Shown: piece after piece, positions 1 to 51,956 of the stretch
Layout of the letters: each line of letters opens with the position of its first letter
Position numbering within the stretch: the stretch's first letter is position 1
NCBI GenBank assembly: GCA_963648895.1
Contig: CAVJGK010000002.1
Location: 1-51,956 of the forward strand
DNA from: Lachnospiraceae bacterium
Lineage (GTDB): Bacteria; Bacillota_I; Bacilli_A; RFN20; CAG-449
Reading direction: 5' to 3'
Length of the DNA: 51,956 nt
The notes under the pieces: generated by a model
What the model was told of the DNA's origin: nothing
The model's database searches: none
What the model saw: the letters and a program-made list of their open reading frames with translations, nothing else
Program-made: the position numbers and the translations under genes

Positions 1-30
1 AGCAAATGCCTCACTAAGTAAAATAATAAT

Positions 31-291
31 TTATGAATTAATTGATGATAATGTTTCAATAACATCACTAGGTGAATAATCAATAATACCTTGTAATAAA
101 GTAGACATATCACAACCTAATGCAATCGCGATTTTATTTAAAATCATTAAAGTAGGATTTCTTCTACCTCTTTCTAAATCAGAAATATAATTTTTATTTA
201 TTTCTGCTTCGTACGCTAATGTTAATTGAGACATCTTTTTTTGTTTTCTTAAGAAAGTAATTCTCTTTCCTAATTGTTCATAGATGTTCAT
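31..291 (-). CDS. XRE-family helix-turn-helix transcriptional regulator (86 aa)
   Basis: ORF track; classic HTH core MSQLTLAYEAEINKNYISDLERGRRNPTLMILNKIAIALG; its ATG (289-291) directly abuts the whiA stop codon (292-294). Confidence 0.8.
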   Translation of the reverse strand: MNIYEQLGKRITFLRKQKKMSQLTLAYEAEINKNYISDLERGRRNPTLMILNKIAIALGCDMSTLLQGIIDYSPSDVIETLSSINS

Positions 292-1245
292 TTATTTATT
301 CTCCAATCTTGAAGCTAAATCATGAATGTCACTAAATATACGATTGACACTAGATTTAGATAATTTAATTTGATAATCATCTTTCAATATATCGACAATT
401 TGAGATAAAGGGATATCAACATTTTCTTTTCTTATTGAAGCAACTATTTGTTCTTTTTCTTTTAATGTATTTAAGCCAATATTTTCTTCAATTACTTGAA
501 TATCATGTAATTGAGCATTAGCTTTTTCTAATGTTTTTTTATAATTAGCATTAAAACATATTTGATATCTATTATCAGAATTAATAAAGTCTTTTTCAAT
601 TCTGATACTCTCAAAATCTAGCATTGAATTAGATGCGCCAACTAAGGCTAAGAAGTTAGATATTTGATCTGCTTTTTTAACATAGACCATATATTTCTTT
701 CTTCTTTGGATAATTTTACCATCGACATTACGATCGTTTCTAAATTTATTTAATAATTTAACAACGAACTTAGCGTCGCTTTCTTTTTCAATAACCATTT
801 GAAGGTGGTAATTTCCTCCATTTGGAGAATTAACACTTCCAGAAGCAAGGAAAACACCTGCTAAAAAATTTCTAACTCTATTTCCTTCTTCTCCTTTAAT
901 AGTAGCTTTAGGAGTAAGATATTCTCCATCTTTATAAATTTCTAATTCTTCTAATATCTTATAGAAATTAGTATTAGTTTTAATTTTATAAACAACGCAC
1001 TTATCTAATTTCATTTTACGTGAATTAAAAAACTTAGGATTAGCGTCAAATATTTTTACTAACCCTTGATAGATTAATTTAGCTATTTTGGAATTTTCAG
1101 TTTGAAGAGATATTTCTTCATTTTCAAAATCAAAAACACCATTAGTTCTAATAAATCCTGAAAGTAAAGGTTTAAGACTATCATAAGTATATTCGTTTAA
1201 ACAAATTTCATCTTTAACACATTGAGTAAAAGATTCTCTTTTCAT
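292..1245 (-). CDS. whiA: DNA-binding protein WhiA (317 aa)
   Basis: ORF track; length and blocks typical of WhiA (degenerate LAGLIDADG-like core FLAGVFLASGSVNSP, C-terminal HTH LSKSSVNRIFSDI); AAGGAGG RBS upstream of the ATG. Confidence 0.85.
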   Translation of the reverse strand: MKRESFTQCVKDEICLNEYTYDSLKPLLSGFIRTNGVFDFENEEISLQTENSKIAKLIYQGLVKIFDANPKFFNSRKMKLDKCVVYKIKTNTNFYKILEELEIYKDGEYLTPKATIKGEEGNRVRNFLAGVFLASGSVNSPNGGNYHLQMVIEKESDAKFVVKLLNKFRNDRNVDGKIIQRRKKYMVYVKKADQISNFLALVGASNSMLDFESIRIEKDFINSDNRYQICFNANYKKTLEKANAQLHDIQVIEENIGLNTLKEKEQIVASIRKENVDIPLSQIVDILKDDYQIKLSKSSVNRIFSDIHDLASRLENK

Positions 1246-1273
1246 AGTCCACCTCCTTTAGACAAGTGGTATT

Positions 1274-1302
1274 ATTATACTAATATGAGTGTAGTATAGC
1301 AA
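1274..1302 (-). promoter_or_regulatory. sigma-A type promoter for whiA (TTGCTA-17-TATAAT)
   Basis: minus strand reads TTGCTA (1302-1297), a 17-nt spacer, then TATAAT (1279-1274), just upstream of the whiA RBS. Confidence 0.6.
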
Positions 1303-1396
1303 GAAGAAATTTCAGTTTTTTTCTTAATGGAGATAGTCATTTTTCACATTTGGAATACATATCAAAACAAAATGTATTTCAAATGTAAATATCGAA

Positions 1397-1423
1397 CAAA
1401 ATAAAACTCAGGTTTCCCTGAGT
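1397..1423 (-). terminator. rho-independent terminator after trxB
   Basis: minus strand ACTCAGG-GAAA-CCTGAGT followed by TTTTATTTT, starting 3 nt after the trxB stop. Confidence 0.7.
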
Positions 1424-1425
1424 AA

Positions 1426-2331
1426 TTATCTTTTTAAATAATTAGAAGCACTTATTCCTGCATTGGCTCCATCACCTACTGCAGTTGCGATTTGTCTTAA
1501 AGATTTTTTTATACAATCACCACAAGCAAATAATCCATCAATGGAAGTTGCCATTTCATTATTTACTTTGATATATCCTTTCTCATCATAGATATCAAAT
1601 CCTTCTAAGAAAGAATTATTAGGAGTTGCTCCTACATAAGTAAATATAGCTTTTAACTTTAAAGATTTAATTTCTTTAGTTTCTACATTTTGGATTACAA
1701 GTTCATCAACATTCTTATCACCTTTTATCTCTAAAGGAATAAATGGTGTCAATATTTCAATATGTGAATCTTGTTTCACCCTATTAACTACTTCTTCATC
1801 ACCTCTAAATTCATTACGGCGATGAACTAAATAAACTTTGTCAGTTAAAGAAGATAAATATAGACTTTCTTCTAAAGCAGAATTGCCTCCTCCAATAATA
1901 GCCATTGGATGACCTTTAAAGAAGTTTCCATCACATACTGCACAAGTAGATACTCCATGAGCGAAGAATTCTTTTTCACCTGGAATATTTAATTTTGAAT
2001 CGATGGTACCACTGGCAATAATTACTGCATCAAATTCATATTCACCTTTAGAAGTACTTACTTTAAAAATATCATTTTCTTTTTTAACATTATTCACTTC
2101 TTCATAATGGATTTTAATACCATTAGAATTTAATTGATTAACAAATTCATTGGCCAAATCAAATCCATTGATCGATTTAAATCCAGGATAATTATCAATT
2201 TTATAAGTAAGAGGAACTTTCCCTCCAGGCATTGATTTTTCTACTAAATAAGGTTCTACTCCACTTCTTTTTAAATAGATAGAAGCAGTTATACCACTAG
2301 GGCCTGCTCCAATAACTAAACATCTTTTCAT
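1426..2331 (-). CDS. trxB: thioredoxin-disulfide reductase (301 aa)
   Basis: ORF track; FAD motif GAGPSG, redox-active CAVCDG, NADPH motif GGGNSALEE. Confidence 0.9.
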   Translation of the reverse strand: MKRCLVIGAGPSGITASIYLKRSGVEPYLVEKSMPGGKVPLTYKIDNYPGFKSINGFDLANEFVNQLNSNGIKIHYEEVNNVKKENDIFKVSTSKGEYEFDAVIIASGTIDSKLNIPGEKEFFAHGVSTCAVCDGNFFKGHPMAIIGGGNSALEESLYLSSLTDKVYLVHRRNEFRGDEEVVNRVKQDSHIEILTPFIPLEIKGDKNVDELVIQNVETKEIKSLKLKAIFTYVGATPNNSFLEGFDIYDEKGYIKVNNEMATSIDGLFACGDCIKKSLRQIATAVGDGANAGISASNYLKR

Positions 2332-3491
2332 TATTTTTCTTCCTCATTCTTTACTTGTTCATATACTGGTTTAGTAAAAACTTGACCATGTGACCAAAGT
2401 CCCATTTCATCTTTTAAGATCATATAAATTAAATCCATAACCCAATATAATAAACCAAATGGAATAGCGAATAATGCTGCAGTAAAATTATCTTTGGAAA
2501 AACGATAAATAATCGCATTTAACCAACCTGTTACAGGGATTGCAGTAATAATAATTCTTGTTGTTCTACTTAATGAATCGAACTTAGGTGCATAAGCAAG
2601 AAGTAAAGTAGTAAAATCTTTATTCTTTTTCTTTAAATAATAATGGTTAAAATAAATACCTGCAATAACTAGAACTCCTAAAACAATAAATAATATCGCA
2701 ATAAACTTACTTGTGGAGAATCCTGAATTATTTGGAGACATAATGTAAGAAGAATTTCTTAAAGGTTCAAGAATCATTCTTACTGTACCATACCAGATAA
2801 AATAAGCTCCAGCGACAACTCCAGGTCTCATATATTTTCTTAATGCTTTATCTAAAACAAAGACAATGATTAAAAATCCAATAATGTTTAATGTTCCTTC
2901 AATTAAGAATAAAGGTAAAGCAATAGTTGAACCATCAGTTGAACAAGAAGAAACAGTCATTTGATCAATAAACCATTGACCTAACCATCTCCATGGTCCT
3001 GCATCAACACATCCTCCATAAACTTCTTGGTTGAAGAAATTACCCCATCTACCAATTGCTTGAGCGACTAAGATAGTAGGAACACATGAATCAACAATAT
3101 CTAATAGCTTCATGTTTTTTCTTCTCTTCTTTAAGAAGATAATTCCGGCACTTACTCCAAATAGAACTCCACCTTGAATAGCAAGTCCGCTGATACCTTG
3201 GAAGTGTCCATTATAAATACCAAAACAAGCTAGTAATGTAGTCCAGAAGTTTCCGGTATTAAATTCATGGAATTGCCATACACAATACCAAACTCTCGCA
3301 CCAACTAATCCCATTGGGAAAGCGACTAAGAATAGATTTTCAATATCATGAGGATTATATCCTCTTTGTTTTACTCTCCATTCTGATAATACTAAAGCAA
3401 GTATCGCTCCAATAAGAATGAAAGTTGCATAGAATGTAATTTGGAAACTACCAAAGCCATAAGTCTTTGGCAATAATAAAATATTATTCAT
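2331..3491 (-). CDS. lgt: prolipoprotein diacylglyceryl transferase with a roughly 100-aa C-terminal membrane extension (386 aa)
   Basis: ORF track; polytopic; Lgt signature GRWGNFFNQEVYG; its stop overlaps the trxB start by 1 nt (TAATG). Confidence 0.85.
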   Translation of the reverse strand: MNNILLLPKTYGFGSFQITFYATFILIGAILALVLSEWRVKQRGYNPHDIENLFLVAFPMGLVGARVWYCVWQFHEFNTGNFWTTLLACFGIYNGHFQGISGLAIQGGVLFGVSAGIIFLKKRRKNMKLLDIVDSCVPTILVAQAIGRWGNFFNQEVYGGCVDAGPWRWLGQWFIDQMTVSSCSTDGSTIALPLFLIEGTLNIIGFLIIVFVLDKALRKYMRPGVVAGAYFIWYGTVRMILEPLRNSSYIMSPNNSGFSTSKFIAILFIVLGVLVIAGIYFNHYYLKKKNKDFTTLLLAYAPKFDSLSRTTRIIITAIPVTGWLNAIIYRFSKDNFTAALFAIPFGLLYWVMDLIYMILKDEMGLWSHGQVFTKPVYEQVKNEEEK

Positions 3492-3493
3492 AA

Positions 3494-4426
3494 CTATGAG
3501 CTCCTCTTTCTTAATAATTCATTTAATCTTTCTTCAAAGATATAAGTTGAATCATATCCACGTTTTTTAAGTTTATAATTAGTAACTGCCGTTTCAATAA
3601 TATCACCAACTGCACGAGCTCCAGATACTGGAAGAGTAATTTCTGGAACTTTTTGTCCTAATATATCGACATATTTTTGATTAGTGCCTAAACGTTCCAT
3701 TTCTTGTTGAGCATCTAAAGTAACTAATTTAATTACTAAATCAACTTCTTTTGATTCAATAACTGAATTAATGCCAAACATCTTAGAAACATCGATAATA
3801 CCAATACCTCTAACTTCGATCATGTTGGTTAATAATTCTGGTGCACGACCAATTAATTTATTTCTCACTAAAGAAATATCAACGCGGTCATCAGAAACTA
3901 AATGATGGTTCTTTTTTAATAATTCCAAAGCAGTTTCTGATTTACCAATGCCTGATTCACCAGTGATAATTACACCTGTAGAATAAATCTCTACTAATGT
4001 ACCATGTAATGAAGTAGAAGGTGCAAGTTCTTCTGATAAATAAGTGATCATATCAATATTTAAATCATTAGTTTTACGATTAGATCTAAACATTGGGAAA
4101 TTTGTTTGTTTCGCAATATTTAAAATTCTTGGATCAACTTCATTATCCGCGGTAATAATACATCCTGGACAACATTCAACAAACAAGAATTCAAATGCCT
4201 TTTTGATTTTAGCATCAGACATTGTTTTTATATATAAAGTTTCTTTATTACCGATAACGATAATTCTTTTTGAACGAGGTGAATCAAAGAAGCCTGCAAG
4301 TTCAAGACCTGGACGATTAACATTAATCTCTACAACTTCTCTTTTCATCGAATTGAAATCACCATTGAGCCATACTAAGCCAAAATGATTCGCAACATCT
4401 TGAATTGTAATAGTCTTCTTTTTCAT
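3494..4426 (-). CDS. hprK: HPr kinase/phosphorylase (310 aa)
   Basis: ORF track; Walker A GESGIGKSETALEL and the downstream HprK core MIEVRGIGIIDV; conserved hprK-lgt linkage. Confidence 0.9.
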   Translation of the reverse strand: MKKKTITIQDVANHFGLVWLNGDFNSMKREVVEINVNRPGLELAGFFDSPRSKRIIVIGNKETLYIKTMSDAKIKKAFEFLFVECCPGCIITADNEVDPRILNIAKQTNFPMFRSNRKTNDLNIDMITYLSEELAPSTSLHGTLVEIYSTGVIITGESGIGKSETALELLKKNHHLVSDDRVDISLVRNKLIGRAPELLTNMIEVRGIGIIDVSKMFGINSVIESKEVDLVIKLVTLDAQQEMERLGTNQKYVDILGQKVPEITLPVSGARAVGDIIETAVTNYKLKKRGYDSTYIFEERLNELLRKRSS

Positions 4427-4435
4427 GCTTACCTC

Positions 4436-7291
4436 CTATTTTCTTTTATTCATTCTTTCTAAATCTCTTTTTAAGATTTTCTTTAAATATTGGCCAGTAT
4501 AGGAATCTTCAACTTGTGAAACTTCTTCAGGTGTACCAAGTGCGATAACTTGACCGCCTTTTTCTCCACCTTCATAGCCCATATCTATTATATAGTCTGC
4601 ACATTTAATTACATCTAAATTATGTTCAATAATTAAAACTGAATTACCTGTAGAAACTAAAGTATATAATACATTTAATAATTTTTTAACATCATCGATG
4701 TGTAAACCGGTTGTTGGTTCATCAAGGATATATAAAGTAGAACCAGTTGATTTACGTTGTAATTCATAAGCAAGTTTTACTCTTTGAGCTTCTCCACCAC
4801 TTAATGTAGTAGAAGATTGACCCAGTTTAACATATCCTAATCCAACATCAACTAAAGTTTTTACTTTGCGGTAAATTGAAGGAATATTTTCAAAGAAGTT
4901 CATTGCTTCTTCACTAGTCATATCCAATACATCTGCGATAGATTTACCTTTATATGTGATGTTCAATGTTTCTTGGTTATAACGTTTACCATTACATTCT
5001 TCACATTTTACATAAACATCTGGCATGAAGTTCATAGAAATTCTAGTAACTCCATCACCTTCACATTTTTCACATCTTCCACCTTTAACATTAAATGAGA
5101 ATCTTGATTTATCATAACCTTTCGCTCTTGCATCAATGGTGCTAGCAAATAAGTCTCTAATATCATCAAATACTCCAATATATGTGGCGGGATTACTTCT
5201 TGGACTTCTTCCAATTGGTTCTTGAGATACATTGATAACTTTATCAATATTTTCAATTCCAGTAATGGATGATACTTTACCAGGTTTAATTTTGGTTTTA
5301 TTTAATTTAACTTGTAATGTTTTATATAAAGTTTCATTGATTAATGATGATTTACCACTACCTGAAACACCAGTTACGCAGACAAACATTCCTAAAGGAA
5401 TATCCACATCAACATTTTTTAAGTTATTAACTTCTGCACCTCTAATTTTAATAAACTTCTTGTTACCTTTACCTCGATAAATATTATAAGGAATAAATTC
5501 TTCTCCTTTTAAATATTTACCAGTTAAAGAGTTAGGATTATCCATAACTTCTTTAGGTGTTCCTTGAGCGACTATTTCTCCTCCATGAATACCAGCACCT
5601 GGACCAATATCAACTAAATAATCCGCGGCTAACATTGTATCTTCATCATGTTCGACAACAATTAAAGTATTACCTAAATCTCTCATCGCTTTTAAAGTGG
5701 TAATCAATTTATCATTATCTCTTTGATGTAAACCAATACTTGGTTCATCAAGGACATATAATACTCCGGATAATCTAGAACCAATTTGAGTCGCAAGTCT
5801 AATTCTTTGAGCTTCGCCACCGCTTAAAGTCATGGCAGTTCTAGACAATGTTAAATAATCTAAACCAACATCAACTAAGAAAGAAACACGGTTATAGATT
5901 TCTTTAATAACTAAATTACCGATGTTATTTTGTTCAGTAGTTAAATGTGATGGTAAATCTTTAATAAATTCGAGTAACTTACCTAATGATAAATTACATA
6001 ATTCATAGATGTTTAAACCATTTATTTTAACCGCTAAAACCTTGTCATTTAATCTAGCACCATTACATTTATTACAAATGGTATCTTCCATAAATGTTTG
6101 ATAATAACCACGCATAAATTCAGAAGTAGTTGTTAAATACATTCTATCAATGCGGTTTTTAACACCTTCAAAACCAACTCTAGTAGTTTCATTACCAGAG
6201 CTAGATTTTAATTTCATTTTGATAGGTTCAAGAGAACCAAACATACAAATCTTTTTTTGTGAATTTAATAAATTGCGATATGGAATATCTCTTGGGATAT
6301 TATAATAATCACAGGTATAAGCAAATTCTTGCCATTCTAAGTTTTGTGTTTCAGCGATGTTTTTATAATAAGCAATCGCCCCTTGATTTAACGTTAATTC
6401 ATCATTAGTTATTAATAAATCAGGATTACATTCTCTTTTAATACCTAGTCCATTACATTCAGGACATGCTCCTAATGGAGCGTTAAAAGAAAATAATCTT
6501 GGTTCTAATGGAGGGACGGAGAATCCGCAGTATTTACATGCTTGATGTTCGGAGAATAATTCTTCTTTATCTCCCATTTTCACTAATACAAAGCCATTAC
6601 CAATATCTAAAGCAGTTTCTAATGATTCATATAATCTTTCATCACTATCTTCTTTTAAAGCTAGTCTATCTACTACAATATCAATTGTATGTCTTGCATT
6701 TTTTTCTAATGGTTTTAATTCAGAGAATCTAACAATTTCTCCATGATCAATTCTTACTCTTTCAAAACCTCTTTTTTGGAATTTATCAAGAGTATCTTTA
6801 TGTGTACCTTTTTCATTATTAACAATAGGTGCGAATATAAAAACCTTTGTTCCTAATTCATTATTTTTAATAATATCAATCATTTGTTTGATTGTGAATT
6901 TAACAATTGGTTCATTATGAGTAGGACAATAAGCTACCCCAACACGTGAATATAATAATCTTAAATAATCATAAATTTCTGTAACAGTACCAACTGTTGA
7001 ACGAGGGTTATGAGATGTAGTTTTTTGATCAATCGCAATAGCAGGAGATAATCCTTCAATAGAATCAACATCAGGTTTTTCTGGATTACCTAAAAATTGT
7101 CTAGCATAACTAGACAAGGATTCAATATATCTTCTTTGACCTTCCGAGAAAATAGTATCAAAAGCTAAAGTAGATTTACCACTACCTGATACACCCGTAA
7201 AAACAACTAATTTATCTTTAGGAATACTAATATCAATATTCTTTAAATTATTTTCTCTAGCACCTTTAACTATAATTTGATCTTTTGCCAT
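4436..7291 (-). CDS. uvrA: excinuclease ABC subunit A (951 aa)
   Basis: ORF track; two ABC modules (GVSGSGKST, GVSGSGKSS; LSGGEAQR twice) and CxxC zinc-finger pairs. Confidence 0.95.
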   Translation of the reverse strand: MAKDQIIVKGARENNLKNIDISIPKDKLVVFTGVSGSGKSTLAFDTIFSEGQRRYIESLSSYARQFLGNPEKPDVDSIEGLSPAIAIDQKTTSHNPRSTVGTVTEIYDYLRLLYSRVGVAYCPTHNEPIVKFTIKQMIDIIKNNELGTKVFIFAPIVNNEKGTHKDTLDKFQKRGFERVRIDHGEIVRFSELKPLEKNARHTIDIVVDRLALKEDSDERLYESLETALDIGNGFVLVKMGDKEELFSEHQACKYCGFSVPPLEPRLFSFNAPLGACPECNGLGIKRECNPDLLITNDELTLNQGAIAYYKNIAETQNLEWQEFAYTCDYYNIPRDIPYRNLLNSQKKICMFGSLEPIKMKLKSSSGNETTRVGFEGVKNRIDRMYLTTTSEFMRGYYQTFMEDTICNKCNGARLNDKVLAVKINGLNIYELCNLSLGKLLEFIKDLPSHLTTEQNNIGNLVIKEIYNRVSFLVDVGLDYLTLSRTAMTLSGGEAQRIRLATQIGSRLSGVLYVLDEPSIGLHQRDNDKLITTLKAMRDLGNTLIVVEHDEDTMLAADYLVDIGPGAGIHGGEIVAQGTPKEVMDNPNSLTGKYLKGEEFIPYNIYRGKGNKKFIKIRGAEVNNLKNVDVDIPLGMFVCVTGVSGSGKSSLINETLYKTLQVKLNKTKIKPGKVSSITGIENIDKVINVSQEPIGRSPRSNPATYIGVFDDIRDLFASTIDARAKGYDKSRFSFNVKGGRCEKCEGDGVTRISMNFMPDVYVKCEECNGKRYNQETLNITYKGKSIADVLDMTSEEAMNFFENIPSIYRKVKTLVDVGLGYVKLGQSSTTLSGGEAQRVKLAYELQRKSTGSTLYILDEPTTGLHIDDVKKLLNVLYTLVSTGNSVLIIEHNLDVIKCADYIIDMGYEGGEKGGQVIALGTPEEVSQVEDSYTGQYLKKILKRDLERMNKRK

Positions 7292-7294
7292 ATA

Positions 7295-7846
7295 TTAACA
7301 TTCTTTCCCATATTTTGAAATGCGTTCTTCATCTACCACTTTAATTGCCTCATCTAAGAATTTATAACCCGTTTTATAATCAACAATTTCCATACCGATA
7401 TAATACAAAATCGCAACTATAAAAACAACCCATCCTGGATGCCATAAATTTTTAAACATTCCTAAATATGAATATATTAAAGCAGTCAACGCTGCCATAT
7501 TAAATCTAACAAATTGTTTTCTATAAATAACTTCTACAACTGATATTGAAATTGGTATTAAGATAAATAACATCCAAAAATAAGCAAAACCATAAGAATT
7601 CTCACTTAAAACAAATCCCAAGATTAAATAAGCGAGTAAAGTAACACCAAAAGAAATAAGACCAACAAGTAACATTAAATCTCGACATTCTTTAATATCT
7701 CTAGCAGTTTCTTTTTTAGAAAACTTATAATAAGAAGATTTATGTTTAATTAAAATTTCATCTTCTACGACTGATATGTCTTTCTTTTTAAAATCATGAA
7801 GGCTATTTATCTCTCCTTCATATTTAGTTTTTTTTAATTTAGTCAT
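7295..7846 (-). CDS. hypothetical membrane protein (183 aa from the ATG at 7846)
   Basis: ORF track ORF 7295-7894. Its first 16 codons start at a TTG that lies inside the upstream terminator hairpin. The ATG at 7846 is preceded by GGTGA. 3-4 predicted TM segments; stop is 3 nt before the uvrA start. Confidence 0.6.
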   Translation of the reverse strand: MTKLKKTKYEGEINSLHDFKKKDISVVEDEILIKHKSSYYKFSKKETARDIKECRDLMLLVGLISFGVTLLAYLILGFVLSENSYGFAYFWMLFILIPISISVVEVIYRKQFVRFNMAALTALIYSYLGMFKNLWHPGWVVFIVAILYYIGMEIVDYKTGYKFLDEAIKVVDEERISKYGKEC

Positions 7847-7879
7847 ATTTATCACCACAAAAATAATAACATAAGTAAG

Positions 7880-7904
7880 AAAAAAAGCCCACAATTGTGG
7901 GCTT
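7880..7904 (-). terminator. rho-independent terminator after the 635-aa lipoprotein gene
   Basis: minus strand AAGCCCACAATTGTGGGCTT followed by TTTTTTT. Confidence 0.75.
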
Positions 7905-7926
7905 AAAATAATTATTATTTTAAATC

Positions 7927-9834
7927 TTATTTAGCTGTGTCTGCAACTAAATAAATAGTAATTGAATATAATGAGTTATTATATGTAGATACATTAGCGA
8001 GTAATGCACTTTGAGAATTAAATTTCCATGATGCTACTTTTGATTTATTATTTGAAGTAGATGTTTCTTGTGTATAATCAACTTTATTTTCATCTTTAAT
8101 TTCTGTTCCAGTATATCCTGTTAAATTATAGAAATTATAATGATCAACAACTACTTTATAAACTTTATAACCTGTAGGAGCTTCAATTAAAATTTTTCCT
8201 CCTTCAGAAGCTTTATTATTAACAGAAAATTCTTTATAAGATTCTTGTAATACGCAGCCTGTCAATTTCATTGTTGCTTTTACTGTAGTTTCACCAGCTG
8301 TACAATCAACTTCAATTTTATCAACATTACCTACTGATTCAGTTAATCCAGCAGCTTTCATATCAGTATAATCTAATGCTTTAGAAACTAATGTAGTAGC
8401 AAGTTCTGTTTCAAATGTAAGTGTTTTTGTTGCAGAAGCTTCGCCTTTTGTAGCAGTTACAGTAACTACATTTGTATCTTTTGTTGTAGTTGGAGTAACA
8501 GTAATAGTACCTTTAGAAGCATCAACTGTTGCAGTATTACCACTTGTTAATTCTAATGTAACAGTTACATCGCTATAGGATGATGTAATAGTATATGTTG
8601 CATCATTATCTAAACTAAATTTTGTACCACCTAATTTAGTTGTGATAGTTTGTAAAACAGCATTTACTTTTGCCGCATCAGTCATATCATTTTCAGTTAC
8701 AGTAATTGCATCTGCATCTTTTGCAGTTGCATAGCAAGCATAAGCATTTGAATAAACAGTAGTAATACCAACAAAATCAAATTGTTTACCTTTTGTTACT
8801 GCTTCATTATATTTTGCAACAATATCATCTGTCTTAGAAATATAATTTTTGTTATTGTAGAAATAGAATTCAGTTGTACCTGTACCAACTGTGAAATAAT
8901 AATAATTGCCATCAATTCTTGTTGGAGAGCAACCTTTTAATGTAATATAAGCATTTTGATATTTTGAATCAACTGTTTCTGTAGAATTTTTAGTTGCTTT
9001 TTCCCAATCACTTGTTGCATCAATAGGTGCAATGTCTGTAACTGTTGGAGTATCTTCATCAATTACATAAGAACCACCTGAAGCAAATTCTTCTTGACCA
9101 TTATAGTCACTTCTTGTACCTACATAGATAATTGTATCACCGACTTTTGCGCGTGTTTGGCCTTCTTCAACAGTTGGTTTATAACCAAAATAAGAATAGC
9201 CTTCAGAATCTCTAAATACAACAGTTGTAGTATCTGCATATGCTGAGATACATGTTACAACACCTTTAAGAATATAAGTTTTATTCTTTGTGTTTTGTGC
9301 CCATGTTTCATGTGTATCAAATGTTAATACTGGAACAATAACATTGATTGTTTCATGTCTACCTGAAGTTAATTCTGAGAAAGTTTTTGTAACTCCTTCT
9401 AAAGTAAATGATGGAGTTAATTTAGCTTTGATTTCTTCTTTAACGACATTTTTTGTCCAACCTGTAATTGAAACTTTACCGTCTTTGTAAGAAATAACAC
9501 CTTCTGTACCTTCAGTTTGTTGTAAAGTCCAAGTAACAGCGACATCATCACTACCAATTGCAACTGATGTTAATACTGTGAAATCTGCAGTTGCTTGAGC
9601 ATTATTTTTTGATTTAGTAGCGGACCATAAAAAATCTGCAGCATCTGTTAACACAGATAAGATATCTTCATTTGTTCTACCAGTTGAAGTAGAAGATGGA
9701 GATGTTTCACTTGAACTTGTTGTTTGGTTATTGCTAGAAGGACTAGAAGCACTTGATGAAGTACCTGCACATGCAGCTGCACTAAATGTTAAAATTAATG
9801 CAGATGACAATACTAATAATTTTTTAAATTTCAT
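7927..9834 (-). CDS. surface lipoprotein with Ser-rich tether and OB-fold-like segments (635 aa)
   Basis: ORF track; signal peptide plus lipobox (LTFSAAAC); Ser/Thr-rich linker; segments such as YILKGVVTCISAYADTTTVVFRDSEGYSY resemble OB-fold nucleic-acid-binding modules (inference); GGGGA RBS. Confidence 0.7.
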   Translation of the reverse strand: MKFKKLLVLSSALILTFSAAACAGTSSSASSPSSNNQTTSSSETSPSSTSTGRTNEDILSVLTDAADFLWSATKSKNNAQATADFTVLTSVAIGSDDVAVTWTLQQTEGTEGVISYKDGKVSITGWTKNVVKEEIKAKLTPSFTLEGVTKTFSELTSGRHETINVIVPVLTFDTHETWAQNTKNKTYILKGVVTCISAYADTTTVVFRDSEGYSYFGYKPTVEEGQTRAKVGDTIIYVGTRSDYNGQEEFASGGSYVIDEDTPTVTDIAPIDATSDWEKATKNSTETVDSKYQNAYITLKGCSPTRIDGNYYYFTVGTGTTEFYFYNNKNYISKTDDIVAKYNEAVTKGKQFDFVGITTVYSNAYACYATAKDADAITVTENDMTDAAKVNAVLQTITTKLGGTKFSLDNDATYTITSSYSDVTVTLELTSGNTATVDASKGTITVTPTTTKDTNVVTVTATKGEASATKTLTFETELATTLVSKALDYTDMKAAGLTESVGNVDKIEVDCTAGETTVKATMKLTGCVLQESYKEFSVNNKASEGGKILIEAPTGYKVYKVVVDHYNFYNLTGYTGTEIKDENKVDYTQETSTSNNKSKVASWKFNSQSALLANVSTYNNSLYSITIYLVADTAK

Positions 9835-9855
9835 TTTAACTTTTCCCCTTTTTAA

Positions 9856-11709
9856 TTAATTTTTAAATGTGAAATTTTTATATGAAGCCACTCTTAATTG
9901 ATAACTACCATTGTAGTAATCAACAACCCCTTTAGCGTCAAATGTTTTGCCTACAAAAGCATCAGAAGTGACTTTACTACCGTCAGAATTGTAAAGAATA
10001 CTTGTTCTAATTGTGAACGTTTTTCCACTTGAATCGGTACATGTAAGAGATAAAGCACCAGCACTTGTTCCATCTTGAGTTGTATAAGCTGAAGTACAAG
10101 TAACATCATTCATTTGACAATATGAACTTGTTAATGCATCCATATATGAAGTTCCAGCATAATCATCACTCTTAGTTGTATTGCTAAAATCATTACCAGT
10201 GATGATAGTTGGATCATAAGAACAATTTTCTTCGACTAAACGAGTGTTCTTTTCATATTCTGGATCCATTGCCATGTATGATAAACCAGATACTTGGTAT
10301 GTACCAGCTGTATCATATTTTTGGAAACTACCACAGAATGATAATTTGTTTCCACGAACAATCATACTTTGACCTTTGAAATTATAGCCAAGATATACTG
10401 TCATACCCCAATTGACGCCTGTTTCTTCATCATATTCTTGAACATAAATAGTTTCAGCATCGATTGTAGTAATAATACCTTCAAAACGAACTGTTACGCC
10501 TAGATAAGATGTTTCAGAACTTTCTAATAAAGAAGTTCTTAATTCTTTAATAGTAACGCTTAAGAAATCACCATAATAGAAATTTTTATCTCTAAACATA
10601 TAGTTTAGGTTGTTTGAAGAATCAATTGTGACATATTCATTTTCACCAGATTCAGTTTCTCTATAAATATTGAAATATCCAGTTTTTGTTGAATCTTTTG
10701 CGATTTTGAAATCTTGTGCGTTATTAATGTCAGTAGTTACACCACCAGCATAATTATTTAAAGCACCTGTGTAATAATATACTTTATTATCAATTTCCAT
10801 ACCTAAATGATATGTCTTATTATTACCATATTCTGAAGTAATATTTGATTGAGAAGTAATCTTACTTCCACTTTCAGTGTAGATATTTACTAAATGTAAA
10901 TTATCTGTTTTATCTGCACTTAAATATGAAATAATAGATGAATCAACATAGTTTCCAAGTACAGTTCCTTTTGAATCGCATAATTGTTTTGAAGCAATTC
11001 TCCAGCTAGCTGCAGCTTTAGAGAAAACATATAATTCATGTTCATTTGCTTGTGAATATGCTTTTTGCATAATTTCACCATAGCAAGTAGAACCAATTGA
11101 TTTAGCGTTAGCTAAACCAGCTTGTAAAATTTCTAAGTTTAAATTCTTATATTCAGTTGCCCCTTTTGCTTTATACCAAACAAAGCCTAAGAATCTTGTA
11201 CCAGTTGAGTCTAAATTCCAGTTTCCATCATTTGATTCAACGATAACTGATTCAGCATTAGATAATCTTTCTTTGTTAAATAAAGAAGCTGTTTTACCCC
11301 ATTCTTGGATTTGTCCTGTAGATTCTGGAGTATCAATACCTAAATATCTAACTTTTAAAACGCCATCTTCATAAGTAGAACTTGATGAAGGGAATTCGGA
11401 TTTCTTATCGCTTGAGACAGTAAAATGAGATGTATCACCATCAATTAAAGATTTAATTTGTGATGATGTAAATTCCATATATTTTCTACCGGAATTAGTA
11501 TCGAATTTTAATTGTGATGCATAATCGATAAATTCACTAACTTCTTTTTCTGCATATGGAGTTTTCTTTAATTCATCAGCAGAAGAACTATCGCTACTAG
11601 GTGATGTATCTGATGATGAGGATGAAGAAGAAGTATTTCCACATCCAACAACTCCACAAATTAATAATAAGGAAGTTAAACTTACTGTTAATAATTTTTT
11701 CATTTTCAT
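9856..11709 (-). CDS. staphylococcal-nuclease (SNase/thermonuclease) domain lipoprotein with C-terminal OB-fold-like domains (617 aa)
   Basis: ORF track; lipobox LICGVVGC; SNase blocks IDGDT, VRYLGIDTPES, WGKTASLFNKERL, GRFLGFVW, LNLEILQAGLA; C-terminal GKTFDAKGVVDYYNGSYQLRV resembles an OB fold. Confidence 0.85.
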   Translation of the reverse strand: MKMKKLLTVSLTSLLLICGVVGCGNTSSSSSSSDTSPSSDSSSADELKKTPYAEKEVSEFIDYASQLKFDTNSGRKYMEFTSSQIKSLIDGDTSHFTVSSDKKSEFPSSSSTYEDGVLKVRYLGIDTPESTGQIQEWGKTASLFNKERLSNAESVIVESNDGNWNLDSTGTRFLGFVWYKAKGATEYKNLNLEILQAGLANAKSIGSTCYGEIMQKAYSQANEHELYVFSKAAASWRIASKQLCDSKGTVLGNYVDSSIISYLSADKTDNLHLVNIYTESGSKITSQSNITSEYGNNKTYHLGMEIDNKVYYYTGALNNYAGGVTTDINNAQDFKIAKDSTKTGYFNIYRETESGENEYVTIDSSNNLNYMFRDKNFYYGDFLSVTIKELRTSLLESSETSYLGVTVRFEGIITTIDAETIYVQEYDEETGVNWGMTVYLGYNFKGQSMIVRGNKLSFCGSFQKYDTAGTYQVSGLSYMAMDPEYEKNTRLVEENCSYDPTIITGNDFSNTTKSDDYAGTSYMDALTSSYCQMNDVTCTSAYTTQDGTSAGALSLTCTDSSGKTFTIRTSILYNSDGSKVTSDAFVGKTFDAKGVVDYYNGSYQLRVASYKNFTFKN

Positions 11710-11727
11710 AGTATTTATTCCCTTCTA

Positions 11728-13146
11728 TTAATTGCTTTCGCATTTTGATAATGCGTCATCAAATGCAGTGTTAATATCTGTACCTTGTAATACAGCTGTA
11801 ACTAAGTTACCAACTTGTGTACGTGCGTTTGTAGATCCTGGGAATGCTGCATTAGTGAATGCTGCAGACATATTTTCAGAACAAACTTTAATTGCTTTTG
11901 CTTGAATATCAGAACCAGTATTTAAGAATTCTGAATATGTAGCATTTTTATATACAGATTTAATAACTGGTTGGTAACCAGATTGAATACTAAATTCAGC
12001 TTGGAATGGAACATTTGTTGTAAAATATTTAACAAATAACCATGAAGCCATAACTTTTTGAGGATCACTGTTGTTAAAAATACAAACATCTGGTCCTTGT
12101 TGAATAACTTTTTTGTTATTTTCATTATGTTGTGGTATAGCAGCAATTTCACATGTAAATGAATCTGATTTTTGATAAGAAGCACCTGCAGATGAACCTA
12201 TACACATAAAACATTTTCTTGTATCAGTACTTGTAAATAAACCTGATGTGTATGATCCATAAAGGTCTTTTGTTGTAATCCAACCTTTTGAATACCATTC
12301 TTTAATTTTTTCCATAAATGCTTTAGCTTGAGAATTATTGAATAAATAATTATTTTTTGAGCCAGCTTGAGTATATGGAATATTTAATTGCTCACACCAT
12401 GTAATAAATAAGTTACTACCTGAGTCATAACCAAGTGGAATTGAATCAGGATATTTTGCTTTTAATTTTTCACATACGTATTCTATTGATGTTGTATCAT
12501 CGTTGCCAGTTGAATACCAATGTGTAGGAGCGCTTAAACCTAAGTTATCAAAAACAGTTTTGTTGTAATACATAACTTCAGAAGATTTAGAGAATGGTAA
12601 ACAATACATCATACCATCACCAAATGTTTTTCCTTCTTCTAAGAATCCTGTTTCAAAATCATCGTATTGTTCAACGCTAAAGCCATATTCATCGTCTTCC
12701 ATTAAATTATCTAATGAAATAACTGCTTTTGCAGTATTATATGTTGCAACGTGATCAGGATAGCAATAAGCGACGTTGACATCTGATTTACCAGAAGCAA
12801 TTTCTGTATTCATTTGGTCTCTAACATCATCATAACCACCGATGAATTGTGATTCAACAGTAATATTTGGATAGATTTCATTGAATTTATCTAAATAGTT
12901 GTTAAATACATTTTGTAATGTTTGACCCATTGTTGTGTAAAACTTAATAGTTACTTGCTTGTTTTCATCAAAGCCCCCTTCAGGGACTTCAAAATTTACA
13001 TTATTTGAAGTCGAAGAAGATGATGAAGATGAAGAACTTTCTTTTTCACTTGAGTCACTTGTATTTGATCCGCAAGAAGAAAATGCACCTAATAATGATA
13101 CACAAAATAAGCCTGCAGATAAGATTTTCAATTTCTTATTTTTCAT
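11728..13146 (-). CDS. ABC transporter substrate-binding lipoprotein, CUT1/family-1 type, paralog B (472 aa)
   Basis: ORF track; lipobox GAFSSC, poly-Ser tether; long collinear similarity to the adjacent 495-aa protein. Confidence 0.85.
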   Translation of the reverse strand: MKNKKLKILSAGLFCVSLLGAFSSCGSNTSDSSEKESSSSSSSSSTSNNVNFEVPEGGFDENKQVTIKFYTTMGQTLQNVFNNYLDKFNEIYPNITVESQFIGGYDDVRDQMNTEIASGKSDVNVAYCYPDHVATYNTAKAVISLDNLMEDDEYGFSVEQYDDFETGFLEEGKTFGDGMMYCLPFSKSSEVMYYNKTVFDNLGLSAPTHWYSTGNDDTTSIEYVCEKLKAKYPDSIPLGYDSGSNLFITWCEQLNIPYTQAGSKNNYLFNNSQAKAFMEKIKEWYSKGWITTKDLYGSYTSGLFTSTDTRKCFMCIGSSAGASYQKSDSFTCEIAAIPQHNENNKKVIQQGPDVCIFNNSDPQKVMASWLFVKYFTTNVPFQAEFSIQSGYQPVIKSVYKNATYSEFLNTGSDIQAKAIKVCSENMSAAFTNAAFPGSTNARTQVGNLVTAVLQGTDINTAFDDALSKCESN

Positions 13147-13161
13147 AAATTACCTTTCTAA

Positions 13162-14649
13162 TTAAATATCAGCTTCACAAGCATCAATTGCATCTTTAAA
13201 TGCTGTAGGAATATCAGATTTACCTTGGAATACTTGAGTTAATAAGTTACCAACTTGTGTACGAGCTGTTGATGAACCAACGAATGCTGGTGAAGTGTAA
13301 TAATAACTTGTTTGTTGTAAACATAATTTAGCAGCTTGAGCAGTTACTCTTGCTTTTAAATCAGTTGATGAATCATCTGCTTTTGCTAAATGTTCTTTAT
13401 ATGTTTCATTGTCGTTAACTGAATTAATTACTGGAACATAACCAGATTGAATTCCCCATTCAGCTTGGAATTGAACATTAGTTGTGAAATATTTCATGAA
13501 TAACCATGAAGCAATAATCTTTTGTGAATCACCATGATTGAAAATTGTTAATGATGGTCCTTGAGAAATAACTTTCTTTCTATTTTCATTTGCTTGAGGA
13601 ATAGATGCAACTGCGACTTCGAATGGATATTCATCATCTACTTTTGAAGGAACTTGATATGAAGCACCAGCTGATGAACCTACACACATAAAGCAACGTT
13701 GTGATGTTGTTGATGTGAATAAGCCAGATGTATAAGATCCATAAATTTCTTGTGTTGTACAATAACCTTTGTCAAAGAATTTTTCTTTGAAATCTTTAAC
13801 AAATTGTTGATTTTCAGCAGTGTTGAATTGGAAATGTGAACCAGTTGCAGATGTATATGGTGTGCCTAATTGTTCACACATTGTAATAAACCAGTTAGAT
13901 GATGAGTCATAACCAAATGGTGTTGAATCTGGATATGCAGTTTTTAAAGCTTTACATACATATTCTAATGAAGTTTTATCGTCATCACCTGTTGAGAACC
14001 AGTGAGTAGGAACTGATAAATTTAATTTATCAAATTCAGTTTTATTGTAATACATAATTTCTGTTGATTTTGAGAATGGTAATGTATACATTAAACTATC
14101 ACCGAATGAACTACCTTCATTTAAGAAAGAAGTAACATAATCTTCATATTGTTCTACAGTTAAACCTAATTCATCATCTTCCATTAAGTTATCTAATGTA
14201 ACAACGGCTCTAGTTTTATTATATAAAGCAACATGGTCAGGATAGCAATAAGCAATATCTGGTCCACCTTTTGAAGATAATTCAGTTGTAATTTGGTTTT
14301 TAACATCATCGTATCCACCTACTGCTGTATGTTCAACTGTGATGTTTGGATAAGCTTCTTCAAATTTATCAATATACGCATCCATTGTAGTTTTTAAAGC
14401 TGTACCTTGTGTTGAATAGAATGTAATTGTGACGTTTTTTGTTTCATCAAATCCTTCTTCAGGAATTTGCCAAGCAGCTTCATAATTATTTCTACTTGAT
14501 GTAGATGAACTTGAATTTGAACTTGAACTTGAATTTGAATTTGAAGATTCTGATGAAGGAGCTTGAGAAGAGACACCACCACCACAAGCAACTGTTGATG
14601 CTGTTAATAATAAAGCAGCACCCATGACTAATAATTTGTTTGTTTTCAT
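13162..14649 (-). CDS. ABC transporter substrate-binding lipoprotein, CUT1/family-1 type, paralog A (495 aa)
   Basis: ORF track; lipobox ASTVAC, Ser/Asn-rich tether; shared blocks with 11728-13146 (YPNITVE, GGYDDV, AYCYPDHVA, LDNLMEDDE, LPFSKS, MYYNKT, PTHW, CFMC.GSSAGASYQ). Confidence 0.85.
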   Translation of the reverse strand: MKTNKLLVMGAALLLTASTVACGGGVSSQAPSSESSNSNSSSSSNSSSSTSSRNNYEAAWQIPEEGFDETKNVTITFYSTQGTALKTTMDAYIDKFEEAYPNITVEHTAVGGYDDVKNQITTELSSKGGPDIAYCYPDHVALYNKTRAVVTLDNLMEDDELGLTVEQYEDYVTSFLNEGSSFGDSLMYTLPFSKSTEIMYYNKTEFDKLNLSVPTHWFSTGDDDKTSLEYVCKALKTAYPDSTPFGYDSSSNWFITMCEQLGTPYTSATGSHFQFNTAENQQFVKDFKEKFFDKGYCTTQEIYGSYTSGLFTSTTSQRCFMCVGSSAGASYQVPSKVDDEYPFEVAVASIPQANENRKKVISQGPSLTIFNHGDSQKIIASWLFMKYFTTNVQFQAEWGIQSGYVPVINSVNDNETYKEHLAKADDSSTDLKARVTAQAAKLCLQQTSYYYTSPAFVGSSTARTQVGNLLTQVFQGKSDIPTAFKDAIDACEADI

Positions 14650-14693
14650 TTTTTCTTTTCCCCTTTTTTTAATTTAAAAATTTTAATAAAAAC

Positions 14694-15689
14694 TTAACCC
14701 TTAATACCACTACGTGATACGCCTTTCATAATATACTTACGAAGACAAATAAATACGATAAATAATGGAATAGATACTAATACGACTGCAGCCATTTGAG
14801 CTGGGTAGTCGACCTTAGTGTTAGTTGAATCGGTATAGAAACCTGTTCCTCTAAGACCATTAGTAATTAATTTATGTGTATCGTCAGAAGTGACTAATCG
14901 AGGCCAAATGTAGGAGTTCCAAGCACCCATCATCTTTAAAATAGTAATTGAGATTAAAGAAGGTAATGCGAGAGGAACCATAACTTTAATTAAATATTCA
15001 AAGTCTGATTTACCATCAACTTTTGCTGCAAGATATAATTCATTAGGAATTTGCTTGAAGTTTTGTCTTAATAAATAGATATAGAAAACTGAGACTAAGA
15101 ATGGAACAATTAAAGCTGCGAATGTATTCTTCCAATTGAGAACGTTAACAACTGTAGAATAGTTTGTAATTGTGAATAATTCACCAGGAATCATCATTGT
15201 TGCAAGTAAGAATGCAAACATTGAATCTCTTCCTTTGAATTCAAGTCTTGCAAATGCGAATGCAGATAAGACTGTGATAACTAATGATAATAGTGTTGAA
15301 ACAATACCAACATATACTGTATTTAAGAATAATGTTCCTAAATTTGCGGCAGAATATGCATTTGCATAGTTTTCCCATTTAATAGTATGAGGCCAGAATG
15401 AAGGATTTGACCATTCAAATTCTTGCCATGTCTTTAATGATGAAATAATCATCCAATAGAATGGGAAAATAACAATAATCGCTAAAGCAATTAAGAATGC
15501 ATAAGTGAATATACCAACAATGATTTTTGTAATCTTTGCATTGCGTTCAACTTTCTTTGCATCATATGTTGCTGCATTTTTCTTTAAAGCTTCAGCAAGT
15601 GAGTTATTCGCATTTGTTAATGCACTATATTCTTGATTTGAAGGAGTTTCAATTTCTTCTACTTCAGAATTATTTTCTTTTTCTTCCAT
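14694..15689 (-). CDS. ABC transporter permease, MalG/UgpE-like (331 aa)
   Basis: ORF track; polytopic; EAA-type loop LAAKVDGKSDFEYLIKVMVPLALP. Confidence 0.85.
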   Translation of the reverse strand: MEEKENNSEVEEIETPSNQEYSALTNANNSLAEALKKNAATYDAKKVERNAKITKIIVGIFTYAFLIALAIIVIFPFYWMIISSLKTWQEFEWSNPSFWPHTIKWENYANAYSAANLGTLFLNTVYVGIVSTLLSLVITVLSAFAFARLEFKGRDSMFAFLLATMMIPGELFTITNYSTVVNVLNWKNTFAALIVPFLVSVFYIYLLRQNFKQIPNELYLAAKVDGKSDFEYLIKVMVPLALPSLISITILKMMGAWNSYIWPRLVTSDDTHKLITNGLRGTGFYTDSTNTKVDYPAQMAAVVLVSIPLFIVFICLRKYIMKGVSRSGIKG

Positions 15690-15704
15690 ATAATTAACTC
15701 CTTT

Positions 15705-16733
15705 CTAATAATGAACTTTCTTATTACTGACATATAAGTTAATTGCAGTAACAACTAAGATAATACCAAATAAGATTAATGAAGCTGCGGATGCTGTACC
15801 ATAACTATTAGATGAAATTGCTTTATAAACATAACCAACAATAGTCATTAATGATCCATCACCTGCAGGACCCATATCTTCACCAAAGACACCGACGATA
15901 GATGAATATTCTTTAAATCCACCGATAAAGCCTGTAATAACAACATAAGCAATCATTGGAGATAATAATGGAACTGTAATTCTCCAGAATACTCTCCATC
16001 TTGAAGCACCATCAATTTTTGCTGCTTCATAATATTGTTTACTAACACCTTGTAATCCACCAAGTAAGATAAGAATTTTAAATGGTAATGCATTCCATAC
16101 GATGTAAATAACCATAACTGCGATATTAGCAGTATATGTACTTCCACCTGGGTTAGTAATACTTGTACCAGAGTTGATCCAGTTGACTGGGTTACCTCCA
16201 AAGAATTGAATAATATTATTAATAATACCCCATGATTGAGCGGTGTAACCCATTTGGACACCCGCGGAGTTTATATATTTATTATAAATTTCTAAAGTAC
16301 CTGTGTAAGTCCCTACTTCAACTTGTGATAAGCCAACGATATTGAACATCATTGCGAATACCATACCGATAGCAATTGAGTTTGTAACATAAGGTAAGAA
16401 ATAAATTGTTTGTAAAACCTTACCTAAACGATTAATTGAATTTAAGCAAACTGCAACAAGTAACGCTAAGAAGCAAGATAATGGAACAGTTAGCACACAT
16501 AATAAGATTGTATTTTTTAAACATGTTAAGAAATCTTTATACAAGACAACTTTAGAGAAGTTTGATACGCCGAATGCATATTTTTCTCCACCGATATCAC
16601 CTAAAGGTTGATAACCTTCTAGGAAAGAAATTCTAACAGTATTGATGATAGGATATACTGTAAATACCGCTAATAGAATTAAAGCAGGTAATAAGTAAAT
16701 CCAAGCTTTCCAATTTTGTTTTGAATCTACCAT
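15705..16733 (-). CDS. ABC transporter permease, MalF/UgpA-like (342 aa)
   Basis: ORF track; polytopic; EAA-type loop EAAKIDGASRWRVFWRITVPLLSP. Confidence 0.85.
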   Translation of the reverse strand: MVDSKQNWKAWIYLLPALILLAVFTVYPIINTVRISFLEGYQPLGDIGGEKYAFGVSNFSKVVLYKDFLTCLKNTILLCVLTVPLSCFLALLVAVCLNSINRLGKVLQTIYFLPYVTNSIAIGMVFAMMFNIVGLSQVEVGTYTGTLEIYNKYINSAGVQMGYTAQSWGIINNIIQFFGGNPVNWINSGTSITNPGGSTYTANIAVMVIYIVWNALPFKILILLGGLQGVSKQYYEAAKIDGASRWRVFWRITVPLLSPMIAYVVITGFIGGFKEYSSIVGVFGEDMGPAGDGSLMTIVGYVYKAISSNSYGTASAASLILFGIILVVTAINLYVSNKKVHY

Positions 16734-16743
16734 AATTTACCCC

Positions 16744-17973
16744 TTATTTATTCTTTTTTGCCATTTTTGCAGCAATCTTATCTTTTAAAGTCATCTTCTT
16801 TGAGGTTTCTTCAGTTGTAACTTCTTCAGAAGTTTCTTCAACTTCGACTTCTTCTACTACAGCAGGTTTTACTACTGGAGTTTCGCCATTTGAATAAATT
16901 CTTTCTTCTGATTCTCTATTGAATAAGAATACCTTATGAGGTTTTAATGTGAAATGAACATATCCTTCTTCATCTGGAGTAACAACTGTTGTTGCATCAA
17001 TAATGCTTCTTACAATTGCTGCTTCACTTCCTGGATGAGTGGAAACAATTGAACTATCTCTACCCATGACTTCAACAGATTTAATCTTTGATTTAAATGG
17101 TCCTTTTGGATCTAGAACAAATCCTTCAGGTCTAATACCCATATAAATTTCTTGATCTGGTGCGTCTTTTTCAAATACTGGAGTATCATCACCATCTAAG
17201 TAAACTTTTCCATCTTTTAATACACCTTTAAATACGTTGATTGGAGGTGTACCTAAGAATTTAGCAACGAATAAGTTAACTGGTGAATCATAAACTGTTT
17301 GAGGTACATCAACTTGTTGAATAACACCTTTTTTCATAACAACGATTAAGTCTGAAATACTCATAGCTTCTTCTTGGTCGTGAGTAACGAATACTGTTGT
17401 AACGTTTGTATCACGTTGAATTCTTCTAATTTCTTCACGAGTTTGAAGTCTTAATCTAGCGTCAAGGTTTGATAAAGGTTCATCAAGTAATAAGACGTTT
17501 GGATTTTTAACAATCGCTCTAGCAATAGCGACACGTTGTTGTTGACCACCTGATAATTCAGAAGGTTTTCTTTCAAGTAAATCATCAATTTGAACAAGTC
17601 TAGCTGCTTCAACAACTCTGTTCATAATTTCTGTTTTTGACATCTTTTGATTTTGTAAAGGGAACATAATGTTTTGCTTTACTGTCATGTGTGGATATAA
17701 AGCATAGTTTTGGAAAACTAAACCTACACCACGTTTTTCTGGTGGAAGATTTGTTACATCTTCTTCACCGAAATAGATGTGACCTGAACTTGGTTTTTGT
17801 AAACCACTCAACATATAAAGTGTTGTTGATTTACCACAACCAGAAGGACCAAGTAAGCCAATTAATTTGCCATCTGGAATTTCGTAGTTGAAATCATTGA
17901 CAGCGATAACTTCTGAGCCGTCTTTCTTTCTACTTGGAAATATTTTTGTTAAATGTTCAATTCTAACTTTCAT
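16744..17973 (-). CDS. ABC transporter ATP-binding protein, MalK/UgpC/MsmX-like (409 aa)
   Basis: ORF track; Walker A GPSGCGKST, FQNYALYPHMTV, signature LSGGQQQRVAIARA, Walker B LLLDEP; acidic C-terminal tail. Confidence 0.9.
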   Translation of the reverse strand: MKVRIEHLTKIFPSRKKDGSEVIAVNDFNYEIPDGKLIGLLGPSGCGKSTTLYMLSGLQKPSSGHIYFGEEDVTNLPPEKRGVGLVFQNYALYPHMTVKQNIMFPLQNQKMSKTEIMNRVVEAARLVQIDDLLERKPSELSGGQQQRVAIARAIVKNPNVLLLDEPLSNLDARLRLQTREEIRRIQRDTNVTTVFVTHDQEEAMSISDLIVVMKKGVIQQVDVPQTVYDSPVNLFVAKFLGTPPINVFKGVLKDGKVYLDGDDTPVFEKDAPDQEIYMGIRPEGFVLDPKGPFKSKIKSVEVMGRDSSIVSTHPGSEAAIVRSIIDATTVVTPDEEGYVHFTLKPHKVFLFNRESEERIYSNGETPVVKPAVVEEVEVEETSEEVTTEETSKKMTLKDKIAAKMAKKNK

Positions 17974-17988
17974 TTTAACTTCTCCCTA

Positions 17989-18927
17989 TTATTTTGAATT
18001 GTATGTATATAAAGTTTTGTAACTAACGTTTTTAGTAAGCGTTCCATATGCTGTTAATGTTTTTCCAACGAATACTTGAAGTTTATCATTAGTAATAGTT
18101 GATGAATCACCATTTAAAACATCATATTGAGAATCAGTAACTTTTGTTGTATCAATTTTAGCGTTGTAGATTTCAAATAGTTTCTTTTCATCTTCGACAC
18201 CATCTGTTTCTAATCTAACAATCAATGATACTTTATTACTTGAATCAACAAGTCTTGAGACTGATTTAACAACTCCTTTTACTGTATAGTACTCAGTAGT
18301 TGTTTCCCCGTAATTTAATCCTTCCCATGTTGCTTTAATATCAACATCGCTTGTAGATTTAGCGCCTTCTACTTCTTGATCAACTCCAACAACATATGTT
18401 GTTCCTTTTGGAGTTTCCATTCTTCCATAATAGCCATCAAGTATTGAATAGCTAACAAATGTATTATTTGAATCTGTAATGATTGTATATAATAAATCCG
18501 CTGTTGTTAAAGTATAGTTTTGATAGATATCATTTTCTAATTCTTCATAAGCATTTCCGCTTGATTTTAATTTGTTAATAAAATCCAAAACATCTTTTTG
18601 TTGACCATAATATTCAACCTTGAATTGTTCATTCTTGTCATTATATCCTTCCATAGAGATAAGTGGGATAGTAATTGTTTTATTACTAAACTTACTGGAT
18701 GGATCTTTAATAATTTCAAGATCACAGTTAACTCTTCTAATGTCTAATGAAGAAACTTTAAATTCATCACTTAGTTTTTCATTAACAATTTCAGTTAATT
18801 TTGATTCTAATTTCTTTTCAGTGTTTTTCGCTTGTACTGTTTGAGGAATACCTTCGCACATTGCCCATACAACCCCGACAATTGCGATTCCTCCGATTAT
18901 TATAGCGCCCAAAACTCTTTCTTGCAT
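17989..18927 (-). CDS. N-terminally membrane-anchored surface protein, first gene of the nuclease/ABC operon (312 aa from the ATG at 18927)
   Basis: ORF track ORF 17989-18945. The ATG at 18927 is preceded by AAAGGGGA, while the ATG at 18945 has no RBS. Single N-terminal TM; C-terminal YYTVKGVVKSVSRLVDSSNKVSLIVRLETDG resembles an OB fold. Confidence 0.65.
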   Translation of the reverse strand: MQERVLGAIIIGGIAIVGVVWAMCEGIPQTVQAKNTEKKLESKLTEIVNEKLSDEFKVSSLDIRRVNCDLEIIKDPSSKFSNKTITIPLISMEGYNDKNEQFKVEYYGQQKDVLDFINKLKSSGNAYEELENDIYQNYTLTTADLLYTIITDSNNTFVSYSILDGYYGRMETPKGTTYVVGVDQEVEGAKSTSDVDIKATWEGLNYGETTTEYYTVKGVVKSVSRLVDSSNKVSLIVRLETDGVEDEKKLFEIYNAKIDTTKVTDSQYDVLNGDSSTITNDKLQVFVGKTLTAYGTLTKNVSYKTLYTYNSK

Positions 18928-18977
18928 AATTTCCCCTTTCACCATAATAGCGAAATATATATTATTTGCTATCTATA

Positions 18978-19006
18978 ATTATAATAATTATAATTAACTA
19001 TTTCAA
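18978..19006 (-). promoter_or_regulatory. sigma-A type promoter of the nuclease/ABC operon (TTGAAA-17-TATAAT)
   Basis: minus strand TTGAAA (19006-19001, overlapping the TGA stop of the RDD gene), 17-nt spacer, TATAAT (18983-18978). Confidence 0.55.
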
Positions 19007-19830
19007 TATATTATTTTTTTAGCCTTGTCTTCTTTTACAGCATCTTTACATTTTGCTGCATTTAAATCTTCAATATTTTTGTAATAGACTTGGCAATTAT
19101 TATCAACAGGTTTCATTTTACCAATGTAATCTGATAATAATCTTTGATCTTTGCTTAAGAATAACATCAGTATATTGATAATTGGTACACCTAGAACAAA
19201 TACACATCCTATGACAACCAAACCTGTTTGATATATTATTAATAAAACTCCCGTATAAGGTATAACTGTATTAACTATTATTTTTCCAAATAAGAATTTA
19301 ACAGTCAGATTCTTCATTGATATATCTAAATCATCTTCATTGACATATCCTATACCAAATAAGTATTTGCCAAGCGACCTACCGTGTTTAAAAAATATTG
19401 GCATAATATATTCATATATCAATAAACTTACTAATAATGCGCTGGAAGTGATAATTATTGGTCCTAGATTCATCTTGTAATAATTATCTTTAAATGTTTG
19501 ATCACTAGTTAGAGCTTTAATTCTTGCATTAGCTTCATCTTGGGTTAAAGACTTATCTTCTGTACAAATGATATACGTCTTTCCATTGTAAGTAATGTTT
19601 CCATCATCACTAGGGATATAAACTCCATAATCAATTTGCGCTTGATATACGGCATTATAATATTTATCATAGTTATAAATTTTACTAACCAAAAAAGCAA
19701 TTCCCGTCGCTAAAACAATCACCAAGATTGCATCGATTACCATCGCGGCAAATCGCTTAACCATTGGCGGTCTTTTAGGAACATATATGGAATTGTAATT
19801 AACGTTTTTATTATTAGTATGCGAATCCAT
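19003..19830 (-). CDS. RDD-family membrane protein (275 aa)
   Basis: ORF track; N-terminal VKRFAAMVIDAILVIVL and C-terminal DQRLLSDYIGKMKPV fit the RDD pattern; TGA stop. Confidence 0.65.
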   Translation of the reverse strand: MDSHTNNKNVNYNSIYVPKRPPMVKRFAAMVIDAILVIVLATGIAFLVSKIYNYDKYYNAVYQAQIDYGVYIPSDDGNITYNGKTYIICTEDKSLTQDEANARIKALTSDQTFKDNYYKMNLGPIIITSSALLVSLLIYEYIMPIFFKHGRSLGKYLFGIGYVNEDDLDISMKNLTVKFLFGKIIVNTVIPYTGVLLIIYQTGLVVIGCVFVLGVPIINILMLFLSKDQRLLSDYIGKMKPVDNNCQVYYKNIEDLNAAKCKDAVKEDKAKKIIY

Positions 19831-19832
19831 GA

Positions 19833-20918
19833 TTAATCCTTATTCTCTTTATCATTGCTTTCTTTATTATCAGTGTTAATATTTGGTGTTTCCCCTACAC
19901 CTTCATTATATGAATTTTGGTTATAACTTGTAAAGTTTTCTTTTGTTTCGTCACTTTTTTCTTCTTTTAATCCATCATCAAAAACGATGGTGATATCATC
20001 ACTAGGATTATCATTTTTCATTTCTGCATATGAATTGCAAACAACTAATGTACCTGCAATCATATCGTGAACTGTTTGACGTTTTGGTGAGAAAATCATT
20101 ACACCAATTTGAATTAAAATAGAAATTCCAAATGTGAATATACCGAAAACTACGCATAATAAAGCAAAGAAGACAAATCTAATAAATAATTTAAATTTAG
20201 ATGCATTCGCGCCTGTTTTTGCATCAACAATACGCATTTGTAATACTTTCTTACCAACCGTTGTTCCATCTTTAAAAATCATTGGGAATAATAAGAATGT
20301 AATTAATGTTGCAGGTATTGCACTTATAATATAAATAAGTCTAATATATGAATTTAATTTTGTGGATAATTGATTGATTTTTGTATCTTTTGATAAGAAA
20401 TCTTCTGCAGCAGAAGTTAAACATGTTTTAAAATAAGAAGTAATATTTGCTTCAATTGATCCATCACTATCAGTCGCATGAGTATAAGTATCATTTGCTG
20501 CATCATAAATAAAATATGGTGTTTCTAATCCATTGCCATCACCATCGACATAGATATCAGATTTAACTCTATATAATTCTAAGAAAGACTCAGATGTATA
20601 TTTTGTTTTTAATTCATCAGAATCAGTTAAATTATTTGAAGAAATATGTTCATAGAAATATTTTAAATTATTTTCATAATCACTAGCTTGATATGATAAA
20701 GTTCCATTTTCTGTATAATAAGTAAATAACTTAGTATCTGTTAATCTAGTATTATAATCATTTAATAATGTAGGATAATCAGTTGTAGCATTAATAATTG
20801 GAGTCATTACAAAAGAAACTGTTATAAAAAACAAAGAAATAAAAATTATAAAATCAAGAATCATTGAACACAATCTTCTAAAGATGCTTACTCTTTTTAG
20901 ATTTACACTTTGTTTCAT
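19833..20918 (-). CDS. RDD-family membrane protein with a large extracytoplasmic loop (361 aa from the ATG at 20918)
   Basis: ORF track ORF 19833-20933. The ATG at 20918 is preceded by GGAGGA at good spacing. RDD blocks FRRLCSMILDFIIF and RQTVHDMIAGTLVV. Confidence 0.7.
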   Translation of the reverse strand: MKQSVNLKRVSIFRRLCSMILDFIIFISLFFITVSFVMTPIINATTDYPTLLNDYNTRLTDTKLFTYYTENGTLSYQASDYENNLKYFYEHISSNNLTDSDELKTKYTSESFLELYRVKSDIYVDGDGNGLETPYFIYDAANDTYTHATDSDGSIEANITSYFKTCLTSAAEDFLSKDTKINQLSTKLNSYIRLIYIISAIPATLITFLLFPMIFKDGTTVGKKVLQMRIVDAKTGANASKFKLFIRFVFFALLCVVFGIFTFGISILIQIGVMIFSPKRQTVHDMIAGTLVVCNSYAEMKNDNPSDDITIVFDDGLKEEKSDETKENFTSYNQNSYNEGVGETPNINTDNKESNDKENKD

Positions 20919-20947
20919 GTTCTTTTCCTCCATAGTTAAGTGATATT

Positions 20948-20976
20948 ATTATCTCATAGAGATAAACATATTGCAA
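20948..20976 (-). promoter_or_regulatory. candidate promoter of the RDD gene pair (TTGCAA-17-GATAAT)
   Basis: minus strand TTGCAA (20976-20971), 17-nt spacer, GATAAT (20953-20948). Confidence 0.45.
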
Positions 20977-21065
20977 CATCGAAAAAATAAATATTTGGTT
21001 AAAAATTGCATATAAAATATATATTTTAAACTTTAAATGAAATATAAAAATATAAATTAAAGCAC

Positions 21066-21089
21066 AAAAAAACCTGGTTATGAACCAGG
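21066..21089 (-). terminator. rho-independent terminator after tRNA-Lys
   Basis: minus strand CCTGGTT-CAT-AACCAGG followed by TTTTTTT. Confidence 0.75.
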
Positions 21090-21102
21090 CATAATTTCAA
21101 GA

Positions 21103-21178
21103 TGGTGCGCCTCCGGAGACTCGAACTCCGGGCCCACTGATTAAGAGTCAGTTGCTCTACCAACTGAGCTAGAGGCGC
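21103..21178 (-). tRNA. tRNA-Lys (anticodon CTT), CCA encoded
   Basis: hand-folded cloverleaf: acceptor GCGCCTC/GAGGCGC, D arm GCTC/GAGC, anticodon stem ACTGA/TCAGT with loop CTCTTAA, T arm CGGAG-TTCGAGT-CTCCG, discriminator A then CCA; 76 nt. Confidence 0.93.
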
Positions 21179-21189
21179 ATTGCTTATGT

Positions 21190-21218
21190 ATAATATAATA
21201 AATTGATAAATATTTCAA
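21190..21218 (-). promoter_or_regulatory. sigma-A type promoter of tRNA-Lys (TTGAAA-17-TATTAT)
   Basis: minus strand TTGAAA (21218-21213), 17-nt spacer, TATTAT (21195-21190), 11 nt upstream of the mature tRNA 5' end. Confidence 0.55.
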
Positions 21219-21250
21219 GAATTTAATTAAAGATTTTGCATTTTGGAAGC

Positions 21251-21274
21251 AAAAAGCAAGCCATTGGCTTGCTT
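21251..21274 (-). terminator. rho-independent terminator of udk (overlaps its stop codon)
   Basis: minus strand AAGCAAGCC-AAT-GGCTTGCTT followed by TTTTGC. Confidence 0.6.
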
Positions 21275-21899
21275 ATTTGTTTTCCGCTAAAACAGATTTA
21301 ATTTTTTGAATAATAATGTCTGTTGCGACATTATGTTCATAATCGTTAGGAATAATAACATCTGCATATCTCTTTGTTGGTGAAACAAATAAATGATGCA
21401 TTGGTTTAACTGTTGTTAAATATTGATTGATAATATTTTCAAAAGATCTACCTCTTTCGACCATATCTCTTTGGATACGTCTAATAAGTCTTAAATCCAT
21501 ATCGCATTCAACATAGATTTTAATATCGGCTAAATCTCTAATTCTTGCGTCTTCTAAAATTAAAATACCATCAAGAAGAATAACTTTTGCAGGATCAATT
21601 TTCTCTGTCTTTGAACTTCTTGTTTGTTCTACAAAGTCATAGATAGGTTTATCAATAGATTGGCCATTAATAAGCATTTGTAAGTGTTTGACTAATAAAT
21701 CATTTTCTAATGAAGATGGATGATCATAATTGGTCTTTCTTCTTTCTTCACGTGATAAATGAGATTGGTCTTTATAGTAATCATCGTGTTTAATAACTAC
21801 TACATCTTCATCAATGAAAGCGTGTTTGATTTCTTCAATAACTGTGGTTTTTCCGCTGGCAGATCCACCTGCAACTGCGATAATAATAGGTTTACTCAT
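21273..21899 (-). CDS. udk: uridine kinase (208 aa from the ATG at 21899)
   Basis: ORF track ORF 21273-21950. The ATG at 21899 follows a GGGGAG RBS and gives the canonical N-terminus MSKPIIIAVAGGSASGKTT (P-loop); YDHP and RRIQRD blocks. Confidence 0.9.
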   Translation of the reverse strand: MSKPIIIAVAGGSASGKTTVIEEIKHAFIDEDVVVIKHDDYYKDQSHLSREERRKTNYDHPSSLENDLLVKHLQMLINGQSIDKPIYDFVEQTRSSKTEKIDPAKVILLDGILILEDARIRDLADIKIYVECDMDLRLIRRIQRDMVERGRSFENIINQYLTTVKPMHHLFVSPTKRYADVIIPNDYEHNVATDIIIQKIKSVLAENK

Positions 21900-21976
21900 A
21901 AAATAAATCTCCCCGTTAGTTATTATATATGCTATGAATAATAAATACATTAAAAATATTAAGTTTTACATAAAAC

Positions 21977-22001
21977 AAAAAGAAGGGCACAAACCCTTCT
22001 T
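21977..22001 (-). terminator. rho-independent terminator ending the S10-spc-alpha cluster (after rplQ)
   Basis: minus strand AAGAAGGG-TTTGTG-CCCTTCTT followed by TTTTGTTTT. Confidence 0.75.
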
Positions 22002-22016
22002 AAAATGTTAATTAAA

Positions 22017-22421
22017 TTATTTAACAAAAGAGACAATGCACATAGGAGCGTTATCGCCACGTCTATTTGCAATTTTTAAAACTCTTGTATAACCGCCGTT
22101 ACGATCTTTATAAGATGGTGCGATTTCTTCAAATAATTTCTTTAAAGCTGTAACGTGATTTGCTTCATCAGCCCAAACATCACGAATTTTAGCTGCTGCA
22201 AGTCTTCTTGAGTTTAAGCTACCTTCTTTACCGTAAGTAACTAATCTATCAGCATATGCTTTTAAATCACGTGCTGTTGCAGCTGTACAAGTAACACTAC
22301 CTTTGACAATTAAGTCTGTAGCAAGTGTTCTTAACATTGATTCATATTTGCTTTTAGTATAAGCAGCTTTACATCTTACGCCGCCTTTACCATGAACATT
22401 TTTACGTCCTTGAGTTTTCAT
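22017..22421 (-). CDS. rplQ: 50S ribosomal protein L17 (134 aa)
   Basis: ORF track; MLRTLATDLI and RDRNGGYTRVLK blocks; last gene of the alpha operon. Confidence 0.9.
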   Translation of the reverse strand: MKTQGRKNVHGKGGVRCKAAYTKSKYESMLRTLATDLIVKGSVTCTAATARDLKAYADRLVTYGKEGSLNSRRLAAAKIRDVWADEANHVTALKKLFEEIAPSYKDRNGGYTRVLKIANRRGDNAPMCIVSFVK

Positions 22422-22439
22422 GAGTTAACCTCTACCTCC

Positions 22440-23396
22440 CTATTCGTATTCTCTGAAGCCAAGACCAAGTGATTGTAATTTTTCTTTAACTTCTTTGAGT
22501 GATTTTTTACCAAGATTTCTGATTTTCATCATATCTTCTTCTGTCTTTTGTGTTAATTCCATAACTGTAGCAATATTTGCTCTCTTTAAGCAGTTTTGGG
22601 AACGTTGAGATAAGACTAAATCATCAATTGGCATATCTTGATATTGATTCTTTGGTTCTTCTTTTGCTTCAGCAAGTACATCTTCAGAAGTTGCAATTTC
22701 ACTTAAGTTGACGAATAAATCAAAGTGTGAGACTAAGATTTTTGCTGCTAATGCAATAGCGTCATGTGGTAACATAGAACCATTTGTTTGAATATTAATT
22801 GTGAGCTTGTCATAATTGTTGTCATGACCAACTCTTGTTTGTTCTACTTCGTAAGAACATTTAATGATTGGAGAATAATTTGAATCAGTTGGAATAACAC
22901 CGATTGGGAAATCAGCATTTAATTTTTTATTTCCTTCTGATGTAACATAACCTCTGCCATTTCTGACAAAGATTGTCATGCAAAGTTTTCCACCTTCTTG
23001 AACATGAGCTAAGACTAAGTCTTTGTTAATGATTTCAACGCCTGTTGGGCAGTGGATATCTTCTGCAGTAACTTCTTTAGCTTCGTCGACATATAAAGTT
23101 AATTTATATGATTGTTCACTATCATCAGCAATCTTTAAAACTAAGTTCTTAAGAGCTAATACGATAGAAGTAACATCTTCTTCGACGCCTTCTAAAGAGG
23201 AGAATTCGTGACGTGCGCCTTCAACTTCAATTGCATAAACACTTGCACCAGGTAAAGATGAAAGAAGAACTCTTCTTAATGCGTTACCTAATGTTAAACC
23301 GAAGCCTCTTTCTAAAGGTTCGATTACAAAGTGACCTTCAAAATTGTTAGTATTGTAAGTTGCAATTTTAAATTCTGGTTTTTCAAATTTTTTCAT
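22440..23396 (-). CDS. rpoA: DNA-directed RNA polymerase subunit alpha (318 aa)
   Basis: ORF track; PLERGFGLTLGNALRRVLLSSLPG; C-terminal domain LSQRSQNCLKRANI. Confidence 0.95.
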   Translation of the reverse strand: MKKFEKPEFKIATYNTNNFEGHFVIEPLERGFGLTLGNALRRVLLSSLPGASVYAIEVEGARHEFSSLEGVEEDVTSIVLALKNLVLKIADDSEQSYKLTLYVDEAKEVTAEDIHCPTGVEIINKDLVLAHVQEGGKLCMTIFVRNGRGYVTSEGNKKLNADFPIGVIPTDSNYSPIIKCSYEVEQTRVGHDNNYDKLTINIQTNGSMLPHDAIALAAKILVSHFDLFVNLSEIATSEDVLAEAKEEPKNQYQDMPIDDLVLSQRSQNCLKRANIATVMELTQKTEEDMMKIRNLGKKSLKEVKEKLQSLGLGFREYE

Positions 23397-23443
23397 AGCG
23401 TTCCTCCCGATTATTCAAATTTGATTGTTAGTATATTCACGAA

Positions 23444-23839
23444 CTAACCACGTGGACGCTTTGGTGGGCGGCAACCATTATGAGGAATTGGAGTTGTATC
23501 AGTAATGGTTTGAATTTGTAAACCTGCTGCTTGAAGTGATCTTAATGCAGATTCTCTACCTGGGCCTGGACCTTTGACTTCAACGTCAATTGTCTTTAAG
23601 CCTTGGTCTAATGCAACTTTTGCGCAAGCTTCTGCTGCTAATTGTGCTGCAAATGGTGTTGATTTTTTAGCACCTTTGAAACCTAATGCACCAGCGCTTG
23701 ACCATGCTACTGCGTTACCTGCTTCATCAGTAATTGTAACGATTGTGTTGTTGAATGTTGAGTGAATGTGAGCGACACCTTTTGTATAAGCTCTTTTAAT
23801 TTTCTTTTTACGAGCTGTTGGTTTTTTAGTATTTGCCAT
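23444..23839 (-). CDS. rpsK: 30S ribosomal protein S11
   Basis: ORF track; [33 protein letters not shown]-type C-terminus. Confidence 0.95.
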
Positions 23840-23854
23840 TTTTATTCCCTCCTA

Positions 23855-24229
23855 TTACTTAGTTGCTACTTTCTTATTAGCAATAGTCTTTCTTGGGCCT
23901 TTACATGTACGAGCGTTGTTCTTTGTAGTTTGGCCACGGCATGGTAAACCACGTCTATGTCTAATACCACGGTAACAACCGATTTCTTGTAATCTCTTAA
24001 TGTTTAAAGCTACTTCTCTACGAAGATCACCTTCTGTTTTGACTTTGCTTAATTCATTTCTAATAGCAGTCATTTGTTCTTCTGTTAAATCTTTAACTCT
24101 AATTGTTGCGTCAACATTAGCATCAGCGCAAGCTTTCTTTGCTGTGTTAATACCAACACCATAAATATAAGTTAATGAATATGCGACTTGTTTGTCGTTT
24201 GGAATATCTACACCTAAAATACGTGCCAT
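23855..24229 (-). CDS. rpsM: 30S ribosomal protein S13
   Basis: ORF track; [25 protein letters not shown]. Confidence 0.95.
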
Positions 24230-24250
24230 ATTTCTAAATTCCTCCTAAAA

Positions 24251-24364
24251 TTAACCTTGTCTTTGCTTGTGCTTTGGGTTGATACAGATGACCATGACAC
24301 GGCCTTTTCTTCTGATAACCTTGCACTTGTCGCAAATTGGTTTTACTGAAGGTCTAACTTTCAT
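24251..24364 (-). CDS. rpmJ: 50S ribosomal protein L36 (37 aa, zinc-ribbon form); absent from the ORF track
   Basis: hand translation of the minus strand gives [37 protein letters not shown]; canonical position between infA and rpsM. Confidence 0.93.
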
Positions 24365-24408
24365 AAATTTTTCCTCCTAAATAACTAGTTTTATGTTCTA
24401 GCCGATAC

Positions 24409-24627
24409 CTATTTGTATCTAAATGTTATTCTTCCACGTGTTAAATCATATGGTGAAATTTCTACTGTAACTCTATCACCTGGTAAGATGCGAATGTAAT
24501 TCATACGGATTTTACCAGAAACGTGGGCGAGAATTACCACACCATTTTCTAGTCTGACATTAAACATTGCGTTTGGTAATGTTTCGACTACGACAGCTTC
24601 GACTTCTATGACGTCAGTTTTTGCCAT
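24409..24627 (-). CDS. infA: translation initiation factor IF-1
   Basis: ORF track; 72 aa, S1-like fold blocks [13 protein letters not shown] and [16 protein letters not shown]. Confidence 0.95.
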
Positions 24628-24630
24628 TCT

Positions 24631-25392
24631 TTAAATTTCTCCTTCTTCATGCTTTGTAAGGATTTCATATCCATCCTTAGTAATAACGATTGAATTCTCA
24701 TAGTGAGCAGCGAGTTTATGATCAACTGTAACTGCAGTCCAACCATCTTTCAATACGCGAGTTTCCTTGCGTCCTTGTAAGACAATAGGCTCGACAGCGA
24801 TTGTCATACCTTCGCGAAGAACCATACCTGTGTTTGGTAATCCATAATTTGGAATAGTAGGATCTTCATGCATGTCACGACCTAAACCATGACCTGTATA
24901 ATCGTGAGTAACACTGAAACCATTTGCTTCAGCATGAGCTTGAATCGCGTGAGATATATCTCCAACTCTCGCTCCTGGTTTTACAACCTTCATTGCTTCA
25001 AAGAAGCATTCTTTTGTTACTTCAACTAATTTTTGAGCCATTGGAGAAACTTCTCCAACCATATAGGTTCTACATGCGTCAGCCATATAACCTTGGTATT
25101 GAACAACAATATCAAGTGAAATTATATCGCCGGATTTTAATTTTACGGATGATGGAATGCCATGTACGACTACATCATTAATAGATGCGCATATTGCTGC
25201 AGGATAACCATAATAGCCTTTTTCTGCAGGAATAGCCCCGGCATCACGAATCACCTTTTCCGCGACCTCGGAAAGGTGTTTCGTTGTAGTACCAGGAATA
25301 CATAATGGTTCCAAAACATCAAATACTGTAGCTAAGATATCTCCAGCTTTTTTCATAAGTGTGATTTCTCTACTAGATTTGATTGTAACCAT
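24631..25392 (-). CDS. map: type I methionine aminopeptidase
   Basis: ORF track; metal-ligand blocks DIVVQYQGYMADACRTY, HGLGRDMHE, IAVEP; position in the spc operon. Confidence 0.93.
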   Translation of the reverse strand: MVTIKSSREITLMKKAGDILATVFDVLEPLCIPGTTTKHLSEVAEKVIRDAGAIPAEKGYYGYPAAICASINDVVVHGIPSSVKLKSGDIISLDIVVQYQGYMADACRTYMVGEVSPMAQKLVEVTKECFFEAMKVVKPGARVGDISHAIQAHAEANGFSVTHDYTGHGLGRDMHEDPTIPNYGLPNTGMVLREGMTIAVEPIVLQGRKETRVLKDGWTAVTVDHKLAAHYENSIVITKDGYEILTKHEEGEI

Positions 25393-25395
25393 AAA

Positions 25396-26046
25396 TTATT
25401 TTACCTCATCAAGTAATTTGCGAATGTCATTAAAGACTTCATCGATGCTTTTAAGACCATCGACACTTCTATTTAAACCCTTTTTGTCATAAAATTCAAC
25501 TAAAGGTTTTGTTTGATGTTCATAAGCATCTAATCTGACGTTTAAAGACTCGATTGTATCATCTTTTCTTTGGATTAAAGTAGATCCGCAACTATCACAT
25601 GTATTTTCAACCTTTGGAAGTTTGAAAGCTAAGTGATATGAGTTGCCACATTTTGGACATACTCTTCTTCCGGAAATTCTTTTTACAAGTTCATCTTTAT
25701 CAGCTTCAATAGTAATAACTAATTCAACTGGACGAGAGATTTCTTTTGATAAAGTTTCTAAAGCCTCAGCTTGTGGAATAGTTCTTGGGAAGCCATCAAG
25801 TAAATAACCGTTTTTGCAATCATCTCTTGATAATCTTTCTTTAACTAATCCAATTGTAACTTCATCAGGAACAAGTAAGCCCTTGTTCATATATTCTTGA
25901 GCTTCAAGTCCTAATTTAGTTTGATTCTTAATTGCTTCTCTAAACATATCACCTGTGGAAATATGTGGAATATTGCAATAACTAAGAATCTTTTCTGATT
26001 GTGTGCCTTTACCAGCGCCTGGTGGCCCCATTAAAATAATATTCAT
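25396..26046 (-). CDS. adk: adenylate kinase (zinc-lid form)
   Basis: ORF track; GPPGAGKGTQ; lid CPKCGNSYH...CDSCG. Confidence 0.95.
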   Translation of the reverse strand: MNIILMGPPGAGKGTQSEKILSYCNIPHISTGDMFREAIKNQTKLGLEAQEYMNKGLLVPDEVTIGLVKERLSRDDCKNGYLLDGFPRTIPQAEALETLSKEISRPVELVITIEADKDELVKRISGRRVCPKCGNSYHLAFKLPKVENTCDSCGSTLIQRKDDTIESLNVRLDAYEHQTKPLVEFYDKKGLNRSVDGLKSIDEVFNDIRKLLDEVK

Positions 26047-26060
26047 AAGTCCTCCTGTTG

Positions 26061-27413
26061 CTAGTTAGCAACTGCACTTGCGTGCGTATCTGCAGCGATA
26101 AGACCTTCAATTTGTTTGTATGTTTCAAGTGCAACACCAACGATGATGATCATACCGGTTCCTCCCAATGCAAGAGATGAAGGAACTAATTCGCATAGAG
26201 TTAAGATAATTGGAGTAGCAGCGATAATAGTTAACGCTGTTGCACCTAAGAAAGTAACTCTATTCAAAACTTTTTTGACATAGCGGTGAGTTTCATTACC
26301 AGGTCTAACACCTGGGATATAAGAACCAGACTTTTGGAAGTCTTCCGCTAATTGTTCTGGATTAATAGTTAAGTTGGAATAGAAGAAGCTAAATACAAAT
26401 ATTAATATTACATAAATGATTAAGCCCCAAGGCATATACCAAACTTTACCATTGAACCAACGCATTTCAGTTAATGCTGAAGATGTAAAGATCTTTAAGA
26501 CATTAACAATTGTGTCGTTTGATGAATAATCTTCAACAATAAATGAGATAACAACAGCAGGAGCCATCATGATTGACGAAGCAAAGATGACAGGAATAAC
26601 TCCAGCTGAATTAATCTTAATTGGTAAGAAAGATGTATTGTTTACCTTAGCATTTAATGCTCCACCTGTTCCAGAATGTTGAACAGGAATCTTTCTTATC
26701 GATTTTTCAATGAATGTAACAAAGATAACGATTGCGACTAATGTAATTAAGTATAAACCTAATTTTAATGCACCAGTAACAACTCTAGATCTTTCAGTTA
26801 CTAATTCACTGGTAAAGAAATAAGAAATTGCTGAGTAGATTTGAGTTGGAAGGCTAGCGACGATACCTGCAAAGATAATCATAGAAACACCGTTTCCGAC
26901 ACCTTTTTCAGTAATTTGGTCAGCCATCCACATGACTAGCATTGAACCAGCCATTAGATAAAGAATAATTTTTGCATAAACCCAGAAAGTCAATGTTTCT
27001 GTGAAAGTAATTGCATCTGAGTTATGCATTGTTACGATAATTCCGTAAGCTTGGACTGCTCCAAGAACGAGAGTTAAGTAACGAGTTGCCATTTCGATTT
27101 TCTTTCTACCTGATTGACCTTGCTTTGAAAGCTCGGTTAAAGCAGGGAGAACATCCTTAGATAATAATTCAATAATGATACTTGCTGTAATATAAGGAGA
27201 GACGCCAAGAGCGAAAACTGAGAAGTTTTGTAAAGCGCCACCGCCTAATAAGTTCATTAAGCTAAGAACATCAGTATCACCGATGCTTTGGCTTAATGTA
27301 ACTCCAGGAACTGTAATATTTGAACCAATTCTGAATACTAAGAAGATCATTAATGTGAAGAGAATTCTCTCTCTAACATCTTTGTTTTTAAAGATGGCAA
27401 CGAACTTCTTCAT
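26061..27413 (-). CDS. secY: preprotein translocase subunit SecY
   Basis: ORF track; 450 aa, 10-TM profile, canonical position after rplO. Confidence 0.95.
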   Translation of the reverse strand: MKKFVAIFKNKDVRERILFTLMIFLVFRIGSNITVPGVTLSQSIGDTDVLSLMNLLGGGALQNFSVFALGVSPYITASIIIELLSKDVLPALTELSKQGQSGRKKIEMATRYLTLVLGAVQAYGIIVTMHNSDAITFTETLTFWVYAKIILYLMAGSMLVMWMADQITEKGVGNGVSMIIFAGIVASLPTQIYSAISYFFTSELVTERSRVVTGALKLGLYLITLVAIVIFVTFIEKSIRKIPVQHSGTGGALNAKVNNTSFLPIKINSAGVIPVIFASSIMMAPAVVISFIVEDYSSNDTIVNVLKIFTSSALTEMRWFNGKVWYMPWGLIIYVILIFVFSFFYSNLTINPEQLAEDFQKSGSYIPGVRPGNETHRYVKKVLNRVTFLGATALTIIAATPIILTLCELVPSSLALGGTGMIIIVGVALETYKQIEGLIAADTHASAVAN

Positions 27414-27414
27414 A

Positions 27415-27858
27415 CTAGAAAACCTCTACAGATCCACCAGCGTTTTCGATTGCAGTTTTAGCGGAACCAGATACTTTGTTAACTTTAACCTTTAAGTTTT
27501 TAGCTGTTAATTCACCTTCGCCTAATACTTTTACTAAGCATGCATTTGATGGAACTAATCCCTTTTCGATTAATAATTCAACAGTAACGTTTGTACCGTC
27601 TTCAAACTTGTTTAAATCACGAATATTGACAATTGAATATTCGATTCTTGAGTGATTTGTAAATCCTCTTTTTGGTAATCTTCTGTAAATTGGGTTTTGA
27701 CCACCTTCGAAGCCTGGACGTACTCCGCCGCCACTTCTTGATTTTTGACCCTTGTTACCAGATCCACCGTTTTTGCCAGAACCTGAACCTAAGCCACGGC
27801 AAATTCTCTTTCTTGAAGATCTTGAACCTTCGTTATATTTTAATTCGTTAAGATTCAT
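27415..27858 (-). CDS. rplO: 50S ribosomal protein L15
   Basis: ORF track; Gly-rich [31 protein letters not shown]. Confidence 0.95.
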
Positions 27859-27867
27859 ATTGCCTCC

Positions 27868-28482
27868 TTATTTACGAAGTGCAGCGATTTGTGCACTTGT
27901 ATGTACTTTGCTTAAGCCATCGACTGTTGCTCTGATACAGTTAATTGAAGTTCTTGAACCATAAACTTTTGAGTAAATGTTCTTGATACCTGCTAATTCT
28001 AAGATAGCTCTAACTGGACCACCAGCGATAATTCCAGTACCTTCTGGTGCAGGTTTTAAATAAACTTTTGTTGCACCAAATTCGCCTGTGATTTCGTGTG
28101 AAATTGTATTGTTTTTAACAATTGAAACACGATACATATTTTTCTTTGCTGCTTCTAATGCTTTCTTGATTGCATCTGGTACTTCAGCAGCTTTACCTGT
28201 TCCATAACCGAATCTGCCTTTACCGTCACCGATAACAACTAAAGCAGCAAAACGCATACGTCTACCACCTTTTACAGTTTTGGAAATTCTGTTGATAGAA
28301 ACAACTCTTTCTTCATATTGTTTTTCGAAAGATCTGTTGTCTTTACCATCTTTTTTGAATGGCTTTTTGCCATCTTTTCTAGGACCTCTTTGAGGTCTGT
28401 CACCTCTAGGAGCTCTAGATGGTCTTGCTTCAGTTTTTGCTTCAGCTTTTTCAGTAACTACTGTTTCTAATTCTTCTGCCAT
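27868..28482 (-). CDS. rpsE: 30S ribosomal protein S5 with a charged N-terminal extension (204 aa)
   Basis: ORF track; S5 core [28 protein letters not shown]; only 9 nt separate its stop from the rplO start, so there is no room for rpmD. Confidence 0.95.
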
Positions 28483-28491
28483 AACTTCCTC

Positions 28492-28848
28492 CTAGAATTT
28501 TAAGCCAGCTTCTCTAGCTGCTTCTGCGACTGCTTGGACACGTCCATGATAGACATAACCAGAACGATCGAAGACGATTGTTGAAATGCCTTTAGCTAAT
28601 GCTAATTTAGCAATTTCAGTACCGACTTTTGTAGCTGCTTCGATATTGCCACCATTTTCAATTTTTAAACTTTCAGTTGAGCATGCAACTAAAGTTACGC
28701 CATTGACATCGTCAATGATTTGTGCAGACATGTTCTTGTTTGAACGAAATACGCTCAATCTTGGGCATTCTGGTGTACCGCTGATTTTTGCACGTACACG
28801 AGCATGACGTCTAACACGGCTAATATTTTTTGATTCCTTGTTAATCAT
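28492..28848 (-). CDS. rplR: 50S ribosomal protein L18
   Basis: ORF track; [27 protein letters not shown]. Confidence 0.95.
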
Positions 28849-28870
28849 ATCCTAAATCCTTCCTTGAGCA

Positions 28871-29413
28871 CTATTTCTTACCAGCACGTTTACCTTCCTT
28901 ACGGATGATAAATTCGCCAGCATACTTAATACCTTTACCTTTGTATGGTTCTGGTTCACGGACAGCTCTAATTCTTGCTGCTGTTTGTCCGACTTTTTGA
29001 GCATCAATACCTGAAACTGTGATGTTTGTTGCATCTGGTGCTGTAATTGTAACACCTTCTTCAGGAGTGATGACTACTTCGTGAGAATAGCCCATATTTA
29101 ATACTAAATTTGAGCCTCTCATTTGGCATCTATAACCGATACCAACGATTTCTAATTTTTTTGTGAATCCTTCACTTACACCAACGACCATTGAGTTAAT
29201 TAAAGCTCTTGTTGTTCCGTGTAAAGCACGATTTTGGATTTCATCGTTTGGACGTGTACAAACAATTTCATTATTTTCTAATGTAATTGTAATTGATGGA
29301 GCGAAGTCTTTTGCTAAAGTACCTTTTGGTCCTTTAACTTCAACGTGGCTACCATTGATTGTAGCTGTAACACCTGCAGGAAGGATTACTGGTTTCTTAC
29401 CAATTCTTGACAT
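28871..29413 (-). CDS. rplF: 50S ribosomal protein L6
   Basis: ORF track; MSRIGKKPV, EPYKGKGIKY. Confidence 0.95.
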   Translation of the reverse strand: MSRIGKKPVILPAGVTATINGSHVEVKGPKGTLAKDFAPSITITLENNEIVCTRPNDEIQNRALHGTTRALINSMVVGVSEGFTKKLEIVGIGYRCQMRGSNLVLNMGYSHEVVITPEEGVTITAPDATNITVSGIDAQKVGQTAARIRAVREPEPYKGKGIKYAGEFIIRKEGKRAGKK

Positions 29414-29431
29414 ATTCTATCTATCCTCCTA

Positions 29432-29824
29432 CTACCAAACGTAAGCGACTACTTCGCCACCGATGCCTAATTTTCTAGCTTTCTTGTCAGTCATAACACC
29501 TTGTGATGTTGAGATGATTGCAATACCTAAGCCATTTAAGACACGTGGAAGGTTGTCTGCTGAGACGTTAACTCTTAAACCTGGTTTTGAGATTTTCTTT
29601 AAACCAGAAATAACTTTAACACCGTTTTCTGAATATTTTAAAGTAATTGTTAATTCTTTAATTTTGTCTCCAGAAACTGCGAATTCATTAATGAATCCTT
29701 CTTCTTTTAAGATTTCAGCAATGTGTAACTTCATAGTTGAGAAAGGCATAGAAACTTTTTCTCTTTTTAAAGCGTTAGCATTACGAATTCTTGTAAGCAT
29801 ATCTGCTATTGGATCTGTCATCAT
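29432..29824 (-). CDS. rpsH: 30S ribosomal protein S8
   Basis: ORF track; [13 protein letters not shown]. Confidence 0.95.
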
Positions 29825-29842
29825 ATAACCTTTTCCTCCTTA

Positions 29843-30028
29843 CTACCATGAAGATTTAGTCATACCTGGGATTTCACCTTTGTATGCTAAATTTCTTAAA
29901 CAAATACGGCAAACGCCGAATTTTCTAATTACTGAATGTGGACGACCACAAATTTTACAACGTGAATATTCTCTTACCTTAAATTTTTGAGGACGAGATT
30001 GTTTAACTTTTAATGATTTTTTTGCCAT
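29843..30028 (-). CDS. rpsN: 30S ribosomal protein S14, short type-Z zinc form (61 aa)
   Basis: ORF track; [22 protein letters not shown] (CxxC...CxxC). Confidence 0.95.
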
Positions 30029-30045
30029 ACTTTCTTATCCCCTTT

Positions 30046-30585
30046 CTATTTATGGAATGGCATACCTAATGCTTCTAATAATGTGTATGCTTCTTTATCT
30101 GTATTAGCTGTTGTAACAATTACAATATCCATACCTCTGATCTTGCCGATTTTATCGAAATCAATTTCAGGGAAAATTAATTGTTCTTTAATACCTAATG
30201 TGTAGTTACCTCTGCCATCGAATGCATTTTTAGATACACCACGGAAGTCTCTAACTCTTGGTAAAGAAATAGAAACGAGTTTATCTAAGAATTCATACAT
30301 TCTTTCGCCTCTTAAAGTTACTTTACAACCAATTGCTTGGCCTTCTCTTAACTTGAATGAAGCGATAGATTTTTTAGCTTTAGTAATTACTGGTTTTTGA
30401 CCAGAGATGATTGTTAAATCTCTTACTGCGTCATCTAATAATTTGGAGTTGCTAGTTGCATCACCAACACCTAAATTGATAACAATTTTAGATACTGCTG
30501 GTACTTGCATAACTGAATCATAATGATATGTATCCATTAATTTAGCAACGACTTCTGACTTATATTTATCTTTTAAACGTGCCAT
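30046..30585 (-). CDS. rplE: 50S ribosomal protein L5
   Basis: ORF track; canonical position and N-terminus MARLKDKY. Confidence 0.95.
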
Positions 30586-30598
30586 TTTCAGTTACCTC

Positions 30599-30904
30599 CT
30601 ATAATGCTTTGCCGGTTTTTTTGTTAACACGGACTTTTTTACCATCAACTACTTTGTAGCCAACTTTAACAACTTTCTTTGCTTTTTCATCATATAAAGC
30701 AACGTTAGATGCATCAACTGGAGCATACATTTCAATGATTTGACCTTCTGGATTTGATTGAGAAGGTTTTTGATGTTTTTTAACAGTGTGGACACCGTCA
30801 ACAACAACTCTATTTAATTTTGGGAAAACTTTTTGAATTGTTCCGACTTTGCCTTTGTCTGCGCCTGCAATAATCTTAACTTTATCGCCTTTTTTTAACT
30901 TCAT
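30599..30904 (-). CDS. rplX: 50S ribosomal protein L24
   Basis: ORF track; KKGDKVKIIAGADKGK (KOW motif). Confidence 0.95.
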   Translation of the reverse strand: MKLKKGDKVKIIAGADKGKVGTIQKVFPKLNRVVVDGVHTVKKHQKPSQSNPEGQIIEMYAPVDASNVALYDEKAKKVVKVGYKVVDGKKVRVNKKTGKAL

Positions 30905-30918
30905 ACTAGCGCTTCCTC

Positions 30919-31293
30919 CTATAAGACTTCTGGTGCTAAGGAAATAATTTTCATAAATCCTTCACCCTTATCACGTAATTCACGAGCTACTGGTCCGAAA
31001 ACACGTGTGCCACGAGGTGTGCCATCATCATTAATTAAGACAACAGCGTTATCATCGAAGCTAACATTTGAACCATCTGGTCTTCTAACATTTTTTGCAG
31101 TTCTTACGATGACACCTTTAACGACATCACCTTTTTTGATCTTACCATTTGGGATTGCATCCTTTACTGCGCAAAGAACGATATCACCAACTGATGAAGA
31201 TTTTCTTTTAGAACCGCCGTATAAACGGAAGACACGTACTGATCTTGCACCTGAGTTATCAGCGACAACTAAGTTTGTTTCTGTTTGAATCAT
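30919..31293 (-). CDS. rplN: 50S ribosomal protein L14
   Basis: ORF track; [16 protein letters not shown]. Confidence 0.95.
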
Positions 31294-31311
31294 ACTCTAT
31301 CCTCCTTATAC

Positions 31312-31578
31312 TTATTTAACATCTTCTGCGTGAGAAACAACTTTAACTAATCTAAAGTGTTTTGTAGCAGATAATTTTCTTGTTTCCATGATTTGAACTG
31401 TATCACCTAATTGGCATACATTTTCTTCATCATGTGCGTAATATTTTTTACGGTATTTAACTCTCTTACCGTATTTAGCATCTTTTTTATGAGTTTCAAC
31501 TAAAACGGTAATTGTTTTATCACATTTATTAGCGACTACAACGCCTTGAATAACTCTACGAGTATTTCTTTCTTCCAT
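31312..31578 (-). CDS. rpsQ: 30S ribosomal protein S17
   Basis: ORF track; position and YYAHDEEN block. Confidence 0.95.
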
Positions 31579-31593
31579 GCTTTAGTCCTCCTC

Positions 31594-31791
31594 TTATTCA
31601 ATGCCAAGTTCGCGTTCTTTTAATACTGTATAAATACGAGCAATAGTTTTACGAACTTCTGTGATTTTTTTGCCATTTTCTAATTGGCCTGTTGCGTGTT
31701 GGAAACGTAATTGTAATAATTCTTGTTTTAATTCATAGACTTTTGAATTTAATTCATCATTAGTCATTTCTTTAATTTCTGAAATTTTCAT
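31594..31791 (-). CDS. rpmC: 50S ribosomal protein L29
   Basis: ORF track; 65 aa, ELKQELLQLRFQ. Confidence 0.93.
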   Translation of the reverse strand: MKISEIKEMTNDELNSKVYELKQELLQLRFQHATGQLENGKKITEVRKTIARIYTVLKERELGIE

Positions 31792-31793
31792 AA

Positions 31794-32210
31794 TTATTTT
31801 GTTTCTCCTTTCGCAACGACTTTTGTTTTAAGTGGTAATTTGTAGCTAGCTAAACGTAATGCTTCTCTAGCTGTAGCTTCGTCGATTCCACCGATTTCGA
31901 ACATAACTCTACCTGTTTTGACAACTGCAACCCATTGATCAAGTGAACCTTTACCAGAACCCATACGAACTTCTGCAGGTTTCTTTGTTTTTGCTAATTG
32001 TGGGAAGATTCTGATCCAGATTTGACCAGATCTTTTTGTGTATCTTGCTAAGACGATACGAGCAGCTTCAATTTGACGAGCTGTAATCCAGTTTCCGGAG
32101 ACAGCTTGAAGTCCGAATTCACCAAATGATACTTCGTTACCTGCTTTAGATAAACCTTCGTATTTGATTGAATGTGGTCTTCTATATTTAACTCTTTTTG
32201 GTTGTAACAT
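31794..32210 (-). CDS. rplP: 50S ribosomal protein L16
   Basis: ORF track; [11 protein letters not shown]. Confidence 0.95.
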
Positions 32211-32216
32211 AGTTAA

Positions 32217-32891
32217 CTATTCTCCTTTCTTTTCAACTGGTTTTTCAGCTTTTTGGAAATTTTTGCTTAAACCACGGCAGATCCAGACTTTGCAGCCTAA
32301 TTTACCATAAGTTGTAGCAGCTTCTGCTAATGCGTAGTCAACGTCCATTCTTAATGTATGAAGTGAAACTACACCTTCTTTATATCCTTCAGCACGAGCA
32401 ATATCTGCACCTGCTAAACGACCAGAGATTGAAGTTTTAACGCCTAATGCGCCAGCTTTCATAACTCTTTGAATTGCTTTCTTTTGAACATTTCTGAAAG
32501 ATGCTCTTGCTTCAAGTTGAGCAGCCATGTCTTGAGCGACAATGTTTGCATCTAAACTTGGGTTTTTGATTTCGACTACTGATAATTTAACAGAGCCATT
32601 TGAAACCATTTTTGATACTTTTGTTTGTAATGCTTTAACGTTTGCACCATCTTGTCCAAGTACAACACCTGGGCGAGCTGTGAAGATAGAAACGATTGTA
32701 TCGTGATCTTTCTTTCTTTCAATTTCAATGTGTGAAACTAATGCATCTTTTAATTCTTTTGAAAGATAAGTTCTGATTTTGTAGTCTTCGTTTAAGAAAT
32801 CTGCGAAATCTTTTTTGTTTGCGAACCATCTAGAATTCCAATCACGGCTGATGCCGATTCTCATTCCAACTGGATTAACTTTTTGACCCAT
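32217..32891 (-). CDS. rpsC: 30S ribosomal protein S3 (224 aa from the ATG at 32891)
   Basis: ORF track ORF 32217-32918. The ATG at 32891 gives the canonical MGQKVNPVGMRIG and follows an AGGAGG RBS. It lies just after the rplV stop, whereas the longer ORF would overlap rplV. Confidence 0.93.
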   Translation of the reverse strand: MGQKVNPVGMRIGISRDWNSRWFANKKDFADFLNEDYKIRTYLSKELKDALVSHIEIERKKDHDTIVSIFTARPGVVLGQDGANVKALQTKVSKMVSNGSVKLSVVEIKNPSLDANIVAQDMAAQLEARASFRNVQKKAIQRVMKAGALGVKTSISGRLAGADIARAEGYKEGVVSLHTLRMDVDYALAEAATTYGKLGCKVWICRGLSKNFQKAEKPVEKKGE

Positions 32892-32904
32892 TTGATTCTT
32901 CCTC

Positions 32905-33237
32905 CTATCTTTCTGCAACCACTACAGTGATGTGGCTTGTTCTCTTGACGTATGTATCTGCAGAACCTTTAGCTCTTGGCATATATCTCTTTAGTCTTGG
33001 ACCTTCATTTGCATAAATAGTCTTAACATAGAGTTTTGATTCATCCATCTTGTTATTGTTAACAGCATTTGCTGCTGCTGATTTGATTAATTTTGCGACA
33101 ACTGGTGAGCTTGATTTGTTTAAGTTAGCTAAGATGCCTAATGCATCTGCAACTGACTTACCTCTAACTAAATCAATTACTAATTGTACTTTTCTAGGAG
33201 TGATACGGACTCCAGTTACTTTTGCTGTTGCTTCCAT
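32905..33237 (-). CDS. rplV: 50S ribosomal protein L22
   Basis: ORF track; position and ITPRKVQLVIDLVRGK. Confidence 0.95.
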   Translation of the reverse strand: MEATAKVTGVRITPRKVQLVIDLVRGKSVADALGILANLNKSSSPVVAKLIKSAAANAVNNNKMDESKLYVKTIYANEGPRLKRYMPRAKGSADTYVKRTSHITVVVAER

Positions 33238-33247
33238 GTCTTACCTC

Positions 33248-33532
33248 CTACTTAGCTGCTCTATCTTCAGCGTTGTTACCGCTATGTCCTTTGAATGTTC
33301 TAGTTGGAGCAAATTCACCTAATTTGTGTCCAACCATATCTTCTGTAACATAGACAGTGATAAATTCATGACCATTATATACTGCGAAAGAATGTTCAAT
33401 GAATGCTGGGAAAATTGTTGATCTTCTTGACCATGTTTTAATTAATTCTTTTTTGTGAGCCGCATTTAATGCTTCGACTTTCTTCATTAAGTGTTCGTCG
33501 CAGAATGGACCCTTCTTTAAACTACGTGCCAT
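33248..33532 (-). CDS. rpsS: 30S ribosomal protein S19
   Basis: ORF track; [26 protein letters not shown]. Confidence 0.95.
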
Positions 33533-33550
33533 AATTCATTTACTCCTTTC

Positions 33551-34393
33551 CTATAATGCTTTACCGCCATTAGCTCTTCTTACAATTAATTTGCTTGAAG
33601 CTTTTTTGGACTTTCTTGTCTTAACGCCCATTGCACGTTTACCCCAAGGTGTTCTTGGTGCATCACGACCGACTGGACATTTACCTTCACCACCACCGTG
33701 TGGGTGATCGTTAGGGTTCATAACAGAACCTCTGACTGTTGGTCTTACGCCATACCATCTATTTTTACCAGCTTTACCAAAGTTGATTAAGTTCCAATCT
33801 TCATTACCGACTACACCGATTGTTGCGCGGCAAGCAGATAAAACTTTTCTAACTTCACCTGAAGCTAAACGTAATGTTGTATATTTACCTTCATTACCTA
33901 AAACTTGAGCAGATGTACCAGCAGCTCTACACATTTGGCCACCTTTTAATGGTTGAAGTTCAACATTGTGTACGAATGTACCTTCTGGGATATTTGCAAG
34001 AGGCATTGCATTACCTACTTTAATATCACATGCTTCGCCAGATTCAATTTTGTCTCCGACTTTTAAGCCTTGAGGTGCTAAGATATATCTCTTTTCACCA
34101 TCAGCATAATTGATTAAGCAAATGTTTGCGTTTCTATTTGGATCATATTCGACTGTTGCGACTGTACCTACGATTCCATCTTTATTTCTCTTGAAATCAA
34201 TAACACGGTATTTTCTTTTGTTACCACCGCCGATGTGACGGCATGTGATAGCACCAGTGTTATTACGTCCACCAGTTTTCTTAATAGAAACTAATAAACT
34301 TTTTTCAGGAGTAGCTGTTGTAATTTCGCTAAATGTTGATTGAGTCATAGCACGACGGCTTGGAGTCGTTGGTTTATAACTTTTAATTGGCAT
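33551..34393 (-). CDS. rplB: 50S ribosomal protein L2
   Basis: ORF track; [19 protein letters not shown]. Confidence 0.95.
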
Positions 34394-34426
34394 ACTATTT
34401 ATTTTCTCCTATATTCGGCCTTAGCC

Positions 34427-34762
34427 TTATTCATTAACTACATTAATTTGATCAGCAGCGTTAATTGTAACAACTGCTTTTTTGTAACCGCCGACTTTAC
34501 CTTCGTAGCGGCCTACTCTCTTTGCCTTAGGGAGTACATTGATAATCTTTACATCGTCAACTTTGACTTGGAAGATTTCTTGAACTGCAATTTTAACTTG
34601 AGCTTTGTTAGCGTTTTTAGCAACTTTTAAAGTGATTTTGTGTTCTTCTTGTTGTTGCTTCATTGTTTTTTCAGTAACAATTGGAGCTAAGATAATATCA
34701 AAGCTATTGATTTGTGGAGCTGCGAATTTTTTTTCAGCAACTGCTTCTGTTTTCTTTGCCAT
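34427..34762 (-). CDS. rplW: 50S ribosomal protein L23 (111 aa, short N-terminal extension)
   Basis: ORF track; DIILAPIVTEKTM; start overlaps the rplD stop. Confidence 0.9.
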   Translation of the reverse strand: MAKKTEAVAEKKFAAPQINSFDIILAPIVTEKTMKQQQEEHKITLKVAKNANKAQVKIAVQEIFQVKVDDVKIINVLPKAKRVGRYEGKVGGYKKAVVTINAADQINVVNE

Positions 34763-35400
34763 TATTTAAGTCCTCCTTCTACTGATTCGATTGCATCTTT
34801 TGTGAAGATAACGCTATTTGTATTTAAGATGTCATAAACACTTAAATTGTTTGATTTAACAATAACAACGCCTGGGATATTTCTAACTGAAGCGATTAAG
34901 TTATCGTTTTCATCATTAATAACAATTAATGATTTTGCTTTTGCATTAACACTTGCTAATACTTTTGCACCTTCTTTTGTAGATGGTGCTTCGAAGTTGA
35001 ATGAATCAACAACGATGATATCTTTGCTTGCAGCTTTGATTGATAAAGCTGACTTAAGTGCTAAAGCATGTTCTTTCTTGTTTTGAGCAAGTTTGAAGTT
35101 TTGGTTACCTCTTGGGCCAAATACAACTCCACCTTTTCTCCAAATTGGTGAACGTGAAGAACCAGCTCTTGCTCTACCTGTACCTTTTTGTCTCCATGGT
35201 TTTTTACCGCCACCAGAAACTTCAGAACGGTTTAATGTTTTAGCAGTAGCTTGTCTCATATTTGATTGATAAACTTGTACTGCATTGAACATAGCTTGGT
35301 TGTTTGCGTCAATTCCGAAGACGTCTACGCTAACTTTAACATTGCCTTTGTCTTCGCCTAATTGGTTAACAACTTTTAATGTAATGTTTTTTGTTGCCAT
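34762..35400 (-). CDS. rplD: 50S ribosomal protein L4
   Basis: ORF track; KKPWRQKGTGRARAGS. Confidence 0.95.
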   Translation of the reverse strand: MATKNITLKVVNQLGEDKGNVKVSVDVFGIDANNQAMFNAVQVYQSNMRQATAKTLNRSEVSGGGKKPWRQKGTGRARAGSSRSPIWRKGGVVFGPRGNQNFKLAQNKKEHALALKSALSIKAASKDIIVVDSFNFEAPSTKEGAKVLASVNAKAKSLIVINDENDNLIASVRNIPGVVIVKSNNLSVYDILNTNSVIFTKDAIESVEGGLK

Positions 35401-35402
35401 AC

Positions 35403-36116
35403 TTATTTATCCTCTCCGCTTTCATTAACTACTTCAGCAACTGCTGGTGTGTAATTAACTAATGGCTTAACTACTGGTTTTGTTCTTTGAACTTTTACTG
35501 CTGATTTGATTGTTACCATTGATTTCTTAGGGCCTGGGATTGCTCCTTTTACTAAGATTGCATTGTTAACTGAATCTACTGCAATAATTGTTAAATTTGA
35601 AATTGTTGCTTGTTTATTACCTGCATGTCCTGGCATTTTCTTACCTTTCATAACGCCACGGTTATAACGACCGTTTGTTGCGAAAGAACCTGAACCTCTG
35701 TGGTATCCTGAACCATGACCTTTAGGACCGATTGTGAAGTGCCATCTCTTGATTGCACCACTGAAGCCTTTACCTTTTGAAGTTCCAGTTACATCAACTA
35801 CATCTCCTGCTTGGAAAATGTCACATTTGATTTCTGAACCAACTGCATAAGACATCATTTCGTCGCCTTTTAATTCAGCAATTTCGTATTTTGGTGAAAC
35901 ACCTGCTTTTTTGAAAATTCCTAATTCTGCTTTGTTGCAGCGATTTTCTTTTTTATCTTCGTATCCGACTTGGATTGCATTGTAGTCGTCTGTTTCAGTT
36001 GTCTTAACTTGTAATACAACGTTTGGTAATACTTCAACTACTGTGACAGGGTACATTGTGCCATCTTCAGCGAATACTTGAGTCATACCCATTTTTCTAC
36101 CTAAAATTGATTTCAT
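35403..36116 (-). CDS. rplC: 50S ribosomal protein L3
   Basis: ORF track; ILGRKMGMTQVF, GKGFSGAIKRW. Confidence 0.95.
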   Translation of the reverse strand: MKSILGRKMGMTQVFAEDGTMYPVTVVEVLPNVVLQVKTTETDDYNAIQVGYEDKKENRCNKAELGIFKKAGVSPKYEIAELKGDEMMSYAVGSEIKCDIFQAGDVVDVTGTSKGKGFSGAIKRWHFTIGPKGHGSGYHRGSGSFATNGRYNRGVMKGKKMPGHAGNKQATISNLTIIAVDSVNNAILVKGAIPGPKKSMVTIKSAVKVQRTKPVVKPLVNYTPAVAEVVNESGEDK

Positions 36117-36136
36117 ATTGGTCTCCTGTCTCCTTC

Positions 36137-36445
36137 CTACTTGAGTTCGATGTCAACACCTGCTGGAAGATCCATGTGTGTTAATGCATCGATTGTTTGT
36201 TTTGTTGGATTAACGATATCGATAATTCTTTTGTGAGTTCTAATTTCGAATTGTTCGCGAGCATCTTTGTATTTGTGAACTGCACGTAAGATTGTATAAA
36301 CTTGTTTCTCTGTTGGTAGAGGAATAGGTCCTACAACTGTTGCTCCTGTTGATTTCGCTGCTGTGATGATCTTGTCAACTGAGATGTCTAAGACTTTGTG
36401 ATCATAAGCTTGTAAGCGAATTCTGATTTTTTTGCTTTTTGCCAT
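36137..36445 (-). CDS. rpsJ: 30S ribosomal protein S10
   Basis: ORF track; [15 protein letters not shown]; first gene of the cluster. Confidence 0.95.
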
Positions 36446-36590
36446 TTTTAATCTCCTTCTTGTCTAGATCGTTGTTAGACTTCCGCTTCATGTGAGTTAC
36501 CTGAATTTCGAAGTTTCGTTGCGGCTGACAACGGCTGTCGGCGTTCAGCAATCTCCCACTTCAACGCGGTTAATCTTTTAAAGACTAGCC
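36446..36590 (-). promoter_or_regulatory. structured, G+C-rich 5' leader of the S10 operon (candidate ribosomal-protein autoregulatory leader)
   Basis: lies between a near-consensus promoter and the rpsJ RBS; clearly more G+C-rich than its surroundings; several nested or competing helices can be drawn by hand (GUGGG/CUCAC, CUGAA/UUCAG, GACA/UGUC, CGUUG/CAACG, GAAGU/ACUUC, GUCUA/UAGAC next to the RBS); no U-tract terminator. Confidence 0.5.
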
Positions 36591-36595
36591 CCTAA

Positions 36596-36624
36596 ATTCT
36601 ACTCTAAGGCAATATATATGTCAA
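36596..36624 (-). promoter_or_regulatory. strong sigma-A promoter of the S10-spc-alpha cluster (TTGACA-17-TAGAAT, with an upstream A-tract)
   Basis: minus strand AAAAAAAATAG-TTGACA (36624-36619), 17-nt spacer, TAGAAT (36601-36596). Confidence 0.7.
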
Positions 36625-36764
36625 CTATTTTTTTTAAATATTTTACGCAATTGGAAAATAATTATTTTTTGCGATACATAATATATTATATATATTATAT
36701 ATTTCAGTCTTTTTTTATCGTTTTATTGACAACATTTATTGGTGTTTCATAAATTTTATAAAAG

Positions 36765-36814
36765 AAAAAATGACCTACAATGAGTGTGATTTTGCCTCAT
36801 TTTTGGTCATTTTA
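36765..36814 (-). terminator. rho-independent terminator ending the tgt-queA-queH operon
   Basis: minus strand AAAATGACC..AATGAG-GCAAAATCACA-CTCATT..GGTCATTTT followed by a T run, immediately after the stop at 36815. Confidence 0.65.
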
Positions 36815-37474
36815 TTAGTCTTTTGTATTAAATAATATGTGTTCGTAGATGTATTTTGTTGTCTCTTTACCTAATTTTTTAACAAATAAATCGGTAGAAA
36901 CACCTCCATAAGTCAATAAATCATCCACATATTTTTGATTGTGAAGTCCTTTTTTACTTATTTCTACATCTTTAGAAGTTAAATATTCATCGATAATAAG
37001 GTTAATAAATCTATTAGTTTGTTCTTCTAATAACTTTAAATCTTCCTTACTATGTCCTAATTTTCTAATAGTAAATGGCAATAAATATTTATCCATTTCA
37101 TTTGGTTTAGTTTCATAATTAGGTATATTTTTAATAGCTTCACTTCTAGATAAATACTCACCATAGTCTTTATTTGAATCTAGCAAAGTATCATATATTT
37201 CATATAAATAATATTTCTTACCCATCATATGCATTTTATCATATGAGAACAATGGTATATCTTTATTTGAGGAAGTAAAAACAACGGTGTTAAGTTTAAT
37301 TAAGCCAAACATTCCTTTGCCATCTAAAATAGATAAATAAGTATGTTCATCTACTTTAAATTTTCTAAAATGAACTTTAATAGGTCCTACTTTGTAATTA
37401 GAGTTAGATTTTAAATCCACTTCTTCTAATTTAAGTTTATTAGAAAATAATTCCAATATTTTATTTATTTCCAT
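36815..37474 (-). CDS. hypothetical soluble protein (219 aa), overlaps the queH 3' end
   Basis: ORF track; no family I can name with confidence; its ATG overlaps the end of queH by 14 nt, so it is co-transcribed. Confidence 0.6.
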   Translation of the reverse strand: MEINKILELFSNKLKLEEVDLKSNSNYKVGPIKVHFRKFKVDEHTYLSILDGKGMFGLIKLNTVVFTSSNKDIPLFSYDKMHMMGKKYYLYEIYDTLLDSNKDYGEYLSRSEAIKNIPNYETKPNEMDKYLLPFTIRKLGHSKEDLKLLEEQTNRFINLIIDEYLTSKDVEISKKGLHNQKYVDDLLTYGGVSTDLFVKKLGKETTKYIYEHILFNTKD

Positions 37475-38135
37475 CTTCTAATTCCTTTTGCTTTAGTCTT
37501 TTTAAATATCTTGCATATGAATAAATACATCCGCAGTATTGTTGAGCATAAAGATCATATTCTTTTCTAAGTTCACTAGCTCTTAGTTGGCCATTATTCT
37601 TTTTAAAATCAGAATAGAAATATTTGGTTTTATATTTACTAGATAATTCTTTTCCTATTTGGTTCATCACTTGTGAATTCTTTTGTCTTGAGATTGTCAT
37701 AACTGTTGCGAAATAATCAAAGTCATGTTCATCTGCATAAGCATATGCTTGATCCATTCTAACTTTGTAACATCTTTGACATCTTTCTAATCCTTCATCT
37801 TGATCACCGTATTCATCAAGAATCTTATTATATGCTTTATTGTCATAAGGGAATTCAACTAGTTCAATATCAAAGTTATATTTCTCTTTTGATATCGCTA
37901 TTACCTTCTTTAATTCATTCAATCTTCTAAAATATTCTTCTTCTGGATAGATATTAGAATTGGTATAGATAATTGTCGCTTTAGAAAAATACTTGCTTAA
38001 AAATTCGATTGGAAAGCATGCGCAAGGTCCGCAGCAAGCATGAAGAGCGATATTAGGTTTATGTTCACCAAATGATTTAATCTCTTCTAAAGATATATTG
38101 TAATAATTAATATAATTAGTCTTATCGATTGCCAT
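37461..38135 (-). CDS. queH: epoxyqueuosine reductase QueH (DUF208 type)
   Basis: ORF track ORF 37461-38156 begins at a TTG. Hallmark LHACCGPCA and C-terminal CGCIYS cysteines. I prefer the ATG at 38135 (MAIDKTNY...) but the start is uncertain (alternatives 38150 and 38156). Confidence 0.8.
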
Positions 38136-39174
38136 AAATAAACATTGCATCTCCAAAGCTAAAGAAGCGATATTTTTCTTTTACTGCTTCATTATATGCT
38201 TTTAGGATAAATTCTCTTCCTGCAAGGGCACTTACTAGCATTATTAAAGTCGACTTTGGTAAATGGAAGTTAGTAATTAAAGCATCAATACCTTTAAATG
38301 TATATCCAGGATAAATAAAGATAGAAGTTTCTCCACGGCATTCTTTAAATTCACCATATTTTTGAATAACTGTTTCAACAGTTCTAGTGGAAGTAGTACC
38401 AATTGCAATAATTCTTCTTCCTTCTTTTTTTGCTTTATTTAATTCATCTGCAGTTTCTTTAGACATTTCATATACTTCTGAATGCATATGATGTTCTAAG
38501 ATGTTATTTACCTTAACTGGTCTAAAAGTACCAAGTCCTACATGTAAAGTAACATCGACGACAATAACGCCTTTTGCTTTTAATTTTTCAAATAATTCTT
38601 CAGTGAAATGGAATCCAGCAGTAGGAGCTGCTGCACTACCTTCTATTTTTGCATAGACTGTTTGATAACGAGAATTATCTGCGCATTGAGCTTTAATATA
38701 TGGAGGTAAAGGCATTTTACCTAATACATCTAATATTTCAAATAAGATACCATTGTAGATTAATTTTAATCTTCTAATACCTTCGTTTAATACTTCTTTA
38801 CATTCCGCTTTTAATTCACCATTACCAAAAGAAATAATAGTTCCGACTTTAATAACATGGGCATTTCCACATAAACATTCCCAAGTATCTTCTCCTAAGT
38901 CTTTTAAAAGTAATACTTCAACATGAGCGTTAGTAACTTCTTTTACACCAAATAATCTAGCAGGAATAACTTTAGAATTATTTCTTACTAAAACATCCCC
39001 TTCATGAAGGTAGTTAATAATATCATAGAAATGATGATGTTCAATAGTTTGTTCACTCTTATTTAAAACCATTAAACGAGATTCATCTCTTACTTTTGCA
39101 GGGCTTTGAGCGATTAATTCTTCTGGTAATTCATAATCGTAATTTTCAATATCCATTAAATCTATTTCAGCCAT
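38122..39174 (-). CDS. queA: S-adenosylmethionine:tRNA ribosyltransferase-isomerase (350 aa from the ATG at 39174)
   Basis: ORF track ORF 38122-39195. The ATG at 39174 follows AAAGAGGA and lies 1 nt after the tgt stop. [35 protein letters not shown]. Confidence 0.92.
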
Positions 39175-39175
39175 A

Positions 39176-40315
<1,140 letters not shown>

Positions 40316-40355
40316 CTAAAATTGCTTATTCATTATACTTTAGTAATTTAATTTT

Positions 40356-40769
40356 TTAAACAATTATTCCTAATGTATGATCTATTTCATGTTGAATGAT
40401 TTGACAAACAAATCCTTCAAATGTTTTTATTCTCTTTTTAAAATCTTCATCCAGATAAGAAACTTTAATCTTTTCATATCTTTTAGTTTCTATTTGTTTA
40501 TTTCTACATAAACATCCTTCTTTAGTAACATATGGTAATCCAAATGTATTAATAATTTGAGGATTTACCATAATAAAAGGTTTTTCATCTATTAATATCA
40601 CAATGATATTTTTTAATTCTCCAATCATGTTACCTGCCATACCTACACATCTAGATTTATTAGCCATCAAAGTATCTTTTAAATCTTGAATAATGTATTT
40701 ATCTTCAATAGTTGCATCTATCGATTTTAAAGAAAGAAATTTATCATCTTTAATAATATTTTTAATCAT
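40356..40769 (-). CDS. short peptide-deformylase-like protein (137 aa from the ATG at 40769)
   Basis: ORF track ORF 40356-40778 starts at a GTG that is part of the AGGTGA RBS for the ATG at 40769. It has PDF motif 2 (EGCLC) and motif 3 (QHEIDH), but motif 1 is degenerate (GMAGNMIG, no Gln). Confidence 0.7.
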   Translation of the reverse strand: MIKNIIKDDKFLSLKSIDATIEDKYIIQDLKDTLMANKSRCVGMAGNMIGELKNIIVILIDEKPFIMVNPQIINTFGLPYVTKEGCLCRNKQIETKRYEKIKVSYLDEDFKKRIKTFEGFVCQIIQHEIDHTLGIIV

Positions 40770-40793
40770 TTTTATCACCTAGATTATTATAGC

Positions 40794-40814
40794 AAAAAAG
40801 AGGCATAAGCCTCT
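40794..40814 (-). terminator. rho-independent terminator after the amino-acid ABC operon
   Basis: minus strand AGAGGC-TTAT-GCCTCT followed by TTTTTT; the T run leads into TGCTATAAT (extended -10) for the def-like gene. Confidence 0.75.
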
Positions 40815-40818
40815 ATAA

Positions 40819-41556
40819 TTAATTATTTAAGAAACGTTTTAAGAATTCTTTAGTTCTTTCACTCTTAGGATTATTAAATACTTCATCAGAAGTGCCCATT
40901 TCTTCAATGACACCTTTATCCATAAAAACAACTTTAGTCGCGATTTCTTTTGCAAAAGCCATTTCGTGAGTAACAATAACCATGGTGATATGTTCTTTCG
41001 CGAGAGATTTAATAACATCTAAAACTTCTCCAACCATTTCAGGATCTAATGCTGAAGTTGGTTCATCAAATAAGATGACATCTGGATTCATACATAAGCT
41101 ACGAGCGATCGCCACTCTTTGTTTTTGTCCACCAGATATTTGATTGACGCGGTAAGAAGCTCTATCTAGCATTCCAACTCTTTCAAGATTTGATAAAGCA
41201 ATTTTTGTCGCTTCTTCTTTGCTTCTATGAAGAACTTTAGTTTGAGCCAAAATACAATTATCTAAAACACTATAATTGTTAAAAAGATTGAATTGTTGGA
41301 AAACCATCGACATTCTTTCTCTTATTTTGTTGATGTTAACATTTTTGTTGTTATTAATCTTTTCACCTTCAAAATAGATTTCTCCACCTGTAGGTACTTC
41401 AAGTAAATTTAAACATCTAAGTAAGGTAGATTTACCGCTGCCAGAACTACCAATAATACAAACAATTTCACCTTGTTCAATTGATAAATCAATGCCTTTT
41501 AATACTTGTAAAGAACCAAATTGTTTTTGTAAATTAACAATATCAATAACTGCCAT
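40819..41556 (-). CDS. polar amino-acid ABC transporter ATP-binding protein (GlnQ/ArtP-like)
   Basis: ORF track; [36 protein letters not shown]. Confidence 0.93.
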
Positions 41557-41557
41557 A

Positions 41558-42337
41558 CTAATTTACCTCCACGATTGGTCTTTCTTTTTTAAATGGATTT
41601 AAACTTACTTTCTTTCCATCTAATTTAGCATTGATAAGTCGTACAATAAATGTTGCGATTAAAGTTAAGACTAAATAAATAACTGCAATGATGATATAGC
41701 CTTCAACTTTGAAATAGTTTCTATTAGTTGCGATACTAACAGATGCATATAATTCAGTTAAACCGATAACGTTTAAGACTGAAGAGTCTTTAACGTTAAC
41801 GATATATTCATTTAAGATTGTTGGTAATGCATTTCTTAATGCTTGAGGCATGATAACAAATACCATTGTTTTAAAATAACTCATACCTAAACTTCTTGCT
41901 GCTTCTTCTTGTCCTTTATCGACCCCGTTAAGACCGGAACGAACAATTTCCGACATATAAGCACCAGTGTTAATGACAATAACAATAATGCCACATAAGA
42001 AATATCCATTAAAGATCCAAACGTTACCTATATCAGTCCAATTGATTCCTAAAGCAGATCCTCCAAAGAAGAAAATCATTGCTTGAACCATCATTGGTGT
42101 GCCTCTAAAGACATTGACATAGATGGTAGAAATAAATTTACCAAATCCTTTTAATACTTTTATTACTGTTGTATCTGTTTCTTTTATTTCTAAATTTCTA
42201 AGTAAAGCGACAAAGATACCGATAATCATACCAACTAAAGTACCTACAATTGCAAGAATTAAAGTTGATGCGATACCTTGTAAGAATGTACGCCAGTAAT
42301 TAGATAATAAAGATACAATTTTATCCCAAGAGCTCAT
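41558..42337 (-). CDS. polar amino-acid ABC transporter permease (HisM/GlnP-like)
   Basis: ORF track; polytopic; EAA loop [25 protein letters not shown]. Confidence 0.9.
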
Positions 42338-42339
42338 TA

Positions 42340-43209
42340 TTAGTTACTTCCATTAACAATTGATGTTGCAACTGGTAATTCTGCAGTCATTGCATCAGCA
42401 GAATTATTTTGAACAGCAAGAGCGCATGTTGCGAATGTATCTAAAGCAGATAAATGAGTGACGCTATAAGGTGTTGTCCAAGAATCGATGACATCATCTG
42501 TAACTGTTGAAACTTGAGAAACAATCTTTGCTCCTGCAAAATCACTTAATGATGTTGCGTTTGCGTATTTAGAATCTTCTCTAACAATTAAAACTAATTC
42601 ACTTCTATAATATTCATTTGTGAAATCAATTGATTGTCTTCTTTCTTCAGTATCTGTCATACCTGCGATAACTAAATCGATTGTATCAGAATTTAATGCT
42701 GGAATTAATGCTTCCCAATCTAATTTAACTACTTCAAGGTTATATCCTAATGTAGAAGCTAAATAGCTAGCGACTTGGATATCATAACCATCTGCATATT
42801 GGTTTGTACCCTTAATTGGATAATTGTATTCATTGTCAGAAACATCTGTCCAGTTGAATGGTGCATAATCACATTCTAGACCAATTCTAATAGTATGTTC
42901 GGATGTTGTTGGAACTGTATATTTTAATGTAGAAGTTGAATAGTCTCCGTTGGATCTATATGTTGCTTCTGTCATTAAAGTATTTCTTGTATCTTGTGTT
43001 AAAGAAGCTAAAGCTTGGTTAACTTGGCTTAATAATTCAGAATTACCTTTTTTAACACCGATAGATACGCCTAAATCTTTTGCGCTATCACCTAAGATAG
43101 TTTGATCAAAATGAATGATTTTTAATTTAGAAGATGATGTTGAACAACTTCCTAATGAAAAGATGCTTGCCATAGCAAGGAATGACTTTAAAAATAAATT
43201 TCTACTCAT
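42340..43209 (-). CDS. polar amino-acid (family 3) substrate-binding lipoprotein, apparently circularly permuted (289 aa)
   Basis: ORF track; lipobox FSLGSC. The segment normally at the C-terminus of the family (LGVSIGVKKGNSELLSQVNQALASL) follows the lipobox. The usual N-terminal start (IRIGLECDYAPFNW) comes after it, and the protein ends at ADAMTAELPVATSIV. Confidence 0.8.
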   Translation of the reverse strand: MSRNLFLKSFLAMASIFSLGSCSTSSSKLKIIHFDQTILGDSAKDLGVSIGVKKGNSELLSQVNQALASLTQDTRNTLMTEATYRSNGDYSTSTLKYTVPTTSEHTIRIGLECDYAPFNWTDVSDNEYNYPIKGTNQYADGYDIQVASYLASTLGYNLEVVKLDWEALIPALNSDTIDLVIAGMTDTEERRQSIDFTNEYYRSELVLIVREDSKYANATSLSDFAGAKIVSQVSTVTDDVIDSWTTPYSVTHLSALDTFATCALAVQNNSADAMTAELPVATSIVNGSN

Positions 43210-43244
43210 ATAATTACCTCCTATTTATTTTTAAGATGGGTAAT

Positions 43245-43446
43245 AAAAAAGCGTCTTTCGACGCCTAGAATACATATTTAATGAATGTACTTAGCGCCTC
43301 TACATAAAAATGTAGGAGTATTATAGGTATTTCCTATAATCCCACGCATGTATTATGCCTAATACACCGTTCGGCGATGGTTACCTTTCCTTTACTTCAA
43401 TGGATGCCTCCTCGGTAAAGTACTTATTTGCATCGCTACCTCTATC
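43245..43446 (-). promoter_or_regulatory. lysine riboswitch (L-box) with intrinsic terminator, 5' leader of the amino-acid ABC operon
   Basis: minus strand GAUAGAGGUAGCG...AAGUA-CUUUAC...GUAAAG-GAAAGG...CGCCGAAC-GGUGUAUUAGGCAUAAUACAUGC-GUGGG-AUUAUAGGAAAUACCUAUAAU-ACUCCUACA parallels, block for block, the B. subtilis lysC and T. maritima L-box sequences as I remember them. It is followed by GGCGUC-GAAA-GACGC-UUUUUU (43245-43266). Confidence 0.78.
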
Positions 43447-43461
43447 TTTTTTATTGTCAAT

Positions 43462-43490
43462 ATAATAAATATATACGTAAAATAAATCAA
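43462..43490 (-). promoter_or_regulatory. candidate promoter of the L-box/ABC transcript (TTGATT-17-TATTAT)
   Basis: minus strand TTGATT (43490-43485), 17-nt spacer, TATTAT (43467-43462); the predicted start lies just upstream of the riboswitch P1 region. Confidence 0.5.
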
Positions 43491-43594
43491 TAAAAATAAT
43501 AAAAAAATTAATATTTTTGTAAAAATGTAAATGTTTTCATAAAATATGCATCATAAAATAAACTTATTTTGTACATTTTAATGTAAAAATAGGT

Positions 43595-43625
43595 AAAAAA
43601 AGACTACCGATTTCTCGATAGTCTT
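43595..43625 (-). terminator. rho-independent terminator after tuf
   Basis: minus strand AAGACTATCGA-GAAA-TCGGTAGTCTT followed by TTTTTTT. Confidence 0.8.
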
Positions 43626-43644
43626 GAACATACAATTTATAAAA

Positions 43645-44829
43645 CTATTTAATAATTTCTGAAACTGTACCAGCACCAACTGTTCTACCACCTTCACGGA
43701 TTGAGAACTTTGTACCTTTTTCAATAGCAACTGGGTGAATTAATTCAACTGTTAAGTTAACGTTATCACCTGGCATAACCATTTCTGTTCCTTCTGGAAG
43801 AGTAATGACACCTGTAATATCAGTTGTACGGAAATAGAATTGTGGTCTGTAGTTTGTTAAGAATGCAGTATGACGTCCACCTTCTTCTTTTGTTAATACG
43901 TAAACAGAAGCTGTGAATTTTGTATGTGGAGTAACTGTACCAGGTTTTGCTAAGACTTGTCCACGGACGACTTGGTCACGGTTGACACCTCTTAATAAGA
44001 TACCAGCGTTATCGCCTGCTTCAGCGAAGTCTAATGTTTTTCTGAACATTTCAATACCTGTAACGACAGATTTTAATGTATCTTTGATACCAACGATTTC
44101 AACTTCGTCACCCATCTTGATTGTACCACGTTCGACTCTACCAGTTACAACAGTACCACGACCTGTAATTGTTAAAACGTCTTCGATAGCAAGTAAGAAT
44201 GGTTTATCTGTATCTCTTGTTGGAGCTGGGATATAAGAATCACATGCATCCATTAAATCCATAATGTGTTGTTCTTCTGTTGGATCGCCATCAAGAGCTT
44301 TTCTTGCAGAACCTCTGATGATTGGAGTTGTGTCGCCTGGGAAACCATAAGAATTTAAGATTTCTCTAACGTCCATTTCAACTAAGTCGATTAATTCTGG
44401 ATCATCAACTAAGTCTGTTTTGTTTAAGAATACTACGATGTATGGAACACCAACTTGTCTAGCAAGTAAGATGTGTTCTTTTGTTTGTGGCATAACACCA
44501 TCAGTTGCAGCGACAACTAAGATAGCGCCATCCATTTGTGCAGCACCAGTAATCATGTTTTTAACATAGTCAGCGTGGCCTGGGCAGTCAACGTGAGCGT
44601 AGTGTCTTGTTGCTGTTTGGTATTCAATGTGAGCTGTGTTAATTGTAATACCACGAGCTTTTTCTTCTGGAGCAGCATCGATTTGGTCGTATGCTTTCTT
44701 TTCTGATAAGCCCTTTTTAGCTAATACTGCTGTAATAGCAGCTGTTAAAGTAGTTTTACCGTGGTCAACGTGGCCGATTGTACCAATGTTAACGTGGGTT
44801 TTACTTCTGTCAAATTTTTCTTTTGCCAT
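43645..44829 (-). CDS. tuf: elongation factor Tu
   Basis: ORF track; [22 protein letters not shown]. Confidence 0.97.
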
Positions 44830-44873
44830 TGTTTGAATTCCTCCCTAAGTTAATTTTGAATTTCAACGTATTC

Positions 44874-44902
44874 ATAATATAGCATTTTTTTTACAAAATC
44901 AA
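44874..44902 (-). promoter_or_regulatory. candidate internal promoter for tuf (TTGATT-17-TATTAT)
   Basis: minus strand TTGATT (44902-44897), 17-nt spacer, TATTAT (44879-44874), in the fusA-tuf spacer. Confidence 0.45.
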
Positions 44903-44934
44903 CATTTATAATTTATTAAAGTTGAATTTGATAA

Positions 44935-47046
44935 TTACTTTTGTGATTTTTTAATAATTTCTTCTTGGATATATTTTGGACATTCTGCATAATGATCCAT
45001 TTCCATTGTGTAGTTAGCTCTACCTTTTGTCATAGATCTTAAGTCAGTAACGTAACCGAACATATTTGCAAGTGGAACCATTGCATCAAGAATTTGAGCG
45101 TTTCCTCTTTCTGTTTGTCCTTGGATTTCACCTCTTCTTGAAGAGATATCACCCATGACATCACCTAAGTATTCAGATGGAGTTGTAACTTCAACTTTTA
45201 CGATAGGTTCAAGGATAACTGGATCACACTTTTTAGCAGCTTCTTTTAAAGCTAATGAAGCAGCGACTTTATAAGCAGCTTCAGAAGAGTCAACATCATG
45301 GTAAGAACCATCATGTAATGTTGCTTTAATATCAATGATTGGGAATCCTGCAACTAAACCTCTATCTAATGATTCTTTTAAACCATCACATGTAGGTTTG
45401 ATGAATTCTCTAGGAACGACACCACCGACAACTGCATCTACGAATTCGAAACCTTTGCCTGGGTTTGGTTCAAATTTAATCCAAACGTGACCATATTGAC
45501 CATGACCACCAGATTGTTTAATGTATTTACCTTCACAATCTGCTTCTTTACGAATTGTTTCTCTGTAAGCAACTTGTGGAGCACCAACATTAACATCAAC
45601 CTTGAATTCATCTTTTAATCTTGTAACCATAACATCAAGGTGTAATTCACCAACACCAGCGATGATGTTTTGGCCTGTTTCTTTATCTGTGAAGAATCTG
45701 AAAGTTGGGTCTTCTTCTGATAATTTGATTAAGCCTTGAGTCATCTTATCTTGGTCAGCTTTTGATTTTGGTTCAATAGCTTCTGAGATAACTGGATCAG
45801 AGAATTTAATTGATTCAAGAACGACTGGATGATCTTCATCACATAATGTATCACCTGTTGTAGTTGATTTTAAACCAACTGCAGCACCGATATCACCAGC
45901 CCAAACTTCGTCGACTTCTTCTCTCTTGTTTGAGTTCATAATAACTAAACGTGAGAATCTTTCTTTAACACCTTTTGTTGAGTTGTAAACATAAGAACCA
46001 GCTTTAGCAACACCAGAGTAAACTCTGAAGAATGCTAATTTACCAATGAATGGGTCAGTCATAATCTTGAATGCTAATGCTGCTAAAGGAGCATCATCAG
46101 TAGGTTCACATTCGACTGTTTCACCTAAATCATTTGTACCTGTTGTATGTGCAATATCAACTGGTGAAGGTAAGTATTCAACAACAGCATCAAGTACTTG
46201 TTGGATACCTTTATTTTTATAAGCAGAACCTGCTAATACAGGGAAGAATTCTGCTGTTAAAACTGCTTTTCTAATTGTAGCTTTGATTTCAGGAATTGTT
46301 GGTTCTTCACCTTCTAAGACTTTCATCATGAATTCATCATCAAAGTTAGCTAATTTTTCAATTAATTCAGCTCTTAATTCTTGACAACGAGCTAAATATT
46401 CTTCAGGAATTTCACCTTCAGTTGGGTGTTCACCTTTTGTATCTGAATAGAAGTAAGCCTTCATTTCGATAATATCGATAACACCTTTTAATTGTGATTC
46501 AAGACCAATTGGGTAAGCAATAGGAGCAGCATTAGCACCTAATTTTTCGCCAATTGAACGGACTGACATTTCGAAGTCAGCACCGATTGCATCTAATTTA
46601 TTAACGAAAACAATTCTAGGAACGTGGTATTTTGTACCTTGTCTCCAAACTGTTTCAGTTTGTGGTTCAACACCGTTTTTACCATCAAGAACAGTAACAG
46701 CACCATCAAGAACACGAAGTGAACGTTCAACTTCAGCAGTGAAGTCAACGTGACCAGGAGTGTCGATTAAGTTGATACGGTATTTTTCACCTGTACCACC
46801 TTTGCCGTTGTCTTTCCATTGGTTCTTTTCCCAATAGCAAGTTGTAGCAGCAGAAGTAATTGTAATACCTCTGTCTTGTTCTTGTTTCATCCAGTCCATA
46901 GTAGCGCCGCCATCATGAACTTCGCCGATTTTATAAATTTTACCAGTGTAGAATAAGATTCTTTCTGAAGTAGTAGTTTTACCAGCATCAATGTGAGCCA
47001 TGATACCGATATTACGTGTCATATTAATACTTACATCACGTGCCAT
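44935..47046 (-). CDS. fusA: elongation factor G (703 aa)
   Basis: ORF track; [22 protein letters not shown]. Confidence 0.97.
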
Positions 47047-47066
47047 ATCTTAGTTCCCCTTTAAAA

Positions 47067-47537
47067 TTACCATCTGTAATGAGCGTAAGCCTTGTTAGCT
47101 TCAGCCATCTTGTGTACATCTTCTCTCTTCTTAACAGAAGCGCCTGTACCATTAGCAGCATCGATGATTTCTCCTGCTAATTTATCTTCCATTGTCTTTT
47201 CGTTTCTTAAACGTGAATAGTTAACTAACCATCTTAAGCCTAATGTAACTCTACGTTCTGCAGATACTTCAACTGGAACTTGGTAGTTAGAACCTCCAAC
47301 TCTTCTCATTTTTAATTCAAGAGCTGGCATGATATTACCTAAAGCAACTTCGAAAACTTCCATTGCAGGTTTTTGTGTTTTTGCTTCAACTTTATTGAAA
47401 GCACTATATAAGATAGTTTGAGCTGTGCCCTTTTTACCATCTATCATGATTTTGTTGATTAAACGTGTTACTAATTTTGAATTGTAAATTGGATCTGGTA
47501 ACACATCGCGTTTTGCGACATTTCCTCTACGTGGCAT
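47067..47537 (-). CDS. rpsG: 30S ribosomal protein S7
   Basis: ORF track; MPRRG...DPIYNS, canonical C-terminus AYAHYRW. Confidence 0.96.
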
Positions 47538-47603
47538 TAAAAATCCTCCTTTCCATTTTTATAATAATAGAATTTTTATTACGTATTTATTTTGCTAACT
47601 TAA

Positions 47604-48023
47604 TTATTTAGCAGCTTTTGGTTTTTTAGTACCGTATAATGATCTACCTTGTTTTCTGTCTGTTACACCAGCGCAGTCTAATGCGCCTCTAACAATGTGG
47701 TAACGTACACCAGGTAAATCCTTAACTCTACCGCCTCTGATTAAAACAGTGCTGTGTTCTTGTAAGTTATGGCCTTCTCCACCGATATAAGCTGTAACTT
47801 CGTAGCCGTTTGATAAGCGTACACGAGCATACTTACGTAAAGCTGAGTTAGGTTTTTTAGGAGTCATAGTACCAACACGGGTACAGACACCACGTTTTTG
47901 TGCAGCATTTTGGTCTGTTGTTTTCTTTGCGAGTGAGTTCCATCTTTTATTTAAAGCTGGGGCTTTGGATTTTTCAACTGTTTCTGAACGTCCATTACGA
48001 ACTAATTGATTAATTGTAGGCAT
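47604..48023 (-). CDS. rpsL: 30S ribosomal protein S12
   Basis: ORF track; [35 protein letters not shown]. Confidence 0.96.
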
Positions 48024-48135
48024 TTTTGAAAATCCTCCTTTCTTCTATCTTCTTGTAAGCCACATTACCGGGTGTTTCAACTATTTTGATAAAAAATAGC
48101 GTTTTACGCCCTATAATTTTGGCACACGCTCGATA

Positions 48136-48164
48136 AGTATATAATACTAATTTCAACTTGACAA
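48136..48164 (-). promoter_or_regulatory. candidate promoter of the str operon (TTGTCA-17-TATACT)
   Basis: minus strand TTGTCA (48164-48159), 17-nt spacer, TATACT (48141-48136), about 110 nt upstream of the rpsL ATG. Confidence 0.5.
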
Positions 48165-48220
48165 GTGTTTTTTTAAATTTTTTTCATTTTTTGAACACCC
48201 GGGTCAGTTATCTTATATAG

Positions 48221-48724
48221 TTACTTCTCATTTTCGTATTTTATATACTTGTAATAAACATTTTCTAATAATTTTAAATTGCAGCATCTATCTTTAATTC
48301 TAAGATCATCGCTAGTCAATTTGTCATTATCAGTTAAAATCATTTTTCTTAATTTAGCAGCAATATCCTTAATTTTGTTTTCTTCTTCATTAATTGCTTT
48401 ATATTGATTTTGAAGCAAACGTTTATATTTATCATCTTTTATGTTGTTTATATCAATCAAAATCAAACATTCATCTAATACCGGTATCATATTATTAAAA
48501 TTAATTACGCCTAGTTCTCCATTTTTTATTTTACGGAAATCTTTACTATTTTTCATTTTTAAGTGTTTTAGTTTAGGCGAACTAAATGGAGCATAGTATT
48601 TAATACCATCAATTTCTAATACTACTCCTAGATATGGTCTTGTTTCCTTTTTGTTTTCACAAATTTTTAAATCAAATTTTTTCAAGTACTTTATGTACTC
48701 ATCCTTTATGCAATAAAATCTCAT
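48221..48724 (-). CDS. toxN: ToxN/AbiQ-family type III toxin (sequence-specific endoribonuclease), 167 aa
   Basis: ORF track; blocks MRFYCIKDEYIKYLKKFD, LGVVLEIDGIKYYAPFSSPK, LGVINFNNMIPV and CCNLKLLENVY parallel Pectobacterium ToxN as I recall it; AAGGAG RBS 6 nt upstream; preceded by tandem RNA repeats and a terminator. Confidence 0.85.
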   Translation of the reverse strand: MRFYCIKDEYIKYLKKFDLKICENKKETRPYLGVVLEIDGIKYYAPFSSPKLKHLKMKNSKDFRKIKNGELGVINFNNMIPVLDECLILIDINNIKDDKYKRLLQNQYKAINEEENKIKDIAAKLRKMILTDNDKLTSDDLRIKDRCCNLKLLENVYYKYIKYENEK

Positions 48725-48743
48725 TTTTGTCTCCTTACAATTT

Positions 48744-48769
48744 AAAAGGGGAAGCTTTTTCGCTCCCCC
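48744..48769 (-). terminator. intrinsic (attenuating) terminator between the antitoxin repeats and toxN
   Basis: minus strand GGGGAGC-GAAAAA-GCTTCCCC (one bulged U) followed by only TTTT, then the toxN RBS. Confidence 0.65.
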
Positions 48770-48774
48770 AGATT

Positions 48775-48885
48775 AGGTTCTCTCTTTATGGTGGAGACTC
48801 ACCGCTTTTTTAGGTTCTCTCTTTGTGGTGGAGACTCACCGCTTTTTTAGGTTCTCTCTTTATGGTGGAGACTCACCGCTTTTCG
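48775..48885 (-). ncRNA. toxI: ToxI-like antitoxin RNA: three head-to-tail 37-nt repeats
   Basis: copies at 48775-48811, 48812-48848 and 48849-48885. Unit on the transcribed strand is AAAAAAGCGGUGAGUCUCCACCAUAAAGAGAGAACCU. Differences are one point change in the middle copy and the last 2 nt of the promoter-proximal copy. The 37-nt period is not a multiple of 3. Confidence 0.8.
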
Positions 48886-48908
48886 AAAAAGTTTCCTTTT
48901 CCAACTTC

Positions 48909-48937
48909 ATAATATCATTTATTAACATAAAGTGCAA
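48909..48937 (-). promoter_or_regulatory. promoter of the toxI-toxN transcript (TTGCAC-17-TATTAT)
   Basis: minus strand TTGCAC (48937-48932), 17-nt spacer, TATTAT (48914-48909), about 20 nt upstream of the first repeat. Confidence 0.6.
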
Positions 48938-48955
48938 CAAACTTTTAATGTAAGC

Positions 48956-48979
48956 AAAAAGGGAGCATTAGAACTCCCC
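48956..48979 (-). terminator. rho-independent terminator after the hydrolase gene
   Basis: minus strand GGGAG-TTCTAATG-CTCCC followed by TTTTT. Confidence 0.7.
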
Positions 48980-49032
48980 ATAAATGAACCCCTTTCTAAA
49001 AATTGAAGTTACAACATTTTTTTAAGTTATAA

Positions 49033-50067
49033 TTAGATGTGTTTTTCAATAAAGTCAAATATGCTATCCATTACTAATGGATCTAATTGATTTAATTTCT
49101 CTCTATCTAATGAATTATAATAAGCTTCATTAATACTTGGAGGTATCTTACCTTGATGTTCACCTTTTAATTCATAATATTCAATAGTTGTCTTATTATC
49201 ATAATCCGCAGCATCTTTAGTCACATATGCTTGATGATATCTATCTTCAACATCTAAGAATGTATAATGAGGATTATCTTCTAATTGAGTTTTAAAAAAT
49301 TCATGATTGAAATGATAATCAACTATTGTATCTTTATTTCCTGCGATTAGTAAATGATCAATATCACTTTGATTAAATGCATCAATAGAAGCATATATTC
49401 CTTTTTTACCAAACTTAAGGAAATCAAATATCATAAAGAAGAATTTAAATATTCCCATTGGTGTTCCAGATGTATGAGTTAATTCTTCATATAAACATCC
49501 ATAAGGAGTATTACAACTTGAGATAGATATAATACCATTTATTTTATGATTGAATCTAGTAATATTATTAACTGCATATCCACCCATGGAATGTCCTAAT
49601 AATATTAAAGGATAAGAAGATAAGTCTTTATCACTTTCCACATATTTTAAACAATCATCTAAATTGATTAATGAAGAAGTAAATCCTATAACACTTTTCC
49701 CATCACTTAATTCACAACCTCTAGTATCAAAAGCTAATACTTGATAATCTTTTGAAATTAATTCATTAATTATCTTCATATAAGGTTTATGACCAGGGCC
49801 TAAAGCATGAGTTAAAACTATTAATGCATTATAAGATTCAAATTCTTTAGAAGAATACAATTTACCATTGATATTTAATTTTTGTGATTTAAAAGAAATA
49901 GGTTTTTCTTGCATCGAAGGAAAATCGCTTGTTTCATAATATTTTAAAGTATGTTTGTCATCATAACGGCATGAAAAGACATTCTTTCTAATTTTAATTC
50001 CCATCGCAAGAAGGATTAAGAATATAACAAGTAATATACCTATACAAATATATAAAAATATCCACAT
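49033..50067 (-). CDS. membrane-anchored alpha/beta-fold hydrolase (344 aa)
   Basis: ORF track; N-terminal TM; nucleophile elbow GHSMGG. Confidence 0.8.
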   Translation of the reverse strand: MWIFLYICIGILLVIFLILLAMGIKIRKNVFSCRYDDKHTLKYYETSDFPSMQEKPISFKSQKLNINGKLYSSKEFESYNALIVLTHALGPGHKPYMKIINELISKDYQVLAFDTRGCELSDGKSVIGFTSSLINLDDCLKYVESDKDLSSYPLILLGHSMGGYAVNNITRFNHKINGIISISSCNTPYGCLYEELTHTSGTPMGIFKFFFMIFDFLKFGKKGIYASIDAFNQSDIDHLLIAGNKDTIVDYHFNHEFFKTQLEDNPHYTFLDVEDRYHQAYVTKDAADYDNKTTIEYYELKGEHQGKIPPSINEAYYNSLDREKLNQLDPLVMDSIFDFIEKHI

Positions 50068-50068
50068 A

Positions 50069-50602
50069 TTATTTGTTTTCGATTAATTCATCAAAACTAT
50101 GAATACTCTTTTCAATAATTTTGATTGCTTCTTCTCTACCTTTAACTTCAGAGACGAAAGTCTTTTTACCTTCTAATTGTTTATATACTTTAAAGAAGTG
50201 GCAGATTTCATCCATGATGTGCTTAGGTAATTCAGAAACATCGCGGTAAACATTTAATGAAGGATCATCTTTACAAATCGCGATAATCTTTTCATCTTCC
50301 ATTTCTGAATCAATCATTTTAATAACACCGATTGGATAGCATCTTACTAAACATAAAGGTTGAATAGGTTCTTGACACATGACAAGAACATCTAATGGGT
50401 CATTATCTCCTGCATATGTTCTTGGAATAAATCCATAGTTTTGAGGATAGTGGGTAGAAGTATATAAAACACGATCAAGAATTAATCTTCCTGTTTTCTT
50501 ATCGAGTTCGTATTTCATTTTGCTTCCTTTTGAAATTTCAATACATGCGATGAATTCCTCTTTTGAAATTCTATCTTTGTCCATATCTTTCCAAATATTC
50601 AT
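50069..50602 (-). CDS. ppa: family I inorganic pyrophosphatase
   Basis: ORF track; YPQNYGFIP, GDNDPLDVLV, DEKIIA. Confidence 0.92.
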   Translation of the reverse strand: MNIWKDMDKDRISKEEFIACIEISKGSKMKYELDKKTGRLILDRVLYTSTHYPQNYGFIPRTYAGDNDPLDVLVMCQEPIQPLCLVRCYPIGVIKMIDSEMEDEKIIAICKDDPSLNVYRDVSELPKHIMDEICHFFKVYKQLEGKKTFVSEVKGREEAIKIIEKSIHSFDELIENK

Positions 50603-50603
50603 T

Positions 50604-51812
50604 CTAATTTGTCTCCTTATTTAAATCTAAAGCAGCAAGACCACCTGTCGCGGTTTCTCTATACGCTTTATTTAGATCAATTCCTGTTTGATACATGGTT
50701 TTAACAACCATATCAAAAGAAATTAAATTTGATGTGGAATCAATAAAATCGGTTATTGATGCACATTCTATTGAACGTAACGCTCCTATAGCGTTTCTTT
50801 CAATACATGGTATTAAAACATATCCACCGATTGGATCGCAAGTTAAACCTAAAGAATGTTCCATAGCGATTTCTGCCGCACGTTCAATTAATTCAATACT
50901 TTGTCCTTTGATATTAGCGACAAATGCCGCGCCCATACTACTAGCCGAACCAATTTCTGCTTGGCAACCACATTCCGCCCCTGAAATAGATGCATTCTCT
51001 TTAATTAATAAACCAAGTAATCCTGCGACTAATAATGATTCAATAACTAGTTTATGAGAATAACCTTGTTCTTCATAATATCTTACTAAACTTGGTATGA
51101 TACCACTAGATCCACATGTAGGAGATGTAACTACCATTCCACCAGAAGCATTTTCTTCACTAACGGCAAAGGCATAAGCAGAAACAAGTCTTTTTTCTTT
51201 TCTTGCACTTGATTCTTCAGGGACGCCTTTAGAATAGATTTCTTTTGCTTTGCGATAAACGCTTATAGAGCCTGGTAATCTACCTTCTTTTTGTAAACCA
51301 GAAGAAATACAATTCATCATTGTTTGATAAATCTCTTCACCATATTCTTTGATATCTTCATCTTCAAATTTATAAATGTAATCAATTAATGTTAAATTAT
51401 TTTCTTTGCAATATTTTTTAATATCATCAAAATGTGAATGAGGATAAATTTCTTTATAATGTTTTTCCTCTTCACCTTTGATTTTAATTATCCCTCCTCC
51501 AATGGAGTAGATAGTTGCTGTATCTATGATTTTATCATCTTTAATAATTTCAAAATACATTGTATTTGGATGTTCTTTTGTAGTATTTAAGTCAAAGATA
51601 ATTTCATGAGGAATATCTTTAAAAGTTTCATCGACAATTTTATCAAGTAAATGTCCTTTGCCAGTTAGTGCCAAAGATCCATAAAGATACATTTTATAAA
51701 AATCACCTTTTGGGCGGTATTTTAAAATATATCTAACTGCATTTCTTGGACCAATTGTATGAGATGAACTTGGGCCTGGCCCTATTTTATATAATGTTTT
51801 AATTGAATACAT
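50604..51812 (-). CDS. sdaA: L-serine ammonia-lyase (iron-sulfur dependent, single-chain form), 402 aa from the ATG at 51812
   Basis: ORF track ORF 50604-51833 starts at a GTG. The ATG at 51812 follows a GAGG RBS and gives MYSIKTLYKIGPGPSSSHTIGP. Blocks TGKGH, SPTCGSSG and ECGCQAEIG. Confidence 0.85.
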   Translation of the reverse strand: MYSIKTLYKIGPGPSSSHTIGPRNAVRYILKYRPKGDFYKMYLYGSLALTGKGHLLDKIVDETFKDIPHEIIFDLNTTKEHPNTMYFEIIKDDKIIDTATIYSIGGGIIKIKGEEEKHYKEIYPHSHFDDIKKYCKENNLTLIDYIYKFEDEDIKEYGEEIYQTMMNCISSGLQKEGRLPGSISVYRKAKEIYSKGVPEESSARKEKRLVSAYAFAVSEENASGGMVVTSPTCGSSGIIPSLVRYYEEQGYSHKLVIESLLVAGLLGLLIKENASISGAECGCQAEIGSASSMGAAFVANIKGQSIELIERAAEIAMEHSLGLTCDPIGGYVLIPCIERNAIGALRSIECASITDFIDSTSNLISFDMVVKTMYQTGIDLNKAYRETATGGLAALDLNKETN

Positions 51813-51882
51813 AATCAATACCTCGTTACGCACAAGTATTATATAATTTTTATTTAAAAATAAATAGTATTTTTTTGCATAG

Positions 51883-51932
51883 AAAAAGGACTGTTGTCCA
51901 ACCTACTATTTTAGGTTTTTCAACAATCCTTT
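51883..51932 (-). terminator. rho-independent terminator of the gene lying beyond the right window edge
   Basis: minus strand AAGGATTGTTG..AACCT-AAAATAGT-AGGTT..CAACAGTCCTT followed by TTTTC. Confidence 0.55.
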
Positions 51933-51956
51933 AAAGTTTACTTAATTAATCCACTT

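Follow-up and report, generated by a model that had tools for sequence, protein, structure and literature searches.

[quoted passage not shown] The locus is part of a 51,956-nucleotide stretch of bacterial DNA, which was analyzed at its full length and is called the window here, and an earlier note had read it as a ToxIN/AbiQ-like type III module with an RNA antitoxin. The ToxIN-type family was described in 2009-2012. In our analysis profile, structure, architecture, and RNA all agree with the assignment, and we conclude with a probability of roughly 0.85 that the locus is a ToxIN-family type III toxin-antitoxin module, chromosomal and intact. The following two features make up its coding part:

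48221-48724, minus strand: toxN, encoding a predicted 167-aa endoribonuclease toxin of the ToxN/AbiQ family (profile, structure-prediction, and alignment matches)
48731-48736, minus strand: ribosome-binding site AAGGAG (sequence)

The ribosome-binding site sits 6 nt 5′ of the toxN ATG at 48724, and both it and the open reading frame are present just as the note had described them. With the Pfam family PF13958 (ToxN_toxin) the protein scores 167.5 bits (cut-off 25; E = 3.4e-49) in a match that spans residues 1-160 of 167 and profile positions 1-159 of 159, and the PADLOC AbiQ model matches it at E = 2.6e-41: The profile-HMM comparison with ToxN/AbiQ that had been proposed as a check was thus passed. 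Proteins of the family with structures in the PDB are also recovered by sequence (7d8o, E = 1.6e-22; 2xd0, 1.4e-21; 4ato, 2.2e-14; 4glk, 1.8e-8). BLASTP against ToxN of Pectobacterium atrosepticum pECA1039 yields 35% identity (E = 5e-30), and the four blocks of this protein that the note had quoted were all correct. The AlphaFold2 model (pLDDT 91.9, pTM 0.87) predicts the ToxN fold with its twisted β core and long kinked helix. When this predicted structure is used as the Foldseek query, the top four matches are ToxN from Pectobacterium, B. thuringiensis, and E. coli as well as AbiQ (2xd0, 4ato, 7d8o, 4glk; TM 0.75-0.80, probability 1.00 for each). The type II toxins MazF, Kid, and CcdB are only remotely similar (TM about 0.3, E > 0.06), which together with the lack of an antitoxin ORF argues against a type II identity.

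The catalytic motif is kept as well. T52-S53-P54-K55 and K33 of pECA1039 ToxN, of which K33, T52, S53, and K55 are catalytic (PMC5086642; PMC8860590), align with S48-S49-P50-K51 and R29 of the window protein, making R29, S48, S49, and K51 its predicted catalytic residues. Serine at the first motif position, where ToxN has threonine, is the state found in AbiQ, arginine in place of K33 is known from other ToxN clusters, and active relatives are known with either substitution (PMC5086642; PMC8860590). Y29 of ToxN falls within a segment that is missing from the window protein. In an alignment of 28 sequences, itself included, the protein carries the family residue at 44 of 44 invariant columns, the other 27 proteins being 55-64% identical to it. 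Its relatives bear the NCBI name ‘type III toxin-antitoxin system ToxN/AbiQ family toxin’; an ORF-based annotation would therefore not yield the lone hypothetical protein that the note had wrongly expected, but would miss the RNA alone. The NCBI name of the relatives is the same as the Pfam family name.

This RNA is specified by the repeat array, which consists of the following elements:

48843-48879, minus strand: antitoxin repeat unit 1 (37 nt), GC GGUG AG UCUC CACC AUAAAGA GAGA ACCUAAAAAA (sequence, Tandem Repeats Finder, core count)
48877-48874 with 48867-48864 (S1) and 48871-48868 with 48856-48853 (S2), minus strand: pseudoknot helices of unit 1 (covariation test)
48843-48848, minus strand: A6 tract between units 1 and 2, predicted ToxN processing site (sequence)
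48806-48842, minus strand: antitoxin repeat unit 2 (37 nt), with a single U-to-C change, in loop 3 (sequence, Tandem Repeats Finder, core count)
48806-48811, minus strand: second A6 tract (sequence)
48769-48805, minus strand: antitoxin repeat unit 3 with the 3′ tail ACCUAAUCUG (sequence, Tandem Repeats Finder, core count)

Tandem Repeats Finder reports a period of 37, 3.0 copies, and 97% matches at 48773-48883, which places the three minus-strand repeats within 2 nt of where they had first been seen; in the frame used for the list above they occupy 48879-48769. Searching the window for the 28-nt core of the unit with at most one mismatch gives three occurrences, compared with 0.00 expected from shuffles. 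The units directly adjoin one another, and the array lies directly 5′ of toxN on the same strand, 44 nt from its ATG. These dimensions match the means of the toxIN family (repeat 38.1 nt, 2.8 copies, toxin 168 aa), whose type of array comprises direct repeats of 31-62 nt in about 2-6 copies (PMC3401426). As the note had claimed, a credible protein antitoxin ORF is absent from the locus: Upstream of toxN the sense strand has just one ORF of 20 aa or more, 26 aa long with a TTG start, which begins upstream of the −10 element and overlaps the promoter. Only unit 2 has an A6 tract on both flanks, since unit 1 is preceded by CGAAAA instead of a complete tract, and unit 3 has lost the A-tract at its 3′ tail, which runs on into the terminator stem. 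Consequently, at most one unit should be releasable with two processed ends.

Each repeat is predicted from covariation to fold as a hairpin-type (H-type) pseudoknot with single-stranded tails. A plain MAFFT alignment of the units put the 3′ strand of helix 2 in the wrong place and a free-register pseudoknot search was ambiguous (best 7.6 of 8 pairs versus 5.9 for shuffles), for which reason a hand alignment padded with N was adopted, leaving out three units of locus L038 that MAFFT had shifted. Across the resulting 30 distinct units the two 4-bp helices covary, with changes on both sides in 6 of 8 base pairs and a covariation score of 0.45 versus 0.26 in shuffles (0 of 500 as high). In the proposed register 94.6% of cells are paired compared with 42-66% in slid registers, a percentage inflated by the manual fitting of the alignment to the proposed pseudoknot. 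Rfam 15 returned no relevant match for the repeat region at E ≤ 10; this carries no weight for the array, because the archetypal ToxI of pECA1039 is also missed at E ≤ 1. The antitoxin RNA is thus invisible to both ORF callers and Rfam, an annotation gap.

The repeats might in principle be something other than an RNA antitoxin, for instance terminators on the plus strand, a repeat that encodes protein, or a small CRISPR-like array. Read on the plus strand, each unit does form a short hairpin with a T-run behind it, which the terminator scan flagged, and short plus-strand ORFs traverse the repeats. However, the neighborhood is devoid of plus-strand genes: Of the window's 53 ORFs with a length of 120 aa or more, 50 are encoded on the minus strand, and the remaining three are contained within minus-strand genes at a great distance from toxIN. 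Moreover, the G·U pairs in the covarying helices fit the sense (minus) strand only, the units abut without spacers, and among 80 metagenome loci with the window-type repeat 65 have a ToxN-like ORF, intact or broken, downstream of it in the same orientation. We regard the probability of such a non-antitoxin origin as practically negligible.

An RNA antitoxin is also what the comparison of the 37-nt unit with known antitoxin RNAs, a check proposed beforehand, points to: The same RNA occurs in catalogued Lachnospiraceae toxIN loci. That of [Ruminococcus] torques ATCC 27756, catalogued in 2012 by Blower et al. (PMC3401426), and our loci L004-L015 have the unit in common with the window, identical or nearly so (consensus GGTGAGTCTCCACCATAAAGAGAGAACCTAAAAAAGC), and resemble the window locus further in copy number (about 3), in the T-run that follows a GC hairpin, in the ribosome-binding site, and in toxin length (about 163-167 aa). 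The window locus and these loci represent one RNA class and one toxin subfamily. They differ in promoter and leader sequences, in the GC content of the toxin gene (24% in the window versus 29-32%), and in the array itself: The window has three near-identical units, whereas the Lachnospiraceae arrays start with a compensated variant first unit, retain the third A-tract, and should release more units with two processed ends. Their toxins are just 55-62% identical to that of the window. Units that match the consensus at 37/37 positions precede toxins with no more than 58-62% amino acid and 65-68% DNA identity to the window toxin, and such perfect conservation of the RNA compared with about 60% identity of its protein partner offers a useful handle on the determinants of RNA-toxin specificity.

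Similarity extends to the characterized systems. The archetype, ToxIN of pECA1039 (2xd0/2xdd), has the same gene order, a toxin of the same fold (TM 0.77), and a ToxI unit with the same spacing as that of the window (S1 4 bp, loop 2, S2 4 bp, loop 0, loop 7, tail about 10), and even S1 has the same sequence, GGUG with UACC or CACC. It is plasmid-borne with 5.5 copies of a 36-nt unit, as opposed to 3.0 copies of 37 nt in the window, and the residues W57 and F88 that hold the RNA in its ToxN are replaced by K53 and N78 (PMC8860590). Its ToxN cleaves AA/AU, and the window has an A6 tract at the equivalent position. The pECA1039 repeats have been mis-annotated as a protein. The best structural match is ToxN of Bacillus thuringiensis pAW63 (4ato, TM 0.80), which shares with the window toxin an RPY motif before strand 2, while its sequence similarity is lower (E = 2e-14) and its repeat sequence different. 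The published specificity of pAW63 ToxN, A/AAAA, fits the A6 tract between the window units, and published ToxN-type specificities of A/AAAA and A/AAA are both compatible with the A6 tracts (PMC5086642). AbiQ/antiQ of Lactococcus lactis (4glk), a proven abortive-infection system, belongs to the same Pfam family and is the most distant solved member (E = 1.8e-8). CptIN and TenpIN follow the same logic of promoter, repeats, terminator, and toxin, with toxins that are remote structural relatives and repeats that are longer, 40-57 nt (PMC3401426). The window module was assigned to neither: CptN (4rmo) is matched by Foldseek only at TM 0.43 (E = 4.8e-3) and the 37-nt repeat compares with 40-48 nt in CptIN, whereas TenpIN (NF047358, 21.8 bits versus a cut-off of 90) is the sole and sub-threshold match in NCBIfam, a library that seems to be without a ToxN model. 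The locus would accordingly be an intact, ordinary ToxIN member of a well-known family, leaving the understanding of type III systems unchanged.

Three further elements of the locus would bear on its expression:

48909-48937, minus strand: putative sigma-70 promoter with −35 TTGCAC (48937-48932), a 17-nt spacer ending in TGA, and −10 TATTAT (48914-48909) (sequence)
48883-48904, minus strand: 5′ leader stem-loop UUGGAAAAG-GAAA-CUUUUUCGA (folding)
48744-48769, minus strand: predicted intrinsic terminator/attenuator between array and toxN with an 8-bp stem (one G·U pair), a 6-nt loop, and a U4 tail (terminator scan, folding)

The promoter sequence named in the note is present, with an extended −10 TG at 48917-48916, but its agreement with the consensus, 8 of 12 positions overall and 3 of 6 in the −35 hexamer, is below the threshold of the promoter scan, so that the scan did not list it. 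It is the sole plausible promoter between the terminator of the upstream gene (48979-48960) and the first repeat, and in homologous loci a strong promoter occupies the matching relative position. The leader stem-loop (−7.5 kcal/mol, z = −2.2) directly precedes the first repeat and overlaps its start; hairpins of different sequence are found at the equivalent place in L006-L015, L028, and L040, and the leader may stabilize the 5′ end of the RNA. The terminator scan and folding (−16.3 kcal/mol, z = −3.6) bore out the imperfect GC hairpin with its U4 tail, which reads GGGGGAGC-GAAAAA-GCTTCCCC followed by TTTT. An equivalent hairpin with a T-run is present in all homologous loci examined, and because the U tail is short, the terminator is probably leaky.

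From these parts and the known systems we propose the following mechanism: A minus-strand transcript would start at the single promoter and comprise the hairpin leader, the three 37-nt repeats, the weak intrinsic terminator, and toxN. The majority of transcripts would end at the terminator, thereby keeping the antitoxin RNA in excess over the toxin. ToxN, acting as a sequence-specific endoribonuclease, would cut the precursor at the A-rich tracts between the units, with a predicted cut inside UAAAAAAGC about 6 nt past helix S2, i.e., A/AAAA, and would remain bound to the processed H-type pseudoknot units in a closed, inactive protein-RNA complex. If synthesis of the antitoxin RNA went down or its turnover up, for example upon phage shut-off of host transcription, ToxN would be freed and would cleave A-rich cellular and phage RNAs, whereupon growth would stop and the infection abort.

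The genomic setting of the module became apparent from empty sites, which we found through identical RpsL: Ten contigs encoding the identical protein have the hydrolase gene followed by rpsL without toxIN. The module is therefore a minimal insertion, a cassette of roughly 750 bp just upstream of rpsL, between the hydrolase gene and the rpsL promoter. On its rpsL side it ends as follows:

48213-48220, minus strand: right-hand junction of the cassette (comparison with toxIN-free relatives)

Homology with the toxIN-free relatives restarts at TAAGATAACTGA, about 5 nt past the toxN stop codon, and toxN consequently has no terminator of its own. The left junction was placed within 48940-48975 and no more precisely, because the hydrolase terminator region varies among relatives. 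An inverted repeat around the rpsL promoter was rejected as cassette end, as it occurs in empty sites too. The upstream hydrolase has no exact match on record. The clean comparison of filled and empty sites shows that the system is mobile as a whole, in the form of a cassette of about 750 bp, without a recombinase or a terminator of its own.

Whether this machine protects against phages is a separate question, and we put an anti-phage role at slightly better than an even chance. The same ToxN-ToxI machine could instead be a selfish addictive cassette or bring about growth arrest under stress, with no phage protection. Such a role would agree with the bare insertion among housekeeping genes, outside any defence island, with the unrelated housekeeping contexts of related cassettes, and with the frequent relatives that keep the RNA array while the toxin is inactivated or missing, a pattern expected of addiction modules. 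In addition, no other specific defence gene is found in the 38 ORFs scanned, within which the module is indeed the only defence-type element, as the note had it; PADLOC matches to mad3/mad8 and to other ATPases were rejected as a second defence system, being UvrA and ABC-transporter ATPases. However, characterized members, Pectobacterium ToxIN and Lactococcus AbiQ, are abortive-infection systems (PMC5086642; PMC8860590), and relatives of the module are borne on plasmids and on predicted phages or prophages. We therefore consider a role in addiction or stress alone distinctly unlikely. Viral contigs in IMG/VR gave no match to a degenerate repeat pattern, and hence there is no evidence for phages carrying the window-type RNA as a decoy.

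Among the relatives, the order of promoter, tandem repeats, terminator, and toxin gene is kept in every homologous locus examined, and many of the metagenome relatives carry a broken toxN or an array without a toxin. The 15 of 80 loci without the adjacent ToxN-like ORF comprise eight that end at a contig edge, two with truncated toxN (L084 and L103), and five toxin-less arrays. ToxIN loci of the window type thus appear to decay often, and the window locus shows no lesion. That it is nevertheless an inactive relic, with ORF and repeats looking intact and expression or toxicity gone, is very improbable: The promoter is weak compared with the consensus, the third repeat lacks its A-tract, and many relatives are decayed, but the ORF is full-length with all family-invariant residues and a confidently predicted ToxN fold, and the toxN-rpsL adjacency together with an identical protein recurs in three other samples. 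Furthermore, the repeats are 97% alike internally and identical to those of distant loci, which implies ongoing selection on the array.

A wider reading of the intact module joins these observations: One invariant 37-nt ToxI may be the shared, cross-neutralizing antitoxin of at least four ToxN lineages (55-70% identity), toxin-less arrays may act as immunity genes, and the cassette may be read through into the str operon, the last because no terminator separates it from the rpsL promoter block next to it. We hold this tentatively, at well under even odds. If it were true, toxin-less arrays of gut metagenomes that keep promoter and terminator would be independent ‘immunity’ or anti-addiction genes directed at incoming toxIN and not debris, and the ToxN lineages sharing one ToxI would span gut Lachnospiraceae and the host of the window, a low-GC gut bacterium that, going by the single named member of its RpsL cluster, tentatively appears Erysipelotrichaceae-like rather than Lachnospiraceae.

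The putative toxin gene, its array and the flanking elements all lie on the minus strand:

48937-48909, minus: putative promoter read from the sequence, with TTGCAC at 48937-48932, a 17-nt spacer ending in TGA, and TATTAT at 48914-48909
48904-48883, minus: small leader stem-loop, found by folding (-7.5 kcal/mol)
48879-48843, 48842-48806 and 48805-48769, minus: three directly abutting 37-nt units, read from the sequence between the leader stem-loop and the GC hairpin
48769-48744, minus: GC hairpin GGGGGAGC-GAAAAA-GCTTCCCC with a U4 tail, found by a terminator scan
48736-48731, minus: AAGGAG, read from the sequence
48724-48221, minus: toxN, 167-aa ORF (ORF call)
48204-48191 and 48080-48067, minus: inverted repeat ACCCGGGTGTTCAA / TTGAAACACCCGGT, bracketing 48164-48136

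The earlier note had proposed a ToxN/AbiQ-type toxin, and the profile search that it called for bears this out: Pfam ToxN_toxin matches the protein over its full length (E = 3.4e-49; 167.5 bits, cut-off 25). The PADLOC AbiQ model matches as well, and the sequence finds all solved family members, with E-values of 1.6e-22 for E. coli ToxN (7d8o), 1.4e-21 for Pectobacterium ToxN (2xd0), 2.2e-14 for B. thuringiensis ToxN (4ato) and 1.8e-8 for AbiQ (4glk). The same four entries are the best PDB matches (TM 0.75-0.80) of a confident AlphaFold2 model computed from 28 homologues (pLDDT 91.9, pTM 0.87), which predicts a ToxN fold; CptN matches the model much more weakly (TM 0.43), and the remote tail is made up of MazF/CcdB, as expected. 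In ToxN the published active site comprises K33, T52, S53 and K55 plus Y29, and the alignment places R29, S48, S49 and K51 at equivalent positions: a serine at the first position is the AbiQ state, and an arginine replacing K33 is known from other ToxN clusters (PMC5086642, PMC8860590). In an alignment of 28 sequences including the window protein, 44 columns are invariant despite only 55-64% identity of the other 27 to it, which argues for a toxin without visible decay. The four blocks that the earlier note gave for Pectobacterium ToxN proved correct on comparison with that protein. Two further statements of that note hold: TTGCAC-17-TATTAT is present where the promoter had been placed, and the sense strand upstream of toxN contains no credible small ORF that could represent a protein antitoxin. 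The promoter agrees weakly with the consensus (8/12) and is absent from the promoter-scan list; its functional assignment gains plausibility from an extended -10 TG and from homologues, which have strong promoters in the equivalent place. The GC hairpin is far stabler than its shuffles (z = -3.6).

Tandem Repeats Finder describes the array as 3.0 copies of period 37 with 97% matches, and exactly three matches to a 28-nt core of the unit are present in the 52-kb window (0.00 expected). We compared it with 12 genome loci encoding ToxN relatives, from Agathobacter, Blautia, Oliverpabstia, Dorea, [Ruminococcus] torques ATCC 27756 and others (L004-L015). In 11 of these, toxN is preceded by 2.9-3.2 copies of a 36-38-nt unit and then a GC hairpin with a T-run. 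L011 (Firmicutes bacterium CAG:646) encodes a full-length 162-aa ToxN with a single recognizable unit about 60 nt upstream, fewer than the reported family minimum of 1.9. Several of these arrays have a consensus unit identical (37/37) to the window unit, whereas the toxins share only 55-62% protein and 65-68% DNA identity with that of the window; the antitoxin RNA is thus constrained far more strongly than the toxin it pairs with. The GC content is 43% in the unit and 24-32% in the toxN genes.

Variant units, both within arrays and in 13 IMG/VR loci, carry compensatory changes that point to an H-type pseudoknot. We aligned 30 distinct units by hand, with N-padding to hold the MAFFT register, and counted the pairs of two helices, S1 (GGUG with CACC) and S2 (UCUC with GAGA). 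Under this model 94.6% of cells are paired. Fitting the alignment to the model makes this percentage optimistic; it would less readily yield the double changes (UA to CG, GC to AU). Both sides change in six of the eight pairs, the covariation score is 0.45 against 0.26 in shuffles (0/500 as high), and pairing drops to 42-66% in all slid registers. The frequent G.U pairs are compatible only with the minus strand. The archetypal ToxI unit was confirmed at 100% in plasmid pECA1039 and reads A GGUG AU UUGC UACC UUUAAGU GCAG CUAGAAAUUC; the window unit, GC GGUG AG UCUC CACC AUAAAGA GAGA ACCUAAAAAA, shares this layout, which places it among the short-loop RNAs that Blower et al. 2012 (PMC3401426) call 'Group I'. 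That study had already catalogued the R. torques ATCC 27756 toxIN locus, and its family means (38.1 nt, 2.8 copies, 168 aa) are nearly equal to the window values of 37 nt, 3.0 copies and 167 aa. In the IMG/VR locus L029, the first array unit has a 12-nt hairpin (CGACATGAGTCG) inserted in loop 3, resembling the Clostridium sp. HGF2 exception of the same study.

Published cleavage sites are AA/AU for Pectobacterium ToxN, A/AAAA for B. thuringiensis ToxN and A/AAA for AbiQ (PMC5086642). At the position equivalent to the ToxI cut the window reads UAAAAAAGC, and positional analogy puts the predicted cut within the A6 tract, some 6 nt beyond S2. The array contains only two full A6 tracts (48848-48843 and 48811-48806), its ends being CGAAAAG before unit 1 and ACCUAAUCUG as the tail of unit 3. 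Only unit 2 could therefore be released with two processed ends; the leader hairpin would stay on unit 1 and the terminator on unit 3.

The module is an insertion. Ten contigs encoding an identical RpsL lack toxN and have the order serine dehydratase, pyrophosphatase, alpha/beta hydrolase, rpsL, rpsG, fusA, with a hydrolase-rpsL gap of only ~236 nt. Homology to the window ends at the hydrolase stop codon region and restarts at TAAGATAACTGA, about 5 nt past the toxN stop, so that the insert of ~725-800 bp comprises just promoter, array, terminator and toxN. It has no recombinase and no visible flanking repeats. Nor does a terminator follow toxN, and read-through would enter the rpsL promoter and leader, a highly conserved block. 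The inverted repeat listed last encloses the rpsL promoter (TTGTCA-17-TATACT), an A-rich upstream block and an rpsL-leader hairpin with a T-run (48110-48098). We rejected it as part of the cassette: in toxIN-free relatives the block shows 93% conservation, and it is a feature of the rpsL region. It could act as a processing stem for read-through transcripts or as paired protein-binding sites; in comparison locus L022 its 3' arm carries a G.U-compatible change. An identical ToxN occurs in three other samples, with rpsL next in every case. The Logan contigs carrying it (L001-L003) begin 78-85 nt before the toxN ATG, close to the array 3' end, as if assembly had broken at the repeats; tandem repeats seem to disrupt short-read assemblies, and this will conceal such arrays in metagenomes.

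The standard ToxIN mechanism is the best explanation for the module. By analogy, the intergenic terminator would keep the antitoxin RNA in excess over the toxin message, ToxN would process the array and then be trapped by the pseudoknot units, and a failure of RNA supply, e.g. upon phage infection, would release the toxin. The analysis establishes the anatomy, family membership, fold, catalytic motif, RNA structure and insertion status of the module; expression, cleavage, toxicity, neutralization and phage defense are predicted by analogy with characterized relatives.

The nearest toxins (62-66% identity) accompany the same RNA family in unrelated housekeeping contexts; plasmid relatives (226 records named ToxN/AbiQ family toxin) all remain below 60%, and a few phages and IMG/VR contigs add further relatives. 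The degenerate pattern of the unit matches 119 stretches in metagenome contigs, the named records being almost all human-gut assemblies. A ToxN-like ORF lies just downstream in 65 of 80 fetched loci, the full-length proteins being 57-62% identical to window ToxN; of the remaining 15, eight are too near a contig edge to judge, two (L084 and L103) retain only part of toxN, and five lack it. The window locus thus belongs to a common gut RNA class, as an intact member with a divergent toxin. The five in which tblastn detects no toxN are metagenome loci L065, L069, L080, L100 and L116; it detects none in L081 either, though that locus was counted among the 65 on a weak match. These toxin-less arrays, in at least three different contexts, mostly comprise three units and a terminator (one unit in L116); a promoter is visible in L069, L080, L100 and L081, and L065 begins at the contig edge. 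These arrays may have been left behind when a toxin gene was lost, or may serve as stand-alone antitoxins. Frameshifts or truncations disrupt several toxN copies, and many genes of the R. torques type are broken beside an intact array: L058, L064, L071, L097 and L117 share a frameshift in an A-run after ...KDEYINYLKK, and the genome locus L013 matches them in the position of its stop (after codon 15). Different frameshifts, an internal deletion or truncations affect L042/L070, L055/L072/L106, L043 and L084/L103, the last pair retaining a fragment truncated at residue 48. Homopolymer errors are possible, because several of these contigs have low coverage. On the predicted viral contig L040 (IMG/VR), two different 34-nt arrays (2590-2688 and 2819-2925) precede one toxN in tandem. 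After the first come a terminator-like hairpin of its own and then a promoter, which makes it a toxin-less extra array.

A search of the window against Rfam gave no match and is uninformative, since the archetypal pECA1039 ToxI repeats, used as a control against Rfam 15, gave none either. The RNA antitoxin class is effectively unannotated by standard pipelines; in pECA1039 (L041 1172-1393, NC_011767.1) RefSeq annotates a 'hypothetical protein' CDS over the ToxI repeats.

The earlier note had called the module the only defense-type element, and a PADLOC scan of 38 window ORFs agrees, as no other specific defense gene was found. Matches to the mad3 and mad8 models were rejected: they are housekeeping UvrA (4436-7291, E = 3.5e-100) and ABC-transporter ATPases (40819-41556, 16744-17973), a likely source of false defense-system calls. 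Between uvrA and an ABC sugar-transporter cluster lie two large adjacent minus-strand ORFs (7927-11709), one of 635 aa with no Pfam or PADLOC match and one of 617 aa with a staphylococcal-nuclease domain only. The host is low-GC (32%), and one member of its 90% RpsL cluster labeled Erysipelotrichaceae tentatively links it to that family. Gene orientation is strongly one-directional over the 52 kb, ribosomal protein cluster included: of the 53 ORFs with 120 aa or more, only three are on the plus strand, and these lie inside genes of the minus strand, which carries the other 50.
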